DNA from: a virus
Taxonomy: Duplodnaviria; Heunggongvirae; Uroviricota; Caudoviricetes
Virus record (IMG/VR): IMGVR_UViG_3300033993_002218
Coordinates: 1-64,000 of that record
DNA length: 64,000 nt
Direction: 5' to 3' (one strand)
The notes under the pieces: generated by a model
The model's database searches: none
What the model was told of the DNA's origin: nothing
Seen by the model: only the letters and a program-made list of their open reading frames with translations
In this document: piece by piece, positions 1-64,000 of the stretch
Layout of the letters: every line of letters begins with the position of its first letter
How positions within the stretch are numbered: the stretch's first letter is position 1
Program-made: the position numbers and the translations under genes

Positions 1-15
1 GCGCCCCGTAGGGGT

Positions 16-267
16 TCAACCGATCAGGGCAGCAAGGATCCTGTCACGCTTGCGGATGGTGCTGATGCTCCAGAGATCGCGCCGCTTGCCTTTCATGGTG
101 GCGCTCAGGATGCCGTCACGCTCCATGTCCACCATGATAGCGTGAACAGTGCCCTTATGGCGGCGGGGATCCAGTCCCATGCCCCGAACGATGTCGGAGC
201 AGGTTTGGGGTCCCTGCTGGATGAGGATGCTGCGAACCATGGTGCGGGTGAGAGCAGAGAAGTTCAT
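16..267 (-). CDS. hypothetical small protein (83 aa)
   Basis: ORF track. GC-richer left segment. Start context CACCACACCACTCCG-ATG shared with neighbouring genes. Confidence 0.5.
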   Translation of the reverse strand: MNFSALTRTMVRSILIQQGPQTCSDIVRGMGLDPRRHKGTVHAIMVDMERDGILSATMKGKRRDLWSISTIRKRDRILAALIG

Positions 268-450
268 CGGAGTGGTGTGGTGAACTGATACCAGTATGGG
301 GGCAGACGGGGCGCAGTGCCATCAGGTTGTGCCACTTGTGGAACTGTCCACCATGGCGGATTAGAAGGCGGGTGCCGTGCTAGGATGAAGGTAGAACCTA
401 TTTTTGGTGGGGTTAGGTATAAAAAAAGGGAGCAAAGATGCTCCCGATTC

Positions 451-705
451 TTATAGCATTTTAATCACACCCATTATGGTAGTGATCTCTTCTGGAGTCT
501 GCCAACTGATAACATCCTCCAGCATGTTACCATTGGGACGGATAATCCCGACCTCAAAGGTATTGTGCTCGATGTCACCGTAGATTCCAGAATCCTTCGA
601 ACCTGCTGCAACACTGATCACCCAACCATTCGCAAAGGTATGTCGTGCCAGGCGGGCACCACAGGAATCAAAGAAGTTCAGGGAGGAGAAACTGTAGAAG
701 TTCAT
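451..705 (-). CDS. hypothetical protein (85 aa). ORF-track N-terminal extension trimmed to the internal ATG.
   Basis: The upstream part of ORF 451..933 is low complexity and overlaps a diverged cassette. The internal start MNFY... has the same CA-rich leader as 16..267. Confidence 0.45.
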   Translation of the reverse strand: MNFYSFSSLNFFDSCGARLARHTFANGWVISVAAGSKDSGIYGDIEHNTFEVGIIRPNGNMLEDVISWQTPEEITTIMGVIKML

Positions 706-958
706 CGGAGTGGTGTGGTGAACTGCAGTTATCCTACAGCACAGGGATCGGATCCGTCTATGGGGGGTTGTGCCACTTGTGGAACTGTCCACCATGGCGG
801 TCTTATGGGTCTGTGGTGCCTGTAGACTATGGAGACAATCAGCACCAACACCGGCAGGGTCGCCGGTTGAACAACTATCGCCACCGAACCTGCCATAAAA
901 TAATGGCGCAAAAAGTATAAAAAAAGGAGGCAACTTGTGCCCCCTTAAGTATAATCAA

Positions 959-1201
959 TCAGCGGCAACCGTCATGCCATGCTGTACCGCAACTGTTCGC
1001 GGCGATCATGTCAGCATCGGAAGGTTGCCAACCTTCGATGTATTCCAGGATCTCAATGAGATCCTCAACCTTATCATAAAGGTCGGTGGGGATTGTGAGA
1101 TCGTTAAGGATACGCTCCCAAACCGGGAGAGTAGCACCGGCAACGGTGAAGGCGTCGCAGCGGTTGAGGATGGCGGTTGCCTGGGTGGGATCGGGGATCA
1201 T
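959..1201 (-). CDS. hypothetical protein (80 aa)
   Basis: ORF track. Preferred over the overlapping plus ORF 935..1225 because all credible genes here are on the minus strand. Confidence 0.4.
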   Translation of the reverse strand: MIPDPTQATAILNRCDAFTVAGATLPVWERILNDLTIPTDLYDKVEDLIEILEYIEGWQPSDADMIAANSCGTAWHDGCR

Positions 1202-1281
1202 GGTGCGGTGTGGTTGACTCTGTAAGTCTACAGGATCGGATGGCAGGATGGGGCGCCGGAGCGCCCCGTGGTGGACAGTGG

Positions 1282-2016
1282 TCAGACTGTCACAGGCAGT
1301 TTCTTACTGTAACCGCTGAACTGTTGATTAGAACGACGGGCGCGAATTGCCTTGCCCCAGAGTGAACCTTTCGGTTGAGTTCCATGCACCAACAGAGCAA
1401 ACGGTTTCTCACCGAAACAGTGAGAGTCGTCATGATCTACTTCAAGACCTGCAGCGTTAGCATCACCTTCGGTCATGAAGACTTTAGCATAACGAGTGAA
1501 CAATCCTGCATCAATCAGACTATCCCATTTGCCACCATAAGAGGCAGTGAAGTAGAAGTTAGCAGGCATCTTAAAGTTAAGAAACAACTGCAGACTCTTA
1601 GAGTAGCAGTAGAATTTCAGATCAGGATTGCGCTGTGCAACTTCAATCCAGGCATCCAAATATGCACCAGAGAAAAAGTCTCCGCTCTCATGAATCCGCA
1701 CCAGTTTGGTATTTTTTGTGCGGTGTTCTTGAATGCCCTCATTGATAAGATCTGCTGCAGATCCATCCTTCAGAGCATCAACAATCAGGCGCAGATTGTT
1801 GGCGCGATTGTTGAATGCTGCATCGTATTGCACCTCACTGGATGCAGCAAAGCATCGGAAAATAGTATGCTCGCCATCTTGAATGTGACGCTCGCCGTTA
1901 TCAACAACAACGAACGATTTGCAATACATTGCACCGGGGCAAGTCTTACCTGCTGGCAGGTTAAAGATCAGAGTTTGCTTGCCCAGTTTGGCGTTACCCT
2001 TGGTGAAGTTCAGCAT
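1282..2016 (-). CDS. hypothetical protein (244 aa)
   Basis: Long ORF with ordinary, not low-complexity, amino-acid composition. Preceded by a diverged cassette. Confidence 0.6.
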   Translation of the reverse strand: MLNFTKGNAKLGKQTLIFNLPAGKTCPGAMYCKSFVVVDNGERHIQDGEHTIFRCFAASSEVQYDAAFNNRANNLRLIVDALKDGSAADLINEGIQEHRTKNTKLVRIHESGDFFSGAYLDAWIEVAQRNPDLKFYCYSKSLQLFLNFKMPANFYFTASYGGKWDSLIDAGLFTRYAKVFMTEGDANAAGLEVDHDDSHCFGEKPFALLVHGTQPKGSLWGKAIRARRSNQQFSGYSKKLPVTV

Positions 2017-2108
2017 GGTGGCGGTGTGGTGTGAACTGCAGTTATCCTACAGCATCAGCGGGCAGGATGGGAGGCATCGCTGCCCCCCTTGTGCCAGTTA
2101 TCGGATTG

Positions 2109-2588
2109 TCACACCCAGAGTTTCTCTTTCTTCATGCGATTCACCATTGCAGTAGCAAACTGCCCACAATCGTCACATTCAATAACTGCCTCAATCTGAT
2201 AGCGAAGTTTAGACTTTTCGGAACCCCGGAAAGTATAACGCCAGATTGCGCTGGCAGTTAGCAACAGTTGGCGGCGCTTTGCCCATCCTTCCGCACCTTT
2301 ATTAACCAAATCATGATAAACGCGAATCATGGCACGGTAAGTGTTACCATTGTGGCGCAGTCGGTTGAGTTCATGAACAAACAACTTTCCACCACTAATG
2401 TGACTATCAAGTTCAGTGGCAAAAAAGTCAACGAACTTGAGTGCAAGTTCTTCCACATTGTTAGAAACAACAGGAGCAACTGTTGGCGCCAGAGTGTCAC
2501 TTACAACGCTCAGAATCTTGGCGATCTCATCAATCTTACCTTGAACTTGGTTGCCGTTGATAACAACTTGAACAGTGGCGTTGCTCAT
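2109..2588 (-). CDS. hypothetical protein (159 aa). C-terminal ECDDCGQF.
   Basis: ORF track. Followed by a strong minus-strand terminator at about 2798-2847. Confidence 0.6.
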   Translation of the reverse strand: MSNATVQVVINGNQVQGKIDEIAKILSVVSDTLAPTVAPVVSNNVEELALKFVDFFATELDSHISGGKLFVHELNRLRHNGNTYRAMIRVYHDLVNKGAEGWAKRRQLLLTASAIWRYTFRGSEKSKLRYQIEAVIECDDCGQFATAMVNRMKKEKLWV

Positions 2589-2797
2589 GATTTTAGAAGT
2601 GAGGCGGCGTCATTGGTGCGCCGTTGAGTGAATGATGCCATGCCAGAACCGACCCGATCAACCACCATTGTGCCACTGATCGAACTGGCACAGCATCAGG
2701 GTTTTGTGGGCAGTCTGGCAGTATCTTAAGAGGACAACCAGCACCAACGGGAGAAGGGTATCTCTACTGAACAATACATCGCCACGGAACCTGTCAA

Positions 2798-2847
2798 AAA
2801 ATAATAAGATAAAGAAAAGAAAAAGGATCAGGCACCACCCTGATCCT
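2798..2847 (-). terminator. intrinsic terminator (minus strand)
   Basis: Perfect 9 bp stem AGGATCAGG/CCTGATCCT with a 7 nt loop. On the minus strand it is followed by TTTTTCTTTTCTTTATC. Confidence 0.7.
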
Positions 2848-2945
2848 CAAGATCCACTTTCACCTATCATGTATGCTATGATTATCTGTTCTCTACGCAT
2901 TGAGTGTCTTTTCTTAAGGATGGGGCGCATCTCATTCCCCGTGTA

Positions 2946-3176
2946 TCAAAAGTCTACCATCCAGTCTGGATCATTGTCAAGTGAAACCCAAAAAAAGTAT
3001 TTCTGATTCATAGATGCAAGAAACAGTTTGTTTCCTTTGTGTTGCTCGATGATACATTCATCGTTTGATTGCATCATGTTTGCAAAGCGATTCTTTGCTT
3101 TCTTCGAGATTGGAATAACGAATGCGGTTTCCATGATGTGCTCGTCGAGATGTACATAATCTAGTTGATGTCTCAT
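2946..3176 (-). CDS. hypothetical protein (76 aa, start uncertain)
   Basis: ORF track. The N-terminal codons overlap a CTCGTCGAGAT iteron copy. Alternative starts are METAF (about 3134) or MMQSN (about 3075). Confidence 0.35.
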   Translation of the reverse strand: MRHQLDYVHLDEHIMETAFVIPISKKAKNRFANMMQSNDECIIEQHKGNKLFLASMNQKYFFWVSLDNDPDWMVDF

Positions 3177-3245
3177 GACTCGTCGAGATTGAATGTGCCA
3201 CTAGATGATGTGGCACACCTCGTCGAGTTTTAGAACTCAATCTCG
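3140..3245. repeat. iteron-like cluster, 3-4 copies of CTCGTCGAG(A/T)T spaced about 40 bp
   Basis: Seen directly: ctcgtcgagatg at 3141, ctcgtcgagatt at 3180, ctcgtcgagttt at 3220. The same 9-mer near-palindrome CTCG(T)CGAG recurs at 7160-7341. Confidence 0.5.
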
Positions 3246-3376
3246 TCTAGTGTGGGGACATTATCTTGACTAGATTCACCACTGTCCATCCCAGAACACA
3301 GTGCATCAAGAATCGAAAGGATGCTGTTCCCATCAGTGCCTTGGTCCAGAAGAGTTGTCATAATTTCTTTGTTCAT
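3230..3376 (-). CDS. hypothetical small acidic protein (about 48 aa)
   Basis: Hand-translated MNKEIMTTLLDQGTDGNSILSILDALCSGMDSGESSQDNVPTLDEIEF. GGAG lies 8 nt upstream. It sits between a terminator and the next gene. Below the 60 aa ORF-track cutoff. Confidence 0.3.
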   Translation of the reverse strand: MNKEIMTTLLDQGTDGNSILSILDALCSGMDSGESSQDNVPTLDEIEF

Positions 3377-3384
3377 GAATTACT

Positions 3385-3422
3385 CCAAGAAAGAGAATGA
3401 AAGAGGGAGAAGAATCTCCCTC
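3385..3422 (-). terminator. intrinsic terminator (minus strand)
   Basis: Hairpin GAGGGAGA-AGAA-TCTCCCTC followed on the minus strand by TTTCATTCTCTTTCTT. Confidence 0.55.
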
Positions 3423-3431
3423 TAGATGCTA

Positions 3432-3644
3432 TCAGATCGACAGCAGTCGCTCGCTACGAATAGCAGAGTTGATGAAACTACCAACAGATTCCTCTTTGGC
3501 AATCACAGTATTCAGATCAGACACAAAGTTGCTGGGTTCAGCAACCTTATAGGTATAGTTACGACCACCCATGAAGGTGATGGTCACTTGCTCATCTTGC
3601 ACATCGCTGATGTTTTCGATGGCGCTGGATTGGAACTTGAACAT
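3432..3644 (-). CDS. hypothetical protein (70 aa, trimmed start MFKFQ)
   Basis: The N-terminal 33 codons of ORF 3432..3743 translate the intergenic cassette. The internal ATG is the first one after the cassette. Confidence 0.5.
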   Translation of the reverse strand: MFKFQSSAIENISDVQDEQVTITFMGGRNYTYKVAEPSNFVSDLNTVIAKEESVGSFINSAIRSERLLSI

Positions 3645-3699
3645 AATAAAAACAAAAAAGTAAGGTTTGAGTGAAGTGTTTTGAGCGGGATGCTTCACC

Positions 3700-3764
3700 C
3701 CCGCTGATGAATCTAGTATGGCACGGGTTGGCAGTGGTGTCAACCCTTGTGTGCCACTTACTGA
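3700..3764 (-). promoter_or_regulatory. intergenic promoter-hairpin cassette (type B: TTGACA in hairpin, 17 nt, CATACT)
   Basis: Minus-strand reading: GTGACAGTTCAGTAAGTGGCACA box, hairpin GGGTTGACACCACTGCCAACCC, then CATACT. TTGACA-17-CATACT fits a sigma70 spacing. Confidence 0.5.
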
Positions 3765-3785
3765 ACTGTCACAGTTCAGGTACGG

Positions 3786-4031
3786 TTAACCGTTCACCGC
3801 ACCCAACACCACAGATCTACGATTGTGGTAAGGAGAGGATTCGTCCACAAACGGATTGCCACGCAAATCGGTGTAATCTACGTGCTGCTCAGGATTGAAC
3901 TCCATAGTATCAGCATTTCCACCTCGGTCGTAATAACCACGACCCTCACTGTGGACAACTACTTCAACGATGGCATCCTGATCCTCAAAGGTGGACATCC
4001 ATTCAATCATTTGGCGAACGGTCATTGTCAT
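3786..4031 (-). CDS. hypothetical protein (82 aa, trimmed start MTMTV)
   Basis: GAGGGAGA Shine-Dalgarno about 10 nt upstream of the internal ATG. The upstream part of the ORF is cassette sequence. Confidence 0.5.
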   Translation of the reverse strand: MTMTVRQMIEWMSTFEDQDAIVEVVVHSEGRGYYDRGGNADTMEFNPEQHVDYTDLRGNPFVDESSPYHNRRSVVLGAVNG

Positions 4032-4100
4032 TAGGGGTCTCCCTCTCAACAAATGTAGTATGGCAGCAAATGGGGGGCATTTCAAGCCCCCGTGTGCCAC
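4032..4100 (-). promoter_or_regulatory. intergenic promoter-hairpin cassette (type B)
   Basis: Box GTGACAGTTCAGTAAGTGGCACA, hairpin GGGGGCTTGAAATGCCCCC, then CATACT (TTGAAA-17-CATACT). Confidence 0.5.
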
Positions 4101-4352
4101 TTACTGAACTGTCACACTCTCCACCAGTTCTTGATAGTATTCCTCACCATAGATTGAGGTGATAAGAGATTCCATGTCATTCTCAGATTCATGAGCGAAA
4201 GAATCAACTAGCAGTTCATAAACCATCTGCTCCATTGTTTTCGTATCCATTTCATCTACGACACGATCACAATACTTTTCAACAATCTCAGAAATCTGTT
4301 CGGGAGTGAGTGTCATTTTCTCAGGGGAGAATTGAAGTAACGAGTGAAGCAT
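4101..4352 (-). CDS. hypothetical acidic protein (83 aa)
   Basis: ORF track. The start could instead be the internal MTLTP. Confidence 0.5.
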   Translation of the reverse strand: MLHSLLQFSPEKMTLTPEQISEIVEKYCDRVVDEMDTKTMEQMVYELLVDSFAHESENDMESLITSIYGEEYYQELVESVTVQ

Positions 4353-4547
4353 AGCACCAGAATGATGCCAGTGGAGATCACTCCGACCAGTCCGAGAACT
4401 GTCACAGAGTCGCCAGTAAAGTTGTAAGTGTCAGGTGTCATCGGATCAGAAAAACAAACAAAGGAAGAATTGCCAGAAGATGATACATCTTCAGAGTTTG
4501 GGATGTGCCATCCTTATAGTGGATGATGAGAAGATCTTGGTTCATTA

Positions 4548-4679
4548 TCAGAAATCCCAGTTAGAGTTGAGGAAAGCGTTCCAAGTGTGCTCATCATTGT
4601 CTTCTTCATCCTGCAGTTCAGGAATGTCGAAGATTTCGCCGGGAGCATCAGCAATTTCGATCCAGAGGGTGTCTTCCAT
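4548..4679 (-). CDS. hypothetical small acidic protein (about 43 aa)
   Basis: Hand-translated MEDTLWIEIADAPGEIFDIPELQDEEDNDEHTWNAFLNSNWDF. CA-rich leader ACACACCCGACACC-ATG. Confidence 0.25.
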   Translation of the reverse strand: MEDTLWIEIADAPGEIFDIPELQDEEDNDEHTWNAFLNSNWDF

Positions 4680-4692
4680 GGTGTCGGGTGTG

Positions 4693-4780
4693 TGTGGTTG
4701 ACTTCTTAAGTATAGGGGCACTGTAGGCGATCCTAGGTGCCCCCTGTGCCAGTTGTCAGAGTGTCACACAGGCACCTTGA
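4693..4780 (-). promoter_or_regulatory. intergenic cassette (type C). Shares about 50 bp identity with the copy at 5566-5635.
   Basis: GGTTGACTTCTTAAGTATAGGGGCACTGTAGGCGATCCTAGGTGCCCC then TGTGCCAGTTGTCAGAGTGTCAC. Hairpin GGGGCAC/GTGCCCC. Confidence 0.5.
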
Positions 4781-5004
4781 CGCATTTGAGTATAACCACC
4801 TTGTCCAAGGTATCCAAAGTTCTTATGATGAATACCATAATAGTAGCGGCGAGCATTAGTCTCAGTCAGACCAAGATGATCTGCCATTCTCTTAAAAGAA
4901 TGCTTTGGGTAACATTTCTTATACAGATTAGTCATCTCACACCAGAATGATGCATTTTTGGTGAAGTTGATGCTCTTAGAAGAATGAACCTTGACGAGTT
5001 TCAT
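4756..5004 (-). CDS. hypothetical basic protein (82 aa)
   Basis: ORF track. The C-terminus and stop lie inside the conserved box of the downstream cassette. Confidence 0.5.
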   Translation of the reverse strand: MKLVKVHSSKSINFTKNASFWCEMTNLYKKCYPKHSFKRMADHLGLTETNARRYYYGIHHKNFGYLGQGGYTQMRQGACVTL

Positions 5005-5076
5005 TGGAGTGTCGGTGGTTGACTTGTTAATCTTAAGGCACCCAGAGCGGGTCTTAGGTGCCTCTGGTGCCAGTTG

Positions 5077-5544
5077 TCAGAGTGTCACAAGATCACTGAA
5101 ATCCTGGCGGGATCGTTCCTTTACGATTACCCTATCTCCACCATAAGTCTCACCCCAATACTCACCTTCTCCACCTTTCCACACAATGTAACCTTTGGCA
5201 AGTGAACAGATAGACTTCAGAAACAAATCTTCCTGCCCAGTCTTATTACCATACCCATCAATGTGAAGATTTCCATTCTCACCAATGGAAGTGTAGAAAC
5301 CAACTTCCTGAAGAATCTTTTCAGCATCCTTACAAGTCTCATGATAGTTCCAATCCATCCATGAGAACCAGCAGGACTTATGAGGACCATACTCAGGTGC
5401 CTTATCCTTATCGGGATAAGATCCACCTCGTTTCTGACTGTTAGGAACAGTATAGTTTAGTTCACACATTGCCTTATAAGCAGCATCCAGATTCTCAGCA
5501 GGAATCATAAAGGTGCTTTCTTCAATGCTGACGTAGTAACCCAT
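5077..5544 (-). CDS. hypothetical protein (155 aa, trimmed start MGYYV)
   Basis: The upstream 24 codons are cassette sequence. CA-rich SD-less leader CAACCACCACATCATC-ATG. Confidence 0.55.
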   Translation of the reverse strand: MGYYVSIEESTFMIPAENLDAAYKAMCELNYTVPNSQKRGGSYPDKDKAPEYGPHKSCWFSWMDWNYHETCKDAEKILQEVGFYTSIGENGNLHIDGYGNKTGQEDLFLKSICSLAKGYIVWKGGEGEYWGETYGGDRVIVKERSRQDFSDLVTL

Positions 5545-5616
5545 GATGATGTGGTGGTTGGTTGACTTCTTAAGTATAGGGGCACTGTAGGCGATCCTAG
5601 GTGCCCCTTGTGCCAC

Positions 5617-6087
5617 TTATGCTGCTGTCACATAGTTGGGAATCTCCACCCGTTCAGCAGCATCAAACAGACCCGTCTTGTATGCTTTCCAGTTATCATT
5701 CAGATCGAACAGGTAAGCATACTCTTCACCACCCAGATTTCCTGAGATAAACTCATCGAAACTGGTGTGTTGAATGTCGATTTCTTCTCCACGCTCAGTA
5801 TAAAAGAGTGGTTGAGGATCACGATCATTCTCATACATCATGTATCCTTGAGAGTCATGAATGTACTCTCCCTTATCATCACGAAGAGGAGATTCATGAT
5901 TCCAAGAACCACGAGTCCTCAGTGATGAGATACCACCACCATCAATCAGTTCTTGAACATCATCACGGTCAAGATAATGTTGAACCAGAAGTCTACCATT
6001 CCCTTCAGGATAACCATCCCAGTGGCAGTAGACAGAAACTACAGTGTGATCGGGCATTTCGATGCCAATGCGTGAACGAGTTCCCAT
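5617..6087 (-). CDS. hypothetical protein (156 aa)
   Basis: ORF track. Leader CATACT...CACCACACATCACTG-ATG. Confidence 0.6.
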   Translation of the reverse strand: MGTRSRIGIEMPDHTVVSVYCHWDGYPEGNGRLLVQHYLDRDDVQELIDGGGISSLRTRGSWNHESPLRDDKGEYIHDSQGYMMYENDRDPQPLFYTERGEEIDIQHTSFDEFISGNLGGEEYAYLFDLNDNWKAYKTGLFDAAERVEIPNYVTAA

Positions 6088-6161
6088 GTCAGTGATGTGT
6101 GGTGAACGATGTAAGTATGGCAGGGATCCTGAAGAACCTCAAGACCCCTTGTGCCAGTCCC

Positions 6162-6599
6162 TCAACTGGACATCTTTACATACTGCTCCACAATGTTGGA
6201 GATTTCAGTAGGACCAATCTGTGTACCATCCTTCATTACAAATGCCTGGTAAGGATCGACACCTGCCCGAGAATCAATTGTGGTGGAATTGATGGTCATG
6301 AACTTAGAAATCATGACATCTTGGCGGATTTGATCACTCAACCAATCCCAGAGATCAGTGTCATGATTATCCTCTTCGGTGTCACAGTTAATGAGAACTT
6401 CATTCCCATTCTGCCACACGTACTTTTCAAACTCCGTGATCACATCATCATACTCCATTTCTGTCAACCATGTGATACTCTCACTGAGATCATCTACATG
6501 ATTACCAACGAAATCAACCAGAGATTTCAGATAATCTTCCAGGTTGAAATCATCAGCAACTTGACACTTGGAGGTGCAAACAAATTGAGTGTAGGACAT
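6162..6599 (-). CDS. hypothetical acidic protein (145 aa)
   Basis: ORF track. Cassettes flank it on both sides. Confidence 0.6.
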   Translation of the reverse strand: MSYTQFVCTSKCQVADDFNLEDYLKSLVDFVGNHVDDLSESITWLTEMEYDDVITEFEKYVWQNGNEVLINCDTEEDNHDTDLWDWLSDQIRQDVMISKFMTINSTTIDSRAGVDPYQAFVMKDGTQIGPTEISNIVEQYVKMSS

Positions 6600-6668
6600 G
6601 AGGTGTCTCAGGTACGAATGTAATGTAGCAGAGCACCGGCAGGAAGTCCAGTGCCATTGTGCCAGTTG

Positions 6669-6857
6669 TCAGAGTGTCCTACCAGTCTGCTCAACCTCAT
6701 GCTTAATCATCGCAATTGCCCATAGAGCATTCTCACCTTCCGACAGATTCGGAAAGTTGTTCTCATAAACCTTCAAAACCGTTGCAATAGTCTCCAGAGC
6801 AGTGAAATCAGTTCGGTTGATGTTCAGTTCCATGAGAGTTGTGTGAACTGCAGTCAT
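6669..6857 (-). CDS. hypothetical protein (62 aa, trimmed start MTAVH)
   Basis: The ORF-track start lies inside the terminator hairpin. The internal ATG immediately follows the hairpin and T-run. Confidence 0.45.
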   Translation of the reverse strand: MTAVHTTLMELNINRTDFTALETIATVLKVYENNFPNLSEGENALWAIAMIKHEVEQTGRTL

Positions 6858-6864
6858 TATAGAC

Positions 6865-6912
6865 CACAAAGCGGCACGGGATCTCATGTCCTTGTGCCGC
6901 TTTTTTTATTGT
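6865..6912. terminator. bidirectional intrinsic terminator
   Basis: aaa-GCGGCACGGGATCTCATGTCCTTGTGCCGC-tttttttatt. A-run on one side and T-run on the other. Confidence 0.65.
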
Positions 6913-7159
6913 CACATCACATAAAGGGATCTAGGTCTTTGATGTTATAATGTACTTCTTCCCCACCTTCCAATTGAAGTACTTCGCGCCAATTAATATC
7001 TTCCAGATCCAGATCATCATAACACTCGATGTCTAGAACAACTCTTACCTGTCGTTTTTGTGCGATCATGAGAATTAAATGCGATTGTACTGAATTCTAT
7101 CATGCATAGTGGCGATATGCAAGACTTTGATAGTCTTGACCATCTCGCGCATAATCCTC

Positions 7160-7341
7160 TTCGAGATCTGATGCACCTAGTTCGGCATATGAGTCTTCGT
7201 CGAGATTGTAATCATTACCAAATGTGTAGTCGAGATCGTAGTCGTCGTACATAATGCTCGTCGAGATTCTGTGAGTGACTTTGATATTGTAGCATGATCT
7301 CGTCGAGATTGCAAGCAGTCGTGCAGGTCTCGTCGAGATTC
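7160..7341. repeat. iteron-like array, about 6 copies of TCGTCGAGAT(T/C) at about 30-41 bp spacing
   Basis: Seen directly at about 7162, 7198, 7230, 7259, 7300 and 7330. Near-palindrome CTCG(T)CGAG. It sits in a 700 bp ORF-free region. Confidence 0.55.
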
Positions 7342-7464
7342 ACATAAGATTATATAGCACTTATAAAGTACAAATATATTGAAATACTAACATATCATGA
7401 TAGTGTTATATGATGATATTGAGATCTTGTGAGGTTGTGCCAGTTCTTATGGTGGCGCGGGGGG

Positions 7465-7493
7465 TTGACTTTGCGAAGTGAGTGTGTTATAAT
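7465..7493 (+). promoter_or_regulatory. consensus sigma70 promoter on the plus strand (TTGACT-17-TGtTATAAT)
   Basis: TTGACT at 7465-7470, 17 nt spacer, TATAAT at 7488-7493, extended -10 TG at 7485-86. It is the only strong plus-strand signal in the window. Confidence 0.55.
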
Positions 7494-7626
7494 GCGCTCG
7501 CCAAACTTGCATAAGAATCGACCATTTATAAGGCATTATAAGGCATTTAGAAAGCATAAGACTCAAAGTATTAAAAGATAATAACATCATATAACACTAT
7601 CATTATAAAAAACAATTATATATTTT

Positions 7627-7824
7627 TTAATACCTTTTTTTAATTGATACTATTTCTAACTTAGGTTTCCATTGATGAAGACCATGACACTCAACACCTC
7701 TCTTCATCATCTTAACCATTGCTTCCTGTGCGGATTCTAATTCAAAATATACTGCCTTCAGAGTACAATTCATATAAGTGTACTCAACATAGTAGAATCC
7801 TTCCTTAAGTGGATCAAACATCAT
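7627..7824 (-). CDS. hypothetical protein (65 aa)
   Basis: ORF track. ATGA overlap with the upstream gene stop. Confidence 0.45.
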   Translation of the reverse strand: MMFDPLKEGFYYVEYTYMNCTLKAVYFELESAQEAMVKMMKRGVECHGLHQWKPKLEIVSIKKRY

Positions 7825-8294
7825 TTGTACAGATAAGATCCTGCCCAGTCAGCACGACGATAGCAATTATCACGGGATTGCTTATCCATGAGATTAAAAC
7901 GCACATGCTTGGCAGGAGACTTCCAGGTTGCAGGTTTATACACTTCACCAGTCTTCTTATCAATGAAGGCATGAATACTCTTTTGCTTCACACTACCATC
8001 ATGATTGACACCAGTTTCCATTTCAATACGCAGATACTTACGACTCTCCACAATATAGAAATTCATACGATAATCATAAGTGCCATTGCGAATTTGCTCC
8101 AGACACTTCTCATGATAGGGAACATAAGATTCATCCACAATACCATTCTTGGCAATGGCATTCTGATGAGATTTCGTAGTGTGAAGACGATAGTTCTCAT
8201 CCAGAGCATTGACCAGAGATTCAGTATAACGAAGCACATCGTTCACTTGTGCCTGAACCATAGGACGGGTTGCAACGAAGTCAGAGAAGGTCAT
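7821..8294 (-). CDS. hypothetical protein (157 aa)
   Basis: ORF track. Preceded by a cassette. Confidence 0.6.
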   Translation of the reverse strand: MTFSDFVATRPMVQAQVNDVLRYTESLVNALDENYRLHTTKSHQNAIAKNGIVDESYVPYHEKCLEQIRNGTYDYRMNFYIVESRKYLRIEMETGVNHDGSVKQKSIHAFIDKKTGEVYKPATWKSPAKHVRFNLMDKQSRDNCYRRADWAGSYLYK

Positions 8295-8377
8295 GTGAGG
8301 TTTCTGTGTGTATGAGACTATTGTAGGGCATCCAGAGGAGTCTGAAGTGCCCTGCTGTGCCAGTTAATCAGGTGTCC
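8295..8377 (-). promoter_or_regulatory. intergenic cassette (type A: box, hairpin, TATAAT/TACAAT, SD)
   Basis: tgtgtgtatgagactattgtagggcatccagaggagtctgaagtgccc then tgtgccagttaatcaggtgtcc. Confidence 0.55.
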
Positions 8378-8634
8378 TCAACAATCAAGCAATAACGGCA
8401 CTGGAAAGCAAAAGTTTCTTTTTGCCAGGTTTTCTTCACACCATTCTCTTCCCAAGAATAAACAACCTCATACCAAGGGTCAGTAGAACCATAAGAATTA
8501 AAACCCTCAACGGTCACATAACCCTTGGAACCATCTGCCCGTGCCCAACGAGAACCAACTTGGATTTCATGATGTTTGAAGAAATGACGGACAACTGCTT
8601 TGTGTCCATCTATGATTTCAGTTTCGTAATTCAT
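8368..8634 (-). CDS. hypothetical protein (88 aa)
   Basis: ORF track. Confidence 0.55.
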   Translation of the reverse strand: MNYETEIIDGHKAVVRHFFKHHEIQVGSRWARADGSKGYVTVEGFNSYGSTDPWYEVVYSWEENGVKKTWQKETFAFQCRYCLIVEDT

Positions 8635-8639
8635 TATGC

Positions 8640-8930
8640 TTAAAAGAATTCTTTAATCATTTGCTTGAGATGCCACCAAGTTGATTTGGGTTTGTCTTCT
8701 TCAAGTGGGTTTTCCCTCTGCTCAAAATCCTTTCCATTTCGACCACAGAGAGATTTATCTTTCCTGACTTCAATACAAACCATATCAACAGCATAAACTA
8801 TGCCTTTAATGTAATCCAATTCTTCAACATAATGCTTTTGGCAAACATGAAAAAGACCAGGAATCAAACGACAATGCTTACAATCGCGGCAAGCAGGAAT
8901 CGGTTCAAGTAGAGAGTAATTTTCAGACAT
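8640..8930 (-). CDS. hypothetical Cys-rich protein (96 aa, trimmed start MSENY). Possible zinc-binding CxxCxxC.
   Basis: CRDCKHC...C...C pattern. The ORF-track N-terminal extension overlaps the upstream gene. Confidence 0.5.
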   Translation of the reverse strand: MSENYSLLEPIPACRDCKHCRLIPGLFHVCQKHYVEELDYIKGIVYAVDMVCIEVRKDKSLCGRNGKDFEQRENPLEEDKPKSTWWHLKQMIKEFF

Positions 8931-9510
8931 TGAATTCCATATCAACAAGAACCATTCTAGGTGCAAGATGAGCAGTCAACTCACCAATAACTTCAGCATC
9001 AACAAGACCAAGTTTACTCTGAATTGCTTCAGGAATCAACTTCAGAATCATTTCCCGAAACCTGTCATCCTCAGCAATATAACAGGATACTTCATCAGCA
9101 AGTGCTTCAGCAAGTCGTTCGTAACTTTGTTGTGTAAGTCCCACTGCTTTTTTCTCCTGTGTGTTGTTTTTTTGAGGTGTTACGTTATGAATCCACTTCT
9201 CATTCTTATGTTCTGCAATTAGAGAACGATTTACCCAACGATCAATGTCACTACCATAATACTCATTGATGATATTGGTCGTACACTGATCGCACTCAGA
9301 ATCACTGAAACCATATCCACGATACATCTCATTTGCATAGATCGTATCATAAATGATCTTCTGTGCAATTATAGGTTCAGTGTTGGTTGTGATTACTGCA
9401 TAAACAAGTGCATTGATCTCTTCAATGACTGAATCGGGAGTGTAAGAATAGCATTCCCATTCTTTACGATCACAGTAGAGTTTGTGAACGACATAATCAA
9501 AGGTAATCAT
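8923..9510 (-). CDS. hypothetical protein (195 aa)
   Basis: ORF track. Confidence 0.6.
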   Translation of the reverse strand: MITFDYVVHKLYCDRKEWECYSYTPDSVIEEINALVYAVITTNTEPIIAQKIIYDTIYANEMYRGYGFSDSECDQCTTNIINEYYGSDIDRWVNRSLIAEHKNEKWIHNVTPQKNNTQEKKAVGLTQQSYERLAEALADEVSCYIAEDDRFREMILKLIPEAIQSKLGLVDAEVIGELTAHLAPRMVLVDMEFNV

Positions 9511-9644
9511 TTGTGAACCTCGTAGTAATCGTACTCAAAATCGGCAGGAAGTTGTGCAGTAGCAGCAGCAAGACAACTTGCAATCACCTTGTACCATGCA
9601 CCATACTCATCGAAGAAGAAGTACCGTTTGGGTCTCATGTTCAT
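9507..9644 (-). CDS. hypothetical small protein (about 45 aa)
   Basis: Hand-translated MNMRPKRYFFFDEYGAWYKVIASCLAAATAQLPADFEYDYYEVHK. It directly follows a cassette. Its stop overlaps the next ATG as ATGA. Confidence 0.35.
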   Translation of the reverse strand: MNMRPKRYFFFDEYGAWYKVIASCLAAATAQLPADFEYDYYEVHK

Positions 9645-9728
9645 GGGAGTGTTCCCTTGACTACCTTTGTATTATAAGGCATCTGGTTCCCCTGTGAAGT
9701 GCCCTGTGTGCCAGTTGTTCAGGTGTCC
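9645..9728 (-). promoter_or_regulatory. intergenic cassette (type A)
   Basis: tgtattataaggcatctggttcccctgtgaagtgccc then tgtgtgccagttgttcaggtgtcc. Confidence 0.55.
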
Positions 9729-10303
9729 AGAAGTGCCAGAATTGCCTTAAGTGTATCCTTAAGTTTCTTGTTTTCTTCCTCAAGTTCTTTAACTTTTTCA
9801 GAAAGTGAAGTGGTATCTTGAGAAGGTTCTTCTTTCCCATCAAGAATGGTTTCTGTTACATTTGCACCCTCAAGGTTGGCACCCTCAAGGTTGGCATACC
9901 TAAGGTCGGCACGATAAAGGTAGGCACCCCTAAGGTCGGCACCCCTAAGGTCGGCACGATAAAGGTCAGCACCCCTAAGGATGGCACCCTCAAGGTAAGC
10001 ACCCCTAAGGTCAGCACCCCTAAGGTCAGCACCCCTAAGGGCGGCACAACTAAGGTTGGCATCCCTAAGGTAGGCACCCCTAAGGATGGCACCATAAAGG
10101 TCGGCACCCCTAAGGGCGGCACAACTAAGGTCGGCACCCTCAAGGTCGGCACCACTAAGGTTAGTACCCCTAAGGTTAGCACTCACAAGGTTAGCACTCA
10201 CAAGGTGAGCACCGCTAAGGTTAGCACCCACAAGGTAAGCACACCCAAGGTAAGCACCCACAAGGTTAGCACCAGGTTTGATTTCGTATCCGTTGATGTT
10301 CAT
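9719..10303 (-). CDS. pentapeptide-repeat protein (about 194 aa) with a C-terminal coiled-coil tail
   Basis: About 28 tandem A(D/N)L(R/E/S)G pentapeptides (GADLRGADLRGAYLEGA...). The ORF-track start is a TTG inside the cassette. The first ATG is MNINGYE. Confidence 0.75.
   Translation of the reverse strand: MNINGYEIKPGANLVGAYLGCAYLVGANLSGAHLVSANLVSANLRGTNLSGADLEGADLSCAALRGADLYGAILRGAYLRDANLSCAALRGADLRGADLRGAYLEGAILRGADLYRADLRGADLRGAYLYRADLRYANLEGANLEGANVTETILDGKEEPSQDTTSLSEKVKELEEENKKLKDTLKAILALLDT
9850..10270. repeat. tandem 15-bp DNA repeat (ggcacccctaaggtc-like) encoding the pentapeptide repeats
   Basis: Near-identical 15-mers seen directly. Confidence 0.8.
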
Positions 10304-10385
10304 TTGGTTGGGTTGCTTATGAATCAATTATAAGGCATCTGGTTCCCCTGTGAAGTGCCCTGTGTGCCAGTTGTTCAGGTGTCCT
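10304..10385 (-). promoter_or_regulatory. intergenic cassette (type A). Near-identical to the copy at 9645-9728.
   Basis: ttataaggcatctggttcccctgtgaagtgccctgtgtgccagttgttcaggtgtcc is repeated verbatim. Confidence 0.55.
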
Positions 10386-10551
10386 CGTCGTTCAAAATAG
10401 TGATGAGTTCTTCAGTAATTTTATCCAGTTTCCTACCAAAATGCTTTGCTGTGGAATTGTCGTGACAATCAAGCAAAAAATCAGAAACACTTTCAAGTTG
10501 AGGAAGAATTTTAACTCGGATTAGTTGTTCTTTGGTAATTTGGTTAGTCAT
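10375..10551 (-). CDS. hypothetical small protein (about 58 aa)
   Basis: Hand-translated MTNQITKEQLIRVKILPQLESVSDFLLDCHDNSTAKHFGRKLDKITEELITILNDEDT. Its stop TGA lies inside the cassette box. Confidence 0.35.
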   Translation of the reverse strand: MTNQITKEQLIRVKILPQLESVSDFLLDCHDNSTAKHFGRKLDKITEELITILNDEDT

Positions 10552-10766
10552 TATCGTCCAGTAAGATAAGAGGTTTTCAGTTTTTGAATGTTCTCCAAGT
10601 GTTTGTAGAGGTTTTTGAGTTCTTCACTTTTTCTTTGTTTGAAAGAAATAAACTCTTCATTATGGTCGGCACATTCTCTGCTCCAACTACTAACAGTCAC
10701 AAATACCTCATCAATTTCTTTTTGAATAAGGTGTTCGCAGTATGCATAGGTGTCTTTTTCAGTCAT
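10551..10766 (-). CDS. hypothetical protein (71 aa, trimmed start MTEKD)
   Basis: GGAGAAAATTGAA-ATG Shine-Dalgarno. The internal start abuts the upstream stop. Confidence 0.45.
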   Translation of the reverse strand: MTEKDTYAYCEHLIQKEIDEVFVTVSSWSRECADHNEEFISFKQRKSEELKNLYKHLENIQKLKTSYLTGR

Positions 10767-10767
10767 T

Positions 10768-10992
10768 TCAATTTTCTCCGTTGAGTTTTGCGATTTCACG
10801 TTCAAGGTCACAAATGCGGTCAGTCATTTGTTGAAGAAGCATAATCAACGAAGCACTACTGATAGTTCTGCCACAATCATTTGAAATATCGTTTGCCATC
10901 TCACGATATTCACCATAAACAAATAGTAGTTCTTCACACTGAGCAACACTCTTGTAATTTCCTCTATCAAGAGTTCGGGAAAAAATAGTCAT
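10768..10992 (-). CDS. hypothetical protein (74 aa)
   Basis: ORF track. Tightly coupled. Confidence 0.5.
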   Translation of the reverse strand: MTIFSRTLDRGNYKSVAQCEELLFVYGEYREMANDISNDCGRTISSASLIMLLQQMTDRICDLEREIAKLNGEN

Positions 10993-10994
10993 TT

Positions 10995-11180
10995 TCAGTA
11001 GTTGAGTTCGGTGATTTCTTGTGTGGTGTTACCACACCTAAAGTCATCATAAATCCAATCTTGGATGAATTCAATGAATCCTTCTTGTGTAGGAGTTTCA
11101 CCAGTTTCTTCACAACACTCAAGATATACTTCGGGAGAATACTCAATAGAGCGTGTTACAATCACAGATTTGATGGTCAT
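10995..11180 (-). CDS. hypothetical acidic protein (61 aa, trimmed start MTIKS)
   Basis: The upstream stop TGA is followed by A-ATG. Confidence 0.45.
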   Translation of the reverse strand: MTIKSVIVTRSIEYSPEVYLECCEETGETPTQEGFIEFIQDWIYDDFRCGNTTQEITELNY

Positions 11181-11181
11181 T

Positions 11182-11355
11182 TCAGTTCTGGTGTTGTTTG
11201 AGGTGAAGTTTGATACAATCCATAACATCATCAAGAGTTTTAGCAGTACCACTATAGTAGTAATCCATATTCATTACATCTGTAACCCTGAGGGTGTAAG
11301 AAAAATAACAATCAGTAGAATACTGCTTGATGTCTATGTAAGTTTCGTAGTCCAT
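11182..11355 (-). CDS. hypothetical small protein (about 57 aa)
   Basis: Hand-translated MDYETYIDIKQYSTDCYFSYTLRVTDVMNMDYYYSGTAKTLDDVMDCIKLHLKQHQN. Confidence 0.35.
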   Translation of the reverse strand: MDYETYIDIKQYSTDCYFSYTLRVTDVMNMDYYYSGTAKTLDDVMDCIKLHLKQHQN

Positions 11356-11567
11356 CAGTTCTTAAAGAGTTTGTAGATGGCATCAGCAATAGCAAGTGCT
11401 TCTTCCTTATTCATACAAATGAATGAATGTCGTTTATCACCTCGCTCACTATCTTCTTCCCAATAGGAAATAGTGCAACCAGGACAACCCACATCAGTAT
11501 GAATATCTTCTACCTGATACCAAAAACCATTATGATCTTGGATAGTAATTTGAGTGCTGATTTTCAT
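11355..11567 (-). CDS. hypothetical protein (70 aa)
   Basis: ORF track. A cassette lies upstream. Confidence 0.5.
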   Translation of the reverse strand: MKISTQITIQDHNGFWYQVEDIHTDVGCPGCTISYWEEDSERGDKRHSFICMNKEEALAIADAIYKLFKN

Positions 11568-11650
11568 AGGAGGTTTCTGTGTGTATGAGACTATTATAGG
11601 GCATCCAGAGGAGTCTGGAGTGCCTCAGTGTGCCAGTTCGTCAAGTGTCC
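11568..11650 (-). promoter_or_regulatory. intergenic cassette (type A)
   Basis: tgtgtgtatgagactattatagggcatccagaggagtctggagtgcctcagtgtgccagttcgtcaagtgtcc. Confidence 0.55.
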
Positions 11651-11865
11651 TTCCACTGATTGACTGCATCAGGTTGTTCAATCCAATCCTTTGGATTACA
11701 ATCAGTTGCCATCGCAAAATCAATCTCAAGTGTTTGATTACTCTTATTCACACGAGGAACACCATACTGATACTCAACACCATTTACAGGTGCGTAGTTT
11801 TGGTAAATCCAAGTGAAGAACTCTGCCAAATCAATTTCAATAGTTCCTTCAGCAGTAAAAGACAT
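11641..11865 (-). CDS. hypothetical protein (74 aa, trimmed start MSFTA)
   Basis: The ORF-track N-terminus MPYNSLIHTKE is the translated cassette. AAGGAGG lies upstream of the internal ATG. Confidence 0.55.
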   Translation of the reverse strand: MSFTAEGTIEIDLAEFFTWIYQNYAPVNGVEYQYGVPRVNKSNQTLEIDFAMATDCNPKDWIEQPDAVNQWKDT

Positions 11866-11950
11866 TTGGAGAACCTCCTTTGTGTGTATGAGACTATTAT
11901 AAGGCATCTGGTGCCCCTGTGGAGGGGTCTTGTGCCGGTTTGGGAAGTGT

Positions 11951-12433
11951 CTACCAGGATGCTCGATAGATGAAGTGATAATCTTCTGGTGTATTTTCCA
12001 GAATCTTAGTCAGAAGTTCATAAGTGTATTCAATATTATCAAAGTAGTATTCATTAATCTCAGTGCTTCCGAAGAAGAAACCACCTTTAGGGCAAAGAAG
12101 TTCTTTTGCTTGTTCTGCATCTTTAGTCAAACTCAGTTGACCACAAATATCTTTCAGAGCAACCAAAGTTTCTCGATAAACTTCAATCTCTTGACATTCA
12201 TCTACACCATTAGCACAGTTACCCACAAAGTATTCGTGAATGGCATTTACCTTTCGCCAATACCCAACTTCAACTTTGACATATGCGGAAACAGACCCAA
12301 TTTGTTTATCCACAACATCACTCAGTTCTGCAAACTCTACAAGTTTATCAAACTTTTCATTATCCTTTCCTTCTTTATCCCAACTACAAAAACCAAATCT
12401 CTTTTCGGCATAGAGATACATATCAAGACCCAT
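11951..12433 (-). CDS. hypothetical protein (160 aa, trimmed start MGLDM)
   Basis: The same MPYNSLIHTKE cassette artefact is trimmed. AAGGAGAG lies upstream of the internal ATG. Confidence 0.6.
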   Translation of the reverse strand: MGLDMYLYAEKRFGFCSWDKEGKDNEKFDKLVEFAELSDVVDKQIGSVSAYVKVEVGYWRKVNAIHEYFVGNCANGVDECQEIEVYRETLVALKDICGQLSLTKDAEQAKELLCPKGGFFFGSTEINEYYFDNIEYTYELLTKILENTPEDYHFIYRASW

Positions 12434-12511
12434 TTGGAAACTCTCCTTTGTGTGTATGAGACTATTATAGGGCATCCAGAGGAGTCTGGAGTGCCTCAGT
12501 GTGCCAGTTCG

Positions 12512-13042
12512 TCAGGTGGCATACTTGGTGAGTAGATACCTGACATAATCATCAGGAGCATCACCCAAATCTTTACCATCAGGAACTACTTCTACATAAT
12601 GCCCGAACTTGGCAAGTTTTCTTCCTGCATCATCATTATCACAAACAGCAACCACAGGACGATTTAGCATTTGCAACCAGTTTCTATAATCCTTTGGAGG
12701 ATTATTTGCCATAGCAGCAAGAGCAGATTGCCCCATATTTGTCATACGGGCAGCATCAAAGATTCCTTCAGTCAGATAGACAACACCATCTGACTGATAG
12801 AGACTTTCGGTGCCCCATACAACTACTGTTTGGTGATTCTTGTTTCTGTAGGTATAGTATTTGCCCTCCAATTTAGAATTAAAGATTTTCTTATCACCAT
12901 TTGGGTTGTATTGTTGGTATCCTACCATTTGTCCTGATGGGTTCCAGCAATAAAAAGTGGCGATGTTGAGTTCTTCATCTAAAAATGGACGATGTAGTTC
13001 AAGGTTTAGGTGCCGTTGTTTTAGATGTTCTTTGAGGTTCAT
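12512..13042 (-). CDS. Toprim-domain protein (about 176 aa, trimmed start MNLKE)
   Basis: VVAVCDNDDAGRK resembles the Toprim DxD motif. The start lies in a 45 bp direct repeat that is also found at 13298-13341. Confidence 0.5.
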   Translation of the reverse strand: MNLKEHLKQRHLNLELHRPFLDEELNIATFYCWNPSGQMVGYQQYNPNGDKKIFNSKLEGKYYTYRNKNHQTVVVWGTESLYQSDGVVYLTEGIFDAARMTNMGQSALAAMANNPPKDYRNWLQMLNRPVVAVCDNDDAGRKLAKFGHYVEVVPDGKDLGDAPDDYVRYLLTKYAT

Positions 13043-13238
13043 CTGGAGTTTGTGTAAAATCAAGATAACAGTTGTATTCTGCACCCCAGTTATGAACTAC
13101 TAGAGTTTTACCTGAAGGAAATGTAATTTCAAGAGTCTCCCCAAAATCATTATCATAAAGAGAATAATCTTGAATATCACCATTTTCTTTCATAGTTTCC
13201 AACTCTTTAGGGTGTTTGATTTCGTAATGTAGTTTCAT
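12999..13238 (-). CDS. hypothetical protein (79 aa)
   Basis: ORF track. It is flanked by direct repeats R1 and R2. Confidence 0.45.
   Translation of the reverse strand: MKLHYEIKHPKELETMKENGDIQDYSLYDNDFGETLEITFPSGKTLVVHNWGAEYNCYLDFTQTPDEPQRTSKTTAPKP
13005..13048. repeat. direct repeat R1 (about 45 bp). Second copy at 13298-13341.
   Basis: aaggtttaggtgccgttgttttagatgttctttgaggttcat is seen twice and flanks one small-gene module. Confidence 0.7.
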
Positions 13239-13297
13239 AATGATTTACTTTTTGAGGTGGTGGTTCTTATCTAAAGTTTCAATATCATCATCAACGA
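13236..13297. repeat. direct repeat R2 (about 60 bp). Second copy at 13578-13640, partial third at 13690-13710.
   Basis: cataatgatttactttttgaggtggtggtt(c/t)ttatctaaagtttcaatatcatcatc. It encodes the tail ...DDDIETLDKNHHLKK-stop followed by ATCATT-ATG. Confidence 0.7.
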
Positions 13298-13343
13298 AAG
13301 GTTTAGGTGCCGTTGTTTTAGATGTTCTTTGAGGTTCATTCAT
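13245..13343 (-). CDS. possible 32 aa ORF or module remnant (MNEPQRTSKTTAPKPFVDDDIETLDKNHHLKK)
   Basis: Encoded entirely by repeats R1 and R2. It may be a recombination scar rather than a gene. Confidence 0.2.
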   Translation of the reverse strand: MNEPQRTSKTTAPKPFVDDDIETLDKNHHLKK

Positions 13344-13351
13344 TTTAATAA

Positions 13352-13579
13352 TCAGCAACTACCAAACCTAAAGGATTTAAAAATACTAACTCCAGAATCA
13401 TCACCATCAATATAACTTACAAAAAACCCCAACTTCTCCAACCTAATCCTATCATCATAAGGCACATCATCTGGGTCAATTTCTGCAGAGATAGTTAGTT
13501 CTTCGTGTTCACAATGAGTTGGATAATCTGGATTTCCGTACTTGGAAAATATTTGGAGTGCTTCAATCAGGTCGTTCAT
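13352..13579 (-). CDS. hypothetical acidic protein (75 aa)
   Basis: ORF track. Confidence 0.5.
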   Translation of the reverse strand: MNDLIEALQIFSKYGNPDYPTHCEHEELTISAEIDPDDVPYDDRIRLEKLGFFVSYIDGDDSGVSIFKSFRFGSC

Positions 13580-13585
13580 AATGAT

Positions 13586-13693
13586 TTACTTTTTGAGGTG
13601 GTGGTTTTTATCTAAAGTTTCAATATCATCATCGAAAAGTAATACTAGGAGAAAAATTACTACGAATGGAGAAAGGCAAATAAGAGCAAGCAT
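13586..13693 (-). CDS. possible small hydrophobic peptide (about 35 aa, MLALICLSPFVVIFLLVLLFDDDIETLDKNHHLKK)
   Basis: Predicted transmembrane N-terminus plus the repeat-encoded R2 tail. The junction KK-TAA-ATCA(C/T)T-ATG is conserved. Confidence 0.25.
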   Translation of the reverse strand: MLALICLSPFVVIFLLVLLFDDDIETLDKNHHLKK

Positions 13694-13699
13694 AGTGAT

Positions 13700-14431
13700 T
13701 TACTTTTTCAGAGTGGGCATCAGACGCAGACCATCACGGAAGATGGCATTTTTCATTTTACGCCTCACATCACTGAGGGTCTCCATAGTAGCAACGGTAT
13801 TTGCAAGAAACATTTTTTCAAGTTCCTCACGGATACGTTCAACCGAAACCTTGTTCAGCATTTCAGCAGCAAAATCGCTATTGACTGCATCCCAAGTTTG
13901 TCCTTCAATATTAAACCCTTTGGTAATGTGAAACCGCAGTGCCCTCATAACCCTCAGACCATCTTCTGCAATTCGGTCAGTAGGATTACCCACAAACCGA
14001 AGAAGATTATTCTCAAGGTCTTCACGACCACCGAAAGGATCCACCAGTTCCCCATCCAGAATTGCCATCGCATTCACGGTAAAATCCCGTCGTTGCAGGT
14101 CATCCATCAGGGTTCCGGGAAGAACAAAATCAGGACGACGACCATCACTACTCGGACCATCTTTCCGTGCCAGAACAAAGTCAGCAACAGTAGTTCTTTT
14201 CCTCACAGGATGCCACGTTGGAACTTGTGCCCGAACAGTGAAGAACTCAGGAGTTTCTAGAAAAACCTCAAATCCATCAACTTTCAAAACATTCACTAAG
14301 GTAGCAAATGCCTCATCGGCATTTGCGAACATCTTTGGATTTATCGGGATTGCAACGAAATCAACATCCTTGGAATCTACACCAAGAAACTTGTCTCGGA
14401 CTGCACCACCGACTTCTGCGAATTGGAACAT
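13700..14431 (-). CDS. tRNA nucleotidyltransferase (CCA-adding) / poly(A) polymerase family, head-neck only (243 aa)
   Basis: N-terminal VGGAVRD...D.D and RRDFTVNAMA motifs match class II CCA-adding enzymes. Confidence 0.8.
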   Translation of the reverse strand: MFQFAEVGGAVRDKFLGVDSKDVDFVAIPINPKMFANADEAFATLVNVLKVDGFEVFLETPEFFTVRAQVPTWHPVRKRTTVADFVLARKDGPSSDGRRPDFVLPGTLMDDLQRRDFTVNAMAILDGELVDPFGGREDLENNLLRFVGNPTDRIAEDGLRVMRALRFHITKGFNIEGQTWDAVNSDFAAEMLNKVSVERIREELEKMFLANTVATMETLSDVRRKMKNAIFRDGLRLMPTLKK

Positions 14432-14514
14432 TTGAGTCCTTTGCGTATGAGAGTATTATAAGACAAGAAAGAGCACCTGTGAAGTGCCCTGTGTGCCAGT
14501 TGTTCAGGTGTCCT
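14432..14514 (-). promoter_or_regulatory. intergenic cassette (type A)
   Basis: tgcgtatgagagtattataagacaagaaagagcacctgtgaagtgccctgtgtgccagttgttcaggtgtcc. Confidence 0.55.
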
Positions 14515-14516
14515 AC

Positions 14517-14642
14517 TTACTTCTTGACATCTCCACCATCAGCAGTTCTTGCGACTTTACCTGCTCTGGATGCTGATCTAAGTAATTTTAAGGCACCTCT
14601 TGCAATAGCAGCACTTTCTTGAAATTGCTGAAAGTTTTTCAT
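14517..14642 (-). pseudogene. truncated copy (41 aa) of the capsid-targeting internal-protein paralogs
   Basis: MKNFQQFQESAAIARGALKLLRSASRAGKVARTADGGDVKK-stop. About 85 bp is near-identical to 15343-15437, the N-terminus of 14673..15455. Confidence 0.4.
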
Positions 14643-14672
14643 TTATTTTAGGGAATAAAGAACATTTAGGTT

Positions 14673-15455
14673 TTAGTTATTATCCATATCTCTATATGTA
14701 CCCATCGTCTTACCAGTCTTTGGATTCATCTTTGCTTTCAATACCTTCGTATAGATCTTGTCTCTTTTTTCTTTTCCTTTTATTATGTCTTCACCACTCA
14801 TAATTCCTGAAGGTTCTGACGTAACTTTATCACCTGGGTTTGCACCTGCTTTCCATAATGCACTAGGTACGGCACCAACTTCTTTCCTGAAACTTCTACC
14901 TCTTGAGATCAAATCTTCTGGGTCATTTTTAGCATAAGATCTATCACTTAGAATTGCAACATCATGTACTGGTTTTGATGTACGATCACCACCTAACTGC
15001 TTTCTTAATGCTTTTGCGTGTCTTACTATAGATGCAGTTGATCTTACTTTTCTTGTTGCTCTTCCAGATGCAAGATTTTTATGTGGTACTTGATCTATAA
15101 CGTAATCACTTTGATTTTTATAAGTGCGGACCATAGTGGAATGATGAGGTGATGCCCATGCTTCAGTTTCTTTAGGTTGTTCGTTAGGATCACGTCTCTT
15201 GAATCCTGCCTTTTTTAGTACTACTTTATCTGAAATACTTCTTCTAGCATCTAGTCTATCCCATGTATTTTCACCTGGACCACGAGGAGGAACTGCTTTT
15301 GATTTTACATTTCTTGTTGCTCTTGCTGCTGATGTAACTCTTCTTCCACCATCAGCGGTTCTTGCGACTTTACCTGCTCTGGATGCTGATCTAAGTAATT
15401 TTAAGGCACCTCTTGCAATAGCAGCACTTTCGTTAAACTCTTGAAATGTCTTCAT
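14673..15455 (-). CDS. internal-head-protein-like basic protein with N-terminal capsid-targeting sequence (260 aa)
   Basis: MKTFQEFNESA... resembles the T4 IP capsid-targeting sequence MKTYQEFIAE, which is cleaved after Glu by the prohead protease. Basic, low complexity. Paralog of 15452..16276. Confidence 0.65.
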   Translation of the reverse strand: MKTFQEFNESAAIARGALKLLRSASRAGKVARTADGGRRVTSAARATRNVKSKAVPPRGPGENTWDRLDARRSISDKVVLKKAGFKRRDPNEQPKETEAWASPHHSTMVRTYKNQSDYVIDQVPHKNLASGRATRKVRSTASIVRHAKALRKQLGGDRTSKPVHDVAILSDRSYAKNDPEDLISRGRSFRKEVGAVPSALWKAGANPGDKVTSEPSGIMSGEDIIKGKEKRDKIYTKVLKAKMNPKTGKTMGTYRDMDNN

Positions 15456-16276
15456 TGCATTGTACCTACAAGTGCCTGAGTCACAGGATTCATTTTTGTC
15501 ATCCTATTTCCTGCAATCCTCTTATAAAGATCTGCTCTTTTTTTTCTTCCCATTACTTTATTTGTTTCACCTGGCATCACTGCTGCTGGATGAGCAGTGA
15601 CTTTATCACCTGGTTTCACATTCGATGTTGCAAGTCTTTGTGGAACATCTTTTAGTGTTTGAACAAATTCTTTACCTCTTCCGATCAGATCTGTCGGATC
15701 ATTTTTTCTATAATAATCTGATTTTGTTCCAATTTCAATATCTGCAACTTGTTTAGGAGTTCTTGTTCCTCCCAGTTGTTTTCTTAACTGACTTGCAAAG
15801 AATGCTCTTTCTCTTGATGGAGTTACCTTAAATCCACTTTGTTGTGTTCTTGCATTGAAACCATAAGACTTTTTATCTGGCAATTGTCTCTGTGCATATG
15901 CCGCTTGATTCGGATATTTTGAAACAATTGTTGTATAAAAAGAGGGTTCTCCTGATGGTGTTGATTTATAACTGTAAGACCGTGGTCTGGTTCTGTCATA
16001 ATCTCTAGCGTCAGATCGACTTGTTCTAAAATTTGCTTTTTTAAATGCTGCAAGATCGCTATTACCTAATTTACGATCAAAGTATCTTGTTGTACCTGTT
16101 TCGGGCATTCCTTTTGGTTCTACTACTCTTGATCTTACATTTCTTGTTGCTCTTGCTGCTGATGTAACTCTTCTTCCACCATCAGCAGTTCTTGCAACTC
16201 TTGATGCAGATCTTATACCCCGAAGTGCCAATCTTGCAAGGGCACTTTCCTCAAGAAACTCTTGAAATGTTTTCAC
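15452..16276 (-). CDS. internal-head-protein-like basic protein with capsid-targeting sequence (274 aa)
   Basis: MKTFQEFLEESALARLALRGIRSASRVARTADGGRRVTSAARATRNV... ATGA-coupled to the paralog downstream. Confidence 0.65.
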   Translation of the reverse strand: MKTFQEFLEESALARLALRGIRSASRVARTADGGRRVTSAARATRNVRSRVVEPKGMPETGTTRYFDRKLGNSDLAAFKKANFRTSRSDARDYDRTRPRSYSYKSTPSGEPSFYTTIVSKYPNQAAYAQRQLPDKKSYGFNARTQQSGFKVTPSRERAFFASQLRKQLGGTRTPKQVADIEIGTKSDYYRKNDPTDLIGRGKEFVQTLKDVPQRLATSNVKPGDKVTAHPAAVMPGETNKVMGRKKRADLYKRIAGNRMTKMNPVTQALVGTMQ

Positions 16277-16280
16277 TTTA

Positions 16281-16898
16281 TTATTTTGCAGTATTTCTAA
16301 CTTGATTAATTTTATCTCTTCTTGCTTCTAAATTGCGAATAGTTGGGTTATTTGCTGGAATAGGAGCACCCTTCACACCTCGATTAGACTGATGAATTCT
16401 AGTCCTTAATGTTTCAATCGTATCATCTAATTGTGTTTCCTTATAGAAAGATTTAGTTTCTGGATCTACTCTCATACCACGATTACGAGCATTTGAAAGA
16501 CCCCTGAATAGAACCTTACCAAGTCCACGAACTTCATTTAAATTTTGCTCAAAGATTGACTGCATCCATTCATCACTCATATTTTCAATAATTGCATAAG
16601 CAGAATCTAAATCTGATGCAAAATTCTCTGCAATTAAATAACCAGTTAAAAACTCATAGTGATCTGCAGTCATACTCATGCGTCTTGCAGTTACTTCATA
16701 ACGAGCTGCAGAATCTCTGTGACGCCTTCTATCACTAGCACTTGTTGCCGTTTCTGCTGCTTTTCTGTGTTTGTCAGCAGCTCCTTTTGCAGCATCGGAT
16801 GATGCAGCAGGCATAGAAGCACTACCAAATGCACCTTCAGAATATACTTGAGTATAATATAACTCTTTTAAATCATGTGCGATATTTTGATTATTCAT
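16281..16898 (-). CDS. hypothetical protein (205 aa). No capsid-targeting sequence. Possibly co-packaged or structural.
   Basis: ORF track. Sits between IP-like paralogs. Confidence 0.55.
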   Translation of the reverse strand: MNNQNIAHDLKELYYTQVYSEGAFGSASMPAASSDAAKGAADKHRKAAETATSASDRRRHRDSAARYEVTARRMSMTADHYEFLTGYLIAENFASDLDSAYAIIENMSDEWMQSIFEQNLNEVRGLGKVLFRGLSNARNRGMRVDPETKSFYKETQLDDTIETLRTRIHQSNRGVKGAPIPANNPTIRNLEARRDKINQVRNTAK

Positions 16899-16931
16899 AG
16901 GTCTACTTAAATTTGCCTTTATATTATTTAT

Positions 16932-17960
16932 TTATTTTTTTTTGGATCGCAATGAGTTAATTAAGGCAGCTGCACCAGTTAATGCTGCACCAGCAAGTGC
17001 TGCCTTTCCAGATCCTCTTAATTTAATTCTTGGTACTTTAGAAATTGCAGATGGTTTTACTGTAGGAGGTTTTGGTAAAGATGGTGCCTTGGTTTTTGGA
17101 GTTGACTTTAATGCATTCAATGCTTTAGTCTGTGAAGGTCTAGATGGTTTTGCTGGTGCAATTTGTCTTGGTTTACCAAATTCTTTATCCAATTTAATTC
17201 GACTGTCTCTAGGTAAATGCATTCTTTTAGCGTCCATATCAACCAATTCATCCCTACTTGCCCATTTTGGATCAAGATTTCCAGAAAGTGGTGTAATGCG
17301 CTGAGCACCCTTTGCCGCTTGTCTTGGTGATGGATTGCGACCAACATTGGCATATTGCCTTCCTTGCATTCCCGGTTTGCCAAATCCAGCAATCTTAGAG
17401 TATAATTTTGATCTTGTATTACGCTCACTAGTATCGTTACTGATGGGGAAGTTTGTTAAAATTGAGTTACTTGGAATACGTGGAGCAACTTGATTCTTCC
17501 ACATATCTGCAACATTTCTTGCAACAGATCTTGCTTCACCAGGATTATGTCTTCTTTTTCCCGACTGATTATACCACTCAACATCATAAACTGGTTTATT
17601 ACCTTGAGATGGAGCAATCTGATCCTTTTGACGAATTCTCATCTCAAGATCATTCTTAGTATCACGCACTCTCATACTATAACCTGCGTCGGCATCTATG
17701 TCATATTTACCAGTTTTATCAGGTCTTGCATCAAAGTCAGGATTGTTAGCACCTCGACTGACTTCATTTCTTCTTCTACTACCTTGTCTTGCAATTCTAA
17801 AAGCTTGATCCGATGTTCTAGTTGGATCTCTCTTAAATTCACCTTTTTGTCTATAATACGAAGAAGTCGCCTTACCATAAGGAGTCTTTCCTGATGGTAA
17901 GGGTTCATCTGGTTCGTAATATTTTTCTGATATTTCTAAAAACTCTCTAAAAGTCTTCAT
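16932..17960 (-). CDS. internal-protein-like basic protein with capsid-targeting sequence and a Pro/Lys-rich C-terminus (342 aa)
   Basis: MKTFREFLEISE... An exact T4 late promoter TATAAATA lies 24 nt upstream of the ATG. Confidence 0.65.
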   Translation of the reverse strand: MKTFREFLEISEKYYEPDEPLPSGKTPYGKATSSYYRQKGEFKRDPTRTSDQAFRIARQGSRRRNEVSRGANNPDFDARPDKTGKYDIDADAGYSMRVRDTKNDLEMRIRQKDQIAPSQGNKPVYDVEWYNQSGKRRHNPGEARSVARNVADMWKNQVAPRIPSNSILTNFPISNDTSERNTRSKLYSKIAGFGKPGMQGRQYANVGRNPSPRQAAKGAQRITPLSGNLDPKWASRDELVDMDAKRMHLPRDSRIKLDKEFGKPRQIAPAKPSRPSQTKALNALKSTPKTKAPSLPKPPTVKPSAISKVPRIKLRGSGKAALAGAALTGAAALINSLRSKKK

Positions 17961-17984
17961 TGATTTTGATTTGACCTCTAGGGT

Positions 17985-17992
17985 TATTTATA
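17985..17992 (-). promoter_or_regulatory. T4-type late promoter TATAAATA
   Basis: Plus strand tatttata at 17985-92. 24 nt lie between the box and the ATG of 16932..17960. Confidence 0.6.
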
Positions 17993-18494
17993 ACTTACCA
18001 TCATTACTATAACTTGAATTGATAAAATCAGTCAATTCTTCTTCACTAATTCCTTCCAACATTTTATCAAGTTCATCCTCATTCTTTTTTACATATTTGG
18101 CAAATGGATTCGCATAGTTTTTATTAAAATTCTTGAGACCAGGATTTACTGGTGTCAGTTTAACATATAATTCGGTTGGTTTGTATCCAAAATAAGATTG
18201 CAACCAGGGGCACAACCATACTTTTTCAAAGAGAACCATATCAAGATATGTGGTTCCTTGATCATTTGTTGATTGAAATGAAAGAACCGTATCAGAATCA
18301 TCAAAATCTTCAGTACTCACATAAACTTCAATCTCATCTTGAAGTTTTGGATCACGATTCATTCCAATTCGGAAATACTCATCTAAAACCAATTCAGTTC
18401 CATTGCAGAGTGCTTCGGCAACTGTATTTTGATGCTCATGATCGAATGCCCAAATGCCATATTCAGTTTTGTATGCAGTAATTTTAAGGTTCAT
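17988..18494 (-). CDS. hypothetical protein (168 aa)
   Basis: ORF track. Confidence 0.55.
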   Translation of the reverse strand: MNLKITAYKTEYGIWAFDHEHQNTVAEALCNGTELVLDEYFRIGMNRDPKLQDEIEVYVSTEDFDDSDTVLSFQSTNDQGTTYLDMVLFEKVWLCPWLQSYFGYKPTELYVKLTPVNPGLKNFNKNYANPFAKYVKKNEDELDKMLEGISEEELTDFINSSYSNDGKL

Positions 18495-18499
18495 AAGAC

Positions 18500-18583
18500 T
18501 TAAGGTTCTGGTTGTGGCACTGGTTTATATGGTTGATATGGAGATCCACCACTTTCGGACATGAACTGTGAGAAGGTCTTCAT
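18500..18583 (-). CDS. possible 27 aa mini-ORF with a capsid-targeting-like N-terminus (MKTFSQFMSESGGSPYQPYKPVPQPEP)
   Basis: The MKTFSQFMSE start resembles the IP capsid-targeting sequence. Tightly placed between two genes. Confidence 0.25.
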   Translation of the reverse strand: MKTFSQFMSESGGSPYQPYKPVPQPEP

Positions 18584-18610
18584 GTTTTTATTTGTATTTA
18601 GATCTCACCC

Positions 18611-18880
18611 TCAATCATTATTGTATGGTGGATTGTCAAAACGATGTGCCCAGAGTTGATGAGATCGTTCTTTCATATTCATAACCATGTTATATTTCTT
18701 TTTGATTTCAGAATCATCGGAAAGATCATAGATCTCACCATATCCAACAAAATCATAAATGTCCAGAAAATGATTCAGAACATCATTGAAAAGACTATGT
18801 TCTTCAAATGAAAACTCTATTGTGACTGGTTTCTGATCACAATAGTTATGTTCATTAATTTCAATCATTGGGGTTTGCAT
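18611..18880 (-). CDS. hypothetical protein (89 aa)
   Basis: Strong Shine-Dalgarno TAAGGAGGAATTCTC-ATG. Confidence 0.55.
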   Translation of the reverse strand: MQTPMIEINEHNYCDQKPVTIEFSFEEHSLFNDVLNHFLDIYDFVGYGEIYDLSDDSEIKKKYNMVMNMKERSHQLWAHRFDNPPYNND

Positions 18881-19032
18881 GAGAATTCCTCCTTATTGTC
18901 AAATGTATTATAAGGTATCTTATGAGGCAAATGCCATCAGACTGTGCCAGTTTGAAAAGTGGTCTATCAGTGCAATACAAATGCCAGAATTACACCAAAG
19001 ATAGCACCAGCGACAAATATTTTCATGATATT

Positions 19033-19269
19033 TTATTTTTCATAAATTGATGTTCTTGACTTCAAGTAGTTAAGTTCATTCCACTGTTTCTGATAACATA
19101 AAACCAAAAGACGATCATTTGCATGAATTGACGATGCCTTATAATTAATTTGATTTTTTGGTTTTACCAAAACCTCAATAGTAATGTAGTCAGAATCCTT
19201 GAAATAAACCCAACCTTCAACATTTCTTTTCCATGTCACATAATCATTGACTTTTGGAACATAACTCAT
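19033..19269 (-). CDS. hypothetical protein (78 aa, trimmed start MSYVP)
   Basis: ATGA overlap with the upstream small ORF. Confidence 0.5.
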   Translation of the reverse strand: MSYVPKVNDYVTWKRNVEGWVYFKDSDYITIEVLVKPKNQINYKASSIHANDRLLVLCYQKQWNELNYLKSRTSIYEK

Positions 19270-19433
19270 TCTTCCAAATCTAATACTGCACGAAGACAAT
19301 TGGGATTATATCCCTGAGTAAGATAATGTTGAAGTTTTTGATTACATTGTTCCTTTGTAAGTTTGGTTGCTGACTCGTCAATCAACTCCCAACCATTTGT
19401 AAACAATTCTTCAATACGATACAATTGTGTCAT
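19266..19433 (-). CDS. hypothetical small protein (about 55 aa)
   Basis: Hand-translated MTQLYRIEELFTNGWELIDESATKLTKEQCNQKLQHYLTQGYNPNCLRAVLDLEE. ATGA-coupled on both sides. Confidence 0.35.
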   Translation of the reverse strand: MTQLYRIEELFTNGWELIDESATKLTKEQCNQKLQHYLTQGYNPNCLRAVLDLEE

Positions 19434-19660
19434 GTGGTAAATGCCTCCAGAATGCCAGATTCATATTCATCAACAAGAGCGAACTTTTGTGCATTGACTA
19501 CACGATCCATAATCCGATCTGTATAGCGATCATCAAATTGCTTTTCTGCAACAAGAAGTTCAAATGCCTCAGTATCAGATTGAGCAATCAGATTGATCAG
19601 ACCACCACCTTCAGATGCTGGAAACGGAACCCAGTAATCAACGATATAAAGATACTTCAT
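19430..19660 (-). CDS. hypothetical protein (76 aa)
   Basis: ORF track. Confidence 0.5.
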   Translation of the reverse strand: MKYLYIVDYWVPFPASEGGGLINLIAQSDTEAFELLVAEKQFDDRYTDRIMDRVVNAQKFALVDEYESGILEAFTT

Positions 19661-19673
19661 TTGTTTTTGTAAA

Positions 19674-19844
19674 TTACTCCTTAATTGTAGATGAATGTGT
19701 GAGATTTGTCAATTGTCTTTGAACTTCAATTTGAAGTGAAATGAGATGTGAATACAGAAAAGATTGATACTCATTTCCCTTCAGAAGAGAAGTGAGATTA
19801 TCAATCTGTAGAAGTGCCAGAATCAGTTTGCTTTTCTCATTCAT
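19674..19844 (-). CDS. hypothetical protein (56 aa, trimmed)
   Basis: The start MNEKS follows the upstream stop as TGA-T-ATG. Confidence 0.4.
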   Translation of the reverse strand: MNEKSKLILALLQIDNLTSLLKGNEYQSFLYSHLISLQIEVQRQLTNLTHSSTIKE

Positions 19845-19845
19845 A

Positions 19846-20049
19846 TCACATGAATTCGGCAAGATAGTAATCAACCGTCACTTCCAGTTCTGCCGCTTTT
19901 TTTTCAATCTCATCATGAACTGTTTTTTGAGCAGTTTTCTTAGAGTTCAGATATGCCATCTTACTCTGATGGTACAGTTTTTCCACTTCGGCATGTTTGA
20001 TGAAATCCTTAAGTGCCTTGATGAATTGGTTAATATCAGAATCGTTCAT
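19846..20049 (-). CDS. hypothetical protein (67 aa, trimmed start MNDSD)
   Basis: ORF track, trimmed. Confidence 0.45.
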   Translation of the reverse strand: MNDSDINQFIKALKDFIKHAEVEKLYHQSKMAYLNSKKTAQKTVHDEIEKKAAELEVTVDYYLAEFM

Positions 20050-20189
20050 TTGGAAAGATGGCAATGGGGATGTGAGATTTCGGCACATTTAGTGTCATAT
20101 GCCTTGAAGAGTTCTTGATCACGTTTGATCAGAACTACATTATACATCAGAATGGCAATGAATGCAAGAAAGATGTAAGTTGGTTTCAT
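20046..20189 (-). CDS. small membrane-anchored protein (about 47 aa)
   Basis: MKPTYIFLAFIAILMYNVVLIKRDQ... has an N-terminal transmembrane helix. GAGGA Shine-Dalgarno. ATGA overlap downstream. Confidence 0.4.
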   Translation of the reverse strand: MKPTYIFLAFIAILMYNVVLIKRDQELFKAYDTKCAEISHPHCHLSK

Positions 20190-20264
20190 CAGTCCTCTGT
20201 GTGTATGAAAGTATTATAGGGCATCCAGGGTGATGTGGAGTGCCCTGTGCCAGTTGTCAGAGTG

Positions 20265-20681
20265 TCACACTGCTACCAGTTTTTTCGGATCAAACTTGCC
20301 ATAAGTGATGACTGCATTTTCAACTTGAACTTTACCATTCATAAAATACTTGACCCACATATCCTCAGGTTCTTCACCCTTACCAGTAAGAATGAACAGC
20401 ACATTCGGATATTCCTTAGAAAGCCTACACATATCCTCAGTGTGGTCATACCATTTTTGTTGAACACCAAATGGATTGAAAGTTAGAAAATTAACCACAT
20501 CATTTTGAGTAGCAATGCTGGTCTCATACATCTTTTCAACATCTTTGATGAGTCGTTTCTTCAACTCATCAGAGATATTTGATTGTTGAATTTCTTCAAT
20601 TTCGGATTGTTTCTTTTTCTCAACATGACCTTTGTCTTGAGAATTGTCAATGCTCAGTTCGTAGTAAGTGTAGTAACCCAT
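20265..20681 (-). CDS. hypothetical protein (138 aa)
   Basis: ORF track. Confidence 0.55.
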   Translation of the reverse strand: MGYYTYYELSIDNSQDKGHVEKKKQSEIEEIQQSNISDELKKRLIKDVEKMYETSIATQNDVVNFLTFNPFGVQQKWYDHTEDMCRLSKEYPNVLFILTGKGEEPEDMWVKYFMNGKVQVENAVITYGKFDPKKLVAV

Positions 20682-20715
20682 GTTCGGTGTCTTGTGTGTA
20701 TATGAGTATTATAGG

Positions 20716-20925
20716 TCAGAAGGAGGGGGTCAGGTCGTACCGTAGTCCAGTTTGCGAACTGTCCATCCGCTCCATCACAGAATAGAGTTTGTTATAGAGT
20801 GCTGGCGCACTCCCATAGTCTCTGGCAATGTGAATTTGATCAATATTCTCTAGATTTTGAAGTGCAGAGAGGATAATACCAATCTCATGCACATTTAGAT
20901 TTACTTGTGTTTCTGTCATATTCAT
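20716..20925 (-). CDS. hypothetical protein (69 aa)
   Basis: ORF track. Confidence 0.45.
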   Translation of the reverse strand: MNMTETQVNLNVHEIGIILSALQNLENIDQIHIARDYGSAPALYNKLYSVMERMDSSQTGLRYDLTPSF

Positions 20926-20928
20926 TAA

Positions 20929-21072
20929 TTATGTGGGATTTACTTCAACTGAACGAACATTTGGAGTTTGATTAAAGATGCGCTCACAGAGAACAGATGA
21001 TTCGGAATTGGTTTCCACAATCTCTTGAAAATACTCTCCGTTAAGAGTTTCTATTGTAACGATGTAAGTCAT
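20929..21072 (-). CDS. hypothetical small protein (about 47 aa)
   Basis: Hand-translated MTYIVTIETLNGEYFQEIVETNSESSVLCERIFNQTPNVRSVEVNPT. Confidence 0.3.
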   Translation of the reverse strand: MTYIVTIETLNGEYFQEIVETNSESSVLCERIFNQTPNVRSVEVNPT

Positions 21073-21173
21073 TTAATCCAAGGCAATCTTAGGGTTTCTA
21101 CTACACGATCAATCAGTTCTTTTTTCTTCTTTGGGTCTAGAAGAATTTCTTTAATATTCAATCTTCGAATCAT
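21069..21173 (-). CDS. hypothetical small basic protein (about 34 aa)
   Basis: Hand-translated MIRRLNIKEILLDPKKKKELIDRVVETLRLPWIK. ATGA overlap downstream. Confidence 0.25.
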   Translation of the reverse strand: MIRRLNIKEILLDPKKKKELIDRVVETLRLPWIK

Positions 21174-21174
21174 T

Positions 21175-21372
21175 TCAGTTGCCTTCAAAATTGTTGATAA
21201 TGTTTCGGGCAAACTTCATGAAACCATATGAAGTCAAACCAAGACCATCATAACCATCAAGCATATCAGTCTGATTGTAGGTGTTCACAATCAGCAGGCA
21301 AGCATCGTAGAGTGCTGCCTGATGCTCCTCTTCAGAACGGAAGGAGATCGCGTTGTGGGATGGAAGAGTCAT
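21175..21372 (-). CDS. hypothetical protein (65 aa)
   Basis: ORF track. Confidence 0.45.
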   Translation of the reverse strand: MTLPSHNAISFRSEEEHQAALYDACLLIVNTYNQTDMLDGYDGLGLTSYGFMKFARNIINNFEGN

Positions 21373-21399
21373 GGGTTCGTTCCCTTGATTACCTTGTAA

Positions 21400-21897
21400 T
21401 TATACTGCCTGCAGCAGGCGGTTCGGGAAGTGCTGTGCCAGTTCAAGAGGTGGCACAGGGTTTTTCTCCAGAATATACTCCAGATATAGCGTTTCTTCTT
21501 GCTCCCGTGCCTCAATTTCGTGTGGTTGATCGTCATAAGCATAAAATTCCACTGGTTCTTTACAATAAAGCATTTTTCCACGACGGAACTGCAGGGAACC
21601 CATCACCCACTGTCGTAGATGAACCAGTTCATGAAAAAGAGTTTTTATATACAACTCCTCATTCATATGAGTCTGAAGTTCAATCAGAAAACTGCGTGGT
21701 CGTCTAAAATCATCCTCAAAATCACACCAACCGTAGACAAATTCACGCTTCAGTCCACGATGCAGAATCTCCACTTCAATTTTATGTCGTGGAAGAAACT
21801 TATTCAGAAACCAAACGGTAATGTCCTCACAGAGGCGTTTAGAATAACCGTATCCAGAAGTCTTAATGTAATACATGAACCCCAGTGCAAAAACCAA
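21400..21897 (-). CDS. putative zinc metallopeptidase-like protein (HExxH motif, 165 aa). Start uncertain.
   Basis: TLFHELVHLRQW contains HELVH. No other family assignment is possible by eye. Confidence 0.45.
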   Translation of the reverse strand: MVFALGFMYYIKTSGYGYSKRLCEDITVWFLNKFLPRHKIEVEILHRGLKREFVYGWCDFEDDFRRPRSFLIELQTHMNEELYIKTLFHELVHLRQWVMGSLQFRRGKMLYCKEPVEFYAYDDQPHEIEAREQEETLYLEYILEKNPVPPLELAQHFPNRLLQAV

Positions 21898-21939
21898 ATG
21901 AACGAAGAAATGAAAATGAGTTTGTCAGTTGTTGTCATC

Positions 21940-22095
21940 TTTAAAATAAGATCTTAGATGCTTATAAACTTTTATGGATTCATGATAAAGTTCAACATCA
22001 TCTTCTTCATAATCTTCCTCTGAACTATAATCATAAAATTCTCTAATAGTATACATTAGTAAATCAAGTTGTTGCCGAATTTCAAGATTAGTCAT
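21940..22095 (-). CDS. hypothetical small acidic protein (about 51 aa)
   Basis: Hand-translated MTNLEIRQQLDLLMYTIREFYDYSSEEDYEEDDVELYHESIKVYKASKILF. ATGA overlap upstream. Confidence 0.3.
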
Positions 22096-22253
22096 ACATA
22101 CATCCTATTATCAAGATAATCAATTAATGTAACATTGGGATCTACATTATCTGGCACATATTCATAGAAAAAATATTCCATTGCAGCATATGCTTGATCC
22201 GAAGAATCTTCATGCAAAAGAAACATAATTTGACGAAAAGTGAATTCATTCAT
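22092..22253 (-). CDS. hypothetical protein (53 aa, trimmed start MNEFT)
   Basis: ORF track, trimmed. Confidence 0.4.
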   Translation of the reverse strand: MNEFTFRQIMFLLHEDSSDQAYAAMEYFFYEYVPDNVDPNVTLIDYLDNRMYV

Positions 22254-22621
22254 CAGCAAGCAAAAGTAAGTCCTCCAAGTGATGCACCCAATGCAGTTGC
22301 CCAACCATAATTTCGTGGATAATTCATGGCAGCAGCACGACCAATTGCACCACCAAGTACGGCACCCAATACAGTTCTTGTAGGATTACAGTTTGGATTA
22401 GTTGCCTTACCACCATTACTATAGTACTGATTTGCACCATTGCAAGGAACATTGTAAGTTTGAACACTTACACCGCCAGGTACATAATTACCATAACGAT
22501 CATATCCACCGGGTCGATAGACTTCTTGATTCTGAGTGCAGACTGCAAAGTTATTCACTTGTTGTGCCATCACGGGAATCGGAGCAAACAGAAGTGCGGA
22601 AAGAAGGAAAAGTTTTTTCAT
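22253..22621 (-). CDS. secreted glycine-zipper protein (122 aa). Signal peptide then a GxxxG-rich C-terminus.
   Basis: MKKLFLLSALLFAPIPVMA signal peptide. GAVLGGAIGRAAA...ALGASLGG glycine zipper, like the 17 kDa antigen / Gly-zipper OMP family. Confidence 0.6.
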   Translation of the reverse strand: MKKLFLLSALLFAPIPVMAQQVNNFAVCTQNQEVYRPGGYDRYGNYVPGGVSVQTYNVPCNGANQYYSNGGKATNPNCNPTRTVLGAVLGGAIGRAAAMNYPRNYGWATALGASLGGLTFAC

Positions 22622-22698
22622 TATTCTTTGCGTATGAGAGTATTATAAGGCAAGAAAGGGCACCCCGAAGGATGCCCTGTGCCAGTTGTCAAAGTGTC
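22622..22698 (-). promoter_or_regulatory. intergenic cassette (type A) with a textbook terminator hairpin
   Basis: Minus strand: ACACTTTGACAACTGGCACA box, hairpin GGGCATCC-TTCG-GGGTGCCC, TTTCTT run, then TTATAAT. Confidence 0.6.
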
Positions 22699-22699
22699 A

Positions 22700-23518
22700 T
22701 CACTTACCAGTCAGACCACCAGGCAGGAAATCCATCTTAGCACCGTTGATAATCACCATCTTTTGGATGCTACCATTCTCAAATGCTGCTTTGAGGATTT
22801 CGTTACGTTGATACTCCAGAGATTGAGTCGTCACAGTAGAAGCAAGTGCCTTATTCTCTTCTGCTTTCAGTTGAGCAGTGCGAGTTTTCACCTCTTGCTC
22901 TTTATTTGCCGATTGGGCAGCAACCACACGGTTCACAGAGGCAACCAGTGCGTCAGGCAGGTCTGCTTTCACAACCACAACGGATTCAATATCAATCTTA
23001 CCGGCAAGGTTGTTCTTCTCCAGAGACAGATTCAGATTCTGTTTGATAGTTTCTTGAATCTTATCCAGACTGCTGTTCACTTCCAGAGCAGGATATTCAT
23101 CAACCGATTGGTTCACGGCAGAAGTAATCAGACGTTTGATGAAACTTGCCATCAGTTCAATCTGACCATTCTCACTGACACCGTGATTGGTAATATCATA
23201 ACCAGTGTAGAAATTATACAGACTGGTGGGAGACAGACTATAAGTAACCACAACATCCATATCTTTCATAATGGTGTTGTCTTTGGTCTTGGGAGTCAGA
23301 TCACTGGATTGTACTGTGATCTTACGAGTGTTGAATACCTTAATAGAACCAAAACCATCGTATTTGATACCAGGAGTGAGAACTTCATTCTTCACCTGAC
23401 CATCAAATCCAATATAGAGACCATTTTCACCAGTGTTAATCGTAGTGAATTGACCAGCAGTGAGAATCAGTGCCAGAAAAACACCGCCAACACCAATAGC
23501 AATTTTTCCAGTAGACAT
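22700..23518 (-). CDS. SPFH / band-7 (prohibitin-stomatin-HflKC family) membrane protein (272 aa)
   Basis: N-terminal transmembrane helix followed by an SPFH-like core and a long Ala/Lys/Glu coiled-coil tail. Confidence 0.8.
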   Translation of the reverse strand: MSTGKIAIGVGGVFLALILTAGQFTTINTGENGLYIGFDGQVKNEVLTPGIKYDGFGSIKVFNTRKITVQSSDLTPKTKDNTIMKDMDVVVTYSLSPTSLYNFYTGYDITNHGVSENGQIELMASFIKRLITSAVNQSVDEYPALEVNSSLDKIQETIKQNLNLSLEKNNLAGKIDIESVVVVKADLPDALVASVNRVVAAQSANKEQEVKTRTAQLKAEENKALASTVTTQSLEYQRNEILKAAFENGSIQKMVIINGAKMDFLPGGLTGK

Positions 23519-23545
23519 AATTTAAGTTAATTAAGTAAAGAACAA

Positions 23546-23707
23546 TTAGTCAGAAGTGAGACCAGCATAGATAAATGCTGCTCCCAGAATAAGAATCAGA
23601 ACAAGAGGTAGCATCTTGATAAAGAACAAGACAGGAATACCTCTTGCAAGAAGCACAAGGAGAATCAGAAGTATTCCGATTCCTGTGCCAAGAATGCGTC
23701 CAATCAT
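23546..23707 (-). CDS. small two-helix membrane protein (about 53 aa). Possible NfeD-like partner of the SPFH protein.
   Basis: Hand-translated MIGRILGTGIGILLILLVLLARGIPVLFFIKMLPLVLILILGAAFIYAGLTSD. It sits immediately upstream of the SPFH gene on the same strand. Confidence 0.4.
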   Translation of the reverse strand: MIGRILGTGIGILLILLVLLARGIPVLFFIKMLPLVLILILGAAFIYAGLTSD

Positions 23708-23710
23708 ACC

Positions 23711-23932
23711 TTAAATTTCCTCAGGTTCCCAAACAGCATTTTCAATATACTGTTTTGATGTGGAGTCACTGTTGAGAGGATGGTCATCTTCAAACTCTCC
23801 AATTTCAGTAGATTGTACAGATACAATTGTAGTGAGAATTCTATCTTGGTTTTGCAAACCATAGAGGATGTAATCAAGTTTATCAAGATAATCTAAGTCA
23901 ACACAAACAATTTCAACTTTGTATGCTTTCAT
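23711..23932 (-). CDS. hypothetical protein (73 aa)
   Basis: ORF track. Confidence 0.45.
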   Translation of the reverse strand: MKAYKVEIVCVDLDYLDKLDYILYGLQNQDRILTTIVSVQSTEIGEFEDDHPLNSDSTSKQYIENAVWEPEEI

Positions 23933-23944
23933 AATGTTAAATTC

Positions 23945-24364
23945 TCAAGGAACAATCCAATCGTAACCATCAGGTTGTTTAACACTCTCAGAACCATCAT
24001 ATTCATCAATACGATAGGCACCAGAGACCTCAGCAATAGCAAGTTTAGCATAATCACCGTCTGCTTCCTCACCAAGTTCTTCTACAACTTGAACAAGAAT
24101 GGGGTCGTGTCGGTCAACATTATGGTCATACCAAGTTTGTTCGGAAAGCTTTTTATTGTAAGCAAGACGTTCAGTAAGAGACATAGAAGACCATTCCTTC
24201 TTTTCAAGACGTTCTTCAGGTGGAACCAACCAAATGGTGAAGATACCCATAAAGTCACCATTTTCAATCCAAACTTCTTTGCCTTGAAGTTCCCAGTAAC
24301 GCTTACATGCTTCACGGGAAAGACCGAATCCACCGTAGCAGGCATTATATACTACTTTAGTCAT
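23945..24364 (-). CDS. hypothetical protein (139 aa)
   Basis: ORF track. Confidence 0.55.
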   Translation of the reverse strand: MTKVVYNACYGGFGLSREACKRYWELQGKEVWIENGDFMGIFTIWLVPPEERLEKKEWSSMSLTERLAYNKKLSEQTWYDHNVDRHDPILVQVVEELGEEADGDYAKLAIAEVSGAYRIDEYDGSESVKQPDGYDWIVP

Positions 24365-24624
24365 TTGAATGCTCCAGCAATAATAGCAATGACAATAGCG
24401 ATAGTAAGAATTACGACCGCAAGTAAAAGACTAATCCAAATGGGAGACAATACCCACCACCAAGACCAAGTAATAACATTAGTCAGTTTGAGACCAATGA
24501 ACAGAACAGTCAGAGCACCAGTGAAACTGATACCACCAGAAGATGAAGAAGATGAAGATGACATAGTTTTGGAACGTGATTGTTTGATTGCGTTTTGTTC
24601 AATGAGATCAAGAAGTTTGCTCAT
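24361..24624 (-). CDS. membrane protein (87 aa). Ser-run followed by two transmembrane helices.
   Basis: SSSSSSSSGG then hydrophobic ALTVLFIGL... and SLLLAVVILTIAIVIAIIAGAF. Confidence 0.55.
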   Translation of the reverse strand: MSKLLDLIEQNAIKQSRSKTMSSSSSSSSGGISFTGALTVLFIGLKLTNVITWSWWWVLSPIWISLLLAVVILTIAIVIAIIAGAFK

Positions 24625-24636
24625 TTCTTATGATAA

Positions 24637-24831
24637 TCAGTTATAAGTGCAGAGTTGAGTCATACGACCGTATTGAATGCCTTCAGACCATTTACCACCA
24701 GCATTCATACAGGATTGTTTGTTTGGAATAACAGAGTTGCCTGTGACAACACCTACACCAATAGCAAGTAGAATGCCACCAATGGCAACGGCAATCATCA
24801 GTTCAACAAGAGTAAATCCTTTGGAGTTCAT
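24637..24831 (-). CDS. type IV pilin / pseudopilin-like small protein (64 aa)
   Basis: MNSKGFTLVELMIAVAIGGILLAIG is a canonical prepilin class III signal: G-FTLxE at the cleavage site, then a hydrophobic helix with a conserved E. Confidence 0.6.
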   Translation of the reverse strand: MNSKGFTLVELMIAVAIGGILLAIGVGVVTGNSVIPNKQSCMNAGGKWSEGIQYGRMTQLCTYN

Positions 24832-24912
24832 TGGGTTTCGTTGATTACTTGTTTATTATAAGGCATCAAAGGGCACCTGTGAAGTGCCCCTGTGCCAGTT
24901 AGTCAGGTGTCC
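24832..24912 (-). promoter_or_regulatory. intergenic cassette (type A) with a perfect hairpin
   Basis: ttattataaggcatcaaagggcacctgtgaagtgcccctgtgccagttagtcaggtgtcc. Hairpin GGGCAC-CTGTGAA-GTGCCC. Confidence 0.55.
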
Positions 24913-25346
24913 GTCATATTGAACCAAGTTTCAAATTGAACCGGTTCAATTTGCTTGAGTTTATCAATAATATCATCAGAAAGATTTCCTTCATCATAAA
25001 GATTAAAGAAATGGTCATAGAAAATACCAAATTCAAAAACACCACTTCCAGTTCCAAATACAGGAAGAATCTCAGGAAGATACTGAGGAAAATGCTTTTG
25101 AAATACTTCAACTTCACTTTCAGTAAGATCAGTCACCGTAAATCTACTACGATAGTCTTCATAATCGCAGAAGGTCAATGTTTCATTAGTTCCAAATCCA
25201 ATTTCCAATTCTTGACCTGGAAATAAATCAAAGTAAATCTTTGCAAGAGCAAAAAGTTTTTCAATTTCTTGATAATCTTTTACTGCAAATGCCTCCACAT
25301 TAAATTCATCTGCCCAATTATCTTGAAATTTGATAAGTTGTTTCAT
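24903..25346 (-). CDS. hypothetical acidic protein (147 aa)
   Basis: ORF track. Confidence 0.55.
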   Translation of the reverse strand: MKQLIKFQDNWADEFNVEAFAVKDYQEIEKLFALAKIYFDLFPGQELEIGFGTNETLTFCDYEDYRSRFTVTDLTESEVEVFQKHFPQYLPEILPVFGTGSGVFEFGIFYDHFFNLYDEGNLSDDIIDKLKQIEPVQFETWFNMTDT

Positions 25347-25357
25347 TTGAATAATAA

Positions 25358-25894
25358 TCAGATTGCCTCAGTGACGATCTTGGCACCCTTGAACTTGGAT
25401 CGGGCGCTCTTGTTCTTGGTATCCACACCAGTCACCACGGCGATCTGGGGCGAGGAAGAACCAGTATAGAGTAGGATGTCGTTCTTGCTCACAGCACCAG
25501 GAGTACCAACATAATGATTCTCACTGGTTCCCATCTTGGCACTGAAGGTATAAGGCAGAACTTCTTCAAGATCTTTCTTATCAAAGACATGAATCGTTCC
25601 AGTACCTTTTTCTTCAATCAGGTATTGATTAGAACTGTTGGTGCCGATGTGAGTGCCATAGGCAACCTTATTATCAACGGTGAAAGAATATAGAGTTTTA
25701 GTATCAGCAGTCATTTCAGTTTCCTCAGTGTAAAGTTTTAGATCAGATGCATATTCGGTAAAAGATTGTTTGGAATGAAGATAACGACATTGCCAAGACT
25801 CTTGTGTATACCAACCTTTAGCGACAATTTCAGCAGGTTTTCTACCATATTTTTTGGTGACAATATCACCAACATTAAATTGTGTCATAATCAA
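25358..25894 (-). CDS. hypothetical protein (178 aa)
   Basis: ORF track. Confidence 0.55.
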   Translation of the reverse strand: MIMTQFNVGDIVTKKYGRKPAEIVAKGWYTQESWQCRYLHSKQSFTEYASDLKLYTEETEMTADTKTLYSFTVDNKVAYGTHIGTNSSNQYLIEEKGTGTIHVFDKKDLEEVLPYTFSAKMGTSENHYVGTPGAVSKNDILLYTGSSSPQIAVVTGVDTKNKSARSKFKGAKIVTEAI

Positions 25895-26187
25895 ATGGTA
25901 AGGTTTTCAACTTCATAAAGGAGGACTTCAACTTCCTCCTCAGATAGATGCCCAAGAACATCATCCGTGATGGGAGTATCATAGCAGATATCCCAGTTTT
26001 CTTCAAGTCCTTTGAGAATTGCAAGTTCATACAGTCCTTGTTCGGCACCATACGAACCACCAAATCCACCGGGAGAGGTAAAACGCACAACACTTACACC
26101 ATATCCATTCGGGAAAAAGTATCGTGCAGCAATACCACTGTCAGGATAGTTGGTATGAGGTTCAAAATTAAGATCAGAGAATTTCAT
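25891..26187 (-). CDS. hypothetical protein (98 aa, trimmed start MKFSD)
   Basis: The ORF-track start lies in the cassette -10. Confidence 0.5.
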   Translation of the reverse strand: MKFSDLNFEPHTNYPDSGIAARYFFPNGYGVSVVRFTSPGGFGGSYGAEQGLYELAILKGLEENWDICYDTPITDDVLGHLSEEEVEVLLYEVENLTI

Positions 26188-26268
26188 TGGTTTTTTCTGA
26201 TTACCCACATATTATAAGGGGTTCCCAGTGCTCTGAGAACCCTTAGTGTGCCAGTTTGCTAACTGTCC

Positions 26269-26481
26269 TCAATCATCATAAATTCGACACTCAAGTGCAT
26301 CAGGATGTGCATCGCAATACAGTTCTAATGCAGTTGGATCATGATCATCATTTGGATGATGTTCTTTATATGTTATGAGTGCTTCCAATTCTTCTTCAGT
26401 GTGTCTTCTTGCCTGAGGAGAAGTCATAGGATCATTCAGAATATCTTCATCCTTCTGAATGTGCTGATTAATGTTTTTCAT
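26269..26481 (-). CDS. hypothetical acidic His-rich protein (70 aa)
   Basis: ORF track. Confidence 0.45.
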   Translation of the reverse strand: MKNINQHIQKDEDILNDPMTSPQARRHTEEELEALITYKEHHPNDDHDPTALELYCDAHPDALECRIYDD

Positions 26482-26512
26482 CGTTTTGTAGCGTTATGAT
26501 ATATTTATTTTT

Positions 26513-26719
26513 TCATTCACTCAGAGAAGTTCCTCGCCAATTCTTTGGAGTTGGCGGATCACATTTTCCCTCAAGAGAACGAACAAGTAATTCTGTGAAT
26601 AGTTCCATCTTTTCTGGATGAACTGATGCGGGATTTTCATTAATTGCGTTTTTTAGAGCAACAAGTTCATTCCATTCGGCATCTGTCAGGTCTTTAATTT
26701 CGGTTCGGGAGAATGTCAT
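26513..26719 (-). CDS. hypothetical protein (68 aa, trimmed)
   Basis: ORF track, trimmed. Confidence 0.45.
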   Translation of the reverse strand: MTFSRTEIKDLTDAEWNELVALKNAINENPASVHPEKMELFTELLVRSLEGKCDPPTPKNWRGTSLSE

Positions 26720-26804
26720 AAGTTTTTTGCGATACGTTCCCAATGTTAGCATTTCAATACACTACTATCTAGTAACTTAATGTTTTCTTTGGGATCATGT
26801 AACA

Positions 26805-27152
26805 TTACTTAATGAAGTCATCAAGAGTATCTAGATCATCTTTAAGATCTTTCTCTACTCTTTTATCATGATAATGAGACCATAGAGCATTATGGACATC
26901 CATAAGACTATCAATCCAGAAACCAGTAGGATAAATGCCTAGTTTATCCATCAATCCTCGATGACTGGTTCCTTCTTTTTCAGCATTACACATAACGCTA
27001 CAGATTGCCTGAACCATATCAAGTTTATCTTGTTCGGAAAGCATAAAATACTTTCCTACTGCTCGTTGCTTTGCCTCTTCATTTTCTTTTTGAAGTTGCT
27101 TGCAGGCATCAGAATCCCACCAATCTCGTAGTGCTTTATTAAGTTCAGTCAT
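26805..27152 (-). CDS. hypothetical protein (115 aa, trimmed)
   Basis: ORF track, trimmed. Confidence 0.5.
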   Translation of the reverse strand: MTELNKALRDWWDSDACKQLQKENEEAKQRAVGKYFMLSEQDKLDMVQAICSVMCNAEKEGTSHRGLMDKLGIYPTGFWIDSLMDVHNALWSHYHDKRVEKDLKDDLDTLDDFIK

Positions 27153-27375
27153 CTTTTCCAAAGAATGTTCCAAAAAATCCAGAGTCTCCCTGCTTTCTAT
27201 TTTCTAACTTATCAAGTAAAGCATCCGTATGAATAAGTGCATCAATCCGCGATATCATCTCTGCAACGGTACTACAAACCATAGAGCGTTCTTGTCGTGC
27301 TGCAAAGGCAAGTGCTGCCCTCAAAGATTGTTCCGCATCTTTTAGGTTTCTTTCTACAGTTTCAGATAGTGCCAT
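27145..27375 (-). CDS. hypothetical protein (76 aa)
   Basis: ORF track. Followed upstream by a 150 bp AT-rich region without a cassette. Confidence 0.45.
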   Translation of the reverse strand: MALSETVERNLKDAEQSLRAALAFAARQERSMVCSTVAEMISRIDALIHTDALLDKLENRKQGDSGFFGTFFGKDD

Positions 27376-27528
27376 TTAATCTTTCCTCACATTTAGTATA
27401 AAAAGTTCCATTAACATAACAGGATTTACCTGCCTCATAATATTTTATCACACTTGGAGATTGTTGAATAGGTATGCAAAAATTTCCTTTATTTGTAAAA
27501 AAGTTATATAAACACAGCATATGGAACA

Positions 27529-27975
27529 TTACACTTTTTTAATAAGATAAGAACCGTCTCCCTGATCAATCCATTCAATTTGATCTCCTTCGTTAAGACC
27601 TATTGCTTCTAGAAGATCATCAGGGAATGTAATAAAATATTCACCACTTGGTCCATCAGACTCTACAGGAAGTTGCCACTTAGTTACTTTATCTTCTTTC
27701 ACATCATTCTCCCAAAAATCATCCCAAGCACCTTGACATTCTGGTGATGAATCATTCCTATCACAACTCAGATGCCCCTTGCCGTTGCCATTCAGAAGTG
27801 CCAGAAGATCATAACAGCGACCAGTATGATATTTGTGATGATAATACTGCTCTTCTACAACTCTTTTGATAACATCATAGATTTCTTGAGGGGATGCTTC
27901 TGCCGAAGAAATAGCATCATAGATCCACTCTTCCAATCGTTCAAGCGAATACTTCTTGTAGTCAAAGTCAGTCAT
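27529..27975 (-). CDS. hypothetical acidic protein (148 aa, trimmed)
   Basis: ORF track, trimmed. Confidence 0.5.
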   Translation of the reverse strand: MTDFDYKKYSLERLEEWIYDAISSAEASPQEIYDVIKRVVEEQYYHHKYHTGRCYDLLALLNGNGKGHLSCDRNDSSPECQGAWDDFWENDVKEDKVTKWQLPVESDGPSGEYFITFPDDLLEAIGLNEGDQIEWIDQGDGSYLIKKV

Positions 27976-27976
27976 T

Positions 27977-28513
27977 TCATTCCCCCTTATGATTTTTGTC
28001 AAATGGTGCCTTAAAGTAATGATTCGCAGCAGAATGGAAAATCATCACACCTTCTGGATTCATAAAACCAGGAGAAGCAAGAGAACCATTATTTGAAAGA
28101 AAGTTCATTGCATCGTTAATTTCATTAGTATCAAACTCTCCAGCATAAAGAGTAGGAACAACATAGCAACATGCAGGAATGTTTTCCGCATTCCAGATAT
28201 TCACATTAAACAGGGAGAATCTTTTCTCACCTTTTGGAAGATTATAACCTCGTTGAATACCACTTCCCCACCATTCTCCATGATGACGACCAGCACCAAG
28301 TTTCATCAGTTCATCTTGATTTTCAGATGCCCAACGATGAAATCCAAAGTTGTCGGATTCTGCACTCAACCACCGATTACGACTTCCGACAAACATATCC
28401 CCATCATCAGTAATGTAGATAAGTCCATTTGTGCCATCAATTTTTTCAGTTACCACACATTCCTTATGAAGACGGGGAATCTTAGGAAAAAGAATAAATT
28501 CAGGATAGTTCAT
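27977..28513 (-). CDS. putative RNA ligase-family nucleotidyltransferase (Rnl2-like motif I), 178 aa
   Basis: TEKIDGTNGLIYI matches the covalent-lysine motif I (EKIHGTN in T4 Rnl2). EGVMIF is a possible motif IV. It is shorter than a canonical Rnl2. Confidence 0.5.
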   Translation of the reverse strand: MNYPEFILFPKIPRLHKECVVTEKIDGTNGLIYITDDGDMFVGSRNRWLSAESDNFGFHRWASENQDELMKLGAGRHHGEWWGSGIQRGYNLPKGEKRFSLFNVNIWNAENIPACCYVVPTLYAGEFDTNEINDAMNFLSNNGSLASPGFMNPEGVMIFHSAANHYFKAPFDKNHKGE

Positions 28514-28582
28514 TTGTTTGGTTGCGTATAAGAGTATTATAAGGGGTCTACAGGGTTTGTGGAGTGTCCTTGTGCCAGTTGT

Positions 28583-28735
28583 TCAAGTGTCCTCTTTGAT
28601 TGCTTGTTCCATAATAATCTGGATCTCCTTGCTTGTCAACCCATTTAACCATTTCCAATCTGGGTCTTGTGGATCCCAATCCATCGTATAAGATCCATCC
28701 TCGTTTTGAGTTATCTTAAGTGTATCCTTAGACAT
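28583..28735 (-). CDS. hypothetical small protein (about 50 aa)
   Basis: Hand-translated MSKDTLKITQNEDGSYTMDWDPQDPDWKWLNGLTSKEIQIIMEQAIKEDT. Its stop lies in the cassette box. Confidence 0.3.
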   Translation of the reverse strand: MSKDTLKITQNEDGSYTMDWDPQDPDWKWLNGLTSKEIQIIMEQAIKEDT

Positions 28736-28955
28736 CACTCAAATCGCCAGTATCCCATTCATTTCTTTCTTTCTTTCTCAATTTTTTGAGTTCCTTCATC
28801 ATATCTTTAATTTCCTGATAAGCAACTTCAGGAGACATTTTATCAGACACTTCAAGTCCAACAATCAATTGAACCTTATCTCCAAATCTGGCAAGTGCTC
28901 TTTCAAATTCAGTAAGCGATTCATACATTTGTTTCAGTCCTATAATGTTCAGCAA
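28728..28955 (-). CDS. hypothetical protein (75 aa)
   Basis: ORF track. Confidence 0.45.
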   Translation of the reverse strand: MLNIIGLKQMYESLTEFERALARFGDKVQLIVGLEVSDKMSPEVAYQEIKDMMKELKKLRKKERNEWDTGDLSDV

Positions 28956-29136
28956 GAATATCTATACGGGCATCCAGAGAGTTCTCCAGACGATAAAGTT
29001 GATTTGTGATTTCAACATTTTCTTCTTCTAGTTTGATGACTCTATTTTCAAGTTCAACTAAACGATCATAGATATCATCTGTGGGAGTATTTGGATTAAG
29101 TCCCCACTTTTTATGAAACCAATAGGGATCACTCAC
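28921..29136 (-). CDS. hypothetical coiled-coil protein (71 aa)
   Basis: ORF track. Confidence 0.45.
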   Translation of the reverse strand: MSDPYWFHKKWGLNPNTPTDDIYDRLVELENRVIKLEEENVEITNQLYRLENSLDARIDILAEHYRTETNV

Positions 29137-29283
29137 AATACACCAACCTCTTTTAAATAATTTCTGTATCTCATAAACCTTGTGAGACTTGGTTGCCTAG
29201 GAACATCAAGTTGGTGGCAGATTTCCTCATATTGCAACCAAGCACACCAAGGAGTTGTCTCATCAAAAACATGATAAGGATAT

Positions 29284-29493
29284 TCACAATTTTCCACTTA
29301 TTTTCCCTTCATAAGATTTGGATTCAGGGAAACCTTCCTGTCTCATTTTTAGATACCAGCGAGTTGCCGAAATACACTGTCCTTCAGTTAAAGAGGTGAT
29401 GATTTCCTTATCATTCTTGTCATAAGAACTCCAAGTTCCCCACTTCTTCTGAATTACATAGAAGACATCATCAATTAGATTCTCTTCGTTCAT
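29284..29493 (-). CDS. hypothetical protein (69 aa)
   Basis: ORF track. Confidence 0.45.
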   Translation of the reverse strand: MNEENLIDDVFYVIQKKWGTWSSYDKNDKEIITSLTEGQCISATRWYLKMRQEGFPESKSYEGKISGKL

Positions 29494-29598
29494 TTACTTT
29501 CTTTACAGTTTCATGTAGTTCTTTGAGTGCTTCAATTGTCTCAGGAGTTTCTTCCCACTCCCAAGAGTTTCCATTCTTATCCACAAAAGTTCGGGTAG

Positions 29599-29790
29599 TC
29601 ATTCTTTTTCCTCCTTGATTGTAAGGGTATAATCCTTTTTCTTAAACTTACAACGATCTATGTATTTTTGAGCATGTTCTTGAGTTTGAAAGTAACAAGT
29701 TTTCTTGTCCTTCAAATCTTTACCATCCTTATGAACTATTTTTATTGGAAATCCAGAATGTGGAAATTCTTCTTTAACTGGTTTAATCAT
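29599..29790 (-). CDS. hypothetical basic protein (63 aa)
   Basis: ORF track. Confidence 0.45.
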   Translation of the reverse strand: MIKPVKEEFPHSGFPIKIVHKDGKDLKDKKTCYFQTQEHAQKYIDRCKFKKKDYTLTIKEEKE

Positions 29791-29960
29791 TCGGTTCCTC
29801 CATAAAGACGTTGCCCTTCCTCATATCCCATTTGATATGCAGTTCTCATCCATTCTAGCATAGAATCACGATTTTTGGATTCAAAATCATCCCAGAACCT
29901 TTCAGACCTAAAAACAAATCCTTCCAGTTCATAAAACCAATCATCAAATCCTTCGTTCAT
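29787..29960 (-). CDS. hypothetical small protein (about 57 aa)
   Basis: Hand-translated MNEGFDDWFYELEGFVFRSERFWDDFESKNRDSMLEWMRTAYQMGYEEGQRLYGGTE. Coupled by TAATG upstream and ATGA downstream. Confidence 0.35.
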   Translation of the reverse strand: MNEGFDDWFYELEGFVFRSERFWDDFESKNRDSMLEWMRTAYQMGYEEGQRLYGGTE

Positions 29961-30130
29961 TAGTCGTATAGGTTTTGTTGATGTTGTAGTCTATCTATCA
30001 TATCATAGATGTGAGTTTGTGAATAGTCAAATGCACCAAATCGTTGAGGATTCTTATCCTTCATTTTTGACAGCATATTAAGATGATCCCAGTATGTATT
30101 GATTACATACCCATAATGTGCTTCATTCAT
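29960..30130 (-). CDS. hypothetical protein (56 aa). The terminal, non-repetitive member of the Gly/Tyr-rich array operon.
   Basis: MNEAHYGYVINTYWDHLNMLSKMKDKNPQRFGAFDYSQTHIYDMIDRLQHQQNLYD. It has the same RBS (GAAGGAGGGATTGAT-ATG) as the Gly/Tyr-rich genes. The upstream stop is TGA-T-ATG. Confidence 0.5.
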   Translation of the reverse strand: MNEAHYGYVINTYWDHLNMLSKMKDKNPQRFGAFDYSQTHIYDMIDRLQHQQNLYD

Positions 30131-30131
30131 A

Positions 30132-30449
30132 TCAATCCCTCCTTCGGGTTCTTGTGGATATTGTACCGTTACCGTCACCGTAACCAAAACCGTTACCGTT
30201 ACCGTAACCGGCACCGGCACCGTAACCATCACCGGAACCGTAACCGGCACCGTGTCCGTAACCGGAACCGTAACCGGAACCGGAACCGTAACCGGAACCG
30301 GAACCGTAACCGGAACCGTCACCGCCATAGTGACCAAAACCGTTACCGTAACCGTCACCGTCACCGTAACCAAAACCGTAACCGTAACCGGCACCGGCAC
30401 CGTAACCATCACCGGAACCGTAACCTACGGGATAAAAGTATTCAGTCAT
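30132..30449 (-). CDS. Gly/Tyr-rich low-complexity protein, array member 6 (105 aa)
   Basis: MTEYFYPVGYGSGDGYGAGAGYGYGFGYGDGDGYG... Starts at the ATG after the AAGGAGGGATTGAT RBS. The ORF-track upstream extension (VTVTV...) is the cassette and RBS read in frame. Confidence 0.6.
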   Translation of the reverse strand: MTEYFYPVGYGSGDGYGAGAGYGYGFGYGDGDGYGNGFGHYGGDGSGYGSGSGYGSGSGYGSGYGHGAGYGSGDGYGAGAGYGNGNGFGYGDGNGTISTRTRRRD

Positions 30450-30450
30450 A

Positions 30451-30702
30451 TCAATCCCTCCTTCGCGTTCTTGTGGATATTGTACCGTCACCGTTACCGT
30501 AACCGTCACCGTAACCGTAACCGTCACCGTAACCGTCACCGTAACCGTCACCGTTACCGTAACCGTAACCGTAACCGTCACCGTCACCGGAACCGTAACC
30601 GTTACCGTCACCGTTACCGTAACCGTAACCGTAACCGTAACCGGAACCGGAACCGTAACCGGAACCGGAACCGGAACCTACGGGATAAAAGTATTCAGTC
30701 AT
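30451..30702 (-). CDS. Gly/Tyr-rich protein, array member 5 (83 aa)
   Basis: MTEYFYPVGSGSGSGYGSGSGYGYGYGYGNGDGNG... Same RBS. Stop-T-ATG coupling. Confidence 0.6.
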   Translation of the reverse strand: MTEYFYPVGSGSGSGYGSGSGYGYGYGYGNGDGNGYGSGDGDGYGYGYGNGDGYGDGYGDGYGYGDGYGNGDGTISTRTRRRD

Positions 30703-30703
30703 A

Positions 30704-30949
30704 TCAATCCCTCCTTCGCGTTCTTGTGGATATTGTACCGTCACCGTAACCGCAACCGTCACCGTAACCGTCACCGTAACCGTCACCGTAACCGTTACCG
30801 TATCCGTCACCGTAACCGGCACCGACACCGTCACCGTAACCGTCACCGTTACCGTAACCGTTACCGTAACCGTCACCGTAACCGTAACCGGAACCGGAAC
30901 CGTAACCGGAACCGGAACCGTAACCTACGGGATAAAAGTATTCAGTCAT
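30704..30949 (-). CDS. Gly/Tyr-rich protein, array member 4 (81 aa)
   Basis: MTEYFYPVGYGSGSGYGSGSGYGYGDGYGNGYGNGDGYGDG... Confidence 0.6.
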   Translation of the reverse strand: MTEYFYPVGYGSGSGYGSGSGYGYGDGYGNGYGNGDGYGDGVGAGYGDGYGNGYGDGYGDGYGDGCGYGDGTISTRTRRRD

Positions 30950-30950
30950 A

Positions 30951-31250
30951 TCAAGACCTCCTTCGGGTTCTTGTGGATATTGTACCGGAACCGTAACCGT
31001 AACCGAAACCGAAACCGTCACCGTTACTGTAACCGTAACCGGCACCGACACCGGCACCGTAACCGAAACCGTAAACGCCACCGTCACCGTAACCGTAACC
31101 GAAACCGGAACCGTCACCGCCATAGTGACCAAAACCGTTACCATTACCGGAACCGTCACCGTCACCGTAACCGGCACCGTAACTGTGTCCGTCACCGTAA
31201 CCGTTACCGGCACCGGAACCGTAACCTACGGGATAAAAGTATTCAGTCAT
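30951..31250 (-). CDS. Gly/Tyr-rich protein, array member 3 (99 aa)
   Basis: MTEYFYPVGYGSGAGNGYGDGHSYGAGYGDGDGSGNGNGFGHYGG... Confidence 0.6.
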   Translation of the reverse strand: MTEYFYPVGYGSGAGNGYGDGHSYGAGYGDGDGSGNGNGFGHYGGDGSGFGYGYGDGGVYGFGYGAGVGAGYGYSNGDGFGFGYGYGSGTISTRTRRRS

Positions 31251-31251
31251 A

Positions 31252-31503
31252 TCAAGACCTCCTTCGGGTTCTTGCAGATATTGTACCGTTACCGTAACCG
31301 GAACCGTAACCGTAACCGCCACCGGAACTGTAACCGTAACCGTTACCGTTACTGTAACCGTAACCGTAACCGTAACCGGAACCGTCACTGTAACCGTAAC
31401 CGGAACCGTCACTGTAACCGTAACCGTAACCTTCACCGTAACCGTAACCGGAACCGGAACCGGAACCGTAACCGTTACCTACGGGATAAAAGTATTCAGT
31501 CAT
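31252..31503 (-). CDS. Gly/Tyr-rich protein, array member 2 (83 aa)
   Basis: MTEYFYPVGNGYGSGSGSGYGYGEGYGYGYSDGSGYGYSDGSGYG... Confidence 0.6.
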   Translation of the reverse strand: MTEYFYPVGNGYGSGSGSGYGYGEGYGYGYSDGSGYGYSDGSGYGYGYGYSNGNGYGYSSGGGYGYGSGYGNGTISARTRRRS

Positions 31504-31504
31504 A

Positions 31505-31612
31505 TTAATCCCTCCTTCGGGTTCTTGTGGATATTGTACCGGAACCGTAACCGTAACCGTCACCGGAACCGTAACCGTTACCGGCACCTACGGGATAAGA
31601 GTATTCAGTCAT
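31505..31612 (-). CDS. Gly/Tyr-rich protein, array member 1 (35 aa, shortest)
   Basis: MTEYSYPVGAGNGYGSGDGYGYGSG... It is the first gene after the terminator at about 31626-31657. GGAG lies 8 nt upstream. Confidence 0.5.
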   Translation of the reverse strand: MTEYSYPVGAGNGYGSGDGYGYGSGTISTRTRRRD

Positions 31613-31625
31613 AAGAAACTCCACA

Positions 31626-31657
31626 AAATAAAAAAGGGAGGAAGTAAATTCCTCCCT
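31626..31657 (-). terminator. intrinsic terminator (minus strand) upstream of the Gly/Tyr-rich array
   Basis: GGGAGGAA-TTTAC-TTCCTCCC followed by TTTTTTATTTTG on the minus strand. Confidence 0.7.
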
Positions 31658-31667
31658 CAAAAACACA

Positions 31668-31997
31668 TCACTTACCCCAGTTTTCGTCAACAGGGACAGT
31701 GAAAATCACAGAACCGGCAGGAACCCGAACAGGATAAGGAGAAGTCTTGAGGGTCACTTTACTGTCCTTGGGATTTGCAAGAACACCAGTGAAACCGATA
31801 GATTCCCAGCGGAAAACGTGAATGGCATTATGAATTATCAGTTCGCCAGTGACATCATCGGTCTCAACGTTACCGGCAAAAATCCATCCACGGTCAATGA
31901 CCACCACAGAGCGATCACCAGTAGGAACAGAAGTAGAACCAACGGGAACATAAGTAACACCGTTGATTTCAATAGTAGAAAGAGAAGCAGTCGTCAT
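31668..31997 (-). CDS. hypothetical protein (109 aa), beta-rich
   Basis: ORF track. Confidence 0.55.
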   Translation of the reverse strand: MTTASLSTIEINGVTYVPVGSTSVPTGDRSVVVIDRGWIFAGNVETDDVTGELIIHNAIHVFRWESIGFTGVLANPKDSKVTLKTSPYPVRVPAGSVIFTVPVDENWGK

Positions 31998-32068
31998 AAC
32001 GTTTGTTTGATTACCTGTGTATTATAAGGGATTGAAGGGGGTTTGGGAAGGGGTCTTGTGCCAGTTGT

Positions 32069-32461
32069 TCAGGTGTCCTCATCATCTGGAAGGAAAATCA
32101 AAGTAGGTTTTTGATCTTCCTCATACCTTGAATAACCAATAAACTCTCCAGGATATCCATCAACATAAGGCATAATCCATTCAAAAAACTTTTGAATCTC
32201 CTGACCATAGTTTTTAATGTCCCCCTTACCAAGAAGAGACCACCGTTGAGTGATACCGTCGTAGGTTAGCGAACGACAATGGGTATCAGGAGTGTAACAA
32301 CTGCCAGAATAGAACATACTACCCCACCTATCAGGATAAGGTTCCAAAACTTTTTCGTCACTTTCTTCCATATCACACATTACCTTCAACACCTCAATAA
32401 TCTCATCAGGTGTATCTTTTTTGAGATCCACATTAACGTAGATTTCAGTGTACATTCCCAT
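32069..32461 (-). CDS. hypothetical acidic protein (131 aa, trimmed start MGMYT)
   Basis: The cassette-derived N-terminus MLYDTLIHTRN is trimmed. AAGGAAC lies upstream of the internal ATG. Confidence 0.55.
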   Translation of the reverse strand: MGMYTEIYVNVDLKKDTPDEIIEVLKVMCDMEESDEKVLEPYPDRWGSMFYSGSCYTPDTHCRSLTYDGITQRWSLLGKGDIKNYGQEIQKFFEWIMPYVDGYPGEFIGYSRYEEDQKPTLIFLPDDEDT

Positions 32462-32539
32462 AGCAATTAAGTTCCTTGTGTGGATGAGAGTATCATAAAG
32501 CATCCAGAGGAGTCTGGAGTGCCTCAGTGTGCCAGTTGT

Positions 32540-32917
32540 TCAGGTGTCCTTGTCAATCATATCACCAACAAGGTCATTAAGTTGATCAAACATTTTTTTA
32601 GTAAATGGAACTGTTTTTACCTTACCAGTTTCCACATCATCTGCCATTTGCATCAAACTTTCTAGAAACTCTTTTGGATACACATCGTCGTCATTCAAAC
32701 TAAACCAAAATTCAACATAACACTGCTCAAATGGAACATCATCTTTTAGAAGAGTATAATGTTTTTGATTATCCTCAAACCACACTAAGTCCATCCAAGT
32801 GATAAAGTTATGACGAATAGATTGCCATCCGGTCATCCAGCAATGTCCGATGTAGTAGTCCCACAAAGACATCTTAACTTTATTCTTATTAGTTCCTAGA
32901 AGTGCTTTTGAAAACAT
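32540..32917 (-). CDS. hypothetical protein (125 aa)
   Basis: ORF track. The start could be the internal MSLWD. Confidence 0.5.
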   Translation of the reverse strand: MFSKALLGTNKNKVKMSLWDYYIGHCWMTGWQSIRHNFITWMDLVWFEDNQKHYTLLKDDVPFEQCYVEFWFSLNDDDVYPKEFLESLMQMADDVETGKVKTVPFTKKMFDQLNDLVGDMIDKDT

Positions 32918-32930
32918 TTACTTTATTTGA

Positions 32931-33071
32931 TTATTTAATATTTTTAAGTGGTGGTTGTGAAGGCAATCTTAGCAGAAGAGGCAATAAACGCACAAATGCT
33001 ACTTTTAGGCACAGTTCAATTGCTGCACCAAGGGCAATTAGTAGAGCGAAGGTGAATAGAGAGTTAAGCAT
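32931..33071 (-). CDS. small hydrophobic membrane protein (about 46 aa)
   Basis: MLNSLFTFALLIALGAAIELCLKVAFVRLLPLLL... It is the in-frame tail of ORF 32931..33266. AT-rich, lying just outside the GC-rich island. Confidence 0.35.
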   Translation of the reverse strand: MLNSLFTFALLIALGAAIELCLKVAFVRLLPLLLRLPSQPPLKNIK

Positions 33072-33306
33072 CGGCACCCTCCAGCTCGGCGGCGATGGCG
33101 AGGAGTTGATCGCGCACTTTGCAACGATTGCGAATGGCGGCAAGTGAAAAGGATCCTTTGTCGATGTCACTAGGCTCCGGCACCACCTGGTCCGCAGCAG
33201 CCCGCAGGGCGGCGGCAATGCCTTGGCGAGTTGTTCCGGCTTGGTCAAATGCGGAGTCGGCGGCACTCAGCACCGCCCTGGCGGCGGGGGAGAGAGGTTT
33301 AGTCAT
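33064..33306 (-). CDS. GC-rich-island small protein, paralog 1 (80 aa)
   Basis: MTKPLSPAARAVLSAADSAF...AAALRAAADQVVPE...QLLAIAAELEGADA. About 60% GC against a genome background of about 38%. Confidence 0.5.
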   Translation of the reverse strand: MTKPLSPAARAVLSAADSAFDQAGTTRQGIAAALRAAADQVVPEPSDIDKGSFSLAAIRNRCKVRDQLLAIAAELEGADA

Positions 33307-33617
33307 TCAGGAAGCGCCTCCAGTGCGCGGCGGATGTTATCAGGTGGATTAAAAACTCCAGCTTGTCTCGCAATACGGAGCAATTCATCTAGATCCTTGA
33401 ATGCCTGCTCCTTCAAGCTCGGCGGCTTGGGGCGGCGGGCAGAACGAAGATCTTCCATCCACTGAGGCTGGTTTTCCAGCCACTCACAGCACGCCTCCAG
33501 CTCCTGGTCGGCACCCCATTGGGCGACAATCACAAGGATCTCTTTATTGCTTAATGACAGGTTGTTCCACTTATCTAACAGCTCGAGTGGTGGGGTGATG
33601 GGGTGTTGATTAGTCAT
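33303..33617 (-). CDS. GC-rich-island protein (104 aa), unrelated to the paralog trio
   Basis: ORF track. ATGA-coupled. Confidence 0.5.
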   Translation of the reverse strand: MTNQHPITPPLELLDKWNNLSLSNKEILVIVAQWGADQELEACCEWLENQPQWMEDLRSARRPKPPSLKEQAFKDLDELLRIARQAGVFNPPDNIRRALEALPE

Positions 33618-33826
33618 TGTCCCTCCAGTTCATCAGCGACGGCCAGGAGTTGAATCCTGTCCTGTTTGCAGTGCACAGCAGCTGCTCGCAGGGCGGCGGC
33701 GGCAATCTCGTTGACATTCTCTAGGCAGAAGTCTCCAGTGGGAGCTGTTGCAGCATCCAAAACTCTCTGCGCGGCGGGGGAAAGCGTACTGTTCAAACCG
33801 TAAAAACCCTGCGATTTATTACACAT
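33614..33826 (-). CDS. GC-rich-island small protein, paralog 2 (about 70 aa). Possible alternative TTG start at about 33796 giving M-NSTLSPAAQRVL.
   Basis: ...LSPAAQRVLDAATAP...AAAALRAAAVHCK...QLLAVADELEGQ. The ORF-track N-terminal extension is discarded. Confidence 0.45.
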   Translation of the reverse strand: MCNKSQGFYGLNSTLSPAAQRVLDAATAPTGDFCLENVNEIAAAALRAAAVHCKQDRIQLLAVADELEGQ

Positions 33827-34046
33827 TGCCACCCTCCAGCTCGGCGGCGATGGCGAGAAGCTGATACCTAACCTCATCCTTATCTGTCCAGTCGCTAGAT
33901 GGATATTTATCCTTTGGCACCACCTGATCCGCAGCAGATCGCAGGGCGGCGGCGAGGCACTCCACGTCACACTCCAATGGTTCATCTAGCCAAATGCTGC
34001 GATAGGCATCCAGCACCGCCTGCGCTTGTGGTGATAGTTCAGTCAT
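33819..34046 (-). CDS. GC-rich-island small protein, paralog 3 (75 aa)
   Basis: MTELSPQAQAVLDAYRS...LAAALRSAADQVVPKD...QLLAIAAELEGGNV. Confidence 0.5.
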   Translation of the reverse strand: MTELSPQAQAVLDAYRSIWLDEPLECDVECLAAALRSAADQVVPKDKYPSSDWTDKDEVRYQLLAIAAELEGGNV

Positions 34047-34049
34047 AAG

Positions 34050-34135
34050 GTTTCTGTGCTTGTATCCTTTTATTATAGGGCATCAAAGGGCACCTGTGAA
34101 GTGCCCTTGTGCCAGTTTAGAGAGTGTCATACAGA
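34050..34135 (-). promoter_or_regulatory. intergenic cassette (type A) at the boundary of the GC-rich island
   Basis: ttttattatagggcatcaaagggcacctgtgaagtgcccttgtgccagtttagagagtgtcat. Confidence 0.55.
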
Positions 34136-34443
34136 AAGGCAACCCAGAGCATTTTACAAAAAATATGAAATGCCTGGTCCATTCCGAGGTTATAATAACC
34201 CCTACACTTACCATAGTCAATAGCAAAATGAATAATCCATTCTGCAAGTCCAAGCAGAGGAATACCAGTAATTACAGCAACAAACAATCCGTGAAGTGCC
34301 GTATGTCCTGCCATCCACCAAGTCCAGTGAAGAACTACATCTTTTCCAGGGCATTTTTCTACTGCCATTCTATCATTTTGTAGCACAAAATCGGCAACAA
34401 AATGTGCGAGAATGAGAAGTATGAGTATGTTAATGTATGTCAT
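34117..34443 (-). CDS. polytopic membrane protein (108 aa), His-rich
   Basis: Three or four hydrophobic segments. Confidence 0.55.
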   Translation of the reverse strand: MTYINILILLILAHFVADFVLQNDRMAVEKCPGKDVVLHWTWWMAGHTALHGLFVAVITGIPLLGLAEWIIHFAIDYGKCRGYYNLGMDQAFHIFCKMLWVAFLYDTL

Positions 34444-34504
34444 CCTAATAATCCAGTGCGTCTAATAAACAACAGTATAAGAATAATTGTAAGTGCTAAC
34501 CATA

Positions 34505-34840
34505 TCATTCATCAAAATCCCAAGGTGCTTTGCGTTGAAGTAGTTTAGCAATCTTTTCGTCGTATTGTGGTGGTTCATTCAATCGTTCTACAAGAGCATC
34601 AAAATCTTCTGCCGGTAGGACAATCTTTTCTGGTTCCACTCCTTTACCCCAGAACTTCTCAAACTCCCATTTGTAGTTCATATCCAACCATCCACCATTC
34701 AGAGAACTCCAGAATGAACCCCAAATGTGATAATCATCAAACCTGAAACCCTGATGAGAAATCAAACGATACCACCACCAGAAACTAGAATATTTTATGT
34801 ATCTGTTGCTGATTATAAGTTTGTTAATAAGTATCATCAT
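34505..34840 (-). CDS. hypothetical Trp-rich protein (111 aa, trimmed)
   Basis: ORF track, trimmed. Confidence 0.45.
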   Translation of the reverse strand: MMILINKLIISNRYIKYSSFWWWYRLISHQGFRFDDYHIWGSFWSSLNGGWLDMNYKWEFEKFWGKGVEPEKIVLPAEDFDALVERLNEPPQYDEKIAKLLQRKAPWDFDE

Positions 34841-35168
34841 AAAATTCGTAGATAATCTCTGTGGTTTCATCAATCAGTTCTGATGTAATTATACCACAAT
34901 CACATTCTTTTGGAATAAAGACATTATATTTCTCACCATATGGCAACCAACCACGATTAAACTTCTGTTCCAGATATGCTACGTGTTTCTCACCTTCTTC
35001 TGTGAATGGTTGTTGAAAGAGATAATGTAAAGCATCGTGCTCTGCATATGCCCTAAGTGCTCTTTCTGTTTTGTATGGAAACTTATGTTGTTGAGTAACT
35101 GTCACAACCCAACGACGATGAATTTTTTGTGGAATAGTATCTAAGAATTGTTGAATGTCCATTACCAT
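34824..35168 (-). CDS. hypothetical protein (114 aa)
   Basis: ORF track. Confidence 0.5.
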   Translation of the reverse strand: MVMDIQQFLDTIPQKIHRRWVVTVTQQHKFPYKTERALRAYAEHDALHYLFQQPFTEEGEKHVAYLEQKFNRGWLPYGEKYNVFIPKECDCGIITSELIDETTEIIYEFYDDTY

Positions 35169-35299
35169 TCACCTTTGATACTAGAAATATAAGAATAGTT
35201 CAAATAATTCCAGAACATACTTTGATACACAATCACATTTGAACTATTAGAAGTCATAAGTGATTTCCACATTTCAAAACACATCTGAAATTTTTTCAT
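35162..35299 (-). CDS. hypothetical small protein (about 45 aa)
   Basis: Hand-translated MKKFQMCFEMWKSLMTSNSSNVIVYQSMFWNYLNYSYISSIKGEW. ATGA overlap upstream. Confidence 0.25.
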   Translation of the reverse strand: MKKFQMCFEMWKSLMTSNSSNVIVYQSMFWNYLNYSYISSIKGEW

Positions 35300-35505
35300 T
35301 TTCCTTCAAGTTCATCAAGTTTCTCATTCACAAAACCAGTCATATCAAGTGTTCGTGGGTCTACACCTTCATCAAGACAATCAAGCATAAACTCCATAAA
35401 TGCTCCAAGAATTAGACAAGCACGACGCTTATCGTGTTCTGTGATGGTGGTATGAGGAGAAGCAACATACTTAACGATGTGCTCATAAAGTTCGTCATAG
35501 GTCAT
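35296..35505 (-). CDS. hypothetical protein (69 aa)
   Basis: ORF track. Confidence 0.45.
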   Translation of the reverse strand: MTYDELYEHIVKYVASPHTTITEHDKRRACLILGAFMEFMLDCLDEGVDPRTLDMTGFVNEKLDELEGK

Positions 35506-35684
35506 GGGGTTTCATCACTGTAGTTTACATAGAGATTGTCGCCACCAATATTCAGGTGATAGATTTTACCGTTGGTGAGATAGATTCCCAACCATACGGC
35601 ACGACCTTGCTCCATCACCTCATAGTGTACCATAGAAACGTCCTCAAGAACGAACTCATCAGGATTCTTAATAAATCGTGGCAT
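35502..35684 (-). CDS. hypothetical protein (60 aa)
   Basis: ORF track. Confidence 0.4.
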   Translation of the reverse strand: MPRFIKNPDEFVLEDVSMVHYEVMEQGRAVWLGIYLTNGKIYHLNIGGDNLYVNYSDETP

Positions 35685-36037
35685 TATGCTACACCATCAG
35701 CACTATCTTTGAATTCCCTAACTCTTTTCAGAAATGCAGTTGCCTGCTCATCAAGTGCCTCAATCAAATCCTCAATATCAGAAATCGCAATAAAGTCATA
35801 TTGCTGATTTAAGTGTTCGCAACGAAATGCGTCAATTGCAGATTGTAGGGTAATCATCTGCAAATGCATCATACTAATTGGTCCTCCAGTTGGTAATGAT
35901 TCACATTCCATATTGTAGTAGTCATTATACCTTTGCAGAACACGATTACTCCTTTCTTTTCGTTTCCATTCTCTGTTTTCTGCTTCACGACGTTCTGCCT
36001 CTTCGAACATTTCGTCTGGGTATGGAGAAACATCCAT
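35684..36037 (-). CDS. hypothetical acidic protein (117 aa)
   Basis: ORF track. Confidence 0.5.
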   Translation of the reverse strand: MDVSPYPDEMFEEAERREAENREWKRKERSNRVLQRYNDYYNMECESLPTGGPISMMHLQMITLQSAIDAFRCEHLNQQYDFIAISDIEDLIEALDEQATAFLKRVREFKDSADGVA

Positions 36038-36110
36038 AATGTTGGTTCCTTTGATTTCTCATATTATACAACAAAGGGCACTCGGTTTCAAGTGCCCTTG
36101 TGCCGGTTCT

Positions 36111-36335
36111 TCAAGTGTCTATTTCAAACTTTACTCCCATTTCCCACAATACCTGTCTGGCAAATGTAATTTCTCCCCACGCAGAACCATCGTTAAAAGC
36201 ATCATTATGACTACCAGAAGTCTTATCATAACTATCCCCATGAATATCAAAACAAGTTCTATCCTCTGCCCTATCTTTAAGTAAACGAATGAGTTTTAGA
36301 TATTCATTTTTATATTTTTTGGGTGTGTCAGTCAT
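36111..36335 (-). CDS. hypothetical protein (74 aa)
   Basis: ORF track. Cassettes on both sides. Confidence 0.5.
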   Translation of the reverse strand: MTDTPKKYKNEYLKLIRLLKDRAEDRTCFDIHGDSYDKTSGSHNDAFNDGSAWGEITFARQVLWEMGVKFEIDT

Positions 36336-36406
36336 TAGGTTTCTGTGTGTATGAGACTATTATACAGCAAAAGGCACCTGATTTCAAGTGCCTTTGTGAC
36401 GGTTCT

Positions 36407-36604
36407 TCAACTGTTCTCCACAATCTCATTAAGGTCTTTCATAAGAATCTTCATTTCCTCCAAATCAACCTTGTTCATTACAAGATAAGCAAGAGTATCA
36501 ATAGCAACTTCAATTCGTTGATTTTTTTCAACAAAAGTTTCTTTCATTCCCATTTTCTGTTTTTGGTTTGTGAGAGTAATGAGTTCTTCTGCGGAGAAAG
36601 TCAT
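36407..36604 (-). CDS. hypothetical protein (65 aa)
   Basis: ORF track. Confidence 0.45.
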   Translation of the reverse strand: MTFSAEELITLTNQKQKMGMKETFVEKNQRIEVAIDTLAYLVMNKVDLEEMKILMKDLNEIVENS

Positions 36605-36690
36605 AAGAGAGTTCCTTTGTGTGTATGAGAGTATTATAAGGCAAGAAAGGGCACCCCAAAGGATGCCCTGTGCCAGTTGTTCAAGTGTCC
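36605..36690 (-). promoter_or_regulatory. intergenic cassette (type A) upstream of nadV
   Basis: tgtgtgtatgagagtattataaggcaagaaagggcaccccaaaggatgccctgtgccagttgttcaagtgtcc. Confidence 0.55.
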
Positions 36691-38064
36691 TCAGACAATT
36701 ACAGAAGCATTGTATCGGACTTCATCAAAGGTATACTCTTTGACGATTTCACCATTCTCAAACACAGTCTCAAGAACTTCTTCAGCATCAGTCCTACCTT
36801 CCAAGTCAGTGAAATAACCTTCATCATTACGATAGAGTGTTACACGACCTTTCTTGGATTCTTTACCCATATCGGTAATTGGACTCTTATACACATCTCT
36901 CTGTTCTCCTTTAACTTCAATTGAAGAACACTTCATTGCAAACTTCTGAGTATCACGGTCAATACTTTGAAGAAGTTTACCACCTTGACCGAAGGCAATG
37001 TTGTCTGCAGAATATCCAGCAGTCATTGCTCTATAAAGAATTCGGTCAATCGTATCTTGAGTGATACCATCACCTTGAATAATACGGACGTGATTAAGAA
37101 CTTTGAATCCTTTATCATTTACCGTGTGTCCATAGTGACTATCAAGAATCTTAAGGCACTCAGTTACAACTTCTGGAGGATAACCACTATCAGGACGAAC
37201 CACAAGAGTTGCACCAGAGTTGATTACATCATCCTTGAGAACAGTGCCCCACATATGGCAGGCATCGTAAATGTTATAACTATCACTTACGCAAGCAAAG
37301 AGACTGTTAGGTTTGCCGTAGATTTTTACCATATTACGGTAAGAATCTTCTTCACCCTTTCTACCCCAAGAAGTCACGGTGCTGTGTTCCATAGCAGGAA
37401 TAGAGAATCCTGCAATATCAATGTTGTAGTATTCTTTACCATAAAGCAAAGCACTTACCGTATCAGTTCCCTGAAAGTTTACAAGGTGTGCGAGACCACC
37501 AATACCAGCAGACTCGAAGGAAGATACACCACGAGCACCGAAATCGTGAAGTTTGAACTCAATCGTTCTGGGATCTCCAGTTTTCATCAAGTAATCGTGA
37601 ATGATTCTCTTACTTTCGTAGGAGTTGGTAGCAACAGTAGTTCCGTACCAAATACTCCTGAGAAGTGCAGTCTCAATATAACTTGTCAACCAAGCACATT
37701 GAGGGTCAGTATTTTCAACAGTAGCAAGAACATTCTTCACAGGAATTACAGAACCTTCAGGAACTGCTTTGATGCGAATAGGCAACTTACCACCATATTC
37801 ACGAAGAATATATTCCCAACCTTCACGATTGAAAGGTTCTCCGTGTCCCCCAGCAATTAGTTCAGCAAAATCAATATCTTCCTGAGTAATAGGATTAGAA
37901 AGATACTCCTTTAGAAAGATTTGAAGACCGAAGAAAACAGTTTGTTTCCAACTACCTCCACGACTTTCAACATAGGAATATACGTTCGTAGTCCCTTCGG
38001 GATACTGATTGTATTGCGAAAACTTGTAAGAATCTGTGTTTGTGATAATCGTTTTGTTAATCAT
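36691..38064 (-). CDS. nadV: nicotinamide phosphoribosyltransferase (NAMPT/NadV), 457 aa
   Basis: The N-terminus ...TDSYKFSQYNQYPEGTTNVYSYVESRGG and overall length match the NAMPT family. Shine-Dalgarno TTAAGGAGTTTAAA-ATG. Confidence 0.9.
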   Translation of the reverse strand: MINKTIITNTDSYKFSQYNQYPEGTTNVYSYVESRGGSWKQTVFFGLQIFLKEYLSNPITQEDIDFAELIAGGHGEPFNREGWEYILREYGGKLPIRIKAVPEGSVIPVKNVLATVENTDPQCAWLTSYIETALLRSIWYGTTVATNSYESKRIIHDYLMKTGDPRTIEFKLHDFGARGVSSFESAGIGGLAHLVNFQGTDTVSALLYGKEYYNIDIAGFSIPAMEHSTVTSWGRKGEEDSYRNMVKIYGKPNSLFACVSDSYNIYDACHMWGTVLKDDVINSGATLVVRPDSGYPPEVVTECLKILDSHYGHTVNDKGFKVLNHVRIIQGDGITQDTIDRILYRAMTAGYSADNIAFGQGGKLLQSIDRDTQKFAMKCSSIEVKGEQRDVYKSPITDMGKESKKGRVTLYRNDEGYFTDLEGRTDAEEVLETVFENGEIVKEYTFDEVRYNASVIV

Positions 38065-38146
38065 TTTAAACTCCTTAAAATGTGGATAATGCCTTCGGTC
38101 TATCCAAAGGACTTTTGTGTGTTAATGACTGTCACCTGTCAAAGTT

Positions 38147-38326
38147 TCATTTACCTAAAATAATATCTAAAAGGGTTCTTTTCTTTTTTGGTTTAGGTTC
38201 TTTTATTTTGGGTCTTTTCTCCGGTGGATTGATAAACTTAACCCCGAAATATTCCTCAAAAAACTTTATCCGAAGTTTAGGGTCGTTAAGTATTTTTCTA
38301 AGTCTTGGACTTATAACACCTTTCAT
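38147..38326 (-). CDS. hypothetical small basic protein (about 59 aa)
   Basis: Hand-translated MKGVISPRLRKILNDPKLRIKFFEEYFGVKFINPPEKRPKIKEPKPKKKRTLLDIILGK. The competing plus ORF 38082..38336 is a less likely call. Confidence 0.3.
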   Translation of the reverse strand: MKGVISPRLRKILNDPKLRIKFFEEYFGVKFINPPEKRPKIKEPKPKKKRTLLDIILGK

Positions 38327-38332
38327 TTTAGT

Positions 38333-38584
38333 TTAACACCTAAATTGCTCTTTACCACCGTGAATATTATTCAACACTTGTTGATGTTGAGGTGGTCCTG
38401 CTTGAGGGTCAATATCGTGCTTAAAAACAAGAGCGAGATGACTTTGGATTAAGTCAACTTGTCTTTTGCTTAATCCTTCTGCTCCTATATCACCGTGCAA
38501 TTCAAAATAACCCTGTAACCAATAACAAAACTCAGTTGCTTTCATAGTAGATAATGTGTTATAGAACAAGTTCAGGTTTACCAT
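38333..38584 (-). CDS. hypothetical protein (83 aa)
   Basis: ORF track. Confidence 0.45.
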   Translation of the reverse strand: MVNLNLFYNTLSTMKATEFCYWLQGYFELHGDIGAEGLSKRQVDLIQSHLALVFKHDIDPQAGPPQHQQVLNNIHGGKEQFRC

Positions 38585-39086
38585 CTAAATCCTCACGCAA
38601 AGCAGTGAGAACTTGACCCAACCAATTAGTTCCTTGCCAATTAGCAGGATTTTCAATCTCTTTCTCATAACCACCAAGACCCACACCCCAAACAGTATCA
38701 GTAGGTGATGCTTCAACCAGATAATAACCTTTAGTTTCCATCAGGTAATTATAAGCATCTTCATTTTGAGTGAACTTATAAAAGCATCCCTCATAAACAA
38801 TTTGCCTTGCGTGATTATCCCAAACTTCCTTATTGAAGTTCTTGACTTTACGACCAAGTGCTTTCTGGTCTCCTGGAAAGGTTTTCTTCATAATCTTTCG
38901 AGCAATATCAAGGTCATTAAAGAGTAATGCCTTCTTATGCATCATATACTGTTCGGCGCAGTTATATGGGTCTCCACTTCGGGTATCTAGAAAAGGAGTA
39001 TCCGCCCAGTTTGATAGGAACCCATTATAGAAAAAGACATATTGACTATACTTCTCTAGAAAGTTTTGTTCTTTGAATTGCATCAT
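38559..39086 (-). CDS. NADAR-domain (YbiA-like, DUF1768) protein, about 175 aa
   Basis: Trp/Gly-rich core ...YNCAEQYMMHKKALLF...WGVGLGG...NWQGTNWLGQVL typical of NADAR. Trimmed to MMQF with GGAG upstream. Confidence 0.7.
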   Translation of the reverse strand: MMQFKEQNFLEKYSQYVFFYNGFLSNWADTPFLDTRSGDPYNCAEQYMMHKKALLFNDLDIARKIMKKTFPGDQKALGRKVKNFNKEVWDNHARQIVYEGCFYKFTQNEDAYNYLMETKGYYLVEASPTDTVWGVGLGGYEKEIENPANWQGTNWLGQVLTALREDLDGKPELVL

Positions 39087-39088
39087 TG

Positions 39089-40108
39089 TTATACTCCGGT
39101 AAAATAGTTGATGATTTCGTAATGGTCTTCGTAGCACTCACTTGGATTGATTTTGGAAATTGGAATCCATTTTGCAGATGTAGCATCACTTCCACCTTTG
39201 ACTTTTGGAAGTTCTCCGTTAGGAAGTTTGATGTGAAATGCATGAGTGATTGTCCTACCTCTGGTGCTTCGTTCAATCGCATCAAAGACTTTTGCTTCTG
39301 CTATATTACCACGAAGAACTGGAGCAGGCACCTTGAGTTGAGTTTCCTCCCTCACTTCCCGTATCATAGCATCCTCTAGGGACTTGTCGCTTAAAGCGTC
39401 TAGGAACCCTCCAGGAAGGGCAAGGAGACCCTTTCCAGGTTCTGCCCGACGACGAATCATCAGAATGTGCCCACACTGCACTACGACGGCATCCACCGTC
39501 ACGAAGGTTGGGGGATATGGGAAAGAAGCATACTGAGACTTATATTTTTCAACAAAATCAATCTCTCGGAGAATTTGGTCGTAATCCTCTGTCTTAGAAA
39601 ACTTATTGAGAAACTCCAGAACTTCTACTGGAATGACACTCTTAATAAAGTTTGGGTTGTAGTCCTCTTTGAAGTAGAGTTTTCGGATTTGAGATGCACT
39701 CAGTTCTTCAATCAAAGGGACTTCAATTAGGTCCCACTGAGGGAACATATCAAGATAGAAAGAAGTCTCATCTTTCTTGTATCCAATAATTCCAACTTTA
39801 ATGTCTTCAAAGGGATTGATTTTATTCACAATACTTTGAACTCTAGATACCCAAGCATCATTGTTGTAGATGGTATCTTGAATTGGATGAATGCTATAAC
39901 TAGCATTTACCATCATTAAAGTTTCGTTGATTAAATATTCCCGTTCATCATAAGAGAATGGGTTCTTAAAAGTTCTGGGTTGATTTGCAGACCCCACAAT
40001 AATCGCAGTGTGTTCTGCAAGTTCTGTTGCCCGTTTGATAATCTCTAGGTGAGCATTATGGAACGGTTGAAACCGACCAATAAAAACAATTACATCATAT
40101 TTTTTCAT
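39089..40108 (-). CDS. natV: bifunctional NMN adenylyltransferase / Nudix ADP-ribose pyrophosphatase (NatV/NadM-Nudix type), about 339 aa
   Basis: FIGRFQPFHNAHLEI is the (H/T)xGH nucleotidyltransferase motif. GGFLDALSDKSLEDAMIREVREETQL is a Nudix box. The start is trimmed to MKKYD behind TAAGGAGTTTAGAATT-ATG. Confidence 0.85.
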   Translation of the reverse strand: MKKYDVIVFIGRFQPFHNAHLEIIKRATELAEHTAIIVGSANQPRTFKNPFSYDEREYLINETLMMVNASYSIHPIQDTIYNNDAWVSRVQSIVNKINPFEDIKVGIIGYKKDETSFYLDMFPQWDLIEVPLIEELSASQIRKLYFKEDYNPNFIKSVIPVEVLEFLNKFSKTEDYDQILREIDFVEKYKSQYASFPYPPTFVTVDAVVVQCGHILMIRRRAEPGKGLLALPGGFLDALSDKSLEDAMIREVREETQLKVPAPVLRGNIAEAKVFDAIERSTRGRTITHAFHIKLPNGELPKVKGGSDATSAKWIPISKINPSECYEDHYEIINYFTGV

Positions 40109-40225
40109 AATTCTAAACTCCTTAGAATGTTGTGTTGTTAGAACGTCTATCGTTCTAATGTATGTATTATAATGGAAAAGGGGGGCACCTGTAAAGTGCC
40201 CTTGTGCCAGTTGTTCAAGTGTCCT
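40109..40225 (-). promoter_or_regulatory. intergenic cassette (type A) upstream of natV
   Basis: attataatggaaaaggggggcacctgtaaagtgcccttgtgccagttgttcaagtgtcc. -10 at 40166-71. Confidence 0.55.
40138..40158 (-). promoter_or_regulatory. perfect 8 bp inverted repeat (TTAGAACG-tctat-CGTTCTAA) in the natV leader, between the -10 and the Shine-Dalgarno
   Basis: Seen directly. Candidate operator or leader hairpin. Confidence 0.4.
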
Positions 40226-40290
40226 CAAATAAGTGCTTTGTTTTTTCTTTGAGTTCTTTTATAAGGTCATCCCTGATAATTTCTTGTGGT

Positions 40291-40539
40291 TCAGTCATTC
40301 TTCACCTGCTTATATTTCAGGGCAAAGTGTCGGTAAGCACCCATAGCAATTTTAGGCATCCAATCACTATGATAACGTAATGGAAGAGTTAAGTTAGAAC
40401 AGAACTCCCGTGCCTTATTTCGCAATAAAGAGTTTTCATCCTCACCAGTTTCTTTCCAATTCTCATAATCCTCAATAACCTTCCAGAGGTCTTCCTCATT
40501 CATAGAATTGACGAAACTCTCAATTGTTAGGTATTTCAT
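40291..40539 (-). CDS. hypothetical protein (82 aa)
   Basis: ORF track. Confidence 0.5.
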   Translation of the reverse strand: MKYLTIESFVNSMNEEDLWKVIEDYENWKETGEDENSLLRNKAREFCSNLTLPLRYHSDWMPKIAMGAYRHFALKYKQVKND

Positions 40540-40611
40540 AAGAGGTTTCTGTGTGTATGAGACTATTATAGGGCATCTGGTGCCCCTGTAGAGGGGTCTT
40601 GTGCCAGTTCT

Positions 40612-40761
40612 TCAGGTGTCCTCTTTCTTCTGCTTCTCAATAAGTTCTCTCAGTTTCTTTCTACCATAATCCGTTAATTCCTTTTTAGAGTTTCTCAAGT
40701 CTTCAATCTCCTTTTCAGAAAGAAAGAAACCATCAGAAAGATTCCCGTATTCTTCACTCAT
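40612..40761 (-). CDS. hypothetical small protein (about 49 aa)
   Basis: Hand-translated MSEEYGNLSDGFFLSEKEIEDLRNSKKELTDYGRKKLRELIEKQKKEDT. Confidence 0.3.
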   Translation of the reverse strand: MSEEYGNLSDGFFLSEKEIEDLRNSKKELTDYGRKKLRELIEKQKKEDT

Positions 40762-40933
40762 CTCTAATCTTTCTCAACCATAGAGCAAATTCAGACCACT
40801 TTTCGTTATTTACTTGTTCTTGAAGTTCAGCACCACGGTAATCTTTGTTGATTTTATGACACCAAGCAGTCATCTCACTCACAATAAGATGTCGGTGCAT
40901 CTGGAGCATCGTATCAATTTGTTCATCTGACAT
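40754..40933 (-). CDS. hypothetical small protein (about 59 aa)
   Basis: Hand-translated MSDEQIDTMLQMHRHLIVSEMTAWCHKINKDYRGAELQEQVNNEKWSEFALWLRKIRDE. Confidence 0.3.
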   Translation of the reverse strand: MSDEQIDTMLQMHRHLIVSEMTAWCHKINKDYRGAELQEQVNNEKWSEFALWLRKIRDE

Positions 40934-41174
40934 CTTCAGTCTCCTTTGCTATTTTTTTAATCCAGATAATATCAAGTTTGTTTGCTTTTTTTACTACTCT
41001 ACCATATTTACTATAACGAAGTCCACCACCACTTCCCAAATCAAATACAAAAGAACGGTCATCATCTGGATAGGCAGGAGAATTTCTAATTTTACCATAA
41101 AGAGTACTATCGTCTCTGCGAACAACTTTGACGACATAATCAACACATTCTTCAAGATTAACAAGTTCAGTCAT
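40923..41174 (-). CDS. hypothetical protein (83 aa)
   Basis: ORF track. Confidence 0.45.
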   Translation of the reverse strand: MTELVNLEECVDYVVKVVRRDDSTLYGKIRNSPAYPDDDRSFVFDLGSGGGLRYSKYGRVVKKANKLDIIWIKKIAKETEDVR

Positions 41175-41323
41175 TCTTCACTTAAACTCAAATCACAATC
41201 CTTCCTCATTTTTTCCAATTGTTGTTTTATGGGTCGTTGATAAGTCGGTTGAAGATTGAAGGCAACCCATTCAATACACTTATTCAGTTGTTCGTTTGCG
41301 ATTTGTTTTTCGTTTTCAGTCAT
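41171..41323 (-). CDS. hypothetical small protein (about 50 aa)
   Basis: Hand-translated MTENEKQIANEQLNKCIEWVAFNLQPTYQRPIKQQLEKMRKDCDLSLSE. ATGA-coupled on both sides. Confidence 0.3.
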   Translation of the reverse strand: MTENEKQIANEQLNKCIEWVAFNLQPTYQRPIKQQLEKMRKDCDLSLSEE

Positions 41324-41505
41324 TCTGCCTCACGATAATGTTGTGCGTTTAATGTTCTCCACATTACAATCTGTTCAAAACATTCTCCAAGAGAACGGCA
41401 AACAAAACTATCTTCATCTATTCCATCAGGACCATCCCAGATAGTAGCAGTATATCCTTTTGTTGGATGTGGTGTGTAAGTGATTTCAATTCTCATTGTT
41501 CCCAA
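41320..41505 (-). CDS. hypothetical protein (61 aa)
   Basis: ORF track. Confidence 0.4.
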   Translation of the reverse strand: MGTMRIEITYTPHPTKGYTATIWDGPDGIDEDSFVCRSLGECFEQIVMWRTLNAQHYREAE

Positions 41506-41684
41506 GCATAAGATTTCAGGAGTTCATTATCTTTCTCTAGTTGTTCAATTCTATCACACAATTCGGTGATAATACAAATCAAAGAAGGATAGCAAATGGT
41601 TTCAGTATCACTCCCATCCTCCATATCGACATATCGTAAATAGAGAAGTTCTTTCTCAAAGTTGCGGTCAGTCATCACTTTCAA
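41493..41684 (-). CDS. hypothetical protein (63 aa)
   Basis: ORF track. Confidence 0.4.
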   Translation of the reverse strand: MKVMTDRNFEKELLYLRYVDMEDGSDTETICYPSLICIITELCDRIEQLEKDNELLKSYAWEQ

Positions 41685-41955
41685 TCAAATTTGCAAGTTG
41701 TTTAATAGTCAAAAGTTTAAGAGTTTCAATAGGCACCTTATGTCTTTCTGCCATCCTCATTCCACTATCAAATCCTTCTTTGTATGCTTCCTTACGGACT
41801 TCAGTAAGTTCCCCATTAATTTTTCTAAGTCTGCGTGAATGTTCAATCAGTTTTTCTACAGTAAGTTTACCTGGAGTATAAAGAGAACCCAGAAGTTCTT
41901 TTGAGTATTCTTCAATTAGTTGGTCGTCAGTCATAATAGGTATTGCAATTCCCAT
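41668..41955 (-). CDS. hypothetical protein (95 aa)
   Basis: ORF track. Confidence 0.5.
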   Translation of the reverse strand: MGIAIPIMTDDQLIEEYSKELLGSLYTPGKLTVEKLIEHSRRLRKINGELTEVRKEAYKEGFDSGMRMAERHKVPIETLKLLTIKQLANLIESDD

Positions 41956-42109
41956 AATTTAGATAGTGCCAGAACAACTTTCTCATTCTTTCTTCATCTT
42001 CAAACCCGTGAATATGTGGATACATCAAATTTGACCAAGAATACACACAATACTCAAAGAGATGGATTGAGGTATAGATGTTCCACCTTTTCCAGGTGTC
42101 TTTGGTCAT
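41927..42109 (-). CDS. hypothetical protein (60 aa)
   Basis: ORF track. Confidence 0.4.
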   Translation of the reverse strand: MTKDTWKRWNIYTSIHLFEYCVYSWSNLMYPHIHGFEDEERMRKLFWHYLNYGNCNTYYD

Positions 42110-42681
42110 CGTAGTTTCTCCCGTAGCATTCTAACACACTTATTCCATCCATCAGAATTCAGGTCGTGTTCTTTAGGCAACCATTTATCAACCGCACCCA
42201 AAACATCATCAATAAACATAGGTTTGTCAAGTTTACGAAGAGCATCATAAAGTGTCTGTGGTTTTGTTGGTTGATATTCTTTTGCTGAGATGTTTAGATT
42301 ATGAAGAATACCTTTAGAACCGAATAGTTCAAACCATTCACTCCAAGAAGAACATCCATTAGGAGGATTACCTCGTATAATACAGTTAATCATAGATGCT
42401 TCTGCTTTGATTTTATTTGCATCATCCACTAACGATTGGTGTGCTTCATAACCTTTCTTGAAGACAACCCAGAAAGGTTCTCCCATAGGATACTCACCAT
42501 AAGCATCTTTATATGCCTCTTCTGCTGGTGATTTTGTTTCTTCAAGTTTTTGTAGTTTCATTTGAAGGAGAGCAATATCTTCTTTGAGTTGTTGTATTTT
42601 TTCGTTATTTGATTTTTGTTGTTCCATAAGAATTTCATCAGTTATTTGGTTTCTTATATACTCAAATCTATAATCAATCAT
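42106..42681 (-). CDS. hypothetical protein (191 aa). Paralog of 42674..43132.
   Basis: Shared coiled-coil N-terminus and KSP(A/C)EEAYK..YG.YP core. Confidence 0.55.
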   Translation of the reverse strand: MIDYRFEYIRNQITDEILMEQQKSNNEKIQQLKEDIALLQMKLQKLEETKSPAEEAYKDAYGEYPMGEPFWVVFKKGYEAHQSLVDDANKIKAEASMINCIIRGNPPNGCSSWSEWFELFGSKGILHNLNISAKEYQPTKPQTLYDALRKLDKPMFIDDVLGAVDKWLPKEHDLNSDGWNKCVRMLREKLR

Positions 42682-43132
42682 TAAGTCCTCCTAGTTGAGA
42701 TTGATTAAGTTTTACGGTAATTTGTTTGTCGTCTTCATTAATAATATCACAACACTCATAAAGATAATCTATAAAAATTTGGTGCCAATCAAGAATACTA
42801 AACTCATCATCATCAAAGTTAGGAAAATCCTCACCAACTCCATATTTGTATTCACCAAGAAATTGATAAAGAGTTTTGCGTTTTTTTGGTTCTTGTGGAG
42901 TTGGTTGATATGCTCCTACCTTATAATCTTCCTTTGAGGCATTATACCCCTTGCAGAAAACATCCCACCAGACATAAGACATCCCATTACCAATACCAGT
43001 ATCAGGATAATTACCATAAACTCTTTTATATGCCTCTTCACACGGAGATTTGTGCTTCTCCATTTCTTTGAGAAGTTCTAATTTTGCTTGAAGGACTTTT
43101 ATTTCTCCTTCTGTTTTTTCAATTTCCGTCAT
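42674..43132 (-). CDS. hypothetical protein (152 aa). Paralog of 42106..42681.
   Basis: As above. Confidence 0.55.
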   Translation of the reverse strand: MTEIEKTEGEIKVLQAKLELLKEMEKHKSPCEEAYKRVYGNYPDTGIGNGMSYVWWDVFCKGYNASKEDYKVGAYQPTPQEPKKRKTLYQFLGEYKYGVGEDFPNFDDDEFSILDWHQIFIDYLYECCDIINEDDKQITVKLNQSQLGGLND

Positions 43133-43335
43133 TTTAGTTCTGCTTTGAGTTGATTTACAAGGTCTTTTGCTTGATTTAGAAACTCTCTGGATTGATGTGC
43201 CCTACCTTTATGAATGAGCACCCAATCAGGTTTTTCCGTACTTTCAATTACACAACCATTTCCAATCGTTGCCCGTGTGTATTCAATCGCATTCCAAAGT
43301 TGATTCAGTTGTTCTTTGGTGATTTGAGTAGTCAT
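43129..43335 (-). CDS. hypothetical protein (68 aa)
   Basis: ORF track. Confidence 0.45.
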   Translation of the reverse strand: MTTQITKEQLNQLWNAIEYTRATIGNGCVIESTEKPDWVLIHKGRAHQSREFLNQAKDLVNQLKAELK

Positions 43336-43676
43336 TTCAGGTTAAGTAGTTCTTTTTCTTCATCAGTCAAGGAAGCAAGGTCTTTCTTGAGTTGTTTAAG
43401 TTTTCGTTCCTTTGCTTTTACTTTCTCTGCCTTTTCTTTCTCCAATTGCTTCATCCGTTTCTCATACTCTTTGTCGGTTTCTTCCCGATGCTTGTAGAGG
43501 TAATATTCGGTGTATTTTTCACCACCATAATCCCATTCCCAATCACTCTCAATTCCCTCCCAACCAGCATCTAAATCATTTTGGAGTGAAGCAATAATAT
43601 TCTCAAGAGAACCATCAAAGTCCCCCCAGTATTGTTGAGTTTCTTTGACTTGAATTTTTTTAGGTTGGTTAGTCAT
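43332..43676 (-). CDS. hypothetical Lys/Glu-rich protein (114 aa). Shares the C-terminus LTDEEKELLNLK with 43673..43999.
   Basis: A 40 bp direct repeat lies at the two 3' ends. Confidence 0.5.
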   Translation of the reverse strand: MTNQPKKIQVKETQQYWGDFDGSLENIIASLQNDLDAGWEGIESDWEWDYGGEKYTEYYLYKHREETDKEYEKRMKQLEKEKAEKVKAKERKLKQLKKDLASLTDEEKELLNLK

Positions 43677-43999
43677 TTCAGGTTAAGAAGTTCTTTTTCT
43701 TCATCAGTCAAACGATCAATCAGTTCTTGTCGTTTTTGTGCTTTGAGTTCATCTCGTCTTTTTGTTTCCAACTCTTCATCAAGAATACTCATCATAGCAT
43801 CAAAATCATAATCACCTTTATTCCAGGTACTTTCATTCTCATTTGTGATAAAAACTGAATAATGGTAATAATCATCTTCAACCCAAGTATAATAGATTTT
43901 TATCTCAAACCCATCATCTTTTTGTTTGATGTCGTAAGTAGCACCAAGTTTATTTGCTTTGGCAAACAGTTGGAGAAGTTCAGTTGCTAAGATAGTCAT
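43673..43999 (-). CDS. hypothetical protein (108 aa). Shares the C-terminus with 43332..43676.
   Basis: As above. Confidence 0.5.
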   Translation of the reverse strand: MTILATELLQLFAKANKLGATYDIKQKDDGFEIKIYYTWVEDDYYHYSVFITNENESTWNKGDYDFDAMMSILDEELETKRRDELKAQKRQELIDRLTDEEKELLNLK

Positions 44000-44223
44000 T
44001 TCAGTTTCTTTAAAATTTGTTTATATTGATTTACAATTTGTTTATGATAACCAATTCTAAATCCCAATCCTGCCTGAACCAGTCGAATTTCTTTCTCCCA
44101 ATGTTCAATCATCATTTCACAAAGTTCTTCGTGAGTAGGAAGAGGAAGTTTGTCTTCATTATCAAGACCTTCGGTCATATGAACAATAGTCATAAGAGGT
44201 TTCTGGGTGTATAAGAGTATCAT
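43996..44223 (-). CDS. hypothetical protein (75 aa)
   Basis: ORF track. Confidence 0.45.
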   Translation of the reverse strand: MILLYTQKPLMTIVHMTEGLDNEDKLPLPTHEELCEMMIEHWEKEIRLVQAGLGFRIGYHKQIVNQYKQILKKLK

Positions 44224-44275
44224 ACCACTCCCAGAACCCCACAGAGCATCCCCTGTGCCAGTTCTTCAAGTGTCC

Positions 44276-44428
44276 TCACTCATTCACAGGAATACTATAA
44301 ATCTCTACACTCTCTGGAACTACTATTACTCTATTTGTTTCAATAGCAAATCTAATACTATCCCCAAGTTCTTTTTTTAGTTGTGCTGAATAATCTTCAG
44401 GAACTTTTGCGACAATAAGGTTTTCCAT
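44276..44428 (-). CDS. hypothetical small protein (about 50 aa)
   Basis: Hand-translated MENLIVAKVPEDYSAQLKKELGDSIRFAIETNRVIVVPESVEIYSIPVNE. Confidence 0.3.
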   Translation of the reverse strand: MENLIVAKVPEDYSAQLKKELGDSIRFAIETNRVIVVPESVEIYSIPVNE

Positions 44429-44464
44429 AATGATTTTCAAATAACTTTGTGTATTATAGTGGAT

Positions 44465-44617
44465 TTATGTGGGCAAGTCAAGATTTTTGTAAATCGCATC
44501 CACCCATATCTTATCAAAATATTTCCTGTCTTCATCAGTAATCATATTCTCCCTCAAATACTCTTCAAGGGTGGTGTTATTATCATCCAAGAACTTTTGG
44601 ATTTCTTCAAGGTTCAT
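44465..44617 (-). CDS. hypothetical small protein (about 50 aa)
   Basis: Hand-translated MNLEEIQKFLDDNNTTLEEYLRENMITDEDRKYFDKIWVDAIYKNLDLPT. The plus ORF 44447..44656 is its antisense. Confidence 0.3.
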   Translation of the reverse strand: MNLEEIQKFLDDNNTTLEEYLRENMITDEDRKYFDKIWVDAIYKNLDLPT

Positions 44618-44984
44618 AATCATAAACCTCAAAGGTTATTCTTTTACCACAACTGAAACCTCCAATAGCATCAACCTGTAAAGATACACATTTTACTTGT
44701 GCGGTTCCGTTCTTTACTTTTTCTGCCAATTCTAAGAAAGCATCATTCGCACTGTGTTTGTCATAAGATTTGATTGTTGATGCCTTTGTAATACCTGTGT
44801 TTGATGTTGCTACTGATGGAGTTGTGAGATTGGATGCGACTGAATCCCATTTTTTGAATGCGTTCTCAACTTGTGCTAATGTTATTTCACCTTCAAACTC
44901 TTCTGCTTTTATGACTTTTGGTTTTTCTTTTTTCTCTGGGTAAAGTTCAAAATACTTATCCAGCAAAGGATTAGAATTAGTCAT
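44607..44984 (-). CDS. hypothetical protein (125 aa). Paralog of 44977..45282 (MTN..L..KY..YP).
   Basis: ORF track. Confidence 0.5.
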   Translation of the reverse strand: MTNSNPLLDKYFELYPEKKEKPKVIKAEEFEGEITLAQVENAFKKWDSVASNLTTPSVATSNTGITKASTIKSYDKHSANDAFLELAEKVKNGTAQVKCVSLQVDAIGGFSCGKRITFEVYDYEP

Positions 44985-45282
44985 AAGACCTAAACACCTG
45001 AATAGTAATCATTTGCCCCTCATTATACTTCACATATGGATTATAGTCAATATTAGATGATGGTTCAATCCCCCAAAAATAAGAAGGTATAGTATTTGCT
45101 CTCCTATAATTGTCTTTTGCTTCATAGTTCTGAAAAGATGCTTTACCTGTTTTGAGGTCTTCTATCAACTTTTCAAGTTCATAAATGAGTTTCCTGTCCT
45201 CATATCGCAAATGACTGTATGGGTCTTTTGGAGGTTCTGGTTTATAGATTTGGTTATATTTTTCAATTAGGGGATTGGTCAT
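44977..45282 (-). CDS. hypothetical protein (101 aa). Paralog of 44607..44984.
   Basis: ORF track. Confidence 0.5.
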   Translation of the reverse strand: MTNPLIEKYNQIYKPEPPKDPYSHLRYEDRKLIYELEKLIEDLKTGKASFQNYEAKDNYRRANTIPSYFWGIEPSSNIDYNPYVKYNEGQMITIQVFRSYD

Positions 45283-45407
45283 TTCACTTCCTCACTAACT
45301 GGTGTTTCCATAGGTTCAATAAGTAAAACAGTTGCATCGGGGGATGTTTCTGCAGTCAAAAGAGGTTCCCATTTTTTTATAAGTTTTTGAGTTTCTTCTT
45401 CAGTCAT
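45279..45407 (-). CDS. hypothetical small protein (about 42 aa)
   Basis: Hand-translated MTEEETQKLIKKWEPLLTAETSPDATVLLIEPMETPVSEEVK. ATGA overlaps. Confidence 0.3.
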   Translation of the reverse strand: MTEEETQKLIKKWEPLLTAETSPDATVLLIEPMETPVSEEVK

Positions 45408-45538
45408 TCTTCATCCTCAATATTTCCCCAACGATTGAGTGCCTCACGGACAGTATTTCTAACTTCGGGATAAAGATTGTAATACCCTCCAATCTCATCC
45501 CAAAGTTCATCAATTTGTTCGTCGGTTGGTTCAGTCAT
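45404..45538 (-). CDS. hypothetical small protein (about 44 aa)
   Basis: Hand-translated MTEPTDEQIDELWDEIGGYYNLYPEVRNTVREALNRWGNIEDEE. Confidence 0.3.
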   Translation of the reverse strand: MTEPTDEQIDELWDEIGGYYNLYPEVRNTVREALNRWGNIEDEE

Positions 45539-45722
45539 CTTTCTTTATCACAAAATTAACTGGAATGTAGTCTATTGATTTATAAGATATAACCGTAACA
45601 TTCACCACACCATTCTCAATATCTTGTGCTGTATTATTCGTTTCGTCGCAGATTATCTTGTAATTACCAGATAAAAAAGATTGTCTTATTTCCTCAAGTT
45701 GTTTACGTTGTTCTTCAGTCAT
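45531..45722 (-). CDS. hypothetical protein (63 aa)
   Basis: ORF track. Confidence 0.45.
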   Translation of the reverse strand: MTEEQRKQLEEIRQSFLSGNYKIICDETNNTAQDIENGVVNVTVISYKSIDYIPVNFVIKKDD

Positions 45723-46222
45723 TTTAAATCCTCCTCATCAATAAGAATAACAGTTTCAAAAGCAAGTTCCTTACAAAGACCACAGTGATTTCCAAACTTC
45801 TCCATCAAATCCCACATTTGAAATTCACAGTATCCATTCTCATCTTCTTTAGGTGGTTCATAAGGAAACTTATTCAATTTACCGTGAGAGTTCCAAAAAT
45901 CTTCCCACCGTTTCTTATGAAGTTCTTTACCGAACTTTGTGAGACGAACCTTGACAGTTTCGTTAATGTTGAAGGATTTCATTTCACAATATTTCACAGG
46001 TGATTTTGAGATTACGGGAGAAATACAAGGAATAGTATTAGGAGAAGTGAGAGGAGTATAATGAGGAGGAGTATAAACTAATGGAGATTTACTCAAATAC
46101 TCTTCTACAATATTACAATCCCAAGCATCCTCATAAAACTGCTTACCATAGAAAATAGCATCTTTCCTTTCTGGAAATGCTGCTACAAATGTGTCTTTAT
46201 AATAGAGTGAATAAACTTTCAT
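45719..46222 (-). CDS. hypothetical protein (167 aa)
   Basis: ORF track. Confidence 0.55.
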   Translation of the reverse strand: MKVYSLYYKDTFVAAFPERKDAIFYGKQFYEDAWDCNIVEEYLSKSPLVYTPPHYTPLTSPNTIPCISPVISKSPVKYCEMKSFNINETVKVRLTKFGKELHKKRWEDFWNSHGKLNKFPYEPPKEDENGYCEFQMWDLMEKFGNHCGLCKELAFETVILIDEEDLK

Positions 46223-46587
46223 CGTCCAAACCTATTGTAAAGATAAACCTGTGCCCGTCCCTTCGTTGAAACCACAATATCATAACCAAGTTTATTGATA
46301 ATCTTTTCTAATCTTTCTCTGTGAAAACTAACACCATCCCAGGTATGAGGATAATGGTCAATAAACTCCACACTCTTACCAGGATTTTCAAGTGCTTCTG
46401 TGATTGCTTTCATATACAGAGCAGTGGTTCTTCCAGTTCCTCTGGTTGTTTCTTGTTCGTATTTGTTTAGAACCCGATCTAATTTTTCGGAAATTGGGAG
46501 TGGAAATATATCAAAATCAATAAAATCACTCACGTTATTGAGAGTTTCATAAAGGTCTTGAGCAAGTTGTTTGTAATTGGCAGTCAT
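46219..46587 (-). CDS. hypothetical protein (122 aa)
   Basis: ORF track. Confidence 0.5.
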   Translation of the reverse strand: MTANYKQLAQDLYETLNNVSDFIDFDIFPLPISEKLDRVLNKYEQETTRGTGRTTALYMKAITEALENPGKSVEFIDHYPHTWDGVSFHRERLEKIINKLGYDIVVSTKGRAQVYLYNRFGR

Positions 46588-46802
46588 TTACAATCCCTCT
46601 CTGGGTCAAAGTCAATATATTCTGTCGTAGTTCTCCTCACATAATCACAAAGTTCCTTCTGTGCTACTTCAAGTGAAAAAAAGGAACCATCATTATAAGG
46701 TTCACACTTGAATGGATTATACCACCAAAACAGAAACTTTACCTGTGGATAATACCTTATGCGGTCTCCTTTGGTTTTTTTGACGATACGATACTTATTC
46801 AT
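46584..46802 (-). CDS. hypothetical protein (72 aa)
   Basis: ORF track. Confidence 0.45.
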   Translation of the reverse strand: MNKYRIVKKTKGDRIRYYPQVKFLFWWYNPFKCEPYNDGSFFSLEVAQKELCDYVRRTTTEYIDFDPERDCK

Positions 46803-47014
46803 TTTGTTCCAGGAGCATAGAGGTGTTTATAATCTTTATTTTCCGTGCTTCGTATCCCCGTATCAAACAATTTTTTAAGTTCGTGATAAACAAGCACCAG
46901 TTCTTTATCAGGTGTTAGACATCCACTATCCCTTTCAGTTCGTAGAAGTTGATAGAGTTCTTGTGCTTGTTCCTCTGTGAGTTCCAAAACATACGATTTT
47001 TTGATTTGTATCAT
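46799..47014 (-). CDS. hypothetical protein (71 aa)
   Basis: ORF track. Confidence 0.45.
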   Translation of the reverse strand: MIQIKKSYVLELTEEQAQELYQLLRTERDSGCLTPDKELVLVYHELKKLFDTGIRSTENKDYKHLYAPGTK

Positions 47015-47100
47015 TTGAGTGAGGGGTTATTCATAAGGTTATTATACAACAAAAAAGGTGCCCTGTAAAGGCACCTTGTTCCAGTTCGTCAAGTGTCCTT
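47015..47100 (-). promoter_or_regulatory. intergenic cassette (type A) with a classic terminator
   Basis: Minus strand: GGACACTTGACGAACTGGAACA box, hairpin AGGTGCC-TTTACAG-GGCACCT, TTTTTTGTTG run, then TATAAT. Confidence 0.6.
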
Positions 47101-47104
47101 TATG

Positions 47105-47251
47105 CTACTGCTCTGACCAATCTTTCAGTTCATATGCCTCTTCTTCATCCCAACAGAACCCAGTAAGAAGTTCAATAATCTCCTTTACAGGAACATCAGT
47201 TTCTTTGGAAATGGTTTCCAGTGCTTCAATCAGTTTAGTGTTTTCAGTCAT
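47105..47251 (-). CDS. hypothetical small acidic protein (about 48 aa)
   Basis: Hand-translated MTENTKLIEALETISKETDVPVKEIIELLTGFCWDEEEAYELKDWSEQ. ATGA overlap upstream. Confidence 0.3.
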   Translation of the reverse strand: MTENTKLIEALETISKETDVPVKEIIELLTGFCWDEEEAYELKDWSEQ

Positions 47252-47484
47252 CGTTCTACTCGGTTGATAGATTGTTCGTGTGAGATTTTAGTGGAGGTTG
47301 GTTGAGAAACAGTAAGAGTGTTGTTTCTATAAGTGTATGTAATTTCTCCTGTTTCCTTATTCATAAGATATGCCCAGTCAGTTGGAATTGTATCACAACA
47401 ATCCCGAAACTTTTCAGTTGAAGATACTTCCATCACAATAGGAAGATTGTTAGAGTGATGATAAAAGATTGCTACAAGAGTCAT
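47248..47484 (-). CDS. hypothetical protein (78 aa)
   Basis: ORF track. Confidence 0.45.
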   Translation of the reverse strand: MTLVAIFYHHSNNLPIVMEVSSTEKFRDCCDTIPTDWAYLMNKETGEITYTYRNNTLTVSQPTSTKISHEQSINRVER

Positions 47485-47726
47485 TGTGGGTCTCCTACAA
47501 GTCCAGTTGGTCCAGTTGGATAAGATGAGTTGAAGTATTCTGCTTCTTCACGACTTTCCCAACCATTTTCATTACCCATTTCGTAGATTGCTCGGGCAAA
47601 CTTCAAGATGTCTTCACTTTTCCCAGACCACTCTACAACTGACATATTACAATAAAGATGTTGAGAGGCAATTTCAAGGATTTGTTCGTTGGTAATCATT
47701 ATTGTCCTCCTGTTGCTTGAAAACAA
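47481..47726 (-). CDS. hypothetical protein (81 aa). C-terminal motif TGLVGDPQ is shared with 54825..55052.
   Basis: ORF track. Confidence 0.45.
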   Translation of the reverse strand: MFSSNRRTIMITNEQILEIASQHLYCNMSVVEWSGKSEDILKFARAIYEMGNENGWESREEAEYFNSSYPTGPTGLVGDPQ

Positions 47727-47881
47727 CCATCATATCCATCATTCCAACCTTTTTCATAAGCAAGTTTAGCAACTCGGGCACCAAACTCCATTGGAGAAGG
47801 TTCAAAGGGGGGTGGAAGACCCTCATCTACTCTTTGCTTTCTCATTCTATTCCAAAGTTGAAAAAGTTCGTCTTCAGTCAT
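47699..47881 (-). CDS. hypothetical protein (60 aa). C-terminal motif DGCFQATGGQ is shared with 52023..52184.
   Basis: ORF track. Confidence 0.45.
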   Translation of the reverse strand: MTEDELFQLWNRMRKQRVDEGLPPPFEPSPMEFGARVAKLAYEKGWNDGYDGCFQATGGQ

Positions 47882-48123
47882 TGGATTACAGTCTTAACAG
47901 TTACTTTTTGAGGTTCGTATGCTACAATATAATAATCTGGAACGTAATCTTTATTATTCTGCTTGTTGGTATCTACATACTCCTCATATGCTTCCTCATA
48001 AGAATCAAAGAACGCATCCCAAGTATCCTGTCCCCATCCTCGCTCGGATTCACGATAGGAAACTTTCCAAATGTCTTTAGTGTTTTCCAGTTCAATTACT
48101 TGTTCTTCTGTCAGTCTGGGCAT
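47878..48123 (-). CDS. hypothetical acidic protein (81 aa)
   Basis: ORF track. Confidence 0.45.
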   Translation of the reverse strand: MPRLTEEQVIELENTKDIWKVSYRESERGWGQDTWDAFFDSYEEAYEEYVDTNKQNNKDYVPDYYIVAYEPQKVTVKTVIQ

Positions 48124-48205
48124 TTGAACCTCCTTTGTTTGTCCTACTATTATAAGGCAAAAAGGGCACCTGTGGAGTGACCTTGTGCCAGTTCTTCAAG
48201 TGTCC

Positions 48206-48808
48206 TTATTCTATTTTTATTCTATTACAAGTATTAATTCCTCTATGTTTTTGATAATTTGACAAAGCACCAGGATTTGCTATGTATCCAGTGATAGTGC
48301 ATTGCCATTTCTGTGATATAGTTTTTTTACAATTTTTTGACCTTTCTTCTTTTGTCAGTCCCCAAAATCCAACACCAAGTTCTTTTTGAACCTGATGTCC
48401 TTTTCTACGAACAGCATCTCTTTCTTCCTTTGTCTGTGCGTGTATTCCTACTTTGTTTTTATAGTTTAGTTTTCCAGATTTTCCTCCACCAATCTTCCCC
48501 GCAATAGAACAAGATTTTATAGAAAAAATACAACCACAATTTTCATTCAAACACCAATTATCATTCAAAACATATGATATTATTCTTTTTTCAATTTTAT
48601 TTCCACTCAACCATCCTTCGTCAGTATATGGAAAAACTTCAAGTATTTGTTTCTTTGGTGTATAGAGTTCCCAACACCATTTGTTTGTTATAGGAGAACC
48701 CATATAATATTCATTATATTTTTTTTCCTTATGAACTCCATAGTAATAATATGGTACTTCTTCAAAAGTAATCTTATACAAATATATTCTTGGACTTTGA
48801 TAAGTCAT
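48206..48808 (-). CDS. putative GIY-YIG homing endonuclease (Seg-like), 200 aa
   Basis: N-terminal RIYLYKITFEEVPYYYYGV fits GIY-(10)-YIG spacing. Basic C-terminal half. The segment is markedly AT-rich. A free-standing gene between cassettes. Confidence 0.5.
   Translation of the reverse strand: MTYQSPRIYLYKITFEEVPYYYYGVHKEKKYNEYYMGSPITNKWCWELYTPKKQILEVFPYTDEGWLSGNKIEKRIISYVLNDNWCLNENCGCIFSIKSCSIAGKIGGGKSGKLNYKNKVGIHAQTKEERDAVRRKGHQVQKELGVGFWGLTKEERSKNCKKTISQKWQCTITGYIANPGALSNYQKHRGINTCNRIKIE
48206..48808 (-). mobile_element. candidate free-standing homing endonuclease gene
   Basis: Same evidence as the CDS. It has its own flanking terminator hairpin at 48850-48877. Confidence 0.4.
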
Positions 48809-48849
48809 TTCTATTCTACTGGTACTGCATTACTATTTATGAGAGTTCA

Positions 48850-48877
48850 TAATAGAAAAGGTGCCCGAAAGCACCTA
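48850..48877 (-). terminator. intrinsic terminator (minus strand)
   Basis: AGGTGC-tttcgg-GCACCT then TTTTCTATT on the minus strand. Confidence 0.55.
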
Positions 48878-48918
48878 ATCTGTCCGTAGAGAATTGCAGT
48901 ACCAACAGACATTCTTAT

Positions 48919-49092
48919 TTATGCTTCAATCTCCTCTGCTTTTACCCATTCGGCAGTTCTCCATTCAGACCATTTCATATCAGGATTTGGTGGGCACAAA
49001 TAACCACCCTGACCAATAGGAAACAACATAAAACGATACTGAATATCTGGTTTCATTCCCAGTTCGTGTTCTACAATTCGTAGTTCAATCAT
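48919..49092 (-). CDS. hypothetical small protein (about 57 aa)
   Basis: Hand-translated MIELRIVEHELGMKPDIQYRFMLFPIGQGGYLCPPNPDMKWSEWRTAEWVKAEEIEA. ATGA overlap upstream. Confidence 0.3.
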   Translation of the reverse strand: MIELRIVEHELGMKPDIQYRFMLFPIGQGGYLCPPNPDMKWSEWRTAEWVKAEEIEA

Positions 49093-49379
49093 AAAACCTC
49101 CACTACTTTTCCAAATACACTTTTAGTCCATCCGTTAATTCTACCCTTATTATTTCCAATTAGACATCCTTTATTCACATCTACTGCCTTCACCAAGTGT
49201 GTATAAAACTTTCCATTCACCTTACAATATACAATATCTCCCACTTCTACATCCTCAACAGATGCAGGGGATAATTTATGCTCTTGTCCTGAATGAATGA
49301 GGGGAACCATAGAGTTTCCTTTCTCACTCGTTACAAATGTTTCTCCATTTTGGAGTTTTTCTAATTTATAGTTTCTCAT
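49089..49379 (-). CDS. S24-family (LexA/UmuD/CI-like) peptidase domain protein, 96 aa
   Basis: GNSMVPLIHSGQ resembles the GDSMxPxIxxGD serine motif. A downstream K (TKSVFGKVV) fits the Ser-Lys dyad. Single domain, no helix-turn-helix. Confidence 0.5.
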   Translation of the reverse strand: MRNYKLEKLQNGETFVTSEKGNSMVPLIHSGQEHKLSPASVEDVEVGDIVYCKVNGKFYTHLVKAVDVNKGCLIGNNKGRINGWTKSVFGKVVEVL

Positions 49380-49402
49380 TATTGTAGCACGAAATGTAGG
49401 AT

Positions 49403-49576
49403 TTACTCATTATTTAACACTTCATCAAGTTCTTGAATATTACTCTCAAATTTTATAAATTTCAAGTTATTCAACATCTCAAAAAGTTCAGTTTTCTCAT
49501 CGTTCCATTTTTGAATGCTTGAGGGATAATTTTGGTTTTTAGATTTGATGATTTTTGGATTATCCGGTTTAGTCAT
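49403..49576 (-). CDS. hypothetical small protein (about 57 aa)
   Basis: Hand-translated MTKPDNPKIIKSKNQNYPSSIQKWNDEKTELFEMLNNLKFIKFESNIQELDEVLNNE. Confidence 0.3.
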   Translation of the reverse strand: MTKPDNPKIIKSKNQNYPSSIQKWNDEKTELFEMLNNLKFIKFESNIQELDEVLNNE

Positions 49577-49764
49577 TTCTGGTTCTCTTGAAGTTTTAGA
49601 TAATCATAAGAAATCTTACATTCCTTTTGATGTTCCATACAGAACACAATACCCTCTTGCTTTCCTTTATCATTACCACCCTCCATACCAAAAACATACA
49701 TAACGGGCATAAAAAGCATAAGGGCAATAATCGCGATTACAGCACCAGCATCGGGGTTATTCAT
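49573..49764 (-). CDS. small membrane protein (63 aa, trimmed start MNNPD)
   Basis: AVIAIIALMLFMPVMYVFG transmembrane helix. ATGA overlap upstream. Confidence 0.45.
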   Translation of the reverse strand: MNNPDAGAVIAIIALMLFMPVMYVFGMEGGNDKGKQEGIVFCMEHQKECKISYDYLKLQENQK

Positions 49765-49982
49765 TTCACATAATCTCCAATCACAGGAACAGCACCACAA
49801 ATATCATTCACTCTTGCTACTGTTTGTCCTTTGAGTGCTTGACGACACTCCAAGTTCTTATTATATGTTTGTTGAAAGAGTGCTCGTTGTTGTTGGGCAT
49901 CATAAGTAATAACACCAGCAGCAACGATTACAAAAACAAATACAGACAAAACTGCCCAATCAATAGTTTCAAAGTTTTTCAT
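49761..49982 (-). CDS. small membrane protein (73 aa)
   Basis: WAVLSVFVFVIVAAGVI transmembrane helix. Confidence 0.45.
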   Translation of the reverse strand: MKNFETIDWAVLSVFVFVIVAAGVITYDAQQQRALFQQTYNKNLECRQALKGQTVARVNDICGAVPVIGDYVK

Positions 49983-50166
49983 TCAATTCTCCATTAATAA
50001 TGTTTTTAATGTTATTATACTTGATTTTATCAATTTCTTCATCTACCCACTTCTTCATACCCTCATTCATACTTTTGAGTGCTTTATCCCAATCAGACCC
50101 AGAAGAAGTGATTGTGATTCTTGATACTTTACCCTCTTCATTGAGTTCAAATTCTGGTTCAGTCAT
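49969..50166 (-). CDS. hypothetical protein (65 aa)
   Basis: ORF track. Confidence 0.45.
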   Translation of the reverse strand: MTEPEFELNEEGKVSRITITSSGSDWDKALKSMNEGMKKWVDEEIDKIKYNNIKNIINGELNEKL

Positions 50167-50330
50167 CGTTCAGCAACCACAATAAAGTCATTCATAGAAA
50201 TACTCCTCTTACTTTTAGCAAGAATACCTTGATTGGGAAAATAAGGAACTGCTACAAGATTATAGAATGGTCTCAACTGCTCATAGAGAGTATAAAGGTG
50301 TCCGTCTTTCTTGTATCGGTAGAGTTTCAT
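50163..50330 (-). CDS. hypothetical small protein (about 56 aa)
   Basis: Hand-translated MKLYRYKKDGHLYTLYEQLRPFYNLVAVPYFPNQGILAKSKRSISMNDFIVVAER. Confidence 0.3.
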   Translation of the reverse strand: MKLYRYKKDGHLYTLYEQLRPFYNLVAVPYFPNQGILAKSKRSISMNDFIVVAER

Positions 50331-50503
50331 AGTGCCTCCACATTATAGGAAAGACGATTTAGATAATCTACAGCAGGGTCAAAGTAGAGTTGGTCAGCAA
50401 CCTCACGGATTGCCGATGCCAGTGCTTCCTTCATATCATCTGTGGGTTCCACAATCAATTCTGCCTTGAATGCTTCCCAAACTTTGTATGCTGCGTCAGT
50501 CAT
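50327..50503 (-). CDS. hypothetical small protein (about 58 aa)
   Basis: Hand-translated MTDAAYKVWEAFKAELIVEPTDDMKEALASAIREVADQLYFDPAVDYLNRLSYNVEAL. Confidence 0.3.
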   Translation of the reverse strand: MTDAAYKVWEAFKAELIVEPTDDMKEALASAIREVADQLYFDPAVDYLNRLSYNVEAL

Positions 50504-50687
50504 AAGTCCTCATCAATCGTGAATAAGAGTAGTTCCAAGTAGAAGGGTCTTCTGGGTCAAAAGGGTTCTTGTATTCTTTTGGTTCATAAGGTTCATAAGG
50601 TTCTGGTGTATATTGGAAGAGTTTAGAAGCAAGATAAGAACCAAGACAAGGAAACAGAAACCAAAGAAGAGCAGATGTAAGGGTCAT
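50496..50687 (-). CDS. small membrane protein (63 aa, trimmed start MTLTS)
   Basis: LLWFLFPCLGSYLASKLF transmembrane helix. ATGA overlap upstream. Confidence 0.45.
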   Translation of the reverse strand: MTLTSALLWFLFPCLGSYLASKLFQYTPEPYEPYEPKEYKNPFDPEDPSTWNYSYSRLMRTYD

Positions 50688-50890
50688 TTGTTTGCTTGAT
50701 TGCGAAGTCCAGTGTGAGTAATAAAAAGTAACTTTTCTTCTTCTAACCAATCGGCAATCTCCAAAAGTGTTGCCTTTGCTTCGTTGTTTCGGCAATCCTC
50801 ATAAGTTTCTCCTTGTGGAGCAGTAGAGATTGCCGTAGCAATTCGTTGGAGTAGGGTTTTAGAGTCAGTCATTTCAACCTCCAATAGCAC
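50684..50890 (-). CDS. hypothetical protein (68 aa)
   Basis: ORF track. Confidence 0.45.
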   Translation of the reverse strand: MLLEVEMTDSKTLLQRIATAISTAPQGETYEDCRNNEAKATLLEIADWLEEEKLLFITHTGLRNQANK

Positions 50891-51080
50891 CAGTCAATAC
50901 ACTATCAACACCATCCTTCCAACCATCATCATAACCTTCTCGATACTCAATTTCCATAACCTTAGCAGCAAACCTCATAGCAACCTCACGAAATGCGTTG
51001 TTCATAGCACCAATCATATCAGGAGACATACCAAATTCAGTTCCATCTCCCCAGAGTTCCATTAGTCGTTGGTCAGTCAT
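50874..51080 (-). CDS. hypothetical protein (68 aa). Member of the ...EGYDDGW... small-protein family.
   Basis: ORF track. Confidence 0.45.
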   Translation of the reverse strand: MTDQRLMELWGDGTEFGMSPDMIGAMNNAFREVAMRFAAKVMEIEYREGYDDGWKDGVDSVLTGAIGG

Positions 51081-51104
51081 CAGTCCTTTGTGTGTATAAG
51101 AGTA

Positions 51105-51323
51105 TTATAAGGCATCTTGTGCCCCTGTGGAGGGGTCTTGTGCCAGTTCTTCAAGTGTCATCTCACATCTTTTCTCATAAGCATCACAGACACTTTTTAA
51201 TACATCTGTAGTCATAGGCATACTCAATTCAGCAAATGTCTTATTACAAGTATGGCAAGTGATTTTACAAGGATTTCCCTGCGAAATCCATATATCACAT
51301 TTTTTAGGTTCAATCATTTTCAA
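51105..51323 (-). CDS. hypothetical Cys-rich protein (72 aa) whose last 18 codons are encoded by the intergenic cassette
   Basis: The frame reads through box and hairpin (…MTLEELAQDPSTGAQDAL) and stops at TAA inside the TTATAAT -10 of cassette 51081-51165. Confidence 0.45.
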   Translation of the reverse strand: MKMIEPKKCDIWISQGNPCKITCHTCNKTFAELSMPMTTDVLKSVCDAYEKRCEMTLEELAQDPSTGAQDAL

Positions 51324-51555
51324 AATCTCTGGGTTCTACATAAGGGTCTTTACAACCAGTATAAGCATACATTTTATTATTCATCTTATACCAGTCGTGA
51401 TTGAGAGCATACCAAAAGGTCATACAATACCAATCATAAAATCCAAGTCCTTCATCATATGAACCAAAGATATTGGTTTCTTCTGGAACAGACATCCAAA
51501 TCTTCCAGTAATCAAAAATCATTTTAGTTAGTTTCATAATACATATCCTCTTCAT
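51310..51555 (-). CDS. hypothetical protein (81 aa)
   Basis: ORF track. Confidence 0.45.
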   Translation of the reverse strand: MKRICIMKLTKMIFDYWKIWMSVPEETNIFGSYDEGLGFYDWYCMTFWYALNHDWYKMNNKMYAYTGCKDPYVEPRDFEND

Positions 51556-51709
51556 ATTTTACATAATCACTTTGAAGATAGTTAAAGAACTCTCCGTCTT
51601 CACTTCTCATAGTATAGCACCACTCATCAAAGATTTCCCAAATCCAATACCACCCGACTTGGATTTTTTCAAAGAAGTTCATAGGACGATTATAGAGTTT
51701 AGTCATCAT
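51524..51709 (-). CDS. hypothetical protein (61 aa)
   Basis: ORF track. Confidence 0.4.
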   Translation of the reverse strand: MMTKLYNRPMNFFEKIQVGWYWIWEIFDEWCYTMRSEDGEFFNYLQSDYVKYEEDMYYETN

Positions 51710-51778
51710 ATTTCAGTTTTAAAGTGAATAACATAATCAGGGATACAATACTTACTAAATGCCCAATTTGCTCTCCAG

Positions 51779-52021
51779 TCATTCCATCCACTTCCTCAAA
51801 TCAACAATTTTGTAAGAATCACACCTCAAATCTTTTATACCAAAATTTTCATATTGGTAGAATTGTTTAAACAAAAGTTTTCCACTCATCGCATAAGTGT
51901 ATGGTTTTAACACTTTAATCATTTTTGATTCTGCTTCTTCGTATGTTTTATAACAACCTACCCACTCTTCAGGGTCACCACAGGAATAGTGATGACAGGC
52001 AATCAAAAGATAAGGTTTCAT
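51779..52021 (-). CDS. hypothetical protein (80 aa, trimmed start MKPYLLI). Paralog of 54825..55052.
   Basis: Both start MKPYLLI... and contain YEIVDLR(E/K)WME. Confidence 0.5.
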   Translation of the reverse strand: MKPYLLIACHHYSCGDPEEWVGCYKTYEEAESKMIKVLKPYTYAMSGKLLFKQFYQYENFGIKDLRCDSYKIVDLRKWME

Positions 52022-52022
52022 T

Positions 52023-52184
52023 TCAGTTGCCTCCTGTTGCTTGAAAACATCCATCATCATAACCTTCTTCGTAGATTGCTTTGGCAAACTTCAAGAGTTC
52101 GTCTTTCCAACAAATACAGATTTTGTATTTATTAACACCAATCCCATAGGTTTCAGCAAGTTCAAGGATTTGTTCGTCAGTCAT
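52023..52184 (-). CDS. hypothetical protein (53 aa, trimmed). C-terminal motif DGCFQATGGN.
   Basis: Paralog of 47699..47881. Confidence 0.45.
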   Translation of the reverse strand: MTDEQILELAETYGIGVNKYKICICWKDELLKFAKAIYEEGYDDGCFQATGGN

Positions 52185-52569
52185 TTTCAAATGAATTAAA
52201 ATGTTCAAGATATTCAATCATATACGGTTGCATAAACTCCCAACCATCGTTTAGTTCTTGCCAAAATCTTCCTGTAAGATTTTCTTGAGTGTATTTTGGG
52301 TCATCAAATAACCACTCATTCCACCTATAAAAATCTTGTGAGTAAATACCAAAAACTGAAGCAACCCAAAATTCAAATGCAATTTTAAATTGAGTAAATG
52401 GATGAATCATTTCAGTTTTATAAAACTCATCCCAATCAGGATGAGGCATACCAGCAAGCACCATTTCACCACATTCAGGGCAGTGAAACATACCAATAGG
52501 AGCATCTTTGTAGATGTCTGCTGTTGGGTCAAACGTGCATTTAGTCATTTCAATAAAGCAAAAGAACAT
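52177..52569 (-). CDS. hypothetical protein (130 aa)
   Basis: ORF track. Confidence 0.5.
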   Translation of the reverse strand: MFFCFIEMTKCTFDPTADIYKDAPIGMFHCPECGEMVLAGMPHPDWDEFYKTEMIHPFTQFKIAFEFWVASVFGIYSQDFYRWNEWLFDDPKYTQENLTGRFWQELNDGWEFMQPYMIEYLEHFNSFEND

Positions 52570-52783
52570 CTACATCCACTCGGGAAAACTCCCAGTAATC
52601 ACCAAGGTCTTTTTTATTATAAATTGTGTACTCATCGGGTTTATTTAATTCTGAAGAATTCACTGTTGCAGTTACAACTTCCAAATCAATTTCAGTTTCA
52701 TAGAACATACCCCCAGAATCTGTAACTACTTCCATATTTTCTGGATACTCTTTCAGTTTTTCAATCAATTCTGCAATAGTCAT
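52550..52783 (-). CDS. hypothetical protein (77 aa). MTIAELIEKLKEYP family, paralogs at 54165..54392 and 56787..57002.
   Basis: ORF track. Confidence 0.5.
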   Translation of the reverse strand: MTIAELIEKLKEYPENMEVVTDSGGMFYETEIDLEVVTATVNSSELNKPDEYTIYNKKDLGDYWEFSRVDVDVLLLY

Positions 52784-53019
52784 AGTGCCTCAAGTTCATT
52801 AATAAGAGTCAAAAGTTCATCCACATAAATCACACTATCTCCTCCATACATTCTAGCATAAAACTCGTCCATATTGGGGTCTGGTGGAAGAGAAGATGAG
52901 TATTGATTGATGATTTCTTTGATTGTATGAATAAGAAGTTTGGGTTGAGACAAATCTTTTTCCTTATCCATATGGGCATAAAGAACTTTTTTTGCTTGTT
53001 CGGTTTTGTAATTAGTCAT
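52780..53019 (-). CDS. hypothetical protein (79 aa)
   Basis: ORF track. Confidence 0.45.
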   Translation of the reverse strand: MTNYKTEQAKKVLYAHMDKEKDLSQPKLLIHTIKEIINQYSSSLPPDPNMDEFYARMYGGDSVIYVDELLTLINELEAL

Positions 53020-53025
53020 AAGTCT

Positions 53026-53187
53026 TTAAATAGTATGATACGAACTTGGGTGTTCATTAATATAAGCAATCGCTTTCTTAATATCTCCATTTGTTGAGTA
53101 TAATGCCTTCTTGCAATCCATTATCCCGGCACCAGTTATTTCACGCAACTCTTTAATTAACTTAGGGTCTTTATGAGGTTCAGTCAT
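53026..53187 (-). CDS. EF-Ts N-terminal (EF-Tu-binding, UBA-like) domain mimic, 53 aa
   Basis: Hand-translated [73 protein letters not shown] matches the EF-Ts signature (E. coli ...[29 protein letters not shown]...). ATGA overlap upstream. Confidence 0.6.
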
Positions 53188-53393
53188 TTCAAGTTATCCA
53201 TAAGAAACTGTTTGTAATCACCTTGTCCGTTATAATAGTTGGAATTATACTCTTTCCAACTATCTTCATCTTCTGTGGTTTCGGGCAACCACTCCTTTAG
53301 TAGTTTTATCATTTCTATGACAAACCTTGGGTCGTGTAGTCCTCCCGTTTTTTTAAGATAATAGAAAAAGAAAGATTCTTTTTTTATACTCAT
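53184..53393 (-). CDS. hypothetical protein (69 aa)
   Basis: ORF track. Confidence 0.45.
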
Positions 53394-53396
53394 CTT

Positions 53397-53618
53397 TCAA
53401 ATCCTCAATCTTTTAAGTTCTCTTTCCATCCATTCCAATTCCCGTTTCAGTCGTTCCTGTTTGAGAACCTCATATTCTTCATCAGTAGGAATAGGAGGAA
53501 GTTTTACCCATCCAGAAGGTGTTCCACACATAAAATCTCCATTACTCCACATCCACAGAGTTCCATCGGCACATAATGCTCTATTTCCAGAGATTTGTAT
53601 AGGTGTTCTTTCAGTCAT
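53397..53618 (-). CDS. hypothetical protein (73 aa)
   Basis: ORF track. Confidence 0.45.
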   Translation of the reverse strand: MTERTPIQISGNRALCADGTLWMWSNGDFMCGTPSGWVKLPPIPTDEEYEVLKQERLKRELEWMERELKRLRI

Positions 53619-53794
53619 TCTTCTACCTCCTCATCATCCAGTTCATAAGCAATAGTAGTAGCACCAAAAAGAATTAACTTTTTAACAGTTTCATACTCAA
53701 CCACACCATATAGGTCAAAATCATAAATTGCTTCGTTAGTCCAGTCATCAATAGTATTTTGAATATGATCCAAAAGTTTTTTTCGTTCAGTCAT
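53615..53794 (-). CDS. hypothetical small acidic protein (about 58 aa)
   Basis: Hand-translated MTERKKLLDHIQNTIDDWTNEAIYDFDLYGVVEYETVKKLILFGATTIAYELDDEEVE. Confidence 0.3.
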   Translation of the reverse strand: MTERKKLLDHIQNTIDDWTNEAIYDFDLYGVVEYETVKKLILFGATTIAYELDDEEVEE

Positions 53795-53982
53795 TCTTCC
53801 ATCTCCATTTCCATTACATAGATGATATCAAAAGACTGTTGAAAAGGTTGCCACTCATACTCATCAAGCATTTTCTTTGCCATTTCTTCTGCTTTTTCTT
53901 TTGATTTGAATGCCTTATGAATTTTCCCTAGATTATAATCTGGACCATAATCGTAGTCTTCAGCAACCAGATAGATTTTCAT
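53791..53982 (-). CDS. hypothetical protein (63 aa)
   Basis: ORF track. Confidence 0.45.
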   Translation of the reverse strand: MKIYLVAEDYDYGPDYNLGKIHKAFKSKEKAEEMAKKMLDEYEWQPFQQSFDIIYVMEMEMEE

Positions 53983-54161
53983 TCTTTTATCCTTTCATAA
54001 TCAGCAAAACCATCTGGATTTAGATGTCCTACTGTGAGTTTGATACTTGTTCCAGTAAGTTCGTGTTGAAGAACAACTCTATGAGAATACTGCTCCATTA
54101 CAACATAAACATCATTAGAGTTCTTATGTTTCCATTTAGAACCTATTGGTATTTCAGTCAT
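53979..54161 (-). CDS. hypothetical protein (60 aa)
   Basis: ORF track. Confidence 0.4.
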   Translation of the reverse strand: MTEIPIGSKWKHKNSNDVYVVMEQYSHRVVLQHELTGTSIKLTVGHLNPDGFADYERIKE

Positions 54162-54164
54162 TCT

Positions 54165-54392
54165 TCATTCTCCACAAAGTTTAAGTGCTGGAACTTTTTC
54201 GTGAGTTGTATCTTTGGTCCAAGAACATACCTCTTCGTGTTTTCCATAAAACCAAGCAGTGTTATAATTCAAATAAATGTCCATTTCTTCAAAATAACCA
54301 ACATCATCTACTCCACCCTCATAACCACGAACAACCACTCTCAAATCTTGTGGATACTCTTTAAGTTTTTCAATCAATTCAGCAACAGTCAT
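54165..54392 (-). CDS. hypothetical protein (75 aa). MTVAELIEKLKEYP family.
   Basis: ORF track. Confidence 0.5.
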   Translation of the reverse strand: MTVAELIEKLKEYPQDLRVVVRGYEGGVDDVGYFEEMDIYLNYNTAWFYGKHEEVCSWTKDTTHEKVPALKLCGE

Positions 54393-54583
54393 TCTTCATC
54401 CTCCAAGGAAGCAATAAGTTTTACGATGTGATAGTATTCTTTGTAGTGCTCTGTATTATTCCATTCTTCATAGGCATCTTCTATTGTAAGGTAAATGACC
54501 TGATTGGTCTTATGTAAATCAGCATACACTTTACCATCCTGCCTCTTCAACATAATCACATAGAATTCAGTCATTCTTCCCAC
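54389..54583 (-). CDS. hypothetical protein (64 aa)
   Basis: ORF track. Confidence 0.45.
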   Translation of the reverse strand: MGRMTEFYVIMLKRQDGKVYADLHKTNQVIYLTIEDAYEEWNNTEHYKEYYHIVKLIASLEDEE

Positions 54584-54828
54584 CCATCAAAGTATTCTGT
54601 GAAAAAATTGAAACTCAAACCAACCTTACCAACTTGAAAATCTACTCCAAATAAAGAATTAGTAAAAAATGAGAATAGGATGTATAATCCACCATCACTA
54701 AAAACTAAACGACTGGGATTTTCATAATGAACCCAGAATAATGTTTTATTGTTGAGGATACCAAACTGCCAAGTGTAGTCGGCATCACCATCATCCCAAA
54801 CTTTTTTGTCGTATTGAAAGAGTTTCAC
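54571..54828 (-). CDS. hypothetical protein (85 aa)
   Basis: ORF track. Confidence 0.45.
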   Translation of the reverse strand: MKLFQYDKKVWDDGDADYTWQFGILNNKTLFWVHYENPSRLVFSDGGLYILFSFFTNSLFGVDFQVGKVGLSFNFFTEYFDGWEE

Positions 54829-55052
54829 TGTGGGTCTCCAATAAGTCCAGTAGTTCCAAAAGTATCAAATGTAGTATCTTCCATCCATTCCCTCAAATCA
54901 ACGATTTCATACCAATCATTACTATACTTATTTTTAGATAGTTCTTCCCATTTTTCTTTTGCTTCTTCTTCGGTAGCATAACAAGCAACCCAATCACCAG
55001 TATAAGCAGAAGGATAGTAGTTGTCCCCAACAATCAAAAGATAAGGTTTCAT
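54825..55052 (-). CDS. hypothetical protein (75 aa). MKPYLLI family. C-terminus TGLIGDPQ.
   Basis: ORF track. Confidence 0.5.
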   Translation of the reverse strand: MKPYLLIVGDNYYPSAYTGDWVACYATEEEAKEKWEELSKNKYSNDWYEIVDLREWMEDTTFDTFGTTGLIGDPQ

Positions 55053-55330
55053 AGCAACTCCATTTTACATTTACCATTCACATCATAAACCACTTTGACT
55101 TGATAATCTACTGACATATCTGCTCTCCACATAGCATCTTTGAACTCTTGTGTTTCTTTCTCTGGGTATTTGGGAACAATTTTCATATTCTCATCATACT
55201 CATTACAATTTACATCACCAAGATAATGAAGATTTAGATAACGACGGAGTTGTTGTCGTTGTTCGTGGTCAAGTTGAATTCTCACAAATGTGATGAATTC
55301 GTTTGATACTGGGAGTTCTTCGTTAGTCAT
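55049..55330 (-). CDS. hypothetical protein (93 aa)
   Basis: ORF track. Confidence 0.45.
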   Translation of the reverse strand: MTNEELPVSNEFITFVRIQLDHEQRQQLRRYLNLHYLGDVNCNEYDENMKIVPKYPEKETQEFKDAMWRADMSVDYQVKVVYDVNGKCKMELL

Positions 55331-55460
55331 TCTTCTTATAAAACTCTATTTTAAGTTGAGTAATGAGTAAATCAACTTTATCTTCAATACGAGTAAGTCG
55401 TTCCTCAATCGTATCTATACGATACTCATCAATTGCTTGTTTTTTTATTTCGTAAATCAT
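55327..55460 (-). CDS. hypothetical small coiled-coil protein (about 44 aa)
   Basis: Hand-translated MIYEIKKQAIDEYRIDTIEERLTRIEDKVDLLITQLKIEFYKKND. Confidence 0.3.
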
Positions 55461-55915
55461 AGTTTTATAAAGTGAAATTCACCATCTTGTTTTGTTTTAC
55501 CCCAGAGAAATTCATTTGAATCTATATCATATCCAGCATCTCTGGAATAGTAATTAATACCATCAAACTTCAAAAATGTGGAAACATAAGCATTTCTCTT
55601 GGGTATGATACAATTATCATTTATACCAATCCAAGAGTTATTTACATACTCAAAAACAATCTCACAAGATTTGGTATTTGTAAGATTATTATAAGGTGTC
55701 ATAATAACATTCTCACCAGACACGGATAATTCCAATGTTGTTGCCCGATAAGGTTTTTCTTCCCCATCAATATCATACCAACTCTTTGAGTATAACATTC
55801 CGTCAGGAAGTTCTTCAAATTTAATATGAATATGTGCCCAAAGTGGTGGACTGTTAAATGCTTGCTGTTGGTTAGAATAATTACCAATCAATTTTACTTT
55901 GAAATCTTCAATCAT
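55457..55915 (-). CDS. hypothetical protein (152 aa)
   Basis: ORF track. Confidence 0.55.
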   Translation of the reverse strand: MIEDFKVKLIGNYSNQQQAFNSPPLWAHIHIKFEELPDGMLYSKSWYDIDGEEKPYRATTLELSVSGENVIMTPYNNLTNTKSCEIVFEYVNNSWIGINDNCIIPKRNAYVSTFLKFDGINYYSRDAGYDIDSNEFLWGKTKQDGEFHFIKL

Positions 55916-56154
55916 TCTTCATCCTCCCAATCAATCTCAACGGTTTCAAACTGTTCTACATTAGTGTAAGGCATAGGATTTGCGGGTCCTCCCATCTCAT
56001 AATGGATTTTATCAAACAATTCATTAAGCACTAAACTCTCAAATCCTTCTTGGTCTGGATAATCCTCCCAGTCCTCAAACATTTCAGTTGTGGGAGAAAC
56101 TGTGAGAGTTCGGGTGTAAGTTACTGTGATTGCTTTGAGTTGGATTTTAGTCAT
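55912..56154 (-). CDS. hypothetical acidic protein (80 aa)
   Basis: ORF track. Confidence 0.45.
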   Translation of the reverse strand: MTKIQLKAITVTYTRTLTVSPTTEMFEDWEDYPDQEGFESLVLNELFDKIHYEMGGPANPMPYTNVEQFETVEIDWEDEE

Positions 56155-56322
56155 TTCAGTTCAAAATACCAAGAGTGTAAAGTTGTCGTTCAATCCTCTC
56201 ACTTGGAGAACCAGTAAAGGCACCAACAAGTTCAGGATTTAGGGAATCAAGTTTTTGAGCAAGTTCCCAACATTTCACAATTTCTTGTTGATACTCTTTG
56301 AGAAGTTCTTCTTGTTCAGTCA
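56154..56322 (-). CDS. hypothetical small protein (about 55 aa)
   Basis: Hand-translated MTEQEELLKEYQQEIVKCWELAQKLDSLNPELVGAFTGSPSERIERQLYTLGILN. Confidence 0.3.
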
Positions 56323-56484
56323 TTCTTTATCCAAAGTAAATTTAATTTCTTCAACCCAACTATGAGACAGGATTGCTTCGGCAAGAGCAGAAGCACCAAG
56401 AGAATGGGAACCATCCACTTCACGGATAATCTCTGCCAGTCGGATAATGTGTCCTACTTTTGGTGGTAGTTTGTTGGTCATTTC
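56322..56484 (-). CDS. hypothetical small protein (about 53 aa)
   Basis: Hand-translated MTNKLPPKVGHIIRLAEIIREVDGSHSLGASALAEAILSHSWVEEIKFTLDKE. Confidence 0.3.
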
Positions 56485-56486
56485 AA

Positions 56487-56717
56487 TTAGTAATCAAATG
56501 GATTGTCGTAAATGGTGTTTTCATTCATAACATCAACTTCATCTTCGTGAAACTCAAACTCACCTTCATCCAATTGTGTGGCAAGTTTTTTAATGTGTTC
56601 AATTCGTTTCTGCCTATCCTCAGGGTTAGTAAAAACCTCACAAGGAGTATAAAAGGTGTTCCATTCCTCCCTACAACCAGTGTCAGTATCGTAGAATAGC
56701 AAATAAACTTTAGTCAT
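56487..56717 (-). CDS. hypothetical acidic protein (76 aa)
   Basis: ORF track. Confidence 0.45.
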   Translation of the reverse strand: MTKVYLLFYDTDTGCREEWNTFYTPCEVFTNPEDRQKRIEHIKKLATQLDEGEFEFHEDEVDVMNENTIYDNPFDY

Positions 56718-56786
56718 CAGCAGTCCTTTGTGTATATGAGAGTATTATAAGGCAAAAAGGGCACCTGTGGAGATGCCCTGTGTCAG

Positions 56787-57002
56787 TTATTCAGGTGTCC
56801 CCAACCAATCATCATCATTATCAAATTCTTCCATAGCAAGAATATAATATTCACCAGGAGAATTTGTGGTATCATAATTATAATCAAGATGCTCATCCAG
56901 ATTATCAGTTGGGAAAATACTACCATCAAAACGAACTAAAACTTTAGTTTCGGGATTTACATTTTTGAGAATTTCAAGAAGTTCTTTTACTTTGATGCTC
57001 AT
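56787..57002 (-). CDS. hypothetical protein (71 aa). ELLEILK family.
   Basis: ORF track. Confidence 0.45.
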   Translation of the reverse strand: MSIKVKELLEILKNVNPETKVLVRFDGSIFPTDNLDEHLDYNYDTTNSPGEYYILAMEEFDNDDDWLGTPE

Positions 57003-57146
57003 TTCAGTAATGTGTGTGTTTGTTGTGTATGAGAGTATTATAGGGCATCAGGAGGCATCTGTGGGATGCTCTTGTGCCAGTTTCTAAAGCACCACTGGTG
57101 GCAACCGTCCAAAAAATATCCAGTTCTTTTTTATCAGGTAGTTCTT

Positions 57147-57395
57147 TCAATATTCTTCCTCCCAACTATTCCAAGTGATACCAAAGATTTCTGCCGAAAA
57201 ACCAAATCTCCAACACCAGAAGAGAATATCAATCAAACGATTGTTTCCAATTCCAATTTGAAGATAAGGATTTCCAGGAGGAAACTCATTCCAATCAAGA
57301 CTAAGTTGAAGGAATGACCTTTTTTTACCTTTGATGATGGTGAAGATGTGCTCTACACCAAAATCTTCTTTGCTGTAGTAATCAAGTAGTTTCAT
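57147..57395 (-). CDS. hypothetical protein (82 aa)
   Basis: ORF track. Confidence 0.45.
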   Translation of the reverse strand: MKLLDYYSKEDFGVEHIFTIIKGKKRSFLQLSLDWNEFPPGNPYLQIGIGNNRLIDILFWCWRFGFSAEIFGITWNSWEEEY

Positions 57396-57979
57396 TTTAC
57401 TTTACCGTGAAGAGGGCAGTCACCATTCACCCATTTTTTATCATCGGGCATTTCTTCATTATCCATCACAGGACACTTACAACCCATCATCACAGCAGAA
57501 CTACTACCAGGAACCAGACCTTTCCATTCCTTATGATACTCTGCAGTCATCGCATCCATTTCCCCATCAGTATATTGAGGATTATCAGGATTTTCAAAAC
57601 GTGAGAGTTTTGCTTTCAGGTCACGGATTTCTGTTTCCAGTTTTCCTACATAATTATCCTGTTTAGTCTCATATTCAAGGATTTTTTCACGATAATCCTC
57701 AACCAATTTCAAATCATAATCCTCAGCAGTCTTACGCATTTCTTCGGTGCTACGCATATCATTAAAGGCAACATAGCAAGCACCTTTGGCAATACCTGCC
57801 TCATTATGACCCATCGCACCAGCAAACTTGGCAAACAGTTGGAAGAGTTGAATGCTATTCAGGTCTTCTGCAGGGCACTCAAAAGTAATGTGCTCTTCTG
57901 GAATCATCTCATCATCGTAGATACCACCTTTATGATCCCAAGTGGAATCAAATTTCAATGTAACTTTTGCGGAGTGCAT
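57392..57979 (-). CDS. hypothetical protein with a C-terminal Cys cluster (about 195 aa, trimmed start MHSAK)
   Basis: C-terminal ...GCKCPVMDNEEMPDDKKWVNGDCPLHG is a zinc-ribbon-like cluster. The ORF-track start lies in the cassette. Confidence 0.5.
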   Translation of the reverse strand: MHSAKVTLKFDSTWDHKGGIYDDEMIPEEHITFECPAEDLNSIQLFQLFAKFAGAMGHNEAGIAKGACYVAFNDMRSTEEMRKTAEDYDLKLVEDYREKILEYETKQDNYVGKLETEIRDLKAKLSRFENPDNPQYTDGEMDAMTAEYHKEWKGLVPGSSSAVMMGCKCPVMDNEEMPDDKKWVNGDCPLHGKVK

Positions 57980-58062
57980 AATGCGGGTTTTGCGGAATAC
58001 AAATACTATAAAGCACCCCAACCCGAAAGTCAAGGTGCCTGTGCCAGTTGTTAAAGTGGATT

Positions 58063-58287
58063 TCAGAACTTATAATCGCCCTCATAGTATGCGGAGATTA
58101 CTTTATCGTAGTTTGCTGTTGGACAATTTGATAAACGATGATGAAGATGATTTAACCCAGAGATCTCATATTCTTCAACATTAATGTCTTGTAGAAGACC
58201 AATAAGACTCTTTCGTTCGTTTGATGTCCTCGGATTACGAAGAGCACAACGATTCATTCCTTCTAGATTCCTGTAAGTTCTGGACAT
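58063..58287 (-). CDS. hypothetical protein (74 aa, trimmed start MSRTY)
   Basis: GAGGATAGGAAA-ATG Shine-Dalgarno upstream of the internal start. Confidence 0.45.
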   Translation of the reverse strand: MSRTYRNLEGMNRCALRNPRTSNERKSLIGLLQDINVEEYEISGLNHLHHRLSNCPTANYDKVISAYYEGDYKF

Positions 58288-58318
58288 TTTCCTATCCTCA
58301 ATTACATTTGAAAGTTTA

Positions 58319-58561
58319 TCACTCTTTTTGATTTTGTGCAAGTTCTTTTTGTAATTTTTTGGCAAGTTTCATACAACGACGCCAAATCAAATATTTAATT
58401 AAAGGATTTGCTGGATTGTGTAATGCCCACCACTTAACCTTTTCGTATTGCACTCTTGCAAGTTGTGTCAGCATATAAAATGCCCTCGCTATGGAATTGT
58501 CTGTTGCTATAAGATAGGCAACAATTGCAAAGAGTGCAAACCAGGCGTAGTAATAGGTCAT
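58319..58561 (-). CDS. small membrane protein (80 aa)
   Basis: YYYAWFALFAIVAYLIA transmembrane helix. Confidence 0.45.
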   Translation of the reverse strand: MTYYYAWFALFAIVAYLIATDNSIARAFYMLTQLARVQYEKVKWWALHNPANPLIKYLIWRRCMKLAKKLQKELAQNQKE

Positions 58562-58575
58562 AGTGATTTCAGATT

Positions 58576-58788
58576 TTATGCACCAAATCCTTTAGATTTG
58601 GATTTCTTCTTATCTATAACATTTATAAGATCCAAAAAATCTGGAATCTGACAATGCTGCCACCAATACACCTGAGTATCCTCCCAGTTATCAAAAATTA
58701 CCTTTGTATCATTTTTTAGAGTGATTTCATAGGTATGTCTATCATAAGGAGCATCAGATGTACAAGAAAAACTACTCAATACCATCAA
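58576..58788 (-). CDS. hypothetical protein (70 aa)
   Basis: ORF track. Confidence 0.45.
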   Translation of the reverse strand: MMVLSSFSCTSDAPYDRHTYEITLKNDTKVIFDNWEDTQVYWWQHCQIPDFLDLINVIDKKKSKSKGFGA

Positions 58789-58975
58789 ACTTCCTCATGA
58801 AACGAACACAATTCTTAAATTTCCTCCATTCATCATCTGAGAAATTATCAGATGCATAAGGAATACCAACAACTGTGGCACAAACACGATTGACATTTAT
58901 ACGAATCATCATGTCTTCTGCAAAAACAGGATTGTTGCAAAGAACAATGAATGGAATAAGAAGTGCTTTTTTCAT
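58772..58975 (-). CDS. small secreted protein (67 aa)
   Basis: MKKALLIPFIVLCNNPVFA signal-peptide-like N-terminus. Confidence 0.45.
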   Translation of the reverse strand: MKKALLIPFIVLCNNPVFAEDMMIRINVNRVCATVVGIPYASDNFSDDEWRKFKNCVRFMRKFDGIE

Positions 58976-59205
58976 TTTAGGAAGTTTTCAAGACTAGATG
59001 TGGTTTTCTTTCTGGACATTTTAACTTGTTTTTCAATATAAGTCTTTGCAGTCTTATAGTTGTTAGTAGTATGAACTTGCTGTCCCTTGTGAACAATAAT
59101 AAACTTATTTCCACAAGGAACTGCTGCCCATTCCATATCCTTACTTACATATCCATTTGGATCTCCAGGTTTCGGATTCAGAATACCTTCGTTTTGAGTG
59201 TTCAT
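58972..59205 (-). CDS. hypothetical protein (77 aa)
   Basis: ORF track. Confidence 0.45.
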   Translation of the reverse strand: MNTQNEGILNPKPGDPNGYVSKDMEWAAVPCGNKFIIVHKGQQVHTTNNYKTAKTYIEKQVKMSRKKTTSSLENFLK

Positions 59206-59345
59206 CAGTAGATAATTGTAGAGGACATTACCCGTGCATTCGGATATTGTGCAAGAGCAACTTGAATTGCCTCTTGACGATTGCGGGCATAACAGTCAAC
59301 ATAGAAAGTTTGACCACTGACCATGCAAGTAACACGATGCTTCAT
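59202..59345 (-). CDS. hypothetical small protein (about 47 aa)
   Basis: Hand-translated MKHRVTCMVSGQTFYVDCYARNRQEAIQVALAQYPNARVMSSTIIY. ATGA overlap downstream. Confidence 0.3.
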
Positions 59346-59355
59346 AATTTAAACC

Positions 59356-60606
59356 TCACTTGTTAATTGTAGAAATTACAGGTTGCCCCTGAACAAATGC
59401 CATATCAGCAACAGATTGCAGTCGTCGTGCGGTTGCAATCCCAGTATTAGCATACACCGGAACATGAATAAAACCATAGGATTTCACATAATCTTCGGTT
59501 TTACCAGGAGTCAGAGACCCCTCTGAGAGACGCCTAGAATCCTCTGGATGAAGGCGCACCACACGCCCAATGGTTTGCACCATAGAAGTATAGTCCATGT
59601 TCCTCATGAGGATGCAGGAGGTCAATCCTGGGCAATCAATACCCTCAGAAAGAATGGAGTAGTGAAGAAGAACAAACTTCTTGGTAGAATCTGCACCGTA
59701 TTCCTTGAGAGTTTCAAAGAATACATCACGCTTGACTTTTTGATTGTTAATGAATGCACCATGCTTAGCAGTAATCCACAGAATCTCATAACCATGAGAC
59801 TGAATCTCAGTCATAAAATCAGTTTCGGCAAGCATACGAATCATTACCTTAGTATTCGGTGCTGCAACCAGAACCTTTTCCATGTTCTCTTCATTCAGAA
59901 TAGTATCCAGAAGAGTCATGCAATCATGTTCTGCACCAAATTCTTTATTACGAACAACATTCCTTTCCTGAGTATTGATTTGTGGAGGAACAATGAATCC
60001 CTCCTTAACCATATCAGAAGCAGAAATATTCGTAATCATTTGACCATACACATGACTCCAGTTCATACCAGGTTTGTTGTAAACATTAGAATACTTTGGA
60101 GTTGCAGTATAAGAATAGAATCGCTTGGACTTCTGAGACAATTGCTCCACATAAGGAAAGAAATCCTTACGAACGGAATTATGTGCCTCATCCATATGAA
60201 CGGTATCAATTTCAATACCAGACTCAATCAGACGATGAAGAGAATGATACGTTGTAAAGATCAGTTTATGACCTTCAACATTCTCATGCCATTCACGAAT
60301 CATCTTAGGACTGGTAGTGCAGAAATGATCAGTATCACCAGAATGCACATGAAGAATGTGAGCATTATTAATGTACTTGATGTAATCCGAACACAACTGA
60401 GAAGTCAACAGGATTCGTGGAGAAATCACAACAACAGTTTGATGCTGAGACTTCTTATACTCACGAATAGTATCTCCGATACCAATCAGAGTCTTACCTG
60501 CACCAGTCACGGCACAGACAACACCTCTGGAATATTTGGAGAGCATGTCAAGAGCACTTTGCTGATGAGGACGAAACTGAATCATGGGGTGATTGGTTGA
60601 CTTCAC
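59356..60606 (-). CDS. SF2 DEAH-box helicase (416 aa)
   Basis: Walker A CAVTGAGKTLIGI. DEAH box HMDEAHN. Motif III TATP. C-terminal helicase fold with TIGRVVR (motif VI-like). Confidence 0.8.
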   Translation of the reverse strand: MKSTNHPMIQFRPHQQSALDMLSKYSRGVVCAVTGAGKTLIGIGDTIREYKKSQHQTVVVISPRILLTSQLCSDYIKYINNAHILHVHSGDTDHFCTTSPKMIREWHENVEGHKLIFTTYHSLHRLIESGIEIDTVHMDEAHNSVRKDFFPYVEQLSQKSKRFYSYTATPKYSNVYNKPGMNWSHVYGQMITNISASDMVKEGFIVPPQINTQERNVVRNKEFGAEHDCMTLLDTILNEENMEKVLVAAPNTKVMIRMLAETDFMTEIQSHGYEILWITAKHGAFINNQKVKRDVFFETLKEYGADSTKKFVLLHYSILSEGIDCPGLTSCILMRNMDYTSMVQTIGRVVRLHPEDSRRLSEGSLTPGKTEDYVKSYGFIHVPVYANTGIATARRLQSVADMAFVQGQPVISTINK

Positions 60607-60672
60607 GTATTATAGCAATAAAAAATCCCCTTGTAGGGGATGGTGTGGACGGTTCTTCAGGTGTCCTATAGA
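60607..60672 (-). promoter_or_regulatory. variant cassette (GGTTGACTTCAC..TATAAT; A-run/hairpin/T-run) upstream of the helicase gene
   Basis: ggttgacttcacgtattatagcaataaaaaatccccttgtaggggatggtgtggacggttcttcaggtgtcc. Confidence 0.5.
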
Positions 60673-60802
60673 AGCTTAGATTCTCATCTTCAACGGAGAC
60701 AAACCTAGTCTAGCAGTATTTTAGTAAAGTGTCAATCGTCCGCAAAGCGGATGCGGTGGGGGAGGGGTGCAGGGGTGATGGCGTTGTGGGAGTAGAGCAT
60801 GG

Positions 60803-61588
60803 TTAGACCATCGTGATGCCCCATTTGAAGGCCAACCATGCCTGCAGTGAGTCTCGATCAGTGCTGTTCAACACAGAGGAGAAACATATAACCTCACCGA
60901 TCAAGCCAAGCCAGCCACGACCGGCGTTTGTTCTATCGTTACCTAATTGAACTCCTTGAGTCGCGTTAAATGAGGCCGAGCCATTATTTAAGATTCGGAT
61001 GATCGAGGGATCGTCAACGCTTGGCGAAGTGAAATGCGATGTGCTGAATCTGTCGGTTGTTCCGCCATTGATGTAAGCGCGATCAAAGCCGGTGCCGTCC
61101 TGATTGTAAGAAGTGCTGTTGCCGCTAATGCGCCACCCGGGATCATTTGAGCTAGTAATCAATCCGCCAAAGCTAGTATAAGTTCCGCCAAATGCCCCAT
61201 CCATGATAACGTAGATTTCAGCTATAGCCGTTGTCGTCGTGTCTGTATTTCGCAGATAATTGTTGTGATTGCTACTGCCCCAATCCAAGCATTTTTTGCT
61301 GTTGATGCCTGTCACGTACTGCGGACCTGTTGCGCTTTTTGATAGCGTCCATGCTCTGCTGCCCTTGCTGGTAACCGCAGTGATTTCCGTTCCCGATGTG
61401 GTGACGGTAGTCTCATCGGCAAAGTCGTACCAGAGAACTGGAGATAGCCCTGGCGTTGGATCACCAGCTGATGGCCAAATCGCCGCACGCCTTGCCACGC
61501 TCTGCTCATTCTGGAACCAGAGCCCGGTTGCTGCGCTGCCTGTTGGCACACGCCTGACACCAATCAATCCGCCGTTGAAGCCCAACAT
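60803..61588 (-). CDS. GC-rich LamG-like (concanavalin-A-like lectin/glucanase fold) protein, 261 aa. Probably structural or a tail-fibre accessory.
   Basis: The C-terminus ...GWLGLIGEVICFSSVLNSTDRDSLQAWLAFKWG follows the LamG_3 pattern. GC is far above the local average. Co-transcribed behind a late promoter. Confidence 0.5.
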   Translation of the reverse strand: MLGFNGGLIGVRRVPTGSAATGLWFQNEQSVARRAAIWPSAGDPTPGLSPVLWYDFADETTVTTSGTEITAVTSKGSRAWTLSKSATGPQYVTGINSKKCLDWGSSNHNNYLRNTDTTTTAIAEIYVIMDGAFGGTYTSFGGLITSSNDPGWRISGNSTSYNQDGTGFDRAYINGGTTDRFSTSHFTSPSVDDPSIIRILNNGSASFNATQGVQLGNDRTNAGRGWLGLIGEVICFSSVLNSTDRDSLQAWLAFKWGITMV

Positions 61589-61962
61589 CAGAGGATCTCC
61601 TGATAAATTATCTCACCGGAAACAGTAATATCAATATCATTAGCAGAACTTGCCTGTGCTCTAAGTTCATCTCCTTCTTCCAAATAAAAATAAGTTTCTT
61701 TCGTACTAATTACCTGTGTGGCATCAGCAGGAACAGCAATAGTTTTTGCAATATATCCATCAATACTATTTCTCAATATACTTACACTAATATCTACAGC
61801 ACTTGAACCATCTACATTTGCGGCAAAAATACAATTAATTTTATAAGAACTATTACTATCAGAAAGATTTGTTACAATTCCAACCATGTCTGTAGTACTA
61901 ATACCGACAATAGTTGTAAATCCGACAATTGAAGTTGGATTTTTAAGATTTGGTGCAGTCAT
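61588..61962 (-). CDS. hypothetical beta-rich (structural?) protein (124 aa)
   Basis: ORF track. A late promoter lies 22 nt upstream of the ATG. Confidence 0.55.
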   Translation of the reverse strand: MTAPNLKNPTSIVGFTTIVGISTTDMVGIVTNLSDSNSSYKINCIFAANVDGSSAVDISVSILRNSIDGYIAKTIAVPADATQVISTKETYFYLEEGDELRAQASSANDIDITVSGEIIYQEIL

Positions 61963-61984
61963 TATTATTCTATATGTGTATGGA

Positions 61985-61992
61985 TATTTATA
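61985..61992 (-). promoter_or_regulatory. T4-type late promoter TATAAATA
   Basis: Plus strand tatttata at 61985-92. 22 nt to the ATG at 61962. Confidence 0.6.
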
Positions 61993-64000
61993 CTAGAACA
62001 TAAAGGAAGCAACAACAGCATTAATACCAGAACCAGAACCAGTGATACCAGTTAATTGAGATCCATCACCACTAAATGAAGTTGCAGTTACTACACCAGA
62101 AACTAAAACATCTCCAGTAACAGTTAATTTAGATGTTGGACTTGTGGTTCCAATACCAACATTAAAGTTCTCATCTCCAATAATCCAAGTACTATTTCCT
62201 ACACCAATTGCTAATTGATTATCACCAGATGAATTGTAGAGTTGAACATTATGTCCAATCGCTATATTGCAAGATCCAGTGATATTATTAGATCCAGCGT
62301 CCTTTCCAAAGAAGTTATTATAACATCCAGTGGTATTATTAGATCCAGCATTTTGTCCAAAAAAGTTATTACTAGATCCAGTGGTATTAAAATAACCAGA
62401 ATACTTACCAAAGAAGTTATTATAATTTCCAGTGATGTTGTTAAGTCCTACTCTATTACCAAAAAAGTTATTATTACATCCAGTGGTGTTAGAACATCCT
62501 GCACTAGCACCTAAGAAGTTATTACGTCTTCCATCGGTGTTGTCTTTTCCTGCACCCTCACCAAAGAAATTATTATAAGATCCAGTGGTGTTATTAAGTC
62601 CCGCACATCTACCAAAGAAGTTATTATCAGATCCAGTGCTTCCTTCAACAGTATCAACGGTAATTGTAATATCATCAGTACCAGAAGAACCGCCAACAGC
62701 AGAACCATCAATCGTAAGTGTATTTCCTTGATTATAATTTTGACCCTCTGTTATAATATTAACTATAGTAACATCACCATTACCATCTCTTTCAACATAG
62801 AAAGTTGCCCCAGATCCATCACCACCAGTTCCAGATACATCAGGATAAGAGTTATTTGCTTCTCCTGCTAATGTGGTGGAACTTGTGATACCTATAGATG
62901 TTATTCTACCTTTTCTTCCTTGCCCTGCATAAACACCTAAGAAGTTATTAAAACATCCAGTGGTGTTACAATAACCAGAATACTTACCAAAGAAGTTATT
63001 ATTAGATCCAGTGGTGTTGTGGAGTCCTGCACAAGCACCAAAGAAGTTATTAAAAGATCCTGTGCTAATCTCTGCTCCTGTAGACCTACCAAACAAGTTG
63101 TTATCAGATCCTTCATAGTCATATCCCAGTTCTGCTGCAAATCCAGCGTCCTTTCCAAAGAAGTTATTATAACATCCAGTGGTGTTATTTTGTCCTGCAG
63201 AACGACCAAAGGAGTTATTATAAGATCCAGTGGTGTTACCACCACCTGCACCAGCACCAAAGAAGTTATTATGATTTCCAGTAGTGTTCGCTGCTCCAGC
63301 AAAAGCACCAAAGAAGGTATTATCACTTCCAATGGTATTATAACTTCCTGCACAATAACCAAAGAAGTTATTATAATATCCAGTGGTGTTGTTACGTCCT
63401 GCGTTATTACCAAAGAAGTTATTATAAGATCCAGTGGTGTTTGCAAATCCTGCATAACGACCAAAGAAGTTATTATAAGATCCATCAATGTTGGAACATC
63501 CTGCTCTATTACCAAAGAAGTTATTATAAGATCCATCAATGTTGGAACATCCTGCACCAGCACCTAAGAAGTTATTATAAGATCCATCAATGTTGGAATA
63601 TCCTGCTCTATTACCAAAGAAGTTATTATTAAAACCACCATTATAACCACCATTACAATTATTAAAATAACCAGATTCGCATCCAAGGAAAATATTATCA
63701 CCACCTTTAATATTATAATATCCAGCAGAAAGACCAATAAAAATATTCTGCCCATCACCTTCATTACTAGTGGTAGAACTTCCAGCGCCTATACCAGCAA
63801 AAAAGTTATGTTGGGATGATGAAACTGAACAACCAGTAGTGGAATCACCAATTCTTATATTACCACTACCAAATCCTAATACTCCACCATATATTTCAAG
63901 TTCAGTTACTGGATTTGTGGTTCCAATACCGACATTAGAGGTTGTATGAATTCCAGCGGATGTTGTAACCCACTGAGATGAACCACCACCTCCACCCCCA
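61993..64000 (-). CDS. long NNFFG/NTTG-repeat fibre/adhesin-like protein. Partial, with the N-terminus beyond the window (at least 669 aa).
   Basis: By hand, the frame of ORF 61993..63096 continues with no stop to position 64000. The ORF-track start at 63096 is an internal TTG. Roughly 20-residue repeats G(S/C)YNN(F/S)FG..AG..NTTG. Confidence 0.7.
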   Translation of the reverse strand, partial: GGGGGGSSQWVTTSAGIHTTSNVGIGTTNPVTELEIYGGVLGFGSGNIRIGDSTTGCSVSSSQHNFFAGIGAGSSTTSNEGDGQNIFIGLSAGYYNIKGGDNIFLGCESGYFNNCNGGYNGGFNNNFFGNRAGYSNIDGSYNNFLGAGAGCSNIDGSYNNFFGNRAGCSNIDGSYNNFFGRYAGFANTTGSYNNFFGNNAGRNNTTGYYNNFFGYCAGSYNTIGSDNTFFGAFAGAANTTGNHNNFFGAGAGGGNTTGSYNNSFGRSAGQNNTTGCYNNFFGKDAGFAAELGYDYEGSDNNLFGRSTGAEISTGSFNNFFGACAGLHNTTGSNNNFFGKYSGYCNTTGCFNNFLGVYAGQGRKGRITSIGITSSTTLAGEANNSYPDVSGTGGDGSGATFYVERDGNGDVTIVNIITEGQNYNQGNTLTIDGSAVGGSSGTDDITITVDTVEGSTGSDNNFFGRCAGLNNTTGSYNNFFGEGAGKDNTDGRRNNFLGASAGCSNTTGCNNNFFGNRVGLNNITGNYNNFFGKYSGYFNTTGSSNNFFGQNAGSNNTTGCYNNFFGKDAGSNNITGSCNIAIGHNVQLYNSSGDNQLAIGVGNSTWIIGDENFNVGIGTTSPTSKLTVTGDVLVSGVVTATSFSGDGSQLTGITGSGSGINAVVASFMF
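62240..64000. repeat. tandem roughly 60 bp coding repeats (aagaagttattataagatccagtggtgtt...)
   Basis: Seen directly. They create spurious ORFs in other frames, for example 62937..63563. Confidence 0.8.

Follow-up and report, generated by a model that had tools for sequence, protein, structure and literature searches.

A conserved minimal prepilin-like protein of a T4-like freshwater cyanomyovirus and its possible role in interference with host type IV pili

Introduction

Type IV pili (T4P) are important for the suspension of picocyanobacteria in the water, for DNA uptake and motility and for the rate at which cells encounter cyanophages. In Synechococcus, T4P raise the cyanophage encounter and pilus retraction brings the phage to the cell (bioRxiv 10.1101/2025.09.20.677514). 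The Synechococcus pilin PilA carries the motif GFTLxE and is cleaved by PilD. Its pili prevent sinking of the cells, and pili are encoded by only about a quarter of the marine picocyanobacteria (PMC7994388).

Pilus components encoded by viruses have been described in a few cases. The protein P-FimU of F10-like prophages is incorporated into the pili of P. aeruginosa and blocks pilus-dependent phages (PMC12952977). It is homologous to a minor pilin of the host and of full size, is expressed from the prophage, uses the host T4P machine and protects against other phages, and the pili stay functional. The P-FimU proteins are highly diverse in sequence (PMC12952977). In addition, truncated PilA genes of about 60 residues were noted bioinformatically in virulent Pseudomonas phages (Sztanko et al., Cell Rep 2026, PMC12952977). 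In Archaea, the haloarchaeal provirus SNJ2 encodes the pilins PilA1 and PilA2, which take over the machinery used by the host for the secretion of its pili (PMC12426801).

Here, a small prepilin-like gene was analyzed in a 64-kb stretch of viral DNA, referred to as the window. By its gene content, the window belongs to an uncultured T4-like freshwater cyanomyovirus. A UvsW-type helicase, NAMPT, CP12 and repeated stem-loop cassettes were found, and the nearest isolates are the Synechococcus phages S-SRM01, B3 and B23. T4-like phages are virulent.

Results and Discussion

The mini-prepilin gene and its class III signal

The gene encodes a protein of 64 aa with the translation MNSKGFTLVELMIAVAIGGILLAIGVGVVTGNSVIPNKQSCMNAGGKWSEGIQYGRMTQLCTYN, identical in position and sequence to the ORF of the preliminary description (Table 1).

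Table 1. Positions of the mini-prepilin gene, its segments and the surrounding features in the window
Feature	Position	Strand	Details
Mini-prepilin gene, 64 aa	24637..24831	-	ATG start, stop codon 24637-24639; ORF list, profile matches, purifying selection
Leader peptide MNSKG	24817..24831	-	short and basic, ends in Gly-1; predicted PilD cleavage point before Phe+1
alpha1-N-like hydrophobic helix FTLVELMIAVAIGGILLAIGVGVVT	24742..24816	-	contains Glu+5 and Gly+14; conservation, pilin alignment, AF2
Virus-specific 24-residue head CMNAGGKWSEGIQYGRMTQLCTYN	24640..24711	-	Cys41 and Cys61; invariant residues, pN/pS 0.16
87-aa membrane protein	24361..24624	-	12-nt gap to mini-prepilin gene; phrog_1374, E 1.4e-20
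139-aa soluble protein	23945..24364	-	start overlaps stop of 87-aa gene; phrog_16527, E 4.9e-25
73-aa protein	23711..23932	-	ORF of the six-gene unit; 5 related loci
53-aa membrane protein, Band_7 partner	23546..23707	-	two hydrophobic helices; immediately precedes Band_7 gene
SPFH/Band_7 membrane protein, 272 aa	22700..23518	-	last gene of unit; Pfam Band_7, 71 bits
Predicted sigma70-type promoter TTCACA-17 nt-TATAAT	24855..24883	-	23 nt upstream of ATG; 11/12 positions
GC-rich hairpin, -35 hexamer in loop	24869..24891	-	between upstream gene (stop 24903) and -10 box
Next hairpin/promoter cassette	22642..22700	-	-15.9 kcal/mol hairpin and TATAAT; ends six-gene unit, starts 22253..22621

Two profiles matched the protein above their curated cut-offs, Pfam PF07963 N_methyl with 38.0 bits (cut-off 21.2, E 9.9e-10) and NCBIfam TIGR02532 IV_pilin_GFxxxE with 33.6 bits (cut-off 16.3). 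The preliminary description had proposed a class III (prepilin) signal and had named a search against N_methyl as a check. Judged by these scores, the signal is real and not a chance resemblance. The layout MNSK-G/FTLVE-LMIAVAIGGILLAIGVGVV, in which the slash marks the point where PilD is predicted to cleave off the leader, shows the hallmarks of a type IVa prepilin, i.e. a basic leader, Gly-1, Phe+1, Thr+2, Leu+3, Glu+5, Gly+14 and a hydrophobic stretch of about 22 residues. When the window and 45 related viral loci were searched by regex for G-[FY..]-[TS]-x-x-E together with a hydrophobic stretch, no further ORF of this kind was identified.

In two AF2 models, a helix (residues 8-29), a short helix (38-43) and a beta-hairpin (47-62) were predicted. 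The pLDDT was 73 for the protein and about 90 for residues 11-20, with moderate confidence for the head.

Assignment to pilin classes

The labels minor pilin and pseudopilin, which had been given to the protein before, could not be maintained, since all NCBIfam equivalog models of PilA, PpdD, GspG/H/I/J, ComGC/GE and HpsB scored far below their cut-offs and matched residues 1-34 only. The models of minor pilins and T2SS pseudopilins (FimU/GspH, GspG, GspI, GspJ, ComGC/GE and HpsB) reached 10-18 bits compared to cut-offs of 44-150, and only with the N-terminal motif. For the type IVa major pilin models, 23.5 bits (NF041775, cut-off 400) and 23 bits (PRK10574, cut-off 138) were obtained, restricted to residues 2-27.

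The PDB profile matches to solved pilins (type IVa pilins and Geobacter PilA-N) stop at residue 26-29 and cover the alpha1-N segment only. The long alpha1 of type IVa pilins (about 53 residues) on a four-stranded beta-sheet domain was not seen in the AF2 models. Regarding the Flp/Tad (type IVc) class, no Flp family was present among the Pfam and NCBIfam matches, and the motif GFTLVE is of the type IVa style and not of the form G/xxxxEY.

Distribution and conservation of the family

The homologous family is discrete and comprises at least 133 clusters with a length of 59-85 aa, typically about 64 aa. All members are of metagenomic origin and confined to phage-like contigs, which agrees with the earlier view that the protein is phage-encoded. 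In the assembly collection, 67 indexed blocks contain the exact 64-aa protein. In a word-indexed protein search with the superfamily profile, mostly generic pilins were among the matches listed and few members were added. The scores of this profile are separated by a gap between at least 84 bits and at most 57 bits. Two long matches (P0131 and P0153) were discarded, since the similarity to the head was due only to TPR-like or junk repeats.

No family member could be identified in the genomes of 185,579 species of bacteria and archaea. Only ordinary pilins of 130-250 aa which share the N-terminal motif were detected there, and a recent capture of a host pilin was therefore rejected. Using tblastn with the whole protein and with the head alone, no homologue was found in 50,697 GenBank phage records, including those of the three nearest isolates. 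Relatives of the head were likewise absent from the species genomes, and a structure comparison of the AF2 model yielded no structural match to it.

Gly-1, an aromatic residue at +1 and Glu+5 are all present in 111 of 119 members (93%); Gly-1 or Glu+5 is lost in eight. Among the 105 members matching the strict motif, 100 have a leader with a length of 4-8 residues. G5 (Gly-1) is conserved at 90% or more across the family. Within the helix, T7 and I20 are invariant, followed by L8, E10, L11, I13 and G19 with a conservation of at least 90%.

The head is nearly invariant, with the consensus SCxNAGGKWSEGIQYGRxTQLCTYN. The invariant positions are C41, G45, G46, W48, E50, G51, G55, T58, Q59, C61, T62 and Y63. 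Both Cys are kept in all 119 members. They are 19 residues apart and probably form a periplasmic disulfide. A head of 40 residues with two Cys had been described previously; the two Cys were confirmed, and the length was found to be about 34 residues (31-64).

Over 19 distinct alleles, pN/pS was 0.41 overall, 0.16 in the head and 0.66 in the helix, with a pS of about 0.4-0.47. The gene is thus real and under purifying selection. The pattern of an invariant head and a variable helix is the reverse of that in ordinary pilins.

Gene neighbourhood

The mini-prepilin gene is the first in a unit of six genes, many of which encode membrane proteins. The envelope-directed gene run was located as described before, and the assignments of the SPFH/Band_7 protein, its 53-aa two-helix partner and the 87-aa membrane protein were all confirmed. 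For the protein at 22253..22621, described as a secreted glycine-zipper protein, a Sec-type signal was recognized by eye, whereas the glycine-zipper match is below the threshold (E 0.09). The PADLOC defence models matched none of the genes of the unit.

The 87-aa gene would be co-transcribed with the mini-prepilin gene. In three related loci (L005, L008 and L039), a homologue of it is the direct upstream neighbour of the pilin-like gene. In 21 of the 45 related loci the 139-aa gene follows downstream of the pilin-like gene, often as the very next one. The 53-aa gene was detected at 20 of the 45 loci, almost always about 190 bases upstream of Band_7, and as in the window it is the immediate predecessor of this gene in related loci.

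In some of the related loci a protein of 135 aa is encoded near the pilin-like gene. Its interpretation as a truncated SPFH protein was supported neither by BLASTP against the Band_7 protein of the window nor by Pfam. A weak PDB match to a prohibitin coiled coil (E 0.0018) is the only sign in favour of this interpretation.

Promoter cassette and expression

The predicted promoter upstream of the mini-prepilin gene is the best promoter-like site between positions 22000 and 27000. The -10 block GATGCCyTATAAT occurs in 25 copies in the window compared to 2.8 expected, nearly all of them on the gene strand. For the hairpin/promoter stretch, RNAfold calculated -14.4 kcal/mol. In two related loci (L012 and L036) the stem differs in sequence and the pairing is retained. 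At least 17 similar cassettes could be identified in the window, most of them with a GC-rich hairpin, and the gene order around them is mosaic.

PeSL (promoter-early stem-loop) cassettes have been described in T4-type phages (PMC2839356, PMC4122927). The cassettes of the window, with at least 17 near-identical copies, resemble them in that a stem-loop with a sigma70-type early promoter is repeated between small genes of variable regions. However, the cassette sequence is particular to this phage lineage, and its promoter and terminator roles are predicted. Since the mini-prepilin gene is the first gene behind such a cassette, its expression is expected to be early. As the exact motif is lineage-specific, the expected early expression applies to the lineage of the window.

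Proposed function of the mini-prepilin

With a probability of roughly 40%, the protein is a substrate of the host PilD which docks into the T4P machine, blocks or alters the pili and thereby excludes superinfection. The gene would be transcribed early by the host RNA polymerase and the product inserted into the cytoplasmic membrane with an N-in/C-out orientation. The host PilD, whose substrate PilA in Synechococcus has the same GFTLxE motif, would then cleave after Gly5 and N-methylate the new N-terminus. By means of alpha1-N and Glu+5, the mature protein could dock at the pilus assembly platform like a pilin subunit. Since alpha1-C and a globular pilin domain are missing and the head is conserved and not variable, the protein would most likely poison or cap the pilus as a subunit, or inhibit a conserved periplasmic pilus component through its head. 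The T4P of the infected cell would be shut down or altered, so that further phages and the cell's own progeny are no longer reeled in by pili. Superinfection would be excluded in this way, as it is by early genes of T4. Against this function count the loss of Gly-1 or Glu+5 in eight of 119 members, the same head on other anchors in a few alleles, the nearly constant neighbourhood of SPFH/PHB-like proteins, the negative PADLOC search, a structure model of moderate confidence that resembles no known structure, and the restriction of pili to about a quarter of the marine picocyanobacteria.

That the protein may interfere with T4P and so exclude superinfection had been suggested in the preliminary description, and a published precedent exists in P-FimU (PMC12952977). 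As P-FimU is highly diverse and the head described here is invariant, a conserved binding target appears to fit better than a P-FimU-like receptor replacement. A more specific version of the proposal, that a phage-only superfamily of minimal prepilins delivers, by way of the host's prepilin pathway, a new disulfide-stapled periplasmic inhibitor domain (C-x3-GG-x-W...C) which plugs or caps the T4P of infected cyanobacteria, is regarded as doubtful.

If this were true, large aquatic myoviruses would as a rule turn off the pili of their hosts at an early stage of infection. Bloom-forming and planktonic cyanobacteria would then be affected with regard to superinfection, sinking and DNA uptake. The plug or cap mechanism would be distinct from those of Tip, Zip, PfsE and P-FimU. 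A widespread gene which switches off or rewires pili would add a new function to the ways in which viruses take over their hosts in aquatic systems. Furthermore, the idea of a phage-encoded pilus component, for which the experimental case is so far only the Pseudomonas prophage minor pilin, would extend to lytic cyanophages, and the 59-residue protein would be an easily synthesised probe of how PilD and the assembly platform recognise pilins.

Alternative functions

The far stronger conservation of the head than of the helix would also be expected if the head were a periplasmic effector active on a non-pilus target and the pilin-like N-terminus a signal-anchor only. Candidate targets are an envelope or peptidoglycan component, a phage receptor or DNA-entry route (as with T4 Imm/Sp) or the co-encoded SPFH/PHB-type scaffold. 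In P0110, P0117 and P0124 the same head is placed on another, unrelated TM helix and in P0125 on a lipoprotein, therefore the head may act without the prepilin pathway. In addition, of 33 distinct neighbourhoods, 29 encode Band_7 or the 135-aa PHB-like protein, but never both, no more than 2.7 kb downstream of the pilin-like gene, and small membrane proteins or a lipoprotein flank this gene in most loci, so the function may be unrelated to pili. However, such chimeras occur rarely and may represent alleles in decay (the gene is truncated in L037 and L040), and the linkage to the neighbours may reflect shared ancestry alone. A generic anchor would need neither Gly-1, Phe+1, Thr+2 and Gly+14 nor Glu+5, a charged residue normally disfavoured inside a plain TM helix, yet Gly-1, the aromatic +1 and Glu+5 are kept in 93% of the members. 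An effector on a borrowed anchor is considered rather unlikely.

The complete alpha1-N and the conserved Glu+5 are also consistent with a functional viral pilin, polymerised by the host machinery, either by itself or together with host pilin, into filaments of use to the phage. With such filaments, infected cells might remain suspended in the light, or their adhesion or aggregation might change, comparable to the archaeal provirus SNJ2, whose pilins hijack the host machinery (PMC12426801); Synechococcus is kept from sinking by its pili (PMC7994388). The size is near that of Geobacter PilA-N, the best PDB match, and tight packing in a minimal filament could explain the invariant head. On the other hand, the helix has only about 22 residues, with neither alpha1-C nor a globular domain to hold the subunits together, and residues 9-25, which form the filament core of real pilins, are the variable part in this family. 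The pilin-like gene is single, with no minor pilins or PilA-C-type partner seen alongside it, and a gain in buoyancy has little time to take effect in a lytic infection. This function is judged improbable.

The conserved cleavage motif and the early expression expected from the strong promoter would suit a decoy which floods or blocks the prepilin peptidase PilD, so that host pilins remain unmatured and the signal region is the active part. This is very improbable, since the invariant two-Cys head would be left unexplained, unprocessed pilins elsewhere still insert in the membrane and existing pili would turn over slowly.

The least probable role is that of a holin, antiholin or spanin-like member of the lysis machinery, for which speak the small size among other membrane proteins and the sub-threshold holin-family match of the neighbouring 87-aa protein (E 0.006), but the gene lies behind a sigma70-type early cassette and not a late promoter, no endolysin was found nearby and class III signal features are not known from holins or spanins.

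Comparison with known pilins and virus-encoded pilus components

The mini-prepilin is similar to type IVa pilins (PilA/PilE, Synechococcus PilA1) in the leader, Gly-1/Phe+1, the GFTLxE motif, Gly+14 and the hydrophobic alpha1-N. It differs from them in the absence of alpha1-C, the alpha-beta loop and the four-stranded sheet, and its mature length is about 59 residues compared to 120-160. The two Cys near the C-terminus recall the disulfide loop in the D-region of pilins.

The best match to a solved structure was Geobacter PilA-N (geopilin domain 1; PDB 2m7g, 7tgg, 9egp) with E 9.5e-07. The size is similar (61 residues in the mature geopilin), but the match spans only residues 2-26 of the phage protein, and PilA-N is all-helical and does not have the Cys head. 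Geobacter PilA-N works with a separate PilA-C protein.

The SNJ2 pilins PilA1 and PilA2 are also virus-encoded proteins with a class III signal (PMC12426801). They are archaeal, full-size and host-acquired, belong to a temperate virus and form the dominant surface filaments.

With P-FimU, the protein shares the phage-encoded prepilin signal. In contrast to P-FimU, it has only 59 residues in the mature form, shows no minor-pilin homology and is encoded in a T4-like lytic genome. Its head has no counterpart in the 185,579 species genomes, unlike a full-length homologue of a host pilus component, and the exposed part is nearly invariant (head pN/pS 0.16) and not diverse as in phage-phage competition.

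The six truncated PilA proteins of the virulent Pseudomonas phages were not found by tblastn with the PilA N-terminus and are compared by description. They are similar in the size of about 60 residues, the prepilin leader with an N-terminal helix, the missing globular domain and the occurrence in a non-temperate phage, and for both proteins pilus incorporation or inhibition of assembly has only been proposed. The truncated PilA has been described as the N-terminal 60 residues of the host PilA, whereas the phage protein has a shorter helix and its own invariant two-Cys head. By analogy, the mini-prepilin may be a variant of this recently recognised kind of phage-encoded pilus component.

Origin of the window and the mini-prepilin gene

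The window originates from an uncultured T4-like freshwater cyanomyovirus. Its nucleotide sequence matched only the Synechococcus phages S-SRM01, B3 and B23 (76-79%). The window carries a gene for CP12, an auxiliary metabolic gene typical of cyanophages, which supports a cyanobacterial host. Two further genes, for NAMPT and NMNAT-Nudix, form an NAD+ salvage pair. tRNA genes were not detected in the 64-kb window.

The open reading frame described preliminarily as encoding a phage pilin- or pseudopilin-like protein was recovered with an identical translation. Its proposed class III signal was supported by two independent models above their curated thresholds, namely Pfam N_methyl (38.0 bits, cut-off 21.2, E 9.9e-10) and NCBIfam TIGR02532 (IV_pilin_GFxxxE; 33.6 bits, cut-off 16.3). 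Judged by profile and motif, the protein, here called mini-prepilin, belongs to the prepilin-type N-terminal domain family. The label of minor pilin or pseudopilin was not upheld: the models for major pilins, minor pilins, pseudopilins and Flp proteins all scored far under their cut-offs, matching the shared motif only. As the predicted fold (see below) also lacks the pilin globular domain, the mini-prepilin lies outside these families. Neither the window nor 45 related viral loci contained a second class III ORF when scanned with a regular expression for the motif followed by a hydrophobic run. The gene therefore stands alone as a specific feature and is no common by-product of composition.

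Features of the window discussed in the text
Feature	Position	Strand	Remarks
GP88-family protein	1282-2016	minus	
Poly(A)-polymerase/CCA-adding-type nucleotidyltransferase	13700-14431	minus	
Protein with Sec-type signal	22253..22621		122 aa
Next cassette downstream of mini-prepilin unit	22642..22700		
Band_7 protein	22700..23518	minus	71 bits
53-aa protein	23546..23707	minus	two hydrophobic helices
139-aa soluble protein	23945-24364	minus	phrog_16527
87-aa membrane protein	24361..24624		phrog_1374 match
Mini-prepilin	24637..24831	minus	ATG start, 64 aa
Mini-prepilin promoter	24883..24855		TTCACA-17-TATAAT
Promoter hairpin	24869..24891		GC-rich
CP12 homologue	26269..26481	minus	70 aa; precomputed Pfam PF02672 on identical contig L001
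RNA ligase	27977..28513	minus	PF09414
NAMPT (nicotinamide phosphoribosyltransferase)	36691-38064	minus	NAPRTase + NAMPT_N domains
NMNAT-Nudix	39089-40228	minus	cytidylyltransferase-like/NUDIX (NadR/NMNAT-type)
UvsW-like helicase	59356-60606	minus	ResIII/Helicase_C
Cassettes, last base of -10	57037, 56744, 51104, 48149, 40565, 36633, 34072, 24855, 22642, 20213, 18907, 12464, 11896, 11593, 10327, 9671	minus	weaker copies in addition

Distribution of the family

At least 133 clusters of homologues were retrieved from a set of 5.8 billion proteins, nearly all 61-70 aa long and 63-97% identical across the full length. In the assembly collection, 67 blocks index the exact sequence; the contigs are of freshwater origin, come from JGI and ENA and reach 71 kb. 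A family member is also carried by 40 IMG/VR viral contigs, some of 224-258 kb. Among 185,579 bacterial and archaeal species (one genome each), only ordinary pilins of 130-250 aa with the common N-terminal motif were detected, and tblastn with the whole protein or the C-terminal head alone found no homologue in 50,697 GenBank phage records.

When 1.84 billion representatives were searched exhaustively with a HMMER profile, 14 reached E <= 1e-10, and some of these are more divergent proteins of 62-81 aa. Their plan is unchanged: class III signal, helix and C-x3-GG-x-W...C. All five that were looked up lie on phage-like contigs, which also bear genes for T4 RNA ligase, RlaP, HNH, Band_7, UvrD-type helicase or NAPRTase. 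With a profile of the wider set, members scored at least 84 bits versus at most 57 bits for ordinary pilins. The gene is real, and its family is discrete and phage-only. In JGI pipelines the members carry the generic label 'prepilin-type N-terminal cleavage/methylation domain-containing protein'.

Natural chimeras or truncations were also observed (P0110, P0117, P0124, P0125, L037:8856-8972 and L040:509-634). In some, the invariant head is placed on a different N-terminal TM helix (MKPILAIVGG..., resembling a 105-aa neighbor) or joined to the C-terminus of the neighboring 161-aa lipoprotein; L037 and L040 have lost the class III part by deletion. They look like recombination or deletion products of adjacent genes.

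Conservation and predicted structure

In an alignment of 30 sequences, T7, I20, C41, G45, G46, W48, E50, G51, G55, T58, Q59, C61, T62 and Y63 were invariant, and G5, L8, E10, L11, I13 and G19 were conserved at 90% or more. Of 119 members, every one has both cysteines and 111 retain Gly-1, the aromatic +1 residue and Glu+5; the leader comprises 4-8 residues in 100 of 105 strict-motif members. The conserved helix positions (Phe1, Thr2, Leu3, Glu5, Leu6, Gly14 and Ile15 in mature numbering) are those characteristic of type IVa alpha1-N. Profile alignment to solved pilins covered residues 2-26 only, with Geobacter PilA-N as best match (E 9.5e-07).

In a codon analysis of 19 distinct alleles, pN/pS was lowest in the head (0.16), against 0.49 in the linker and 0.66 in the helix (pS 0.36-0.47). 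Ordinary pilins conserve the core helix and vary in the exposed head, so the pattern of this family is reversed. Two concordant AlphaFold2 runs (mean pLDDT ~73) predicted a helix (8-29), a short helix (38-43) and a beta-hairpin (47-53/56-62), without a pilin globular domain. Fold searches gave no significant match.

Promoter cassettes

Directly upstream of the mini-prepilin gene lies the region's best sigma70-like site (11/12 positions), whose −35 hexamer falls in the loop of the hairpin. The window holds 25 copies of the −10 block GATGCCyTATAAT where 2.8 are expected, and nearly all are on the gene strand. At least 17 copies of a cassette of ~60-75 nt, with conserved leader, hairpin and TATAAT, lie between window genes. 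The order is GACACyTGA..AACTGGCACA, GC-rich hairpin and nGATGCCyTATAAT, often followed by ACTCTCATACACACAAAGGAG and ATG; the stem sequence differs from copy to copy, and the exact motif is confined to this phage lineage. The cassettes fit the published description of PeSLs, composite terminator/promoter cassettes of T4-type phages (PMC2839356, PMC4122927).

Since the next cassette is reached only at the end of the Band_7 gene, the mini-prepilin heads a six-gene unit, followed by the 87-aa membrane protein, the 139-aa protein, a 73-aa protein, the 53-aa two-helix protein and Band_7. Judging from the cassette architecture, this unit would be transcribed early by the host RNA polymerase.

Genomic neighborhood

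All neighbors named in the preliminary description were found where it had placed them. For its secreted glycine-zipper protein, the Sec-type signal was retrieved and the glycine-zipper match stayed below threshold. The region is a mosaic across related contigs. In 29 of 33 distinct neighborhoods, either Band_7 (10/33, usually preceded by the 53-aa partner) or a 135-aa membrane protein (19/33) is encoded within 2.7 kb downstream of the pilin-like gene, never both. The usual flanks are small membrane proteins (62-87 aa) or a 161-aa lipoprotein. As these associations recur, the cluster of membrane-directed genes noted earlier is a property of the locus.

In related phages the 53-aa protein (58-100% identity) is almost always encoded ~190 bases upstream of Band_7 and looks like its obligate partner. 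The pair recalls NfeD/SPFH pairs; homology to NfeD was not detected. The highly conserved, single-TM 135-aa ORF (e.g. L022:10200-10607, L035, L006, L014) takes the place of this pair downstream of the pilin-like gene. It weakly resembles the prohibitin coiled coil (PDB, E 0.0018), a match that neither Pfam nor BLASTP against the Band_7 protein of the window supports. The predicted 161-aa lipoprotein (signal ...LTGC/LVGC; e.g. L010:9519-10004, L007, L014:6100-6585) adjoins the pilin-like gene on one side or the other in 11 of 33 neighborhoods and is absent from the window. The 139-aa soluble protein (phrog_16527), a candidate partner, is encoded downstream in roughly half of the related loci, often directly after the pilin-like gene.

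Proposed function

What has to be explained is a selected cyanomyovirus gene with an early-type promoter, whose product combines a complete prepilin-type N-terminus with a phage-specific, invariant two-Cys head. The mini-prepilin would insert into the membrane, where the host prepilin peptidase PilD would cut after Gly5 and N-methylate the product; Synechococcus PilA has the same GFTLxE motif (PMC7994388). It may then dock at the pilus assembly platform via alpha1-N and Glu+5. Because alpha1-C and the globular domain are absent and the head is conserved rather than diversified, it most likely acts as a poison or capping subunit, or inhibits a conserved periplasmic component of the pilus through its head. 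Pili would be shut down and further phages excluded, a tentative reading with a probability of about 0.4. It agrees with known phage-encoded pilus components and with work in which pili raise cyanophage encounter and retraction brings the phage to the cell (bioRxiv 10.1101/2025.09.20.677514).

Alternatively, the head could be the effector, acting in the periplasm on something other than the pilus, with the N-terminus serving only to anchor it. The SPFH linkage supports this reading, as do the rare natural chimeras in which the head sits on other anchors (P0110, P0117, P0124, P0125); with pilin-specific residues retained in 93% of members, it is unlikely. A functional, filament-forming viral pilin, on the model of the archaeal provirus SNJ2 (PMC12426801), is more doubtful still, since the helix is short and the part that would form the filament core is variable. 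A PilD decoy is very improbable, and a lysis component even slightly more so.

Comparison with known phage-encoded pilus components

Phage-encoded pilus components are a recently recognized kind and the concept itself is not new; literature searches turned up no account of a pilin-like gene in a cyanophage. The mini-prepilin is moderately surprising, directly testable and ecologically relevant. The prophage-encoded P-FimU of P. aeruginosa is built into pili and blocks tip-binding phages (PMC12952977). The mini-prepilin differs from it in size, lack of host homology, phage lifestyle and conservation pattern. Closest in presumed working are the truncated PilA genes (~60 residues) of six virulent Pseudomonas phages, for which incorporation or assembly inhibition has been proposed (PMC12952977). 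The mini-prepilin is set apart by its distinct architecture, phage-only distribution and reversed conservation.

Follow-up and report, generated by a model that had tools for sequence, protein, structure and literature searches.

Sm, LSm and Hfq proteins are ring-forming, and Gly-rich tails often accompany them, such as the RG tails of SmB, D1 and D3 or that of Acinetobacter Hfq. The phase separation of FUS-type domains is driven by Tyr-Arg and Tyr-Tyr contacts. Hexanucleotide DNA encoding a (Gly-X)n chain is known from the silk fibroin heavy chain (GAGAGS/GAGAGY) and the C9orf72 dipeptide repeats, and cyanobacterial RiPP precursors (prochlorosins and the Gly-rich GrrA/triceptides) are encoded by multiple adjacent small paralogues with conserved ends and a hypervariable middle. 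Aromatic residues are strongly under-represented in the low-complexity regions of prokaryotes and phages (PMC6821194). The stretch of 64,000 nucleotides analyzed here (the window) belongs to a freshwater cyanophage and contains six tandem genes for Gly-Tyr repeat peptides, or GY proteins (Table 1). We put at about 0.9 the probability that these six genes are tandem paralogues of gene B in a conserved two-gene module of phages, in a form modified in cyanophages. Gene A of this module encodes a small Sm-like beta-barrel protein (DUF6948 in most phages, a divergent 109-aa protein here), and gene B an intrinsically disordered, mostly acidic (Gly-X)n protein in which X is nearly always Ser, Tyr or Asp. 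The array is a lineage-specific amplification of a very widespread module, which an earlier note on this DNA had overlooked, and not a one-off.

Compared with Sm, LSm and Hfq proteins, barrel and repeat are here separate polypeptides, and the repeat is an acidic chain of Gly with Tyr, Ser or Asp rather than RG or GGFGGQ. The GY proteins share their predicted disorder, and in part their Gly, Ser and Tyr composition, with the FUS family of prion-like domains ([G/S]Y[G/S]), and the cyanophage chains combine Tyr-rich and Arg-rich segments, a pairing known to drive FUS-type phase separation. However, the GY repeat differs in its strict two-residue periodicity, its richness in Asp and its lack of Gln, and the GY proteins are free-standing products of 35-105 aa encoded by viruses of bacteria and archaea. 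In the silk and C9orf72 chains X is Ala, Ser or Arg, whereas in GY proteins it is Tyr, Ser or Asp, and translation of the GY genes is ordinary, from an ATG with a Shine-Dalgarno sequence. Charge repulsion and the disorder predicted by AlphaFold2 (mean pLDDT 30, without secondary structure) argue against silk-like beta-crystallites.

Table 1. Positions of the array, its partner gene and the adjoining elements in the window
Feature	Position	Strand	Basis and remarks
Promoter-type cassette	32021..32079	-	GGACACCTGAACAACTGGCACAAG, spacer, TATAAT at 32026-32021
109-aa protein, predicted Sm/LSm-like beta-barrel, divergent DUF6948 relative	31668..31997	-	AlphaFold2, hhalign, Foldseek, synteny
GC-rich hairpin and T-run, between partner gene and GY gene 1	31624..31658 (hairpin 31658-31634)	-	GAGGGAGGAA/TTCCTCCCTT; terminator scan
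GY gene 1, 35 aa	31505..31612	-	ORF; head MTEYSYPVG; weak GGAG RBS; identical in L120
GY gene 2, 83 aa	31252..31503	-	ORF; identical in L120
GY gene 3, 99 aa	30951..31250	-	ORF
GY gene 4, 81 aa	30704..30949	-	ORF
GY gene 5, 83 aa	30451..30702	-	ORF; AlphaFold2 pLDDT 30, predicted disordered
GY gene 6, 105 aa	30132..30449	-	ORF; L111 copy identical
56-aa gene	29960..30130	-	Same transcription unit; RBS supplied by tail of GY gene 6

ORF calls bore out the six minus-strand reading frames of the earlier note at the lengths given in Table 1, and all six proteins open with the shared N-terminus MTEY[F/S]YPVG. The genes are joined, as had been described, by single-nucleotide junctions of a stop codon, a T and the next ATG, the stop being TGA five times and TAA once. 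An identical ribosome binding site had been claimed for every gene; GAAGGAGG does precede GY genes 2-6 and the 56-aa gene, but gene 1 has only the weak GGAG. The claim that the proteins carry no charged residues except Asp was mistaken, since every copy has Glu3 and ends in GTIS[T/A]RTRRR[D/S] with four Arg, so that a conserved basic tail, TISTRTRRR, had been missed. The next gene's Shine-Dalgarno sequence is encoded within the RRR of this tail, and the conservation of the tail is therefore partly nucleotide-level. Between head and tail lies a core of 49% Gly, 20% Tyr, 10% Ser and 8% Asp, without Gln, which follows a strict (G-X)n pattern with few register slips. GY genes 3-6 encode proteins with a pI of 4.05-4.85. 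Runs of (G-X)n of at least six repeats were found nowhere else in the 64 kb window.

At the DNA level the description of a nearly pure hexanucleotide repeat held, as Tandem Repeats Finder reports period 6, 215.5 copies and the consensus ACCGTA (+ strand) over a tract of 1.3 kb. Such purity is what a non-functional, expanding microsatellite or an assembly artefact would produce, but this explanation is effectively refuted. Two independent metagenome contigs reproduce parts of the array, L120 at 100% identity to window positions 32862-31113 and L111 at 99.8% identity to 29246-30601, and the array is thus not an artefact of assembly; gene boundaries, head and tail are conserved under purifying selection, and the module is conserved across phyla. 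The predicted instability of the array is seen in contigs with 94-98% identical flanks that differ in GY gene number and length. A megablast search with 8 kb around the array gave no match among phage genomes, and tblastn with a GY protein, subject to the low-complexity filter, gave none either. Further GY arrays are present in metagenome contigs. Within this clade of freshwater T4-like cyanophages, gene B gained the fixed head MTEYFYPVG and the fixed Arg-rich tail TISTRTRRR, a conserved hairpin and T-run came to lie between it and gene A, and it was amplified to 1-6 translationally coupled copies with fast turnover.

The layout of the array, with tandem paralogues, conserved ends and hypervariable cores, recalls RiPP precursors. 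In that reading the head or the tail would serve for recognition, and an enzyme of the host, or one encoded far off in the phage, would cross-link or hydroxylate the Tyr-Gly-Asp/Asn/Ser units, much as in the triceptide, GrrA and prochlorosin systems. Three-residue cyclophane motifs resemble Y-G-D/N/S. Cyanophages are also rich in peptide-modifying dioxygenases whose substrates are unknown (PMC2938197). We nevertheless rejected this very improbable reading because a maturase is absent nearby: no radical SAM enzyme, dioxygenase, LanM, protease or transporter occurs among about 50 window proteins or among 107 neighbors of DUF6948 loci. Moreover, the NCBIfam precursor models are unmatched, the "leader" has only 9 aa, the gene is single-copy in unrelated phages, and the module occurs in phages of many phyla without such enzymes.

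Database and literature searches agreed with the statement that no phage system of this kind has been described, as they yielded neither a paper nor a family in Pfam, NCBIfam, PHROGs or PADLOC. Against these four collections the GY proteins gave only sub-threshold low-complexity noise (TrAA12, keratin, Ser-rich protein), including 10-14 bits to NCBIfam NF033849, whose cut-off is 650, and neither they nor the 109-aa protein matched PADLOC at E values up to 0.1. Their sequence matches in the PDB were low-complexity only, for example a GR20 dipeptide repeat. The literature search found no paper mentioning DUF6948 and nothing on Gly/Tyr-rich proteins of cyanophages or on phage low-complexity Gly/Tyr condensates. 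A toxin-antitoxin or defense system was rejected, given the lack of a PADLOC match and the presence of up to six copies in a lytic T4-like phage, as was a virion fiber or collagen-like protein, given the early/replication region, the small size of the proteins and a repeat of dipeptides instead of tripeptides.

The earlier note had taken the 56-aa gene as the partner of the array and as the end of its operon. This gene does share the junction of the GY genes, but the pairing is not conserved: Synechococcus phage DSL-LC02 has a homologue at 55% identity that adjoins no array, and in L004 and L005 the arrays are followed by other genes instead. Nor does it close the operon. Further small genes on this strand follow it, their starts and stops overlapping or close together, and the following promoter cassette lies at about 28585. 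The conserved partner is instead the 109-aa gene upstream, which had been overlooked.

AlphaFold2 models the 109-aa protein (pLDDT 86) as an Sm fold, a strongly bent five-stranded barrel. It contains neither Sm1/Sm2 motifs nor a Pfam LSM-type match, and its homologue in Pectobacterium phage Sabo gave only sub-threshold matches to SM-ATX (E 0.05) and LSM14 (E 0.15). The protein is a remote homologue of DUF6948 (PF22253), an uncharacterized phage and prophage domain. It does not reach the PF22253 gathering threshold and had no Pfam match at E values up to 1, while the homologues from L015, Sabo and CV-1-33 match DUF6948 with E values of 1e-30 to 1e-34. Alignment of the 109-aa family with DUF6948 members by hhalign gave a probability of 92% (E 5.8e-7), a Foldseek search of BFVD with the model returned "DUF6948 domain-containing protein" (E 3.4e-4), and tblastn identity to L015-L019 was 30-33%. 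Both have the N-terminal motif IEINGVTY and a (G-X)n gene downstream. They differ in their core motifs (DRGW...AGD...NA.HVFRWE in the 109-aa protein and RTYSAGV.FG...NARR.W.W in DUF6948) and in the junction to gene B, which is a hairpin behind the 109-aa gene and an overlapping stop and start behind DUF6948 genes. The cyanophage type of partner has 284 representatives at 50% identity; tblastn found no match to the 109-aa protein in cultured phages, and no PDB sequence matched it. Chains with two barrels (P0121, P0122), with the barrel fused to an XRE-type helix-turn-helix domain (P0197) or with a GY stretch in frame and N-terminal to the barrel (P0150/L129) hint that the barrel may be an oligomerization or docking domain. 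DUF6948 proteins are near neutral, with a median pI of 6.5, whereas many RNA binders are basic; by itself this charge tells little.

Among the IMG/VR loci found with the 109-aa gene, all 13 have it directly upstream of a Gly-X gene; in L009 an HNH-like gene lies between the partner and the GY gene. DUF6948 is likewise followed by (G-X)n in every cultured phage inspected (Sabo, Iodobacter phage phiPLPE and Chlorobiaceae phage CV-1-33). From genome assemblies of bacteria and archaea we took 80 DUF6948 loci and searched the 74 that were evaluable for a (G-X)n run of at least six repeats starting no more than 60 nt before or 400 nt after the end of the DUF6948 match. Such a run was present in 71, usually starting within a few nucleotides of the match end, and the remaining three are Gly-rich in the correct frame. 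Most loci have no second run elsewhere, which puts the background rate near zero. Gene B usually overlaps the stop of the upstream DUF6948 gene and encodes 22-140 aa; the non-cyanophage products have a net charge of -3 to -14 and no Arg tail. DUF6948 forms at least 7,992 clusters at 90% identity, and the module ranges over phages of Firmicutes, Proteobacteria, Bacteroidota, Cyanobacteria, bacteria of the candidate phyla radiation (CPR) and Archaea. Gene B is omitted from the GenBank record of phiPLPE and annotated in the wrong frame in that of CV-1-33. A blastn search with the Sabo module gave no match in E. coli genomes, so that E. coli offers no model for it. The neighbors of DUF6948 loci are phage replication and recombination genes, with Erf, RecT, SSB and RusA genes surrounding the module in the early region, and include no third conserved partner.

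All three frames of the repeat are open, and it could be asked whether GY is the translated one. The codons of head and tail vary mostly at synonymous third positions in 21 genes (ACT/ACA, CCC/CCT/CCA, GTA/GTT/GTC, ATA/ATT/ATC, CGT/CGA/CGC, AGG/CGG), which shows that the GY frame, rather than another, is translated. Within the repeat, 90% of Gly codons are GGY and 626 of 657 Ser codons are TCY, so that homogenization or constraint at the nucleotide level may contribute. This regularity, the three open frames and the Sm-like fold of the partner would also suit a functional repeat RNA or DNA, in which the Sm-like protein binds the (GGY-NNY)n transcript as a platform or sponge, or the DNA serves as a recombination or slippage tract, and the peptides are incidental. 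We regard this as quite unlikely. Besides the synonymous variation of head and tail, nearly every locus couples the start codon to the stop of the gene upstream, and across 78 loci X is S (.33), Y (.29), D (.25), N (.05) or F (.03), Ser, Tyr or Asp filling about 88% of positions, although Thr, Ala, Pro, Val and others would suit GGY-NNY equally. The Gly codon varies by locus (GGC, GGT or GGG), and Ser is encoded by AGY in four loci. Protein domains are fused in the GX frame in L090 and L093; in Bacteroidota the GX region continues into a fused C-terminal domain that matches no Pfam or PHROG family. We count the restriction of X, the varying Gly codons and the AGY serines as support for selection on the repeat at the protein level.

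The codon usage could also point to a translation-level device, with the ORFs acting as sinks or sensors for the Gly-GCC, Tyr, Asp, Asn and Ser-GGA tRNAs that titrate or report tRNA status, for example after a tRNA-cleaving defense. GGY makes up half of all codons, and NAY, the class read by queuosine tRNAs, accounts for about 60% of the codons for X. Even so, such a role would leave the obligate Sm-like partner and the conserved head and tail unexplained, the window contains no tRNA genes, and we give it scarcely any weight.

The cassette upstream of the 109-aa gene scored 10/12 in a sigma-70-like scan, and an A/C-rich leader without a Shine-Dalgarno sequence runs from it to the ATG at 31997. 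It occurs in 18 copies on the gene strand of the window, where 0.32 are expected by chance, and precedes the partner gene in L004, L007, L009 and L012 as well, suggesting that it acts as a promoter. The terminator that the earlier note had placed before the array was recovered as a hairpin and T-run by the terminator scan; its stem has 10 pairs, 5 of them GC, followed by TTTTTTATTTT. Each of the 10 cyanophage loci inspected has a hairpin and T-run in this position, about six stem sequences being represented, and the element looks like an intrinsic terminator or attenuator.

We tentatively propose, at somewhat less than even odds, that hub and GY polymers join in a structure that traps RNA or a host factor involved in handling nucleic acids. 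The unit would be transcribed from one of the phage's repeated cassettes, which are taken as early promoters. The Sm-like protein would be an oligomeric hub, and the GY proteins multivalent sticker-and-spacer polymers with Tyr stickers, Gly spacers, an acidic core and a basic tail, which would dock on the hub, perhaps via the head, and build with it a higher-order structure resembling a condensate or gel. Leaky termination at the hairpin and gene copy number would together determine how much polymer is made per hub, and the two-protein assembly would capture its target early in infection. Tyr stickers, Gly spacers and Arg tail would fit the condensate, matrix or decoy that the earlier note had imagined. 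Some points bear against parts of this mechanism: a terminator ahead of the array would reduce its transcription, not raise it, DUF6948 proteins lack the basic charge of many RNA binders, and since the non-cyanophage B proteins lack the Arg tail, an Arg-dependent mechanism cannot be ancestral. The complete account, module identity and mechanism taken together, stands at roughly even chances.

An unlikely rival, though the strongest one, needs no condensate. The (G-D/S/Y)n chain, with or without the Sm-like protein, would mimic single-stranded nucleic acid, Asp standing for phosphate and Tyr for base, and would block sites on a host or defense protein such as SSB, RecA, Rho, RNase E, Hfq or a nuclease. 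The strongly acidic B proteins and cores and the position of the module among recombination and SSB genes agree with this. T7 gp2.5 and E. coli SSB bear acidic aromatic C-tails that offer a precedent, but the DNA mimics known to us are folded. A further precedent is the Sm-like protein Rof, which, according to a published report (PMC10491184), inhibits Rho by blocking its RNA site. The mimic would leave the Arg tail of cyanophages and the need for an Sm-like partner unexplained, and no anti-defense or PADLOC family was matched.

The module of an Sm-like barrel and a Gly-(Ser/Tyr/Asp) repeat, which no searchable paper describes, is abundant, yet its gene B is missing from Pfam, NCBIfam and PHROGs, and low-complexity proteins rich in Tyr are regarded as rare among prokaryotes and phages. 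Its near-obligate pairing with an Sm-like protein provides a testable handle on whether phages use low-complexity polymers to organize or disarm the cell, it suggests what function to seek in a large DUF, and the cyanophage arrays form a natural series of copy-number and length variants. It is doubtful, but of interest to speculate, that viruses of bacteria and archaea widely encode a minimal two-part organizer, an Sm-like hub with a free-standing Tyr/Ser/Asp-Gly polymer, that assembles into a condensate or a gel, or acts as a polyanionic mimic of nucleic acid, and reprograms host RNA and DNA handling early in infection. If so, the cyanophage arrays would be a fast-evolving, dosage-amplified and Arg-tailed version, in which an arms race with the host may have had a part, and sticker-and-spacer low-complexity proteins would be an ancient viral invention and not a eukaryotic specialty.

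Six consecutive Gly/Tyr-repeat genes (GY1-GY6) lie on the minus strand of the window, as an earlier note on this DNA had proposed, and a strand reading of positions 29700-31900, an ORF listing and a direct scan all agreed on this arrangement. All six proteins start with MTEY[F/S]YPVG, continue as a strict (Gly-X)n core with a few register slips (49% Gly and 20% Tyr) and end in a conserved basic tail, GTIS[T/A]RTRRR[D/S]; because this Arg tail ends every copy, Asp is not the only charged residue, as had been supposed. The sequence GAAGGAGG precedes GY2-GY6 and the adjoining 56-aa gene, and at each of these junctions one T separates the preceding stop codon (five TGA, one TAA) from the ATG. Tandem Repeats Finder reported a period-6 tract of 215 copies across the array, and no similar (Gly-X)n runs were found elsewhere in the 64 kb window. 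Two metagenome contigs match the window here at 100% (L120) and 99.8% (L111) identity and rule out an assembly artefact; the chance that the array is junk or artefact is negligible.

Positions of the features discussed, in the window and in retrieved loci
Feature	Sequence	Position	Strand	Remarks
GY1	window	31612-31505	minus	35 aa
GY2	window	31503-31252	minus	83 aa
GY3	window	31250-30951	minus	99 aa
GY4	window	30949-30704	minus	81 aa
GY5	window	30702-30451	minus	83 aa
GY6	window	30449-30132	minus	105 aa
56-aa gene	window	29960-30130	minus	
Gene A	window	31668-31997		109 aa
GVTYVPVGS motif of gene A	window	31940-31966		
Hairpin and T-run	window	31658-31624	minus	10-bp GC-rich stem; terminator scan
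Hairpin arms	window	31634-31658		
Match of contig L120	window	32862-31113		metagenome
Match of contig L111	window	29246-30601		metagenome
Cassette motif ends 1-9	window	6164, 9721, 10377, 14506, 22692, 24905, 28585, 32071, 32542	minus	
Cassette motif ends 10-18	window	36113, 36683, 40217, 40614, 44268, 48198, 51153, 56793, 58054	minus	
NAD salvage cluster	window	36691-40108		
NAMPT	window	36691-38064		
NADAR	window	38559-39086		
NMN adenylyltransferase-Nudix	window	39089-40108		
Pentapeptide-repeat gene	window	9719-10303		20 kb from module
Pentapeptide-repeat genes	L004	7406-7762; 9564-9881		both sides of module
HNH-like gene	L002	524-1132		
GX gene, phage phiPLPE	L022	1173-1409		between gp84 and gp83
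gene_25, phage CV-1-33	L020	2827-3084		
GX and C-terminal domain fusions	L090; L093; L094	1978-2670; 3270-3944; from ~1264		Bacteroidota
GY stretch N-terminal to barrel	L129	3001-3462		P0150

When 21 different GY genes of the window and of related contigs were compared, the codons of the head and tail differed chiefly at synonymous sites, with alternatives for Thr (ACT/ACA and ACT/ACC/ACG), Phe (TTT/TTC), Pro (CCC/CCT/CCA), Val (GTA/GTT/GTC), Ile (ATA/ATT/ATC) and Arg (CGT/CGA/CGC and AGG/CGG). Such codon variation marks purifying selection on the GY peptide and indicates that the reading frame chosen earlier is the translated one. Since the RRR codons of the tail also carry the Shine-Dalgarno sequence of the next gene, this part is doubly constrained; the T-I-S-T-R-T on its 5' side has no such second role.

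Upstream of the hairpin that precedes the array lies a 109-aa gene (gene A), which stood just before the GY genes in each of the 13 IMG/VR loci that its protein retrieved. A 202-aa HNH-like, homing-endonuclease-like gene lies between the two in L009 (IMGVR_UViG_3300012000_000035), and this insertion (L002/L009) splits the module with both parts kept. The family of the 109-aa protein comprises 177 clusters at 90% identity and 284 representatives at 50% identity, all annotated as hypothetical. An AlphaFold2 model built from a 34-sequence alignment was confident (pLDDT 86) and shows a predicted Sm-like fold. The most distant tblastn relatives (L015-L019, 30-33% identity) belong clearly to Pfam DUF6948 (E 1e-30 to 1e-34). 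The window protein itself did not reach the threshold of the Pfam DUF6948 model; a profile-profile comparison tied its family to DUF6948 (92%, E 5.8e-7), and Foldseek against viral models matched it to DUF6948 proteins. It can be filed, at the level of fold and profile only, as a divergent DUF6948/Sm-fold protein. DUF6948 contains at least 7,992 clusters and is unmentioned in the searchable literature. The N-terminal motif GVTYVPVGS of gene A resembles the GY head (EYFYPVGS), a likeness for which common ancestry, strand mimicry or chance could account.

Cultured phages also carry a (G-X)n gene, of 70-107 aa, after a DUF6948 gene and overlapping its stop codon. It is annotated as hypothetical in Pectobacterium phage Sabo, is unannotated in Iodobacter phage phiPLPE (EU876853.1) and is annotated in the wrong frame (MAMAMALAMAL...) in Chlorobiaceae phage CV-1-33 (MT192033.1). 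Scanning one genome per prokaryotic species for DUF6948 gave 80 loci, spanning Firmicutes, Proteobacteria, Bacteroidota, Acidobacteria, Cyanobacteria, Planctomycetes, CPR bacteria and Archaea, of which 74 had enough downstream sequence. A (G-X)n run of at least six repeats, counted if its start fell no more than 60 nt upstream or 400 nt downstream of where the DUF6948 match ends, was present in 71 of the 74, usually beginning within a few nucleotides of the match end, and most loci had no second such run elsewhere. The three exceptions, and four loci first read in the wrong frame, proved to be Gly-rich too in the coupled frame. As a rule, a conserved Trp codon at the DUF6948 gene's end overlaps the start ATG of the (G-X)n gene (gene B). 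Comparison of the loci, at the level of sequence, shows A and B to be a near-obligate, translationally coupled gene pair under protein-level constraint.

Over 78 loci, X was Ser (33%), Tyr (29%), Asp (25%), Asn (5%) or Phe (3%), with the others at about 1% or less each. Each locus uses one Gly codon, GGC, GGT or GGG depending on the locus, and four loci use AGY in place of TCY for Ser. Within the GX cores of the 78 loci (L015-L102), Ser was TCY in 626 of 657 cases (AGY 27, TCR 4), Gly was GGY in 90%, and approximately 60% of X codons were NAY, the class read by queuosine tRNAs. These data argue for selection acting on the amino-acid pattern and for homogenisation within each locus. The strong TCY/GGY bias leaves some room for a nucleotide-level component in the repeat; that the repeat acts at the RNA level seems to us quite improbable. 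Around DUF6948 lie early, replication and recombination genes of the kinds usual in phages (Erf, RecT, RusA, SSB, methylases, Gp157, integrase and HTH regulators), and no recurrent third partner or modifying enzyme was found among them. RiPP arrays resemble the GY genes in gene layout only, and we consider it very improbable that the GY genes are RiPP precursors; a tRNA-level device made of the GY ORFs is slightly less credible still.

Some loci depart from the two-gene form. In the Bacteroidota loci, the (G-X)n stretch is joined in one protein to a C-terminal domain of about 150 aa that is conserved (...YYIDNIPC...FAHG...LTGSC...) and had no Pfam or PHROG match. Other variants have two A-barrels in a single chain (P0121, P0122), an XRE-type helix-turn-helix fused to the barrel (P0197), or a short in-frame GY stretch N-terminal to the barrel and no GX gene downstream (P0150), while P0242, a protein of 3189 aa, has 19 partial matches to profile positions 8-47. 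The two-barrel, helix-turn-helix and GY-stretch variants and the GX fusions are suggestive of the barrel as an oligomerisation or docking module and of the GX chain as a flexible multivalent element.

In the cyanophage clade, the head and the Arg-rich tail of gene B are fixed, and the gene is tandemly amplified with translational coupling. The comparison of arrays among relatives proposed in the earlier note gave from one to six copies: one in L007, L008 and L014; at least two, at contig ends, in L009 and L013; three in L005, L006, L010, L011 and L012; four in L108; at least five in L128; and six in L004 and the window. Contigs L112, L116, L127 and L128 match the window at 94-98% identity in their flanks and still carry GY genes of other lengths and numbers; array turnover, as judged from these contigs, is fast. 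A hairpin with a T-run separates A and B in the cyanophages, whereas elsewhere stop and start overlap; it is kept in position and form in 10 of 10 cyanophage loci, with about six distinct stems. Its arms are nearly always of GGAGGG type (5') and CCCTCC type (3') (window, L004, L005, L007, L008 and L012) and resemble Shine-Dalgarno and anti-Shine-Dalgarno sequences, unlike the hairpins inside the promoter cassettes.

One such cassette (GGACACYTGAASAACTGGCACARG ... TATAAT) precedes the module, as it precedes the partner gene in related phages, and is one of 18 copies in the window (0.32 expected), all on the gene strand. Cassettes span approximately 70 nt, consisting of GGACACYTGAASAACTGGCACARG, often a GGGCAC...GTGCCC hairpin plus TTT, and then GCCTTATAATAC, and sit about 20-30 nt ahead of start codons; this is probably the early promoter/terminator element of the phage, and its repetition explains why 'PVLQVSSL' and 'CPCAGSSSV' fragments recur in spurious ORFs. 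Since the next cassette downstream of the array lies only at ~28585, a single transcription unit probably takes in the partner gene, hairpin, array and five or six more small genes, and transcription would reach the array by reading through the hairpin.

Small genes on the minus strand predominate in the window, which encodes NAMPT, a NadM-Nudix protein and NADAR (an NAD salvage cluster), CpeT, RNA ligase, a CCA-adding-type nucleotidyltransferase and a DEAD-box helicase. Identity of this helicase is 71% to its counterpart in freshwater Synechococcus phage S-SRM01 and 44-48% to those of marine T4-like cyanophages, and no DNA-level match to the window was found among cultured phages. By these gene contents and identities, the window belongs to an uncultured freshwater T4-like cyanomyovirus. 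The ORFs at 14517-14642 (41 aa) and 14673-15455 have their first ~37 aa in common (MK.FQ.F.ESAAIARGALKLLRSASRAGKVARTADGG); the ORF at 16932-17960 has just the start of this in common with them (MKTF.EF). No Pfam match was found for the two longer proteins. Pentapeptide-repeat genes flank the module in L004, and the window has one, distant from the module.

In Synechococcus phage DSL-LC02, a homologue (55% identity) of the 56-aa gene, earlier taken as the partner of the array, lies directly after a homologue of window gene 32540-32917, with no array there, and the arrays of other phages are followed by unrelated genes. On this genomic context the 56-aa gene is a neighbour and not a partner; the real partner of the array is gene A.

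We put the identity and architecture of the module at a probability of about 0.9; the mechanism is tentative, an A-B complex with higher-order assembly being possible at less than even odds. Gene B is predicted to be disordered (pLDDT 30). A and B would act as a complex, with B as a sticker-and-spacer polymer; its Tyr residues would favour higher-order assembly, as in cyanophages would the Arg tail set against the acidic core. The assembly may have RNA, or a host factor that handles nucleic acids, as its early target. The main rival, which we hold to be unlikely, is a soluble protein, acidic and aromatic, that would imitate single-stranded nucleic acid and block a host protein.

The GY proteins matched no catalogued family. 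They resemble FUS-type low-complexity domains in composition and disorder but differ from them in strict dipeptide periodicity, acidity, size and free-standing form, and they resemble silk and C9orf72 dipeptide repeats in repeat logic only. In a survey of low-complexity regions from prokaryotes and phages, aromatic residues were strongly under-represented (PMC6821194), which makes this family unusual. The earlier observation is borne out, its frame included, and the earlier interpretation is right in part: it was wrong about the 56-aa partner and overlooked the Arg tail. As judged from the loci compared, the array is a variant, amplified and evolving fast, of a two-gene phage module which is unannotated or mis-annotated and fits no known kind of system, so that the finding is larger than first described: a very widespread module and not a feature of a single phage.
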